Below, in pieces: positions 1 through 12,221 of a DNA stretch of 12,221 bases (positions are counted from its first letter, which is position 1; every line of letters begins with the position of its first letter). The stretch comes from Gemmatimonadota bacterium. Its GTDB lineage: Bacteria; Gemmatimonadota; Gemmatimonadetes; Gemmatimonadales; GWC2-71-9. The stretch covers positions 1 to 12,221 of the forward strand of contig JAZDCZ010000088.1 in the NCBI GenBank assembly GCA_036679605.1, in the 5' to 3' direction. Under the pieces are notes generated by a model. The model was given only the letters and a program-made list of their open reading frames with translations. It had not been told where the DNA came from and ran no database searches. Both the position numbers and the translations under genes were made by a program.

Positions 1-666
1 GAGAAGGTGGTTCTTTCTTGCCGCTCCCCGGGCTGTTTCCAACGCGGCTTCCTGTCGCGATACACCCACCTGAGCCCCAAGCACATCCACCCGCGTCCGG
101 CCGGCCACCCTGAAAAGTCGCTCGGTGGCATCGAGTTCTTCGTTTCTTGCCACCAGCATCCGTTCCTCTATTGCGACGAGGTCTTGAGCCTCCACCAAGC
201 CGTGGAACTGCCGCTTGATGTTCGCTTCCATCCGCGCCACCTCCACTTCTACGCCGGCGAGCGTTGCGCGTGCTCCCGCACGTGCAGCACGCAGGTTGTT
301 GAGGTTTTGGAATCCGTCGAACAGCGTGAGGTTGGACGAGACACTCTGTGAGGAGCTACTGCTTTGAAAGGTTCGGGAGGTCGGCGTCGCCACTGCACGA
401 CCAAAATCATCTGTGCCGGTAAACACGGTGCGCGTCGAGCCGTTGAAGTTCAGGCTGCCGTTGAGATTGGGAAGGAACCGACCAACCCCTGCCGATATAT
501 CGGCCCCGCTGGCATCGGCCCGCACGATTGCCTTGCGGTAGCCGGGGTTCCGCTCCCGAGCAATCTCCAATGCATCTTCCAGCGTCATCTTGGAGGGCAC
601 CTGCTGCGCCGCTGCGCCTGAGGGCGCAAGGATCGCCGCCGCAAGGATTAACGCGCACCTGTTCAT
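1..666 (-). CDS. TolC-family outer membrane efflux protein, N-terminal 222 codons (runs off the window edge)
   Basis: Not in the ORF track. Manual translation from ATG at 666, which overlaps the adaptor stop as ATGA, is open to position 1: MNRCALILAAAILAPSGAAAQQVPSKMTLEDALEIARERNPGYRKA...GRFLPNLNGSLNF...SNLTLFDGFQNLNNLRAARA...ATERLFRVAGRTRVDVLGAQV. It has a signal peptide (AAA|QQ) and typical OEP/TolC motifs (TLEDAL..A...NP, LP.L, LTLFDG, DVL.AQ). Confidence 0.9.
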   Translation of the reverse strand, partial: MNRCALILAAAILAPSGAAAQQVPSKMTLEDALEIARERNPGYRKAIVRADASGADISAGVGRFLPNLNGSLNFNGSTRTVFTGTDDFGRAVATPTSRTFQSSSSSQSVSSNLTLFDGFQNLNNLRAARAGARATLAGVEVEVARMEANIKRQFHGLVEAQDLVAIEERMLVARNEELDATERLFRVAGRTRVDVLGAQVGVSRQEAALETARGAARKNHLL

Positions 667-1844
667 TGTGGCCTCCCCCCAGCTACCCGGACATTCCCGA
701 CCAGTCGCACATGTGCGTCGTGAATCAGGGAATAGTGACCGTCGGTAAGGACCACTTCGCCGGCCTGGACCATCTTCGTATCAGGATTCTCAACTATCTC
801 GATGAGCGAGTCATTAGAGAGGCCCGTTGTCACATAGCGCCACTTGGCCAGCCCGTCCCGGCCCTCTCCCTCAAACACAAACAACAATGTTCGACGGTCG
901 CGCTCCAAAATGGCGCTGCGCGGAACGAGGATTCGGTCGGCGAAGCTCTTCGCCTGCAGTGACACGCGGGCGTACATTCCGGGGAGGATGCGGCCCTCCG
1001 GGTTGGGCACAGTGACCGTGACCCTCGCCGTCCGCGTGTCACGGTCCACGACCGGGTTTATCGTCGCAATGGTGCCGTAGAAAATCTCGTCCGGAAAAGC
1101 TGAGAAAGAGATCGAAGCTTTGCGACCCGGTTGCAAGAACCCGATCTCGCCCTCCAGGACCTGGACCTCAACCTTGATCGGATCGAGATCGACTACCGTG
1201 AGCAGCTCATCTCCCACCCGCACAGCTTGCCCTTCCACAACCCTAATGCTTGCTGCTCTTCCGTCGTATGGCGTACGCACCTTGGTTCGAGCCAGCCGGA
1301 GCTGGGCCTCCTTGAGCCTGACTTCGGCTTCACCCAATCCGCTCTTCGCTCTAGCAACTCTCTCTCGCTCGGCCCTGACCTCGGGGTCTTCTATCTGATC
1401 GTCGAACAGGATAAGCTCACGGAAACTTGCCTCGGCGCGCGCGAGTGCGGCCTTCTCCCGCTCCACGACCAGCTCATACTCGGTGGGATCTATCTCGATC
1501 AGAACGCTCCCGCCTTTGACCGGGTCGTTTTCGCGCACACGCACTCGCCTAACGCGTCCTTCCACCTGTCCCAACAACCTCGACTCCTTCACCGCCGCAG
1601 CCTGCGCGGCCGCGTTGACCGAGACGATCAACGTCTCTTTGGTAACCGTAGCAGCCTCAACCGGAATGGCGATATCGGTCGAGAAGGCGCTACTCGCCGA
1701 GACTGCCGGACGATCTTCGGCACCAGCATTCGCGTCTTCTGAATCCCCTTCACCGCCCTGAAGGCGCAGCACGACGCCAGCACCCAGTAATCCAACAACC
1801 AGGATGGCTGCCGACAGTCCAATCATTCCTTTTGAAATAGCCAT
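663..1844 (-). CDS. Efflux RND-type periplasmic adaptor subunit (membrane fusion protein)
   Basis: N-terminal TM helix, lipoyl-like halves (VEGRVRRVRVRENDPVKGGSVLIEID; TKVRTPYDGR...VVEGQAVRVGDEL), an alpha-hairpin, and INPVVDRDTRT, ILPGMYARV and LVPRSAI motifs. ATG at 1844 is preferred over TTG at 1859. Confidence 0.93.
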   Translation of the reverse strand: MAISKGMIGLSAAILVVGLLGAGVVLRLQGGEGDSEDANAGAEDRPAVSASSAFSTDIAIPVEAATVTKETLIVSVNAAAQAAAVKESRLLGQVEGRVRRVRVRENDPVKGGSVLIEIDPTEYELVVEREKAALARAEASFRELILFDDQIEDPEVRAERERVARAKSGLGEAEVRLKEAQLRLARTKVRTPYDGRAASIRVVEGQAVRVGDELLTVVDLDPIKVEVQVLEGEIGFLQPGRKASISFSAFPDEIFYGTIATINPVVDRDTRTARVTVTVPNPEGRILPGMYARVSLQAKSFADRILVPRSAILERDRRTLLFVFEGEGRDGLAKWRYVTTGLSNDSLIEIVENPDTKMVQAGEVVLTDGHYSLIHDAHVRLVGNVRVAGGRPQ

Positions 1845-2081
1845 ACGTTTCACTCGCAAATTGAGATCGGGTACCCTGCCCAGGGCACGACACTCGTGAG
1901 ATGCACGAGGACCGGGTTTAGTTGCGCACGTTAAATATGCCTAGCTGCGAGCCGGGTGGCGATATCCAGTCCGCGAGCGTTTTCAACGCTCGAACAATCG
2001 AACAGCGAACCAGGAATGATGAATGTCGAAGTGGCCTCCCTTTAAGGCATAGTTCTCTTGTCACAAGCAAAATCATATCTA

Positions 2082-2375
2082 TCAAGCGGCGTGCAGGGGG
2101 ATACGATCGAGTTTCCGACCCATCCTGCGCCGAGCCTCTTCTAGATCAAAGTCGGCTTGCAGTCCCATCCAAAATTGTTCGGACATACCGAAATACTTGG
2201 CCAGACGCACGGCTGTGTCGGCTGTCACCGCACGCTTGCCATGCACGATCTCGTTGATGCGACGTGGCGGCACACCAATGTCACGCGCAATCCGATTCTG
2301 GCTAAGGCCCATGGGTTCGAGAAACTCTTCGAGCAGGACCTCACCGGGATGGATGTTCCGTAGTTTCTTTGCCAT
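2082..2375 (-). CDS. higA: HigA-family antitoxin (XRE HTH)
   Basis: IHPGEVLLEEFLEPMGLSQNRIARDIGVPPRRINEIVHGKRAVTADTAVRLAKYFGMSEQFWMGLQADFDL is the canonical HigA/VapI signature. It lies directly downstream of a higB-like gene. Confidence 0.95.
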   Translation of the reverse strand: MAKKLRNIHPGEVLLEEFLEPMGLSQNRIARDIGVPPRRINEIVHGKRAVTADTAVRLAKYFGMSEQFWMGLQADFDLEEARRRMGRKLDRIPLHAA

Positions 2376-2380
2376 GGTTA

Positions 2381-2668
2381 TTACCCCTTGTGATAATCGA
2401 CGATCTCAACCGCAAAGGCATCGCCGGTTTCCCACTTGAAACAGATGCGCCACTGGTCGTTGATCCGGATACTCTATTGACCCTTACGTCTGCCTTTCAG
2501 TGCCTCCAAACGGTTGGCAGGCGGCACCCGAAGATCGGAAAGCGTCCGGGCGTTGTTCAGCATACGGAGCTTTCGGCGGGCTACGTTCTGGATGTCGGCT
2601 GGTAGCCGTTGAGCACGCTCGCCTCGCCAAATCGACTCGGCCCGATGGCCCCGGAAATCTCGTATCAT
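2381..2668 (-). pseudogene. higB: HigB (RelE-fold) toxin interrupted by an in-frame TAG at 2474-2476
   Basis: Reading through the stop gives MIRDFRGHRAESIWRGE...[65 protein letters not shown], with TAA at 2381-2383. This is a full-length HigB; the TAG replaces the aromatic/His residue of the GQ[YHW]SIRIN motif. Confidence 0.9.
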
Positions 2669-2673
2669 CAAGT

Positions 2674-2711
2674 ACTATAACGATGCGCGTTATATGACGC
2701 AATACGTTATA
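2674..2711 (-). promoter_or_regulatory. Sigma70-type higBA promoter overlapped by two palindromic operator-like sites; probably leaderless
   Basis: Minus strand reads TTGCGT (2702-2697), N17, TATAGT (2679-2674), then ACTTG and the ATG, with no SD. Palindromes TATAACG-N5-CGTTATA (2676-2694) and TATGACG-N5-CGTTATA (2693-2711) cover the -10 and -35 boxes. Confidence 0.75.
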
Positions 2712-2730
2712 GATCAAATCAGATCGTTCA

Positions 2731-2771
2731 AAGCGGCTCTGCACACCTGCCCTGTAGAACACCGATCCACC
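2731..2771. repeat. Direct repeat, copy 1 (partner at 4253-4293); 18-bp exact core GTAGAACACCGATCCACC
   Basis: Exact match 2754-2771 = 4276-4293. It extends without gaps to 41 bp with 32 identities (hand count). Confidence 0.8.
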
Positions 2772-2858
2772 CGTAACAGTGCCGAGCGGGGGTGCCCATG
2801 GCCGAGGTTCCCGGCGTTCTCAACGCTCGGATTTGCTCGTCATGGCTCCGCCGGCGAC

Positions 2859-2972
2859 CGTGCCACCCGCCTCCTACCTATACAGTGGCTCCGAACAGGC
2901 AAAAGGTCACACGTGGGGGCAACCTAGTATACTCTACACCAGTCAAACTCAATGGCTCACAACGAGTTGCGT
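2859..2972. repeat. Diverged ~115-bp regulatory-region duplication (partner at 7484-7596)
   Basis: Hand alignment gives about 86/115 identities. It covers the start codon, SD, ECF-like promoter and upstream blocks (GGCAA, ACACC, TCAA, ATGG, CAACnAGTTGCGT). Confidence 0.85.
2884..2911 (-). promoter_or_regulatory. Putative ECF promoter copy A (orphan; followed by an SD and an 8-aa ORF)
   Basis: TGTGACCTTTTGCCTGTTCGGAGCCACT matches the consensus TGTGACCTTT-N12-GCCACT. Confidence 0.75.
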
Positions 2973-3002
2973 TGGGCGGTAGGACTCAGTAAATACCGCC
3001 CA
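2973..3002. repeat. 9-bp perfect inverted repeat upstream of hicB (operator or hairpin)
   Basis: TGGGCGGTA (2973-2981), N12, TACCGCCCA (2994-3002). It begins exactly where the 115-bp duplication ends. Confidence 0.5.
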
Positions 3003-3091
3003 CTTCTACCTTCTGGACGGTGCGTATATTTCCTAGAGGTCTGAAGGATGGCCTGAGAACACGAGTCACCCGCGCTACAGGAGGAACCATA

Positions 3092-3325
3092 GTGCAGCAT
3101 ACTGTTAACGCTGTGATCCGGCCCGGCGAGCAATCAGGCTATGTGGCCGAATGTGTCGAACTTTCCGTGGTCACCCAAGGTTCTACTCTCGACAGAACTG
3201 TGGCGAACCTGCAGGAGGCTGTGAGCCTGCACCTGGACGGTGAGGATCTGGCCGACTTCGGCCTCGTGTCACCAGTTTCAATAGTCGCCACGCTTGAGAT
3301 AGCTCCGGCGGTCGGTGCCGCGTAG
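3092..3325 (+). CDS. hicB: HicB-family antitoxin (short form, 77 aa)
   Basis: GTG at 3092 follows an AGGAGG SD. MQHTVNAVIRPGEQSGYVAECVELSVVTQGSTLDRTVANLQEAVSLHLDGED matches the HicB partial RNase H fold (GYVAEC..L..VTQG.TL.E...NL.EA..L.L). Confidence 0.88.
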   Translation: MQHTVNAVIRPGEQSGYVAECVELSVVTQGSTLDRTVANLQEAVSLHLDGEDLADFGLVSPVSIVATLEIAPAVGAA

Positions 3326-3440
3326 GCTGCGGCGGCTCGACGGTGCGGAGGTTGTCCGCATTCTCGAAGCATTGGGATTTGCCGTTATCTCGCAACGCTG
3401 CCCCGAAAGCCGCTCCTCAGCTTTGCGCTCTTTACGGTGA
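3315..3440 (+). pseudogene. hicA: Truncated HicA toxin (homology ends at about 3398)
   Basis: GTG at 3315 overlaps the hicB end: MPRRLRRLDGAEVVRILEALGFAVISQR|CPESRSSALRSLR*. The first 28 aa match the HicA N-terminus (L..L.G.EV.R.LE.LGF....QR). The GSH motif expected next is absent. Confidence 0.82.
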
Positions 3441-4238
3441 CCGCCTGGACCACACTACGATAACCCCACACCTGGCGTCGCTACCGGCGAATTCCCCCGG
3501 CACGCTCGATGGCGTGTAGACCTCAATTGCTTCCAAGTCGGACGGAAATAGCACTACATCCGGTCCCAGGTCGGAAATACCATCGATCTTGCCGGTCCTT
3601 ACACCGTCCCAATACAACTGCGGTACACAACTCGTACCAGTTAAGCCTCCAAAACCTCTCATTCGTACACTGGATTGCCTTCCTCCCAAAGAGACGATCC
3701 GCACGCCATGCATAAGTCGAAGAAGGCTGGTAAACCGATTCACGCCCTTTTCTTCGATCTGTTCACGCGTCAAGAAATGGCCAAGACCGCGTCGCTTCCG
3801 ATCGTAGAAGCCCTGCAGCGGCCCAGGTGCAAACCTCTCCCTTTCTGCCGTCACTGTAACGGTCTCGAGCATCTCGATCGGCTTCTTCTTGGAGACTCGC
3901 ATCTGAATGTCGAGGATCTCGCCGTCCACAAGTTCAAACACTGACGTAACCAACTTCGCGTATAATGAGGCGTCCGCCCGTAGTGTGTATTTGCCGGGGT
4001 CTAGAGCGAGAAGGGAGAAGACACCATTCGAGTCGCTAATCGCACCACCCCGCATCCCTCCTTTTTCATCGAGCAGCATCACAGACACAGCACCAACGGG
4101 CCGTTCAGTACTGTCGTCTACCACGGTCCCGTAAATCGTCTGCTGGGCGCTAGCCGCAGGCGGAGTCAGCAGGACAAGGCCCCCGGTGAGCACACCGATA
4201 AGCAAACGGCGAATCACGCTGTCTTTTGTCTCGATCAT
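3432..4238 (-). CDS. Secreted protein with a carboxypeptidase-regulatory-like domain and a TonB-receptor plug-like domain, no beta-barrel
   Basis: Signal peptide (ASA|QQ). IYGTVVDDSTERPVGAVSV...SDSNGVFSL...PGKYTLRA is the CarboxypepD_reg-like part. LETVTVTA, FLTREQIEE and DLEAIEVY...CGVIVVWSR form the plug. The protein ends right after the plug. Confidence 0.85.
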   Translation of the reverse strand: MIETKDSVIRRLLIGVLTGGLVLLTPPAASAQQTIYGTVVDDSTERPVGAVSVMLLDEKGGMRGGAISDSNGVFSLLALDPGKYTLRADASLYAKLVTSVFELVDGEILDIQMRVSKKKPIEMLETVTVTAERERFAPGPLQGFYDRKRRGLGHFLTREQIEEKGVNRFTSLLRLMHGVRIVSLGGRQSSVRMRGFGGLTGTSCVPQLYWDGVRTGKIDGISDLGPDVVLFPSDLEAIEVYTPSSVPGEFAGSDARCGVIVVWSRRSP

Positions 4239-4252
4239 TAGAGGTATCCTTT

Positions 4253-4306
4253 AAGCAGTCCTACACGCATACCTGGTAGAACACCGATCCACCATGAGAT
4301 GTTACC
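4253..4306 (-). promoter_or_regulatory. Possible second ECF-type promoter (GTAAC-N18-GTT) upstream of the plug gene; contains repeat copy 2
   Basis: Minus strand GGTAAC ATCTCATGGTGGATCGGT GTTCTA, about 40 bp upstream of ATG 4238. The AAC..N18..GTT geometry is typical of ECF promoters. Confidence 0.4.
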
Positions 4307-4477
4307 GGCAGGCGTGCAATCGCAGCGAATTGCGCCCAAGGGCAGGGCGTGCCGACAAGGCTCGTAGTAGGGCGTCTGTTGGCAAAAACCAGACAGGAAG
4401 GGTGAGGGGCGACACCTTCGTCTCTTCAGACCGTCAATCCGTCCATCTGCAGTCACAGAGACCGATCCCGCTACACT

Positions 4478-4705
4478 CTAGTCAGGAATTTCCTGGCACG
4501 GAACGGTTACGCAAGAATAACCGTTAAAGTTGCATTCTTCGAAATTGAACGAAACATCACATCCGAAAGCGCCACAATGTGACCAGTTGCATTGATGGCT
4601 GGCTTCTGCCGGCTCCGGGGAGCTGAGTTCTCCGGCCACCAGACCCAACAGAACGACTAGGGTGGCAGCCAAAGTTTTTGTCCAGATGCTTTTCATGGTA
4701 TGCAT
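4478..4705 (-). CDS. Secreted six-cysteine peptide precursor (75 aa)
   Basis: AAGGAG SD upstream. Signal peptide ends PAEA|. Predicted mature 40-mer SHQCNWSHCGAFGCDVSFNFEECNFNGYSCVTVPCQEIPD has spacing C-x4-C-x4-C-x8-C-x6-C-x4-C. Confidence 0.85.
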   Translation of the reverse strand: MHTMKSIWTKTLAATLVVLLGLVAGELSSPEPAEASHQCNWSHCGAFGCDVSFNFEECNFNGYSCVTVPCQEIPD

Positions 4706-4784
4706 GGTATCTCCTTAGTATGTGTGGTGAAGTTGCGCCCCTCAGCGCCTTCCAGAAAAAAGGTTGTGTCCAGTGTGTGTGTTT

Positions 4785-5438
4785 TCACCTGCCTTCCGGC
4801 AGCACAGCGCCCGAATCGGCCCATTCTACAATTGCTTGACGGCCTGGCTTGGTTACCAGAAGCAGTCGATCCCGCTCACCGAAATACAGTTCGTCAGTAC
4901 TGTCCTTCGGAGCCACATAAAAACGCTTGTAAACCAGCACCTGCGGGGTCATCGGCTCGGTAGTATCGTCGGACCAGAGGTACCGCGCCGCGAAGGTGTT
5001 GCCCCAGTTGTAGCCGGCCGATATTTCGTCGAAGCGGCCGAACTTCGTGAGGTGTTCGAACCCCAGCTCAGGTGACCAGTCGAGAGCGACGCCGACGGCT
5101 TTGAACGACCATCCACGTTCCTTGGCATATTTCGCGAGCTGCAACTTGATCGATTCGACCGCGTGCGGCAGCCCGGGCGTATTCGACCACCCGCAGGTGG
5201 AGCTGCCCACGTATGCCATCACCAGTTGTGGACCATTCTCACGTCTGTAGCGCGGGATGTATTCCGACTCTGGGTCCAGTTCGTGAGGGCTGCGATTGAG
5301 CGCAAACTCGACGTCGTAGCGCCGAGCAAGCGTGAAGCCGCTTCCGAGCAAGATGATGACAAGCGCGAACTGTAGAATGCTGCTGGACGTAAGAGACCCA
5401 ACCTGTGAGTGTGCGCGCGATCGTATCCCTTTGAACAT
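4785..5438 (-). CDS. Membrane-anchored thioredoxin-like protein with CxxS (single Cys)
   Basis: AGGAGG SD overlaps the upstream stop. TM helix ILQFALVIILLGSGFTLA, then strand LVMAYVG followed by SSTCGWS, a long helix, strand FKAVGVALD and a cis-Pro-like MTPQVLVY. The fold assignment is by pattern only. Confidence 0.7.
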   Translation of the reverse strand: MFKGIRSRAHSQVGSLTSSSILQFALVIILLGSGFTLARRYDVEFALNRSPHELDPESEYIPRYRRENGPQLVMAYVGSSTCGWSNTPGLPHAVESIKLQLAKYAKERGWSFKAVGVALDWSPELGFEHLTKFGRFDEISAGYNWGNTFAARYLWSDDTTEPMTPQVLVYKRFYVAPKDSTDELYFGERDRLLLVTKPGRQAIVEWADSGAVLPEGR

Positions 5439-5446
5439 GGCACCTC

Positions 5447-6580
5447 CTACTTGGTGAGTGTCAGAACCCTAGCCATCGGGAACGGAGTTTCGTCGGCCGC
5501 GACCACGGTATTCAGGCCCGACCCGAGAATGAGCGGAAACCCGTCACCGAGATACATGCCGCCGGGCCGGTCTAGCCCAATGAGAAACGTGTGCAGCTGA
5601 GCGAATGCCTCCCTGCGCTGCCAGACCCTGCGTGTCACTAGTGCTACCTGAAGTACGACTGCAGTCTGGTCAGCCACCGGGACGAGACGCATTGAGGCGT
5701 GGTAACCTCCCTGTGGAATTCTCAGTTCCGATCCCCTTGTACCCATTGCGATTAGTTCAACTGGCTGGAAGCCATCGATCTCGAGCAGCCACAGCATGTT
5801 GCCGGCTGCGTTGTAGGCCCGAACTTCCGGTAGTGCCCAGGGCGCCAGCAACAGCACACCCGCCTCTTCGAGGCAAGCGATCCGTCCCATGGAGAGCTGC
5901 TCTTGCACGATTCGATTCTCGGTTCGGTAGACCTCGGCGAACGAGTCGAGTGGTTCACCCACGAGTGTATACGACCGGATCGTATAGCCTTGCTCGAGGC
6001 TCGTAGCATGGAGGTAGAGTCGGCCGTTCATAATGCAACCGTCATGGATCCCAACACCGATCTCAAACATGCGCAGGAAACTGATCGAATCCGGTCCGGC
6101 GTCGAAGATGCTTACCCTGCCGCGCGCCTCTAACACGTACAGCCCGCCATCGGGGCCCAATTCAACGGCACGTGGATGTGCGAACTCACCCGGGCCAAGC
6201 CCGGCACGCCCAACCACTTGTAGTAGGGCGCCATCCTCATCGAACATCCGCAGGGTGCGGTCCTGTGAATCGAGGATGATCAGGCGGCCATACGAATCGA
6301 ACGCTACATCCTCGATTTTCCCGAAGACCTGTTCGCGCGGACGATCCATGACACCGACGCGCAACTGTGGCGACGCCGAACGTAGACGATTTGCTAGTTC
6401 TTGGAGCCCTGACGGCGCATGGGCGGAAGAGTCACCGATTGTCACGCTGGCCGATGGAACCGCCGGATGAACGAGACCTTCGGCAATCGGATGCCGCTGA
6501 TTGGTAGGTTCCGAGAAATGTGAACACGCCGTCACGACGAGTGCACAAATGGCTATGCCAACGTGGCGATGGCTCTTCAT
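5447..6580 (-). CDS. 6-bladed beta-propeller (NHL-like) lipoprotein
   Basis: Lipobox-like LVVTA|C. Blade motifs FGKIEDVAFDSYGRLIILDSQDRTLRMFDEDG, VGRAGLGPGEFAHPRAVELGPDGGLYVLE. Confidence 0.88.
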   Translation of the reverse strand: MKSHRHVGIAICALVVTACSHFSEPTNQRHPIAEGLVHPAVPSASVTIGDSSAHAPSGLQELANRLRSASPQLRVGVMDRPREQVFGKIEDVAFDSYGRLIILDSQDRTLRMFDEDGALLQVVGRAGLGPGEFAHPRAVELGPDGGLYVLEARGRVSIFDAGPDSISFLRMFEIGVGIHDGCIMNGRLYLHATSLEQGYTIRSYTLVGEPLDSFAEVYRTENRIVQEQLSMGRIACLEEAGVLLLAPWALPEVRAYNAAGNMLWLLEIDGFQPVELIAMGTRGSELRIPQGGYHASMRLVPVADQTAVVLQVALVTRRVWQRREAFAQLHTFLIGLDRPGGMYLGDGFPLILGSGLNTVVAADETPFPMARVLTLTK

Positions 6581-6581
6581 A

Positions 6582-6629
6582 TTATCGCGACCGCTCGTTC
6601 GTTGTTCTTGTTATTTCAGCTGAGTACAT
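6582..6629 (-). CDS. Short upstream ORF MYSAEITRTTNERSR (15 aa) ending 1 nt before the propeller ATG
   Basis: AGGAGG-CGAA-ATG lies directly after promoter copy B and the ORF ends TAA-T-ATG. The propeller ATG has no clear SD of its own. Confidence 0.4.
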   Translation of the reverse strand: MYSAEITRTTNERSR

Positions 6630-6646
6630 TTCGCCTCCTACTTCTA

Positions 6647-6674
6647 AGTGGCATCGAACGGGCAAAAGGTCACA
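6647..6674 (-). promoter_or_regulatory. Putative ECF promoter copy B (propeller, CxxS Trx, 6-Cys peptide unit)
   Basis: TGTGACCTTTTGCCCGTTCGATGCCACT. Confidence 0.8.
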
Positions 6675-6721
6675 AACCGCCGCAACCGAGTTTCTCCGAG
6701 CACCGCAACTGTAGGTGCGCA

Positions 6722-7378
6722 TCACTGTGCAAAACCCAGCAATTCTTCCAGCTCCACCAGCGAGAGGCTGCGCGACACGAGCCCCTGTTTGTGGACGAAC
6801 GTGGGCGTCCCGCTGATCCCGAGGCGCCGTGCCAATGCCATGTCGCCCGCCAAACGCGCGGCGGCCGCCTCGCCACCCAGACATCGCGAGAACTCTTCAA
6901 GATCGTCCACGCCGGCCGCTTCAGCCTCCCGTACCCAGTTTGGATCTTGCTGCCACTCGGTCGTTTGGAAGAGCTGACGATGCATCGCCTGGAACCGTCC
7001 TTGAGCCTCGGCACAAATCGCTGCCAGGGCGGCGCCCTCAGCAGCTGCATGAAACGAGAGCGGAAAATGACGGTAAACCACGCCAACCTCCGGGTGCTTC
7101 GCGAGTAGCCGCTCGACGGCCGGGGCCGATCGTCGGCAGAAGGGACATTGGAAGTCAGAGAACTCCACCAGCCGAACACTAGCCGCGCCACTATCGAGTC
7201 GGTGACCACCCGCACTCAACGCGGGCCACTGCTCGGCGATCTGATTGCGGATCCGTGTCTCCGCTCGCCACTTCGTAATCGCGTTGCCTAGCAGACCATT
7301 GGGTCCCAGCAACACGAATCCAAGGGCGCCGACGATCAGCACGTTGACCGACCCATTCAATGCTCCGGCCAGCTTCAT
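6722..7378 (-). CDS. Membrane-anchored DsbA-family thiol-disulfide oxidoreductase
   Basis: GGAGGAG SD and N-terminal TM. Motifs VRLVEFSDFQCPFC, VYRHFPLSFH and LGISGTPTF (cis-Pro). A second Cys pair in the helical insert (AAIC, SRC) resembles BdbD-type DsbAs. Confidence 0.93.
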   Translation of the reverse strand: MKLAGALNGSVNVLIVGALGFVLLGPNGLLGNAITKWRAETRIRNQIAEQWPALSAGGHRLDSGAASVRLVEFSDFQCPFCRRSAPAVERLLAKHPEVGVVYRHFPLSFHAAAEGAALAAICAEAQGRFQAMHRQLFQTTEWQQDPNWVREAEAAGVDDLEEFSRCLGGEAAAARLAGDMALARRLGISGTPTFVHKQGLVSRSLSLVELEELLGFAQ

Positions 7379-7507
7379 GTTTCTCCTCCAATCGTTGTAG
7401 TCGCTGGTGCCGTTAACAAATCGCAGATACGGCAGCCGGCAGTGAGAACTGGTGGCGCACCCAGGACGGTCCCCATTTGCGCTCGTGCCACCGCCTTCTA
7501 GTTATAC

Positions 7508-7535
7508 AGTGGCTCCCAACAGGCCAAAGGTCACA
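7508..7535 (-). promoter_or_regulatory. Putative ECF promoter copy C (DsbA-like gene)
   Basis: TGTGACCTTTGGCCTGTTGGGAGCCACT. Confidence 0.8.
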
Positions 7536-7684
7536 AACTGCGGCAAGCGGATTTTACTGGACACCGCTCAAGTTGATGGATTGCAACCAGTTGCGTGTCA
7601 CACCCGCAGAGTCAAGTGCTTTGCGATCGGACAGGAGTCGTGCTCACTCACTCCGTGCGGCTGTGACAAAGCAGGAAAGTGGCA

Positions 7685-7712
7685 TGTGACCTTTGAAGCA
7701 CTGGAGGCCACT
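7685..7712 (+). promoter_or_regulatory. Putative ECF promoter copy D (peptide 2 and propeller lipoprotein unit), divergent from copy C
   Basis: TGTGACCTTTGAAGCACTGGAGGCCACT. The spacer is unrelated to the other copies but the boxes and spacing are identical. Confidence 0.8.
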
Positions 7713-7835
7713 ATAAGGTGTAGGCACCTGGTTGTTGCACGTTCACGGTGCGCGCCTCTTCAGAGCGTATAGGTATGCCGCTGTCGGCCGTGACGGGCTA
7801 ATTTGATCAAACGTACCGAACAGCGGAGGCTCATC

Positions 7836-8054
7836 ATGCACTACCCACTACGCAAACTCATACTCGTGACCGCGGCTATTGTCGCCCTGTCCGCATTACC
7901 CCTGGCAGTCACGGAGTCGGAGGGTCGAGTTTCAATCGGTGTCAGTGACGCATGCGCTCAGGGTGGTTTCTGCTGTCGCCACGAACAGGGTTCGCTGTGC
8001 CCCAGTAGCATACCGGATGGGCAGCCCAAGGGTGACTACACGCCTTGTGGCTAG
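7836..8054 (+). CDS. Secreted cysteine-rich peptide precursor (72 aa)
   Basis: GGAGG SD (7825-7829) precedes ATG 7836. MHYPLRKLILVTAAIVALSALPLAVTESEGRVSIGVSDACAQGGFCCRHEQGSLCPSSIPDGQPKGDYTPCG has basic n- and hydrophobic h-regions and a C-terminal CC-x7-C-x15-C. Confidence 0.82.
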   Translation: MHYPLRKLILVTAAIVALSALPLAVTESEGRVSIGVSDACAQGGFCCRHEQGSLCPSSIPDGQPKGDYTPCG

Positions 8055-8114
8055 TTAGCTACACTGATCCGACGTTGAGTCCGGGTACGATAAAAGCTGA
8101 GTATCACCAATCGC

Positions 8115-9230
8115 ATGGGGACAGTCTTCATGCAATGTAGGTGCACTCTGCGCCGGGTCCGTCTCGCGTGGAGCCTTTCATTGCTAGCGCTGCTCACCCA
8201 TGCGTGCGGTAGCGAGTCAAGCAGCGGGCTACGGTACGGACCGGCTGAACTCGATCACACCGCCGTTGGAGTCATTGACGCCAAGAGCGAGATCCTCTTC
8301 GAGTCGGACACCCTGGCGCTTCCCTCTGACATAGCGGTCGTAGGCGACAACGTGGTTGTCATAGACAATGCCAATGAGCCTGCCGTATTCGTTGTAGACA
8401 GAACAAGTGGAGAAGTGCTGCGTGCGATCGGTAGACGTGGAGACGGCCCTGGCGAGTTCCGGCAGCCCTGGACTCTCGACGCTGTTTCGGGCAGCACGTC
8501 GGAGGTTTGGGTCTACGACTTGGCATTGGGCAGGCTCACGAAGCTGGACGTAACCACATCGGAAGACTCCGCAGACAGCAAGATCGTTACTCTTCAAAGC
8601 AACGGCGCTGCAACGGGTCCGATATGGACCGATGCCAACACGATCGTGAGCCTGGGGCTCTTCGCGACCGGCCGCCTGGCCGTGTTCAACGTGGACGGCG
8701 AGCGGATGGACACTTTTGGAACGGTCCCGCTCGGCCCGCCGAACGTCCCAGCAACGGTGAAGCAGCACGCCTATCAGGCGACACTGGTTCCACATCCCGA
8801 GCGACACCTACTGGCAGCAGTCACGAGACACGCCTCCCGCATCGAGTTATATCGGTCCGACGGCTCGACCGTCGCCATGCTCGACGGCCCTTTGCCATTC
8901 GAACCCCGCTACAGCGTCCGCTCGACAGCAGACGTACCTGTCCTTAAGACCGGCGATGACCTGCGCTTTGGCTACATCGATGGCGCGGGCACCAACAAAT
9001 ACCTGTTCGCGTTGTTCTCCGGCAGGACACGCGAGGGATTCCCCGGGCGTGCAAACTTCGCAAGGTTCGTACACGTATTCAATTGGAATGGCACCTTTGT
9101 GAAAGCCCTTCGCCTGGACCACGACGTGCTGAGCATCGCCGTGGACAGGGAGTCAACGACTCTGTACGCCGTTACGCACGATCCGACACCGGCAATACTG
9201 CGCTATGCTCTATCCGATCTCGTACCGTAG
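8115..9230 (+). CDS. TolB-like 6-bladed beta-propeller lipoprotein (BF3164-like)
   Basis: Lipobox-like LLTHA|C. Motifs PSDIAVVGDNVVVID, IGRRGDGPGEF, GTNKYLFALFSG, VHVFNWNGTFVKALRLD, SIAVD....LYAV. Confidence 0.87.
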   Translation: MGTVFMQCRCTLRRVRLAWSLSLLALLTHACGSESSSGLRYGPAELDHTAVGVIDAKSEILFESDTLALPSDIAVVGDNVVVIDNANEPAVFVVDRTSGEVLRAIGRRGDGPGEFRQPWTLDAVSGSTSEVWVYDLALGRLTKLDVTTSEDSADSKIVTLQSNGAATGPIWTDANTIVSLGLFATGRLAVFNVDGERMDTFGTVPLGPPNVPATVKQHAYQATLVPHPERHLLAAVTRHASRIELYRSDGSTVAMLDGPLPFEPRYSVRSTADVPVLKTGDDLRFGYIDGAGTNKYLFALFSGRTREGFPGRANFARFVHVFNWNGTFVKALRLDHDVLSIAVDRESTTLYAVTHDPTPAILRYALSDLVP

Positions 9231-9256
9231 GGTTTTCCGGGTACTTGCAGCTCGGT

Positions 9257-11416
9257 TTAGGAACCGTCTTCTGCCACATTCGTACCGGTAGGCACGCCCA
9301 GCGCCTCGAGCACGCGCACGATTCCATCCAAAGAGTTCTCGGACAGCCGTATGCGACTCGATCTATCCAGCACCAGGTAAAGCGGTGTTTCCCACAAACC
9401 GAGCGCGTCGCGTGCCTTCCCATCCACCTGAAAAAGTCTCGGTGCGGACGGATGCTGTTGCACGAAACGGTGGAGGCCTGGGGACTGTGACTCCGCCGTC
9501 AAGATCAACACCCGAACCCCGCGTGATTCATAGCGGGCAGTGACTTCCTGCAAGCGCGGCAGTTGATCGAGACACGGGGCGCACAACCAGGACCAGAACG
9601 CCACGAGCGTAACTTGGCCGCCCACGAGTTCGTCTAGCCTATAACTTGCACCCGCCGAGTCGGTCAACTCCACGCCGCCGGGCACAAAGGTGTTGCTCGT
9701 GCCTGCCAGAACGCGCTCGTACATCTCGTTTCGTGCGACCCTCTTCAGCTCTGTCCATCGAGCGCCGTTCACAAGACCGGTCGCCAGCGCCGCAAGCGAA
9801 TCCCGGGCAGCAGTCGTGGTATTCGGGTCGACCGCCAGTCTGGCCAACATGCCAACCGCACCGGCCGTATCGGCAATGCCGAGCCTTACCTCGGCCGATA
9901 CCCCAAAGACCTCCGTATCCCAGCCGGCCGCCGCCTGGTCCAGAGCGTCGAGACCGGCATCGGTGTCGCCCAACTGCACCAGCGCCCTACCTAGCGGTGC
10001 GAGAACTCGGCCACGCTCCGCCTCGTCGTAGCGCCGCTGCTCTGCGGCGGTGCGAGTCAGAGGCCGTCTCCAGCCGGCATCGGTGTCAGCGCGTGCCAGT
10101 GCACCACGCAGCCGCTCTACAGCGACCCTTCTCAATTCCGGCACCTCGGCCAGTTGCTTCGCTACGGCAAGTGCCGCCCACGGTTCCAGCGCCACGCGGC
10201 GGTCGGCCCATCGCAGTATCGCGTCCGGGTTTCCCGCCCGCATTGCCACAGAAAGCGCCATCAGAGGCAGCTGGAAGGAGACTGGGCCAACCTCTTGCCA
10301 CAGCCCTTCCAGTTCCCGCAGCGCACCAGCGCGATCGCTCCCATGTGCGGCTATGATCCGAAAGACACGTTGTTGCACTGCCTGAGGATGGCCCGGTGCT
10401 TCACTTAGCAGCCTGTCCCGCCAGTAATCAACCTTTTCCGGACCTTGCTCTGCGATGAATCCCAGCCAGTACAGTCCCGCCAACGTGTCACCGCTAAGCG
10501 ATATTTCATTGGTGAACCGGCTATGCAACTCCTCGTAGCGCGCTCTCCAACGTCCAGAGAAATCGGTCACGCCGCGTGATTGGTATAAATTTTCCTCGAA
10601 CCCCGCTAGTCGCGACCAGGCATTGGGATTGTCGGGATATAGCTCGGTGGCCCGTCTCGCAGCTTCCAGTCCTCCTTGCCAGTTTCGCTCGCTCAAATCG
10701 TTTTGTTGCTGCACCAACGCGCGATAATCCGGCTCCTCGCCATTGAAGACCAGAAGCTCCCACAACGCACGACGGTTGCTGTCAACTCGCGCACCCAGCG
10801 TATCCTCCACCGCGAATACCGCGTACACCACCGAGTCGGGAAGCTGAACGGTGCCCTCGAATTTCCCGCGTCCAACTTTGTCCAGCTGGCCCACCACAAT
10901 CTGTCGGGCACCCGGATTGTACTCCCGATCGGTGGCCATTCTGTAGCGAGCGCGGAGCACCAGCCGATCTTCGCCCGCGAGCATCGAGGTACTGCGGTAC
11001 TCCACAGCAATCAGATCGCCGCGCTCGGGCTTCTCGGGTGTCAAGATCAACTCTCCCGACATCCGCTCGGCCCCCAAGTCCGGAAGCGAGCGAACCATGA
11101 GAGCGCCTGCGCCCACCAGGGCAACCAGCGCGGCGGCTATCATGCCCAGTCGTTTGGGCAGCGCCGGAAACGGGTCGGACAACGGTAGCACCACCCGCTC
11201 TCCCGCCGCACGCCGCGCCAGGACGCGTTCTAAGATCTCCACGGGCGGTTTCTCGTCCGGCAATGATCTGAGCCGCTCGTCCAAATCCCGAATCGATACA
11301 ACCTTGCGCCGGCACACCGAGCAGCCGGCCAGGTGATCGGCTACCCGCGCACGCTTCTTACCCGCCAATTCGCCGGCGGCGAAGTCACATAGTTTCGAGA
11401 AAGAGACGTGTCCCAT
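9257..11416 (-). CDS. Transmembrane anti-sigma factor: ZAS (zf-HC2), TM, extracytoplasmic TPR-like region, C-terminal TlpA/redoxin domain
   Basis: N-terminal H..(GHVSF)...HLAGCSVC (HxxxCxxC). TM LGMIAAALVALVGAGALMV. TPR-like AARRATELYPDNPNAWSRLA and LGRALVQLGDTDAGLDALDQA. C-terminal GQVTLVAFWSWLCAPCLDQLPRL...LWETPLYLVLD. The ATG directly follows the sigma stop (TAGATG). Confidence 0.87.
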   Translation of the reverse strand: MGHVSFSKLCDFAAGELAGKKRARVADHLAGCSVCRRKVVSIRDLDERLRSLPDEKPPVEILERVLARRAAGERVVLPLSDPFPALPKRLGMIAAALVALVGAGALMVRSLPDLGAERMSGELILTPEKPERGDLIAVEYRSTSMLAGEDRLVLRARYRMATDREYNPGARQIVVGQLDKVGRGKFEGTVQLPDSVVYAVFAVEDTLGARVDSNRRALWELLVFNGEEPDYRALVQQQNDLSERNWQGGLEAARRATELYPDNPNAWSRLAGFEENLYQSRGVTDFSGRWRARYEELHSRFTNEISLSGDTLAGLYWLGFIAEQGPEKVDYWRDRLLSEAPGHPQAVQQRVFRIIAAHGSDRAGALRELEGLWQEVGPVSFQLPLMALSVAMRAGNPDAILRWADRRVALEPWAALAVAKQLAEVPELRRVAVERLRGALARADTDAGWRRPLTRTAAEQRRYDEAERGRVLAPLGRALVQLGDTDAGLDALDQAAAGWDTEVFGVSAEVRLGIADTAGAVGMLARLAVDPNTTTAARDSLAALATGLVNGARWTELKRVARNEMYERVLAGTSNTFVPGGVELTDSAGASYRLDELVGGQVTLVAFWSWLCAPCLDQLPRLQEVTARYESRGVRVLILTAESQSPGLHRFVQQHPSAPRLFQVDGKARDALGLWETPLYLVLDRSSRIRLSENSLDGIVRVLEALGVPTGTNVAEDGS

Positions 11417-11977
11417 CTATTTGGTTCCTTCGAGCAACTCGAGCATGAGAGCCTTCGCTCGCAGCAACCTCATTTTCGAGCCGCCCACGGTTATTCCGAG
11501 CATGCTCGCGATCTCCGAATGCGAATACCCCTCGACGACGCTCATCACGAGCACCGCTCGCAACGAATGCGGCACGCGTGCCAGTGCTCGCTCGAGCGCG
11601 ATCCGCGCTTCGTGCTCCGGCGGTTCCTCAGCCACGGCGGACAGCGGAACGTCGTCAAGGGGAACCTCGGCCCGCCTTCTGGACGAACGGTTTACCCTAT
11701 AGGCGGTTCTGTATGCCACCGTTTTGATCCACCCCTCGAGACTGCCCCGGCCTGTGTAACCTCGCAAAGCTCGAGGCAGGACCATAAAGACGTCCTGAAC
11801 AACATCACTCGCATCGTCACGACACTGTGCAAGTTTGAGCGCTACACCGAAAACCATTGCTCCGAAACGCTCGAAGAGTTCAGTCAAGGCCTCCGGTTCG
11901 CCCGACCGCGCCCGCCTCAGGAAGGCCGGCGATTCCAACCGGTCAATTCTGTCCATCACGGCCGGCGACGTCGCCAT
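11417..11977 (-). CDS. ECF-subfamily sigma-70 factor
   Basis: 186 aa. Region 2 is ARSGEPEALTELFERF...DDASDVVQDVF...SLEGWIKTVA. Region 4 is LRAVLVMSVVEGYSHSEIASMLGITVGGSKMRLLRAK. GAGAGG SD upstream. Confidence 0.95.
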   Translation of the reverse strand: MATSPAVMDRIDRLESPAFLRRARSGEPEALTELFERFGAMVFGVALKLAQCRDDASDVVQDVFMVLPRALRGYTGRGSLEGWIKTVAYRTAYRVNRSSRRRAEVPLDDVPLSAVAEEPPEHEARIALERALARVPHSLRAVLVMSVVEGYSHSEIASMLGITVGGSKMRLLRAKALMLELLEGTK

Positions 11978-12002
11978 GGCACCTCTCGAGGCTCTATACT
12001 AC

Positions 12003-12030
12003 AGTGGCCACGAAGGAGCAAAAGGTCACA
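12003..12030 (-). promoter_or_regulatory. Putative ECF promoter copy E (autoregulatory, 25 bp upstream of the sigma ATG)
   Basis: TGTGACCTTTTGCTCCTTCGTGGCCACT. Confidence 0.82.
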
Positions 12031-12221
12031 TCGGTAGGTTACCCGGATCATAAATCCACTGTCTTCAAACCTTGGGCTGCACTGTACCGGCGATCGGCGA
12101 ATCGACAGAACCAATGCCAATTCGTATCCGACTGGAGGACGGCAATTGTGCTTCCAGCTTCGGGTAGGTGTAATTTGGGGGGTTCGTACCGGCTCCGTTA
12201 GTGCTTTATTGGGACATCGTA

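Follow-up and report, generated by a model that had tools for sequence, protein, structure and literature searches.

Five copies of a bipartite motif are very likely the −35/−10 promoter of the ECF sigma factor encoded at 11417-11977 of a 12,221-nt stretch of Gemmatimonadota DNA (the window), as judged from sequence comparison. We consider it highly probable that they represent a family promoter re-coded for the island's own sigma, which would be released by its anti-sigma, and that this re-coding followed duplication and would insulate the island from its sisters. For a widespread Gemmatimonadota ECF family, a promoter can now be proposed along with start sites and a regulon, both predicted. 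The features of the island are as follows.

12003..12030, minus strand: predicted autoregulatory sigma/anti-sigma promoter (motif; family motif at the same position in 73/81 relatives); −35 at 12025-12030, −10 core CCAC at 12004-12007; transcription is predicted to start at 11995, 18 nt ahead of the ATG
11417..11977, minus strand: ECF sigma factor, 186 aa (Pfam sigma70 r2 and r4_2; alignments to solved sigmas)
9257..11416, minus strand: anti-sigma factor, 719 aa (Pfam zf-HC2 and AhpC-TSA; hydropathy; model), with an HxxxCxxC zinc motif, one hydrophobic helix (~88-109), a beta domain, a TPR solenoid and a C-terminal TlpA/ResA-like thioredoxin domain with CxxC (612/615)
7685..7712, plus strand: predicted promoter of the peptide-propeller pair, predicted start 7720 (motif; positional equivalents on sister contigs C357 and C294)
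7836..8054, plus strand: Peptide A, 72 aa, hydrophobic N-terminus, 5 cysteines (conserved family beside the propeller)
8115..9230, plus strand: TolB-like six-blade propeller, probable lipoprotein, 371 aa (PF15869, E 1e-19; alignment)
7508..7535, minus strand: predicted promoter of the dsbA-like gene, predicted start 7499 (motif; boxes unchanged in related sediment contigs)
6722..7378, minus strand: DsbA-like oxidoreductase, 218 aa, CPFC (PF01323/PF13462)
6647..6674, minus strand: predicted promoter of the second propeller operon, predicted start 6639 (motif), followed by a 15-codon ORF at 6582-6629
5447..6580, minus strand: DUF5128-like propeller, probable lipoprotein, 377 aa (Pfam)
4785..5438, minus strand: membrane-anchored protein, 217 aa, CxxS, probably thioredoxin-like (atlas neighbours unnamed at 0.96, then thioredoxin-like at 0.91; no Pfam match)
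4478..4705, minus strand: Peptide B, 75 aa, hydrophobic N-terminus, 6 cysteines (sequence)
3432..4238, minus strand: carboxypeptidase-regulatory-like and plug domain protein, 268 aa (Pfam)
2884..2911, minus strand: predicted promoter directed at higBA and the RND operon (motif; duplicates the 7508 cassette), predicted start 2875
2082..2671, minus strand: higB-like gene with a stop at ~2474, then an intact higA-like antitoxin gene (ORF list, Pfam)
1..1859, minus strand: RND adaptor and TolC-like genes (Pfam; contig bridging the window start)

As a first-pass annotation had reported, TGTGACCTTT-N12-GCCACT occurs in five exact copies at fixed spacing, at 2884-2911(−), 6647-6674(−), 7508-7535(−), 7685-7712(+) and 12003-12030(−), all of them intergenic by the ORF list and Pfam matches; none of 200 dinucleotide shuffles gave even one match. 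The distance from GAC to CCAC was 17 nt in 5/5 copies, within the 16-18 nt of ECF group 4, and a relaxed pattern gave 15 matches at N17 spacing against 0-2 at each of eight other spacings. When the 6.7-Mb source genome, a bin with 6.3% contamination, was scanned, 7 copies were found compared with 0.0025 expected by composition. The two outside the window lie on contig C212 next to a sigma pseudogene and duplicate the region upstream of the sigma gene. The genome-wide scan that the annotation had suggested revealed no distant regulon for the window variant, and the predicted regulon is local to the island. Scans of sigma-70 promoters and terminators gave matches at shuffle level. A viral collection gave 50 single matches, which we took as chance.

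The annotation had also argued from the plus-strand copy for more than recent duplication, and this holds with a qualification. The copies at 2884, 6647 and 7508 have flanks in common (25-33/46 positions alike), and a 115-nt repeat of 76% identity links 2859-2972 to 7484-7596; the five copies therefore amount to three independent lineages. The plus-strand copy does keep the boxes and not the spacer, with only 12-18/46 spacer and flank positions like those of the other four. Such shared flanks in 3/5 copies, the two further copies beside a pseudogene, and an island that is mosaic and rearranged in relatives (joint 2802-4329) would suit leftovers of segment duplication or mobile-island recombination sites devoid of promoter function. 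We regard this as very improbable, as boxes are conserved though spacers diverge, one copy precedes the sigma gene at a constant position across the phylum, and the motif covaries with sigma residues and carries a start-site signature: a pyrimidine-purine step lies at the expected start in 5/5 window sites and 65/73 family sites, whereas nine of thirteen further offsets show it at frequencies of 0.29-0.49. Across related sediment contigs, 1/18 box positions was seen changed (in one contig) against about 1/5 elsewhere, a weak difference from a table that reached 7697. All copies are oriented toward a gene, as claimed, but that at 2884 has no long gene immediately behind it: some 200 nt separate it from the broken higB and about 1 kb from the RND operon, which runs on into contig C357 with two AcrB genes. 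The higB/higA genes probably form an insertion between promoter and pump, and the target of this promoter is the least certain of the five.

We then asked for the motif upstream of related sigmas, a check proposed with the original motif. An alignment query retrieved relatives from the genome collection, where a single anti-sigma as query had found nothing; 40/161 anti-sigma matches were dropped because no sigma gene preceded them (in most cases the contig was cut or the protein was N-terminally shorter), 9/120 sigmas for missing N-terminus or upstream DNA, and 30 more as redundant. Two loci that are possibly mis-registered (L053 and L106) were retained. Record titles of the relatives read Gemmatimonadota or unclassified. 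An unseeded search revealed TGTAA(G/C)-N17-CAT(T/C) at the same spacing in 73 of 81 non-redundant relatives, a motif being called present when it scored above the 99th percentile of shuffles, with 8/81 below threshold; 4/4 unseeded Gibbs runs converged on TGTAAnnTT..GGCATT. The window motif, TGTGAC-N17-CCAC, is a derived variant of the family promoter, and its −10 is placed as in the box read by HrpL. The core that had been read as CACT is instead CCA(C) when placed in register with CGT. At least two motif copies were present in only 7/40 long loci, three of those seven from the source genome, and the peptide-propeller pair adjoined the sigma gene in only 10/42 loci, so the cargo is not fixed. 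The family is widespread in Gemmatimonadota and fits none of the ECF group descriptions compared. ECF25, which has a Gemmatimonadetes subgroup, was considered and rejected, its promoter GGAAC/GTC not matching the window motif.

TGTGA is also a CRP half-site, the CRP/FNR operator consensus being TGTGA-N6-TCACA, and the motif starts with these very letters. That it serves as the operator of another transcription factor of this kind nevertheless seems most unlikely: the inverted TCACA half-site is present in 0/5 copies, the family form reads TGTAA, and the motif always points toward a gene and covaries with the sigma.

Next, promoter bases were compared with sigma residues. By alignment to solved sigmas, V66, R94, K168 and M169 of the window sigma correspond to RpoE K56, N84, R171 and S172. 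In a covariation scan of all columns, column 168 came top for −31, 169 for −34 and −33, and 94 for −12, while column 66 ranked second for −11; these pairs are those given in Table S1 of PMC7776599. Among 73 rows, Glu went with G at −31 in 28/28 and Arg/Lys with C in 28/28; at −12, Met went with A in 45/46, Asp with G in 10/11 and Arg with C in 2/2; at −33, Val went with A in 51/51 and Met with G in 3, T in 1 and A in 1. Published mutagenesis, as excerpted from PMC7776599, gives C at −31 for Lys171 (0.98) and C as top base at −12 for Arg84 (0.49 as the sum of four rows), and the window's −31 C (Lys168) and −12 C (Arg94) agree with this code. Met at the S172 position has no clear −34 preference in those data and −33 lies outside that assay; the −33 match is by family covariation only. 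The match at −11 is partial: of 67 sigmas in which Gly occupies the K56 position, 6 likewise show A at −11, and two with an acidic residue there have C compared with the A of the published rule. Tree-aware independent-pair tests offered 1-4 pairs per trait, too few for significance, and none was opposite in direction. The claim that the motif is the cognate promoter of this sigma is supported at sequence level, the bases peculiar to the window tracking DNA-contacting residues.

Two sister islands of the same genome (C357 and C294) each carry their own motif variant, at all 3 sites of one and all 4 of the other, making a natural experiment on insulation of duplicated sigmas with three sister sigmas, one genome and twelve promoters. 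Three crossed box variants were tested and occurred 0 times genome-wide at the right spacing. Among 9 positionally equivalent sites in the three islands, the −12/−11 pair was common to 9/9 within-island pairs and 0/27 between-island pairs, although flanks were more alike by position than by island (18.1 vs 14.6 of 41). It might be argued that a sister sigma reads these promoters equally or mainly in trans, the variants being drift without insulation. The C357 sigma has the same Arg84 and Lys171 equivalents as the window sigma, and their promoters differ at two box positions only (−33 and −11). Furthermore, among the six genomes whose paralogs could be assessed, G294 alone has one promoter form at both, and the paralog promoters of G080 and G305 differ by one base. 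The sigma's dN/dS of 0.21 gives no indication of positive selection. We nevertheless find trans-reading improbable: the 9 sites sort perfectly by island (p 0.004 if independent), meaning that each must be selected against its own sigma, and each of the two bases that differ is paired with a residue that differs as well (M169/V and V66/D). Sister variant changes are partly matched by changes in DNA-reading residues, with one to three base changes tracking named residues across the promoter sets. These observations suggest that duplicated switches are kept apart by rewriting a sigma together with all its promoters, and the sets are candidate orthogonal switches. High sigma dS points to segment exchange; one sister island has ~90% of the peptide-propeller-sensor block in common with the window, but not the sigma. 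Literature searches found no related publication on insulation between sigma paralogs and no published work on Gemmatimonadota ECF sigma/anti-sigma pairs.

In the favored scheme of own-sigma promoters, the membrane anti-sigma would keep the sigma bound as long as its periplasmic TPR-thioredoxin part receives no signal; the likeliest signals are a thiol/disulfide-linked cue from the envelope and the cysteine peptide that the island itself encodes. The anti-sigma model (pLDDT 85) matches the folds of ResA/TlpA and TPR proteins. The predicted regulon of the freed sigma takes in its own sigma/anti-sigma operon, the two peptide-propeller units with their two secreted cysteine peptides and two propellers, the DsbA-like protein and, probably, the RND pump. 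After duplication, each sigma would have altered its DNA-reading residues and all promoters of its island would have followed, insulating the sisters. Peptide A had no Pfam family and atlas matches all below 0.9; it and its propeller may resemble Bacteroidota NVEALA/BF3164 pairs, names with no occurrence among the literature matches listed (best 20 of 115), and a search on bufferins found no related publication. A bolder and rather doubtful proposal makes the islands quorum-like peptide-feedback circuits of two exchangeable halves with a swappable wiring code, one self-made peptide signal being routed to two insulated regulons. Its input half would be the secreted peptide, propeller and TPR-thioredoxin sensor, and its output half the anti-sigma domain, sigma and promoter code. 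Two of the cell's circuits encode the same mature peptide and sensors that are 90% identical, and their promoter motifs differ. Complex prediction of the anti-sigma periplasmic part, propeller and Peptide A scored 0.00, which speaks neither for nor against binding, and a literature search on peptide feedback returned a review only.

The specificity once thought unusual has precedent in both halves: in the excerpts of PMC7826278 (Casas-Pastor et al. 2021), TGTGAC appears under ECF118, and CCAC under ECF32/HrpL and ECF231s1. According to the same excerpts, ECF231 has a −35 of TGTAACCTT, the C357/C294 form with one mismatch to the window (the Gemmatimonadota family itself splits G/C at −31), shares CCAC in its ECF231s1 −10, and, like the window, encodes at +1 an anti-sigma that combines a zinc finger with a single membrane helix. 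It differs in its hosts (Bacteroidetes/Acidobacteria), periplasmic HEAT repeat and adhesin plus MacB-FtsX context, whereas the window has a Gemmatimonadota host, a TPR plus thioredoxin sensor, peptide-propeller-DsbA cargo and a family −10 of CAT(T/C); Pfam found no adhesin or MacB-FtsX neighbours in the window. The hrp box of HrpL/ECF32, GGAACC-N15/16-CCACNNA, places CCAC at the same distance (..ACC-N16-CCAC), but its −35 is GGAAC, it controls type III secretion and no membrane anti-sigma is described in the part of PMC8809351 consulted; GGAAC and type III secretion genes were absent from the window motifs and Pfam matches. DdvS-DdvA of Myxococcus xanthus (PMC11506125, in excerpt) has a zinc-motif single-pass anti-sigma with a large periplasmic TPR and enzyme-like domain, and several promoters (P1-P4) within one island. 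It carries a CHAT protease domain where the window has thioredoxin, and CBASS/CRISPR-Cas cargo; no CHAT or defence families were among the window's domain and fold matches. From the ECF specificity code of Todor et al. 2020 (PMC7776599, in part), the pairs 171/−31, 172/−34 and −33, 84/−12 and 56/−11 were recovered here from one family, in which the switches separate paralogs within a single genome and extend to every promoter of an island. The rule stated there does not cover −11 A with Val56 or −11 C with Asp56, and two residue-base pairs, Met/−33 G and Val or Asp/−11 non-T, are candidate additions to the published code.

An exact search for TGTGACCTTT-N12-GCCACT returned five matches in the window, with the coordinates and strands of the first-pass annotation, and none in 200 shuffles of it. 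All five lie between genes, as had been claimed.

2884-2911 (-), motif copy
6647-6674 (-), motif copy
7508-7535 (-), motif copy
7685-7712 (+), motif copy
7836-8054 (+), peptide A, 72 aa
8115-9230 (+), propeller
9257-11416 (-), anti-sigma
11417-11977 (-), ECF sigma
12003-12030 (-), motif copy upstream of the sigma

When the suggested scan was run on the whole 6.7-Mb genome, seven copies were found against 0.0025 expected; the two further ones, on contig C212, are duplicates of the sigma-upstream region, one preceding a sigma pseudogene. Copies 2884, 6647 and 7508 have flanks in common and derive from a single cassette. The 12003 and 7685 copies have hardly anything in common beyond the boxes, bearing out the remark that the plus-strand copy keeps boxes only. 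Since three copies go back to one cassette and the other two share mostly boxes, the five represent three independent lineages.

Among 401 genomes sampled from the class, 79 had an anti-sigma match. The anti-sigma also matched 50 genome loci and 66 metagenome loci, whose named records are Gemmatimonadota or unclassified. The 161 matches in 153 loci had a sigma upstream in 121; of 120 distinct sigmas 111 were usable, and 81 were left at <90% identity. Upstream of these 81, TGTAAnnTT...GGCATT was the common outcome of four unseeded Gibbs runs, and 73 regions exceeded the 99th percentile of shuffles. The expected motif is thus present upstream of related sigmas in a family form, TGTAA(G/C) and CAT(T/C), with CGTT in one clade. 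In this register the window motif reads -36 TGTGAC -31, 17 nt, -13 CCAC -10, so that the -10 proposed before, CACT, was off by one base. Nor is either half without precedent, though the specificity had been thought unusual: in the PMC7826278 supplement TGTGAC is assigned to ECF118, while ECF32 and ECF231s1 have CCAC, and the hrp box (PMC8809351) equals the window motif in its -10 and distance. A pyrimidine-purine step occupies the expected start at 5/5 window and 65/73 family sites, compared with 0.29-0.66 at other offsets (0.81 at an overlapping one). Such a signature speaks for a promoter rather than an operator, and it places the predicted starts at 11995, 7720, 7499, 6639 and 2875. The five motifs are real, and it is well supported that they are very likely promoters of the island's ECF sigma and a variant of known ECF promoters. 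The variant may already be listed in the ECF classification or PMC7776599 datasets; a literature search combining Gemmatimonadota with ECF terms found nothing. A second multi-promoter island is locus L220 (genome G300), where another family variant, AG(A/C)AAG..GCATC, stands five times within 12 kb. In the anti-sigma relatives at L041, L055, L108, L118, L125, L142, L144, L145 and L150-L153, the match begins only at about residue 85-120 and no sigma lies upstream; they are possibly sensors without a sigma-binding domain.

Three further sigma/anti-sigma pairs occur in the same genome, on contigs C357, C294 and C13. Those of C357 and C294 form one clade with the window's (99) and retain the peptide-propeller pair. 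Their promoters differ, being TGTAAC/CCCC on C357 (3/3 sites) and TGT(A/G)AC/CACC on C294 (4/4 sites); C13 has one copy of the family form. In each island, the largest group that an unbiased search for repeated gapped words returned was its own promoter set, and three crossed variants had no match genome-wide at the right spacing. For nine sites in equivalent positions, the -12/-11 pair was shared in 9/9 within-island and 0/27 between-island pairs, while free positions were more alike between sites of like position (18.1 of 41) than between sites of one island (14.6). Because box pairs sort by island and free positions by position, the boxes were altered island by island. Between the sigma promoters of the window and C357, the 16-nt spacer is the same, and the only differences are at -33 and -11. 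In the best-matching sequencing run, shared-block alleles have equal depth (15.6 of 31.3 each) and one contig extends 7 kb beyond the window start, which fits two copies in one chromosome, though that run is possibly the source sample and contamination of the bin stands at 6.3%. Of 11 other genomes, picked because each gave two anti-sigma matches, 5 had different promoters at their paralogs (one marginally), 1 had the same promoter and 5 were not comparable. The fourth predicted C294 promoter (12917, +) faces a 69-aa ORF (locus L008, 13091-13300) of another peptide type, which lacks a hydrophobic leader and has its C-terminus rich in cysteine.

Alignment with RpoE sigma-2 equates window V66, R90 and R94 with K56, N80 and N84. 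We take K168 and M169 to correspond to R171 and S172, by alignment pattern. Across all columns in 73 rows, the best covarying sigma column was 168 for -31, 169 for -34 and -33, and 94 for -12; column 66 ranked second for -11. At -31, G occurs with Glu (28/28) and C with Arg or Lys (28/28); at -12, A with Met (45/46), G with Asp (10/11) and C with Arg (2/2); at -33, A with Val (51/51) and G with Met (3/5). The residue-base combinations above are those of Table S1 of PMC7776599; mutagenesis in that paper gave C for Lys171 (0.98), and for Arg84 the leading -12 base is C (0.49, a sum computed here). Counting against the correspondence, an independent-pair test on the anti-sigma tree gave only 1-4 pairs per trait, none opposite and none significant. 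Also against it, A at -11 occurs with Gly too (6/67), and both Asp cases carry C at -11, where the rule of PMC7776599 would give A.

Window 7900-11200, covering mature peptide A, the propeller and the anti-sigma beyond about residue 70, shares about 90% identity with C357, compared with 54-78% for its sigma-side flanks. dS between both is 1.25 for the sigma, 0.24 for the anti-sigma and 0.30 for the propeller; identity over the first 60 anti-sigma residues is 53%, and the last 32 residues of peptide A agree fully. As identity and dS differ between blocks, sensor and sigma sides have separate histories. This is the basis for a reading we consider improbable, that of peptide-feedback circuits with exchangeable input and output halves, in which one self-made peptide would serve two insulated regulons.

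Pfam and NCBIfam identify in the window the ECF sigma, a 719-aa anti-sigma, two six-blade propellers, a DsbA-like protein, a carboxypeptidase-regulatory/plug protein, a HigBA pair and the start of an RND operon, which extends onto C357 with two AcrB genes (the last 114 bases of C357 are the window's first 114). Two small genes code for peptides that have a hydrophobic leader and 5 and 6 cysteines, respectively. The modelled structure of the anti-sigma (pLDDT 85) comprises a helical zinc-motif domain, one membrane helix, a beta domain, a TPR solenoid and a ResA/TlpA-like thioredoxin, whose CxxC recurs in only 2 of 39 relatives with a readable site (42/81 unread). The anti-sigma would release the sigma in the standard manner, the 12003 promoter would provide positive feedback, and the output would consist of exported peptides rich in disulfides, along with proteins that help to fold and export them. 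The thioredoxin domain and DsbA cargo suggest a thiol-linked inducing cue. A propeller lies near the sigma in 10/42 long loci, preceded each time by a member of a single peptide family (9 found by filter, 1 by inspection), and 20 paralog stretches gave 14 further peptide matches. Only 7/40 loci have two or more local promoter sites, making the multi-promoter island a minority form. The 2884 site is the weakest, with a broken higB ahead and the pump after that; a related contig fuses 2802 to 4329, so this site is absent there. The system acts like an autoregulated ECF island. It is closest to ECF231 in promoter and to DdvS-DdvA (PMC11506125) in layout, but it lacks defining features of both.

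Near-identical 16-nt repeats (1977-1992 and 2814-2829) bracket the higBA pair, in which higB is interrupted by a stop at about 2474; the arrangement resembles an inserted cassette. A HicB-like ORF (3092-3325, weak DUF7387 match) precedes a seemingly truncated hicA-like remnant within 3020-3420, and a 41-nt direct repeat (78%) occupies 2731-2771 and 4253-4293. Between the predicted 6647 promoter and the propeller gene, a 15-codon ORF (6582-6629, -) with a strong ribosome site stops just short of the propeller start. On C357, the far end of the RND operon carries a BlaI/BlaR1-like pair (L230, 1099-2684). The window end (12162-12221) is identical to an internal stretch of C212 (L001, 133,100-140,152), which may reflect an alternative path or a repeat; beyond it come the sigma pseudogene and, without the motif, a second set of genes for DsbA, peptide, propeller, thioredoxin-like and plug proteins. 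More small leader-plus-cysteine peptides are encoded on C18, C88, C170, C204, C212 and C282 of this genome (G000), and those on C170, C204 and C212 adjoin propeller or DsbA genes without this sigma.

Follow-up and report, generated by a model that had tools for sequence, protein, structure and literature searches.

The window analysed here is a 12,221-nt stretch from a Gemmatimonadota bacterium. Between positions 4478 and 12030 it encodes an ECF sigma/anti-sigma pair, two small Cys-containing peptides, two propeller proteins, a DsbA-like protein and a CxxS thioredoxin-fold protein, all connected by one promoter motif. Every open reading frame of the original prediction was confirmed at its position, and its observation that RiPP tailoring enzymes are absent also stood, none being seen in the window. 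The features are:

2884..2910, minus strand: fifth promoter copy, outside the finding, facing a higBA pair and an RND/TolC efflux operon
3432..4238, minus strand: possible read-through member, a secreted carboxypeptidase-regulatory-like and plug domain protein, 268 aa (Pfam)
4478..4705, minus strand: peptide A, 75 aa (Sec-type leader and six-Cys anionic hypervariable core; GGAG site ahead of the ATG)
4785..5438, minus strand: membrane-anchored CxxS thioredoxin-fold protein (CGWS), 217 aa (model, fold search, alignment)
5447..6580, minus strand: propeller A, NHL-type six-bladed lipoprotein (Cys19), 377 aa (PF17170, model, fold search, alignment)
6647..6673, minus strand: ECF promoter of module A (motif search)
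6722..7378, minus strand: predicted membrane-anchored DsbA-like oxidase (CPFC), 218 aa (PF01323, 65.7 bits; PF13462)
7508..7534, minus strand: ECF promoter of dsbA (motif search)
7686..7712, plus strand: ECF promoter of peptide B and propeller B (motif search)
7836..8054, plus strand: peptide B, 72 aa (alignments; paralogs within the genome)
7936..11181, no strand: recently exchanged tract in common with the paralogous locus C357 (91% identical; flanks 66-68%)
8115..9230, plus strand: propeller B, TolB-like, six-bladed, predicted lipoprotein or membrane-anchored, 371 aa (PF15869, 71.5 bits; PF17170)
9257..11416, minus strand: transmembrane anti-sigma factor, 719 aa (Pfam, NCBIfam, family alignment)
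11417..11977, minus strand: ECF sigma factor, 186 aa (PF04542 and PF08281; TIGR02937 over cut-off; family alignment A9)
12003..12029, minus strand: ECF promoter GTGACCTTT-N13-CCACT of the sigma operon (autoregulatory), 55 nt upstream of the sigma start

The motif GTGACCTTT-N13-CCACT was found upstream of four of four units, in agreement with the claim that one promoter motif precedes each of them, and in convergent gene arrangements such as this one the peptide-propeller B pair retains its own copy. Five copies lie in the window, against approximately 7e-5 expected there by chance, and a slightly looser pattern occurs seven times in the 6.7-Mb genome, five of them within the window. The copy at 2884-2910 (minus strand) has no intact open reading frame directly downstream. 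A bipartite promoter ahead of the sigma gene, here identified in silico, is typical of ECF/class I ZAS systems. Using a regular expression composed after the sequences had been viewed, we found a related motif upstream of 12 of 32 family sigma genes, compared with 0 of 32 in antisense and 1.7% of random windows. Within this one genome, each of three paralogous loci repeats a promoter variant of its own, with five sites at the present locus (C422), at all three units checked in C357 and at four of five upstream regions checked in C294.

Pfam matches to both genes bore out the predicted sigma/anti-sigma pair. The sigma factor has regions 2 and 4 only and is hence of the ECF type. From its N terminus, the anti-sigma factor consists of a cytoplasmic ZAS domain (zf-HC2, PF13490, 24.4 bits at a cut-off of 22.2), one transmembrane segment (residues ~90-108), a periplasmic beta-rich part, which we infer to be Ig-like, a TPR-like part and a C-terminal TlpA-like domain (AhpC-TSA/Redoxin); the HxxxCxxC motif and a hydrophobic stretch across the family place it with the class I ZAS proteins. 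The C-terminal domain matches TlpA/ResA thioredoxins and carries CAPC in this locus. All 15 homologues that have no peptide retain the active-site Cys, but the first Cys is kept in only 4 of 24 peptide-linked homologues, and the second Cys of the CxxC in 3 of 24, which rules out CAPC as a conserved redox centre. It is as if sensing had been passed on to the peptide-propeller pair in these homologues.

The start codon of peptide B is the ATG at 7836, preceded by a GGAGG site, giving a length of 72 aa and not the 83 claimed earlier. A hydrophobic leader, an invariant Pro and an x-C-[AGST] motif, which is the probable signal-peptidase site, are followed by four more Cys; for both peptides, signal peptides were called by a hydrophobicity heuristic and alignment, not by SignalP. 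The total of five Cys is odd, as is the count in 31 of 31 B peptides. Their first Cys lies 14-22 residues past the invariant Pro, six of the 31 do not fit a small-C-small pattern, and the cores have a mean identity of ~30% and are mostly net negative (25/31; maximum +1). Propeller B belongs to a family aligned from 35 members, with matches in 37 of 401 phylum genomes. Both propellers had been described as lipoproteins, which along with the six blades is supported for propeller A (Cys19), whereas the lipobox of propeller B is non-canonical and several of its homologues lack any Cys.

A small peptide ORF lies beside propeller B in 24 of 29 loci, and the anti-sigma family adjoins it in 20 of 29. 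The resulting module B comprises an ECF sigma factor, a ZAS-TM-TPR-thioredoxin anti-sigma factor, an odd-Cys peptide and a TolB-like propeller, arranged sigma-anti-sigma-peptide-propeller at 16 of the 20 loci examined (18 units), and tandem copies each contain all four genes. These counts exaggerate independence, because all 16 four-gene loci belong to one family and 10 of them, together with L141, to a single genus. Peptide-propeller B pairs without this anti-sigma factor occur at L136, L137 and L144, and extra signal peptidase I genes at 6 of 82 loci.

From codon 34 of peptide B, through propeller B, to codon 79 of the anti-sigma gene, the locus is 91% identical to C357, while the sigma factor, ZAS domain and leader outside this tract are 66-68% identical. 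The tract extends from just ahead of the predicted mature peptide, across the propeller, to the membrane anchor of the anti-sigma factor, and the C422/C357 change points coincide with the borders of exported versus cytoplasmic parts (log-likelihood -1531 versus -1667 for one rate). The predicted mature peptides are identical, and the leaders differ by 10 amino-acid changes. In sequencing run X1 the tract exists in two versions of similar depth, and in a contig from run X4 positions 7966-8762, covering the core of the peptide and propeller residues 1-216, are replaced by 799 other letters between flanks that are ~88% alike. The outputs differ by paralog, with DsbA and module A here, an S8 peptidase in C357 and an S41 peptidase in C294. 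The paralog-specific promoter variants and the exchange of a 91% identical block suggest that module B acts as a signalling channel. A single exchange tract is one event, however, and its ends may follow conserved DNA instead of function. With 6.3% contamination in this genome bin, two strains could be the source of C422 and C357. Peptide-core similarity correlates with that of the ZAS domain (rho 0.77), the propeller (0.74) and the TPR part (0.68); because the core tracks the ZAS domain equally well, shared descent explains the co-variation of peptide and partners.

Module A is a separate peptide-propeller-CxxS cassette and is probably output cargo at this locus. The model of propeller A (pLDDT 91) has six blades by strand count, and its nearest structures are NHL propellers, with Bacteroides BF0058 and BVU_1028 among the fold matches. 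The gene directly adjoins that of the CxxS protein in 34 of 40 loci. Neither Pfam nor NCBIfam gave a match to the 217-aa CxxS protein; its structure model (pLDDT 86) nevertheless has a thioredoxin fold of the TlpA/ResA/Sco type, with a top Z of 8.2 and an rmsd of 3.2 across 111 residues. Among 41 homologues, 28 have CxxS and 39 have its first Cys, and Pro165 of the cis-Pro loop is invariant. The likely role of this protein is to proofread or shuffle the disulfides of peptide A, three in number. The A peptides have hypervariable cores over a fixed Cys scaffold, 33 of 38 being net negative (maximum +2), and some loci have 2-4 peptides per single propeller. Small ORFs were found at 19 of 40 module-A loci with a strict filter, compared with 0 in reversed-sequence controls.

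The DsbA-like protein has a DSBA domain with CxxC, as expected of a DsbA-like oxidase, and paralogs adjoin the peptide loci C170, C204, C212, C334 and C415. Some kind of thioredoxin-fold neighbour (CxxS, DsbA or TlpA-like) accompanies every peptide-propeller class. All three thioredoxin folds of the original prediction (DsbA CPFC, CxxS CGWS and TlpA-like CAPC) are present, the last of them not as a conserved redox centre.

The prediction of a single conserved system did not hold. Small Cys ORFs with variable cores do recur next to propellers in homologous module-A and propeller-B loci, and a relaxed listing places them at 29 of 40 module-A loci as the proposed neighbourhood check anticipated. 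The peptide-propeller pair, on the other hand, adjoins only 3 of 22 anti-sigma loci in a genome scan in which several contigs end early, so the anti-sigma factor functions elsewhere without it, and of 40 module-A loci none has this anti-sigma family and 3 have DsbA. By its gene content the locus is the union of two separately conserved Gemmatimonadota modules, in which peptide B and propeller B look like an input of the sigma system and not just its product. Our leading reading, held with slightly less than even confidence, is that peptide B, bound to the propeller, controls sigma release, with DsbA and module A as cargo. The sigma factor would transcribe four units: its own operon, the peptide B-propeller B pair, dsbA and module A. 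Peptide B would be exported via Sec, cleaved near x-C-[AGST] and oxidised to one to three disulfides, after which propeller B would bind it and present it to the anti-sigma factor, at the TPR/thioredoxin-like part in the periplasm. Presentation would alter sigma release, by proteolysis or a change at the zinc site, and close a feedback loop. More tentatively, the loci may form a family of periplasmic disulfide-peptide channels for autoinduction or kin signalling, in which a Sec-exported mini-protein acts through its cognate six-bladed propeller and a large anti-sigma factor to free an ECF sigma factor that raises production of the peptide, and recombination swaps whole extracytoplasmic input blocks onto different sigma-promoter outputs, giving orthogonal channels per cell.

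RseB is the co-anti-sigma factor of RpoE-RseA-RseB, and a tethered or periplasmic peptide B with an RseB-like propeller B might instead report the state of oxidative folding in the cell, the sigma factor inducing DsbA, the CxxS protein and proteases as a stress response with no diffusible signal. The regulon here does include DsbA and the CxxS thioredoxin, and paralogs drive periplasmic proteases. The first Cys of the B peptides is far from the Pro for a usual signal-peptidase site, six sequences misfit the pattern, and with an odd Cys count one thiol would stay unpaired if cleavage does not occur at that site. We nevertheless consider this unlikely, given that a probe should be conserved and the cores are not, that a single genome contains several copies, each with a promoter of its own, and that DsbA is near few four-gene loci. 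Somewhat less probable still is a machine resembling a split NHLRC2/SOQ1, in which propeller and thioredoxin-fold protein fold, hold or display a mini-protein that acts elsewhere and the ECF pair only times expression. The adjacency of propeller A and CxxS genes, the thioredoxin-fold neighbours in every class, a DsbA-propeller fusion (L154), a frame joining part of a propeller to a CxxS domain (L082) and the loci with several peptides for one propeller all point that way; the thioredoxin domains of SOQ1 (Z 7.5) and NHLRC2 (Z 6.4) also appear in the CxxS fold search, although Z of 6-8 is common for this fold. Such a machine leaves unexplained both the exchange of a block of peptide, propeller and periplasmic anti-sigma part and the loss of catalytic Cys in most peptide-linked anti-sigma factors.

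The original prediction also raised an antagonistic role, which fits poorly because the cores are anionic. Sec-exported toxins with a propeller lipoprotein as immunity protein and thiol proteins as folding helpers, as in the sublancin operon, would account for hypervariable cores on a Cys scaffold, tandem peptide-propeller pairs, transposases in mobile-looking neighbourhoods and a third, defensin-like peptide class in this genome, each member followed by a DUF4876 lipoprotein. Yet peptides outnumber propellers at several loci, and a C39-type exporter was seen neither in the window nor among 77 neighbours (the efflux operon left of 1859 extends past the contig end, leaving its transporter out of view), and we judge this explanation improbable. 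Metal-binding periplasmic peptides, bufferin-like but without heterocycles, are the most doubtful of the alternatives weighed: Sec leaders, many Cys, acidic cores, ECF/ZAS control and the RND/TolC operon past the fifth promoter copy would suit them, but bufferins need thiooxazoles to bind metal, and even Cys counts with oxidase neighbours indicate disulfides, in which the thiols are consumed.

Among the closest known systems is DdvS-DdvA of Myxococcus xanthus, which likewise pairs an ECF sigma factor with a large single-pass anti-sigma factor made up of a cytoplasmic zinc-binding domain, a TM segment, a periplasmic TPR part and, after it, an enzyme-like domain whose active site is incomplete (PMC11506125). 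The DdvA N terminus matches our anti-sigma family profile (E 7.7e-6), as do ChrR and RsiW. DdvA ends in CHAT and the present protein in a TlpA-like thioredoxin, so that it is not a TPR-CHAT protein; DdvS targets CBASS/CRISPR whereas the targets here are peptides, propellers, redox proteins or proteases, and the abstract mentions no accessory peptide-propeller pair (PMC11506125). The class I ZAS systems RpoE-ChrR and SigW-RsiW have the ZAS motif and a local autoregulated regulon in common with this locus (PMC7776599), but lack its 600-residue periplasmic body, co-encoded exported peptide and propeller, and paralog-specific promoter variants. Bufferins, as outlined in PMC11626156, are also Sec-leader Cys-rich small proteins under ECF/anti-sigma control (SigF/NrsF) whose metal binding requires thiooxazoles; here, propeller partners and oxidases take the place of MNIO (DUF692)/DUF2063, neither of which was found in the window or in 77 of the neighbours scanned from 18 loci (E<=1e-12), and the A and B peptides have no match to DUF2282. 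The sublancin operon sunA-sunT-bdbA-sunS-bdbB similarly sets thiol-disulfide oxidoreductases beside a disulfide-bonded exported peptide, in contrast to the Sec-type leaders, anionic cores, propellers and diderm host here, with no peptidase-ABC exporter or glycosyltransferase (PMC6391423).

NHLRC2 and SOQ1 combine the same two folds, thioredoxin-like and NHL propeller, in one chain, whereas here they are separate genes accompanied by a mini-protein; across 60 related loci, a DsbA-propeller fusion and a partial joined frame each occur once. Bacteroidota neighbourhoods of NVEALA peptides and six-bladed propellers, with leader-plus-Cys small peptides upstream, may resemble this locus. PF15869, the propeller B family, also matches in Bacteroides thetaiotaomicron, and PF14055 (NVEALA) matches 0 of 31 B and 0 of 38 A peptides. 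The propeller enzyme PAL (peptidyl-alpha-hydroxyglycine amidating lyase) has a conserved metal-binding His/Glu set. It ranks 26th in the propeller A fold search, and the only His conserved at >=90% is His30 in the propeller A alignment (A3), with none in that of propeller B (A7).

We know of no signal for most ECF anti-sigma factors. Here a candidate ligand, candidate receptor, anti-sigma factor, sigma factor and promoters are encoded together in several natural alleles, which makes the question testable in a laboratory host. Should peptide B be a signal that the cell makes itself, it would constitute peptide feedback through an ECF sigma factor in a little-studied diderm phylum abundant in soils and sediments, and a natural swap of inputs and outputs would supply ready-made orthogonal switches. 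A literature search found no paper on peptide-propeller pairs behind a common promoter beside a sigma factor. The loci also offer bacterial mini-proteins rich in disulfides, dozens of them and hitherto undescribed, and a CxxS thioredoxin family that has no name.

The 268-aa plug-domain protein (3432..4238) lacks its own motif copy; its relatives lie close to 5 of the 40 module-A loci and within 8 of the 20 propeller-B loci.

The locus is real and statistically solid, and it consists of two conserved modules, not of the single ECF-controlled system of the original prediction. Module A comprises a six-cysteine peptide, an NHL-type propeller and a 217-aa CxxS thioredoxin-fold protein; module B comprises an ECF sigma factor, a 719-aa anti-sigma factor (ZAS-TM-TPR-thioredoxin), a peptide with an odd cysteine count and a TolB-like propeller. 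The window is the entire contig C422 of a 6.7-Mb Gemmatimonadota bin that is 96.5% complete and 6.3% contaminated, and its GC content is 55–62% along its length versus 58% for the genome. ORF calling and domain profile searches recovered every ORF originally listed, with the expected domains; the peptide B ORF is likewise real, with its start at 7836 and not, as first given, at 7803. In its structure model, propeller A has six blades and is of the NHL type. No family matched the 217-aa protein, which is modelled as a membrane-anchored TlpA/ResA/Sco-type thioredoxin fold. Its homologues (n = 41) carry CxxS in 28 cases and CxxC in 7, and at least 14 proteins among the matches listed in the profile homologue search are all unnamed or 'hypothetical'. 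Relatives of the 719-aa anti-sigma in named records are mostly Gemmatimonadota. Atlas searches with peptides A and B returned unnamed clusters only (scores 0.78–0.82), and window-type peptides matched no relevant Pfam family, PF14055 included. The stated absence of RiPP tailoring enzymes from the window was borne out by domain search; radical SAM, YcaO, lanthipeptide and DUF692 enzymes were also absent from the 77 of 171 called neighbour proteins, from 18 loci, that the scan took in.

Matches to the CxxS protein occur in 58 of 401 phylum genomes. Across 40 loci of about 14 kb surrounding such matches, a propeller gene directly adjoins the CxxS gene on the same strand in 34, and the expected small leader-plus-cysteine ORFs are found in 29 (relaxed listing, counted by eye) or 19 (strict filter). 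The strict filter yielded 30 peptides in 0.55 Mb of loci versus 22 in the 6.7-Mb genome and none in reversed controls. Peptide A cores share a six-cysteine scaffold with a mean column identity of about 19%; the even cysteine parity of their alignment is partly built in, because the selection pattern demanded at least six cysteines. DsbA and the anti-sigma had been assigned to the same system as these genes, which the survey contradicts: DsbA lies near 3 of the 40 loci, an ECF gene near 4 and the window's anti-sigma family near none, so module A is a separate cassette whose link to the sigma is local.

Of the 401 phylum genomes, 37 contain matches to propeller B. The anticipated small leader-plus-cysteine ORF is present in 24 of 29 propeller B loci, and the anti-sigma family adjoins the propeller in 20 of 29. 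Sigma, ZAS anti-sigma, peptide and propeller are co-directional in 16 of the 20 loci read more widely (18 units, with two tandem pairs; one sigma match is partial). All 16 belong to one family and about 11 to one genus, and independent support for the four-gene unit comes from the window's genome, two further phylum genomes (G036 and G002) and two related loci (L028 and L127). Approached from the anti-sigma, only 3 of 22 loci from a genome scan have the peptide–propeller pair, several being cut at contig ends, which counts against an obligate anti-sigma–peptide–propeller link. The aligned B peptides, from which the six-cysteine peptides of L133 and L134 were kept out as a different type lying beside DsbA, have an invariant proline, an odd cysteine count (31/31) and an x-C-[AGST] motif (small-C-small fit in 25/31), and a putative cut just past the motif would bring the cysteine count to 2, 4 or 6. 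In related loci L117–L124, L126 and L129, of one genus, a conserved 99-aa uncharacterised protein follows propeller B, often with a LuxR-like HTH gene (labelled by a look at its sequence) and more cysteine-rich exported ORFs. Additional signal peptidase I genes lie within or flank 6 of 82 loci (L065, L069, L080, L089, L144 and L153).

The same promoter motif, GTGACCTTT-N13-CCACT, does precede all four units (sigma operon, peptide–propeller B, dsbA and module A), 55 to 159 nt upstream, and a fifth copy lies at 2884–2910. A slightly looser pattern has 7 copies genome-wide; the two outside the window, both on contig C212, are near-exact versions of the sigma's own promoter, one of them ahead of a frameshifted sigma paralog. 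With a weight matrix, 8 sites scored at least 24, 5 of which were its training set, and two shuffles gave 0 and 1. The genome holds three paralogous sigma–anti-sigma–peptide–propeller loci, each with its own repeated promoter variant.

Promoter variants of the three paralogous loci
C422: GTGACC/CCACT; 5 sites
C357: GTAACC/CCCCT; ahead of sigma, peptide and S8 peptidase; 3 of 3 checked
C294: GT[AG]AC/GGCACC; ahead of sigma, peptide, S41 peptidase and another small cysteine protein; 4 of 5 regions checked

These paralog-specific variants fit the type of ECF regulon described in PMC7776599, which is local, autoregulated and near-consensus. A related motif, TGTAAGNTT...GGCAT, whose pattern was composed after inspecting the sequences, stands ahead of 12 of 32 family sigma genes (antisense control, 0 of 32; random windows, 1.7%), and we infer that the promoter belongs to the sigma family of the window. 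Related sigmas read a different variant: the window-derived position-weight matrix gave no convincing site across 65 related loci, and the strict pattern in loci L135–L154 had sites ahead of sigma genes only. A scan for sigma-70 promoters and terminators gave no matches above chance level.

Contigs C422 and C357 are 91% identical over window positions 7936 to 11181 versus 66–68% on both flanks. The left change point is at peptide B codon 34, six codons upstream of the x-C-[AGST] cysteine, and the right one at anti-sigma codon 79, in the stretch that separates the ZAS domain from the membrane helix. The two contigs encode the same predicted mature B peptide, with a single synonymous change. Their leaders differ by 10 amino-acid changes and 15 synonymous ones, and sigma identity is 63%. 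All predicted extracytoplasmic parts have shifted as one block onto another sigma, ZAS domain and promoter set with other targets. In sequencing run X1 both tract versions occur, at comparable depths such as 18.9 and 15.1, and are therefore no collapsed repeat; the X1 contigs end 30 letters beyond both change points, which leaves the flanks unphased by that run. Sediment runs X2–X4, from two studies, contain the locus in related strains, about 88–92% alike. One X4 contig covers 4522–7539, and in another the peptide core, together with the initial 216 residues of the propeller, gives way to 799 different letters; little or nil coverage over 8054–8835 in X3 and X4 proves nothing alone. The block swap and the X4 replacement are the strongest sign in these data that the mature peptide, the propeller and the periplasmic part of the anti-sigma would form a matched set, and as single events they may owe their ends to ease of recombination. 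Pairwise-identity correlation, tried as a sign of peptide–propeller co-evolution, was alike for all operon parts and did not separate the partners.

The sigma/anti-sigma pair is of the ECF/ZAS class I kind, and its nearest architectural analogue is DdvS–DdvA as described in PMC11506125, with a thioredoxin-like domain here where DdvA has CHAT. By comparison with those in PMC11626156, the window peptides are not bufferins; for dedicated oxidoreductases, the sublancin operon is a precedent (PMC6391423). For the Bacteroidota likeness raised in the original prediction, the comparison covers the propeller family, which is shared. A literature search, with the supplements of PMC7826278 and PMC7776599 outside its scope, found no paper describing the sigma–anti-sigma–peptide–propeller arrangement, and the words thioredoxin, propeller, lipoprotein and Gemmatimonad are absent from the main text of PMC7826278, an ECF reclassification; these supplements may list the window's sigma group, promoter or gene context. 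With its own candidate peptide ligand and candidate receptor encoded in the unit, the locus would be a novel form of ECF signalling.

In the best reading, a tentative one that we place slightly short of even, propeller-bound peptide B would be sensed by the anti-sigma. The sigma would transcribe its own operon, peptide–propeller B, dsbA and module A. Once exported and oxidised, peptide B would be captured by propeller B, and the anti-sigma would sense the bound peptide through its periplasmic part and set sigma release accordingly, with a loop of either sign. Peptide autoinduction by module B is conceivable but doubtful. That the peptide–propeller pair probes the cell's internal disulfide stress seems unlikely, and a folding machine built on a split thioredoxin–propeller pair quite unlikely, even though related loci supply one DsbA–propeller fusion and a single partial joined frame in its favour. 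Toxin–immunity pairs sit poorly with peptide cores that are mostly anionic and we regard them as very unlikely, while a metal-binding role for the peptides is highly improbable.

The anti-sigma had been counted as a third dedicated redox protein. All 15 homologues that lack a peptide retain its thioredoxin cysteine, against just 4 of 24 peptide-linked ones, and the anti-sigma is therefore struck off. A mixed disulfide between the odd cysteine of peptide B and this cysteine was rejected because the latter is absent from 20 of the 24. A quick anti-sigma tree accounts for the peptide-linked label with 5 changes, of which at least 3 are forced. Related loci L029–L032 and L151:10186–11967 encode the periplasmic body without a ZAS domain. 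Some of these versions carry a leader of their own and have no sigma, which suggests that the body was originally exported as a protein in its own right.

Several further elements accompany the promoters. Over about 45 bp, the 2884–2910 copy is similar to the promoter of dsbA. It faces the region 1–2671, with a higBA pair and with an RND adaptor/TolC operon that continues past the contig end; positions 3020–3440 contain HicB-like ORFs and probable HicA fragments. At C212:129263–139289 (L001), two copies of the sigma's promoter lie beside another module A, DsbA and an AraC-like regulator. The C422, C357 and C294 loci have in common a conserved element of ~45 bp that precedes the leftward promoter and may be bound by a second regulator; it lies at about 7575–7640 in the window and in the divergent intergenic regions of C357 and C294. 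Downstream of the C294 variant, a 69-aa six-cysteine ORF (C294:13091–13300, L164) has no typical leader and no Pfam match.

The genome also encodes a third class, leader-bearing eight-cysteine mini-proteins with the pattern CxxxC...GxC...CC.C, which resembles that of CS-alpha-beta defensins.

Loci of the eight-cysteine mini-proteins (contig, related locus)
C282 (L158)
C415 (L160)
C270 (L162)
C347
C18 (L159)
C89 (L161)

Most of these genes are directly followed by one for a predicted lipoprotein of 430–465 aa, the five scanned all matching DUF4876, and DsbA or TlpA-like genes lie near the mini-proteins in C415 and C18.

Follow-up and report, generated by a model that had tools for sequence, protein, structure and literature searches.

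Organization of the locus

The DNA analysed here, a 12,221-nt stretch of a Gemmatimonadota assembly (hereafter, the window), encodes a candidate membrane anti-sigma protein whose open reading frame begins one base past the stop codon of an ECF sigma factor gene. The genes of the locus are as follows.

11417..11977, minus strand: 186-aa ECF sigma factor, whose gene adjoins the start of the anti-sigma gene (Pfam Sigma70_r2 and r4_2; NCBIfam sigma70-ECF; synteny)
9257..11416, minus strand: 719-aa protein, candidate membrane anti-sigma, composed of a zinc motif, one TM helix, an all-beta domain, helices of TPR-like type and a TlpA/ResA fold
8115..9230, plus strand: TolB-like six-bladed beta-propeller, probable lipoprotein, conserved partner (Pfam TolB_like, E 9.8e-20)
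7836..8054, plus strand: 72-aa signal-bearing peptide with five cysteines, from an odd-cysteine family linked to the anti-sigma (family profile)
6722..7378, minus strand: DsbA-like protein (CPFC), putative local target (Pfam DSBA, E 6e-18)
3432..6580, minus strand: second cassette, putative local target (gene calls; similar genes on contig C212)
5447-6580, minus strand: propeller of the second cassette
4785-5438, minus strand: 217-aa protein of the second cassette, without assigned function
4478-4705, minus strand: six-cysteine secreted peptide of the second cassette
3432-4238, minus strand: carboxypeptidase-regulatory/Plug protein of the second cassette

Among the first 55 loci at which the family of the anti-sigma was found, a DsbA homologue occurs only in the window and at one other (L004, on contig C212), and it is not conserved beside the family. 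The DsbA gene and the six-cysteine-peptide cassette are a local addition to the locus.

Architecture and predicted fold of the anti-sigma protein

The domains of the 719-residue protein, all encoded on the minus strand, are listed below.

11267..11410: ZAS-type anti-sigma domain, residues 3-50, with H3, H28, C32 and C35 (Pfam zf-HC2; profile match to ChrR, 2q1z)
11093..11149: single predicted transmembrane helix, residues 90-108 (hydropathy 2.41)
10751..11056: seven-stranded all-beta domain, residues 121-222 (AlphaFold2 model)
9704..10726: TPR-like helical repeat region, residues 231-571 (sub-threshold TPR matches, model, structure search)
9290..9697: ResA/TlpA-fold domain, residues 574-709, with the cis-Pro-position motif ETP (Pfam/NCBIfam, profile and structure matches)
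9572..9583: CAPC motif (C612, C615), a minority state in the family (sequence; alignment)

The original prediction had recognised a ZAS motif, HLAGCSVC, and one transmembrane helix; the motif falls at residues 28-35, within a Pfam zf-HC2 match above its cut-off (E 3e-05), and the helix at residues 90-108. In the AlphaFold2 model the zinc ligands H3/H28/C32/C35 belong to an N-terminal domain with helices at residues 6-13, 19-31 and 33-50. The HxxxCxxC motif is kept in every homologue aligned at the site (142/142), and H3 in 143/144.

The model, built on 21 homologues, has a mean pLDDT of 85.2 and a pTM of 0.75, with low confidence at residues 74-118, which comprise the helix and its linkers. 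The three-helix N-terminal domain is followed by seven strands (residues 122-222), paired helices (231-571) and a thioredoxin fold (approximately 574-709). For the C-terminal domain, structure searches returned members of the ResA/TlpA/DsbE group, with ResA (PDB code: 2f9s) aligned over 134 residues at a Z-score of 16.6 and an rmsd of 2.3. The same domain includes an AhpC-TSA/Redoxin match at residues 583-690 and scores under the NCBIfam cut-offs for ResA and TlpA. FWSWLCAPC and ETP are both present, and the W-x-x-x-C-x-x-C and proline motifs are intact. The helical region resembles TPR proteins such as OGT and SPY in the structure search; the Pfam TPR matches all fall under their cut-offs, and 'TPR-like' is therefore the appropriate term. 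The all-beta domain has no Pfam family, and its look-alikes in the Atlas are unnamed; its conserved residues in the family alignment are Y140, R155, E204, D212 and W219. The beta-rich domain, TPR-like helices and C-terminal redoxin described earlier from the sequence are all present in the model.

The large C-terminal part is predicted to lie outside the cytoplasm. Exactly one N-terminal hydrophobic segment is found in 144 of the 164 aligned family proteins, and the count of lysine and arginine is higher before the helix than after it in 115 of 142 homologues, as expected of a positive-inside bias, with 2 versus 2 in the window protein. Homologues lacking the zinc motif begin with signal or lipoprotein-like peptides, which also bears on a topology with a single helix and the N-terminus inside. 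An extent of about 610 residues beyond the cytoplasm had been proposed; the length holds, at 611 residues C-terminal of the helix, and the location itself stays a prediction.

Family distribution and linkage to the sigma factor

A search of representatives at 50% identity returned 409 family proteins at E<=1e-30, and most of the 150 listed are full length. Among 50 family loci from the genome collection, all titles that name a group name Gemmatimonadota, and three name none. In a sample of 401 genomes from the phylum of the window, 58 contain a family match at E<=1e-20, 40 of them at E<1e-50. The window assembly itself has four full-length copies (100, 86, 47 and 33% identity), some of which may stem from co-binned strains because the assembly is 6.3% contaminated and larger than most of its relatives. 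One row of the locus tally and one promoter-positive genome (L017/G403), together with one short match (G157), come from genomes flagged as unpublished, and no conclusion rests on them.

At 36 of the 38 loci with a zinc motif, the direct upstream neighbour is a sigma gene, and the remaining two start at a contig edge. These 38 belong to the 57 family-matching open reading frames found at the first 55 loci; the 19 that remain are ten sigma-linked copies without a zinc motif, three forms with a signal peptide, four fragments and two redoxins that are unrelated. Some zinc-less homologues that bear signal peptides are found beside BlaR1/BlaI-type genes and propeller arrays.

The predicted fusion of the domains in one protein is genuine and widespread, as judged from full-length homologues rather than split genes. 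A chance joining of an anti-sigma gene and a redoxin gene by assembly or annotation has a negligible probability: contamination of the assembly and the lack of a single spanning contig for the anti-sigma open reading frame among the public contigs listed would allow it, but the family is large (409 clusters at the above threshold), its full-length members come from many independent sources, and the search among shorter proteins returned 1 match.

A promoter motif shared by the genes of the module

A repeat search found a 31-nt element several times in the window. Its core, TGTGACCTTT-N13-CCACT, is present in five exact copies and in none of 200 shuffles, the pattern being taken from those copies.

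12003..12030, minus strand: predicted sigma-dependent promoter before the sigma gene, TGTGACCTTT-N13-CCACT (exact copy)
7685..7712, plus strand: copy before the peptide-propeller operon (exact copy)
7508..7535, minus strand: copy before the DsbA-like gene (exact copy)
6647..6674, minus strand: copy before the second propeller cassette (exact copy)
2884..2911, minus strand: fifth copy, facing a toxin-antitoxin remnant and RND adaptor/TolC genes (exact copy; target unclear)

The layout of a feedback loop, as had been proposed, is indicated by the presence of one motif before the sigma gene and both peptide cassettes.

The family form of the motif, TGTAAC-N16-GGCAT, was found de novo by a Gibbs search of 35 regions upstream of sigma genes. 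A matrix was made from 32 sites, three weak ones being left out, and in leave-one-out tests 31 of these sites scored above the null's 99th percentile. It also finds a site before the sigma gene in 8 of the 10 zinc-less sigma-linked loci, none of which had been used in training. The exact family pattern occurs in 14/29 family genomes (6/9 of those outside training) and in 0/20 genomes without the family, the latter all from one taxonomic family; the reversed control gave 1 match in 49. From their positions, we infer that these sites are read by the adjacent sigma factor.

Within the window assembly the -10 element varies by module. CCACT is the form of the window (5 copies) and recurs twice at a frameshifted sigma gene on contig C212, while CCCCT (contig C357, 3 copies), GCACC (C294, 4) and GGCAT (C13, 1) are found elsewhere. 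A genome-wide matrix scan of the same assembly gave 101 sites at a score of at least 13.5 versus 28-130 for column-shuffled matrices, and because of this noise only exact, locus-linked sites were used. Thirty pattern loci were inspected by eye: 12 precede a family sigma gene and 18 precede other genes, namely PAS kinases, response-regulator-like proteins, a GGDEF protein, an RND adaptor like that of the window, an ABC ATPase and unclear open reading frames. No thioredoxin, Msr or Dsb gene was recognised by eye at these 18 matches.

Peptide and propeller partners

A member of the peptide family is encoded at 15 of the first 55 loci. Among 43 distinct peptides near a propeller, the number of cysteines after a conserved proline is odd in all (43/43), with five in 33, three in 9 and seven in 1; these peptides were chosen with a profile of such peptides, which favours three core cysteines and not the parity of the remainder. 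The family has no Pfam match, and the window peptide modelled alone gives a low-confidence structure (pLDDT 62.7). A resemblance to the NVEALA proteins of Bacteroidota is not supported, there being no Pfam match; a search for that family gave no match in any genome, controls included, and carries no weight either way.

Propeller orthologues (E<=1e-35) are present in 26 of 401 genomes, comprising 22 of the 40 with a long family match versus 4 of the 361 others, although these counts are not independent since 19 of the 26 genomes belong to one taxonomic family. Most orthologues adjoin the anti-sigma gene, with the peptide gene between or beside. The peptide gene lies downstream in the direction of the sigma operon or, in 5 loci where it does not, has its own copy of the promoter; in two further loci (L020, L047) a convergent peptide operon has no detected promoter. 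Peptide-propeller pairs also occur with no anti-sigma gene nearby (L122, L129, L161, L162 and L169). Linkage of the four genes is retained in several families and recurs among paralogues. At the level of sequence, sigma factor, anti-sigma, peptide and propeller thus form a conserved gene module that shares one promoter motif.

The thioredoxin site

The CxxC of the window protein is not typical of the family. In an alignment of 164 proteins, 158 homologues cover the site, and only 12 of these have CxxC, three of them from the window assembly. The first cysteine is present in 129 and the second in 13, the commonest states being CxxS (62) and CxxA (52), while the proline at the cis-Pro position (P678, in the TP motif) is found in 150/162. 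No cysteine occurs between residues 112 and 600 in 148 of the 164 aligned proteins. In the original prediction the sensor might work by reading or reducing disulfides with its intact CxxC; conservation of CxxC had been set as a test beforehand and fails (12/158), and the redox reading is therefore not supported for the family.

Peptide-linked anti-sigmas with the site covered (n=36) have no cysteine in 25 cases, one in 6 and CxxC in 5, in a count that skipped 4 rows and in which one genus accounts for 16 of the 25 copies without cysteine. What can safely be concluded is that the module of four genes persists where the redox site contains no cysteine at all. Among 33 sigma-linked copies with no peptide gene in the fetched flank, 30 have one cysteine, 0 have CxxC and 3 have none, a prevalence of monothiols that suggests selection on a thiol; some of these 'no peptide' loci carry the cassette on another contig. 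Fisher tests of peptide cassette versus motif state give p of about 0.003-0.004, but a tree-corrected test, with only 3 independent pairs, is not significant, and for this reason and the misclassed loci the association was set aside. The family tree is unrooted and gives no direction of change at the site.

Twelve zinc-less homologues with signal or lipoprotein-like N-termini have CxxC in 6 cases and CxxS in 4, with the site uncovered in 2. Atlas look-alikes of the outer part are Bacteroidota redoxin proteins of 590-650 aa (score 0.96, given with no alignment). Together, these homologues and look-alikes indicate that the outer module probably also exists as a stand-alone envelope protein. A DsbD/CcdA gene is found within only 1 locus among L001-L084 plus the window; DsbD/CcdA and VKOR genes are present elsewhere in the window assembly, on other contigs. 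The CAPC of the window copy may be redox-active, as a local state and not as the mechanism of the family.

A thiol sensor, in modified form of the original proposal, might still operate, in which the first cysteine would read the thiol status of the envelope or form a mixed disulfide with an unpaired cysteine of the peptide. The frequency of the first cysteine and of the cis-Pro-position proline, the monothiols of copies with no peptide nearby and the odd number of cysteines in the peptides are all consistent with this, as are the DsbA gene under the same promoter in the window and the DsbD/CcdA and VKOR genes of the assembly; furthermore, the ECF16 anti-sigmas use periplasm-facing cysteines according to the text consulted from the ECF reclassification (PMC7826278). 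However, it is precisely the peptide-linked copies that are most often cysteine-free, the odd count is also seen where a peptide has no anti-sigma close to it and might stem from an N-terminal cysteine that is free or lipidated, the 18 non-sigma promoter matches include no recognised thioredoxin, Msr or Dsb gene, and DsbD/CcdA lies beside a single locus. We therefore consider a thiol sensor unlikely. Under such a scheme CxxS and CxxA copies would trap a mixed disulfide, and CxxC copies such as that of the window would resolve it.

Comparison with known systems

The closest studied system is DdvA-DdvS of Myxococcus xanthus. As described in PMC11506125, it too pairs an ECF sigma factor with a single-pass anti-sigma that has a cytoplasmic zinc domain, a large periplasmic TPR region and an enzyme-like end domain. 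In DdvA this end is a CHAT protease, and the system controls CBASS/CRISPR genes, whereas the window protein ends in a ResA/TlpA fold and has an extra all-beta domain; since its C-terminal domain is a thioredoxin fold with no CHAT, it is not a member of the TPR-CHAT type. The zinc ligands are C-H-C-C in DdvA versus H-H-C-C here, and the partners of the window anti-sigma, a cysteine peptide and a propeller, are unlike those of DdvA. A truncated DdvA from which the outer part has been removed is cut by RseP (PMC11506125).

The class I (ZAS) anti-sigmas RsiW, ChrR and RsrA share the HxxxCxxC domain and the position of the gene after that of the sigma factor (PMC7406223), and there is a profile match to ChrR. 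RsrA had served as the comparison in the original prediction. RsrA and ChrR are described as soluble cytoplasmic sensors, unlike the window anti-sigma, which at 719 aa and with a transmembrane helix is better compared to a membrane-bound zinc anti-sigma such as DdvA, and which scores 16 bits with TIGR03988 versus a cut-off of 62.5; ten sigma-linked family loci also lack the zinc motif. According to PMC7406223, about half of the membrane-bound class I anti-sigmas carry the zinc motif, which may there be structural, and anti-sigmas of class I accompany about 79% of the ECFs in Gemmatimonadetes. The window protein displays the marks of a membrane class I zinc anti-sigma that could be tested, namely the zinc motif, an ECF sigma gene directly upstream and a single predicted transmembrane segment.

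With the ResA/TlpA/DsbE reductases the protein has in common the fold and, in the window copy, the CxxC and cis-Pro-position proline. It differs from them in being fused to an anti-sigma domain, in that CxxC is not conserved in the family, and in that the genes are almost never beside DsbD/CcdA. Two predicted ECF groups were compared by their text descriptions in PMC7826278. In ECF231 the anti-sigma combines a zinc finger, one helix and helical (HEAT) repeats in the periplasm, and the predicted -35, TGTAACCTT, resembles that of the present family, but the group is from Bacteroidetes/Acidobacteria, with another -10 and no redoxin domain described. The putative anti-sigma of ECF284 has some AhpC/TSA homology, but is actinobacterial and has two helices. 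No ECF group with the architecture of the window protein was seen in the main text and supplement of the reclassification, as far as these were covered (PMC7826278). SOQ1 and NHLRC2, both recovered in the fold search, combine a thioredoxin-like domain and a six-bladed propeller in one chain; they are eukaryotic and not anti-sigmas, and with Z-scores no higher than those of ordinary thioredoxins they offer an analogy only. Searches of the open-access literature found no published description of a sigma/anti-sigma/peptide/propeller system.

A model for the module

The best explanation of these observations is an autoregulated sigma/anti-sigma/peptide/propeller module in which the outer domain would bind a ligand and the sigma factor would be released by proteolysis; for the whole chain we estimate a probability of roughly 0.45. 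The N-terminal zinc domain would bind and inhibit the adjacent ECF sigma factor, following the precedent of class I anti-sigmas, and by that analogy sigma binding by this domain is very probable. Arrival of a ligand at the beta/TPR/thioredoxin part would lead to cleavage and to intramembrane proteolysis of the RseP type, by which the sigma factor would be freed; M50 peptidases are encoded in the window assembly, as in all 14 control genomes. The ligand would most likely be the odd-cysteine peptide of the same module, alone or in complex with the propeller. The thioredoxin fold would serve as a binding or structural module and not as a required reductase. Because CxxC is intact here and not in most relatives, the outer domain is likely a binding sensor rather than a redox enzyme, and that it binds a ligand with no need of redox chemistry is, taken separately, fairly probable. 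Once freed, the sigma factor would raise expression of its own operon, of the peptide-propeller operon and of the locally acquired genes (DsbA and the six-cysteine-peptide cassette), closing the loop, as the positions of the promoters suggest.

In favour of this explanation are the sigma gene directly upstream at zinc-motif loci, the shared promoter motif, the co-occurrence of the propeller and peptide with the anti-sigma, the persistence of the module where the redox site has no cysteine, the rarity of DsbD/CcdA beside the family and the precedent of DdvA. Against it, the peptide could be an output only, and for many sigma-linked copies the fetched flanks contain no peptide cassette, 30 of 33 such copies being monothiol. 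The cysteine-free copies come largely from one genus, their association with the peptide cassette is not significant after tree correction, peptide-propeller pairs also occur away from the anti-sigma, and the convergent peptide operons of L020 and L047 have no detected promoter.

Alternatively, the module could be a general envelope-stress switch whose outer domain responds to misfolded proteins, to damage of the membrane or to a compound from outside, with the peptide and propeller as outputs or as an RseB-like accessory. Such a switch would be consistent with the operation of the family in many genomes in which no peptide was detected (A2 search: 19/71 genomes), with the mixed genes that follow the promoter matches elsewhere (PAS kinases, GGDEF, RND adaptor, ABC ATPase), and with the zinc-less, signal-peptide-bearing homologues, from which the outer module appears to have a role of its own. 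It is nevertheless improbable in our estimation: the four genes stay tightly linked in several families and among recurring paralogues, and the separate -10 variant of each module in the window assembly fits private circuits better than one general response.

A further reading, also improbable, is ECF-run peptide signalling in a diderm, in which each module would secrete its own odd-cysteine peptide, use the thioredoxin fold as the receptor and respond through a private promoter variant, so that paralogues would form insulated channels like the pherotypes of quorum sensing. Under this arrangement the receptor might form a mixed disulfide with the peptide in cysteine-bearing copies and bind it non-covalently in the rest.

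Implications

The intact CxxC thioredoxin is a local state of the window copy, and better leads are offered by the promoter, by the peptide with its odd number of cysteines and by the -10 variants specific to each module. As a sensor for ECF signalling the protein has an architecture not characterised before, in a phylum that is abundant and has received little study. Now that the promoter and targets are predicted and there is a candidate for the ligand, a reporter test is straightforward. Moreover, the series from CxxC through CxxS/CxxA to no cysteine within one family offers a model for a redox-enzyme fold turning into a signalling module. If the peptide is not a signal, the protein would be an ordinary class I anti-sigma with an unusual tail. 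If it is, peptide autoinduction would also run through ECF sigma factors, and promoters specific to one module would make useful orthogonal switches.

Homologues and sigma-linked copies without the zinc motif

Homologues of the outer module (the predicted periplasmic part of the anti-sigma) that carry a signal peptide, lack the zinc motif and often have CxxC are found at loci L036, L042, L050 and L067–L078, where their neighbours are genes for BlaR1 (M56)/BlaI and six-bladed propellers in arrays. Sigma-linked copies with a shortened N-terminus that lacks HxxxCxxC occur at L009, L011, L013, L022, L038, L041, L046, L049, L052 and L053, and the promoter before the sigma gene is kept in eight of these ten loci.

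The second cassette and other modules of the same assembly

The second cassette of the window encodes the following protein:

Window 4785–5438, minus strand: membrane-anchored protein of 217 aa with a single-cysteine SSTCGWS motif and, further on, a TP motif.

It has no Pfam match and is possibly another degenerate thioredoxin fold; proteins of this type are found again after propellers on contigs C212 and C170. At locus L004 (G000:C212, 3264–13290) the window's sigma promoter occurs as two identical copies. The locus also has a sigma gene that carries a frameshift and lacks an anti-sigma, and a cassette of DsbA, six-cysteine peptide, propeller and 209-aa protein that is like the second cassette. 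Two further modules of the assembly, L002 and L001, include the features below.

L002 (G000:C294) 13091–13300, plus strand: ORF of 69 aa in which a long leader is followed by six cysteines, behind a copy of the C294 module's promoter.
L001 (G000:C357) 6139–10529, minus strand: subtilisin-like protease, propeller-like protein and serpin-like protein, behind a third copy of the C357 module's promoter.

The 69-aa ORF resembles a precursor of a bacteriocin or RiPP. Also present at L002 are an S41 peptidase-like gene and a secreted cysteine protein of 125 aa under another copy of the C294 promoter. The peptide of L001 shares its cysteine core with that of the window.

Variation of the peptides

Genomes of genus g88 (L130–L148) carry at least two modules each, and every module combines a cysteine-free thioredoxin fold with a divergent peptide whose five cysteines (C..C..CxC..C) follow an LST-A-[SA]-C motif, which is close to a lipobox, though not identical. 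The peptide–propeller pairs at L122, L129, L161, L162 and L169 have no anti-sigma within the fetched flank; some carry DsbA or tandem peptides, and in one peptide the cysteine core is present twice.

Toxin–antitoxin-like genes and the RND exporter

Toxin–antitoxin-like genes lie between the RND adaptor/TolC genes of the window and its fifth promoter copy:

Window 2082–2762 (minus strand) and 3020–3519: HigA-like HTH antitoxin (Pfam HTH_3) with an upstream, apparently broken HigB-like gene; HicB-like ORF with a HicA-like remnant.

The apparently broken gene, the remnant and its partner ORF are presumed here to resemble HigB, HicA and HicB. These genes may be insertions into an export operon under sigma control. 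At L101 (G289:C78, 823–2324) an RND adaptor similar, by eye, to the product of the window gene at 663–1859 lies behind the family promoter, hinting that the exporter is a member of the regulon.
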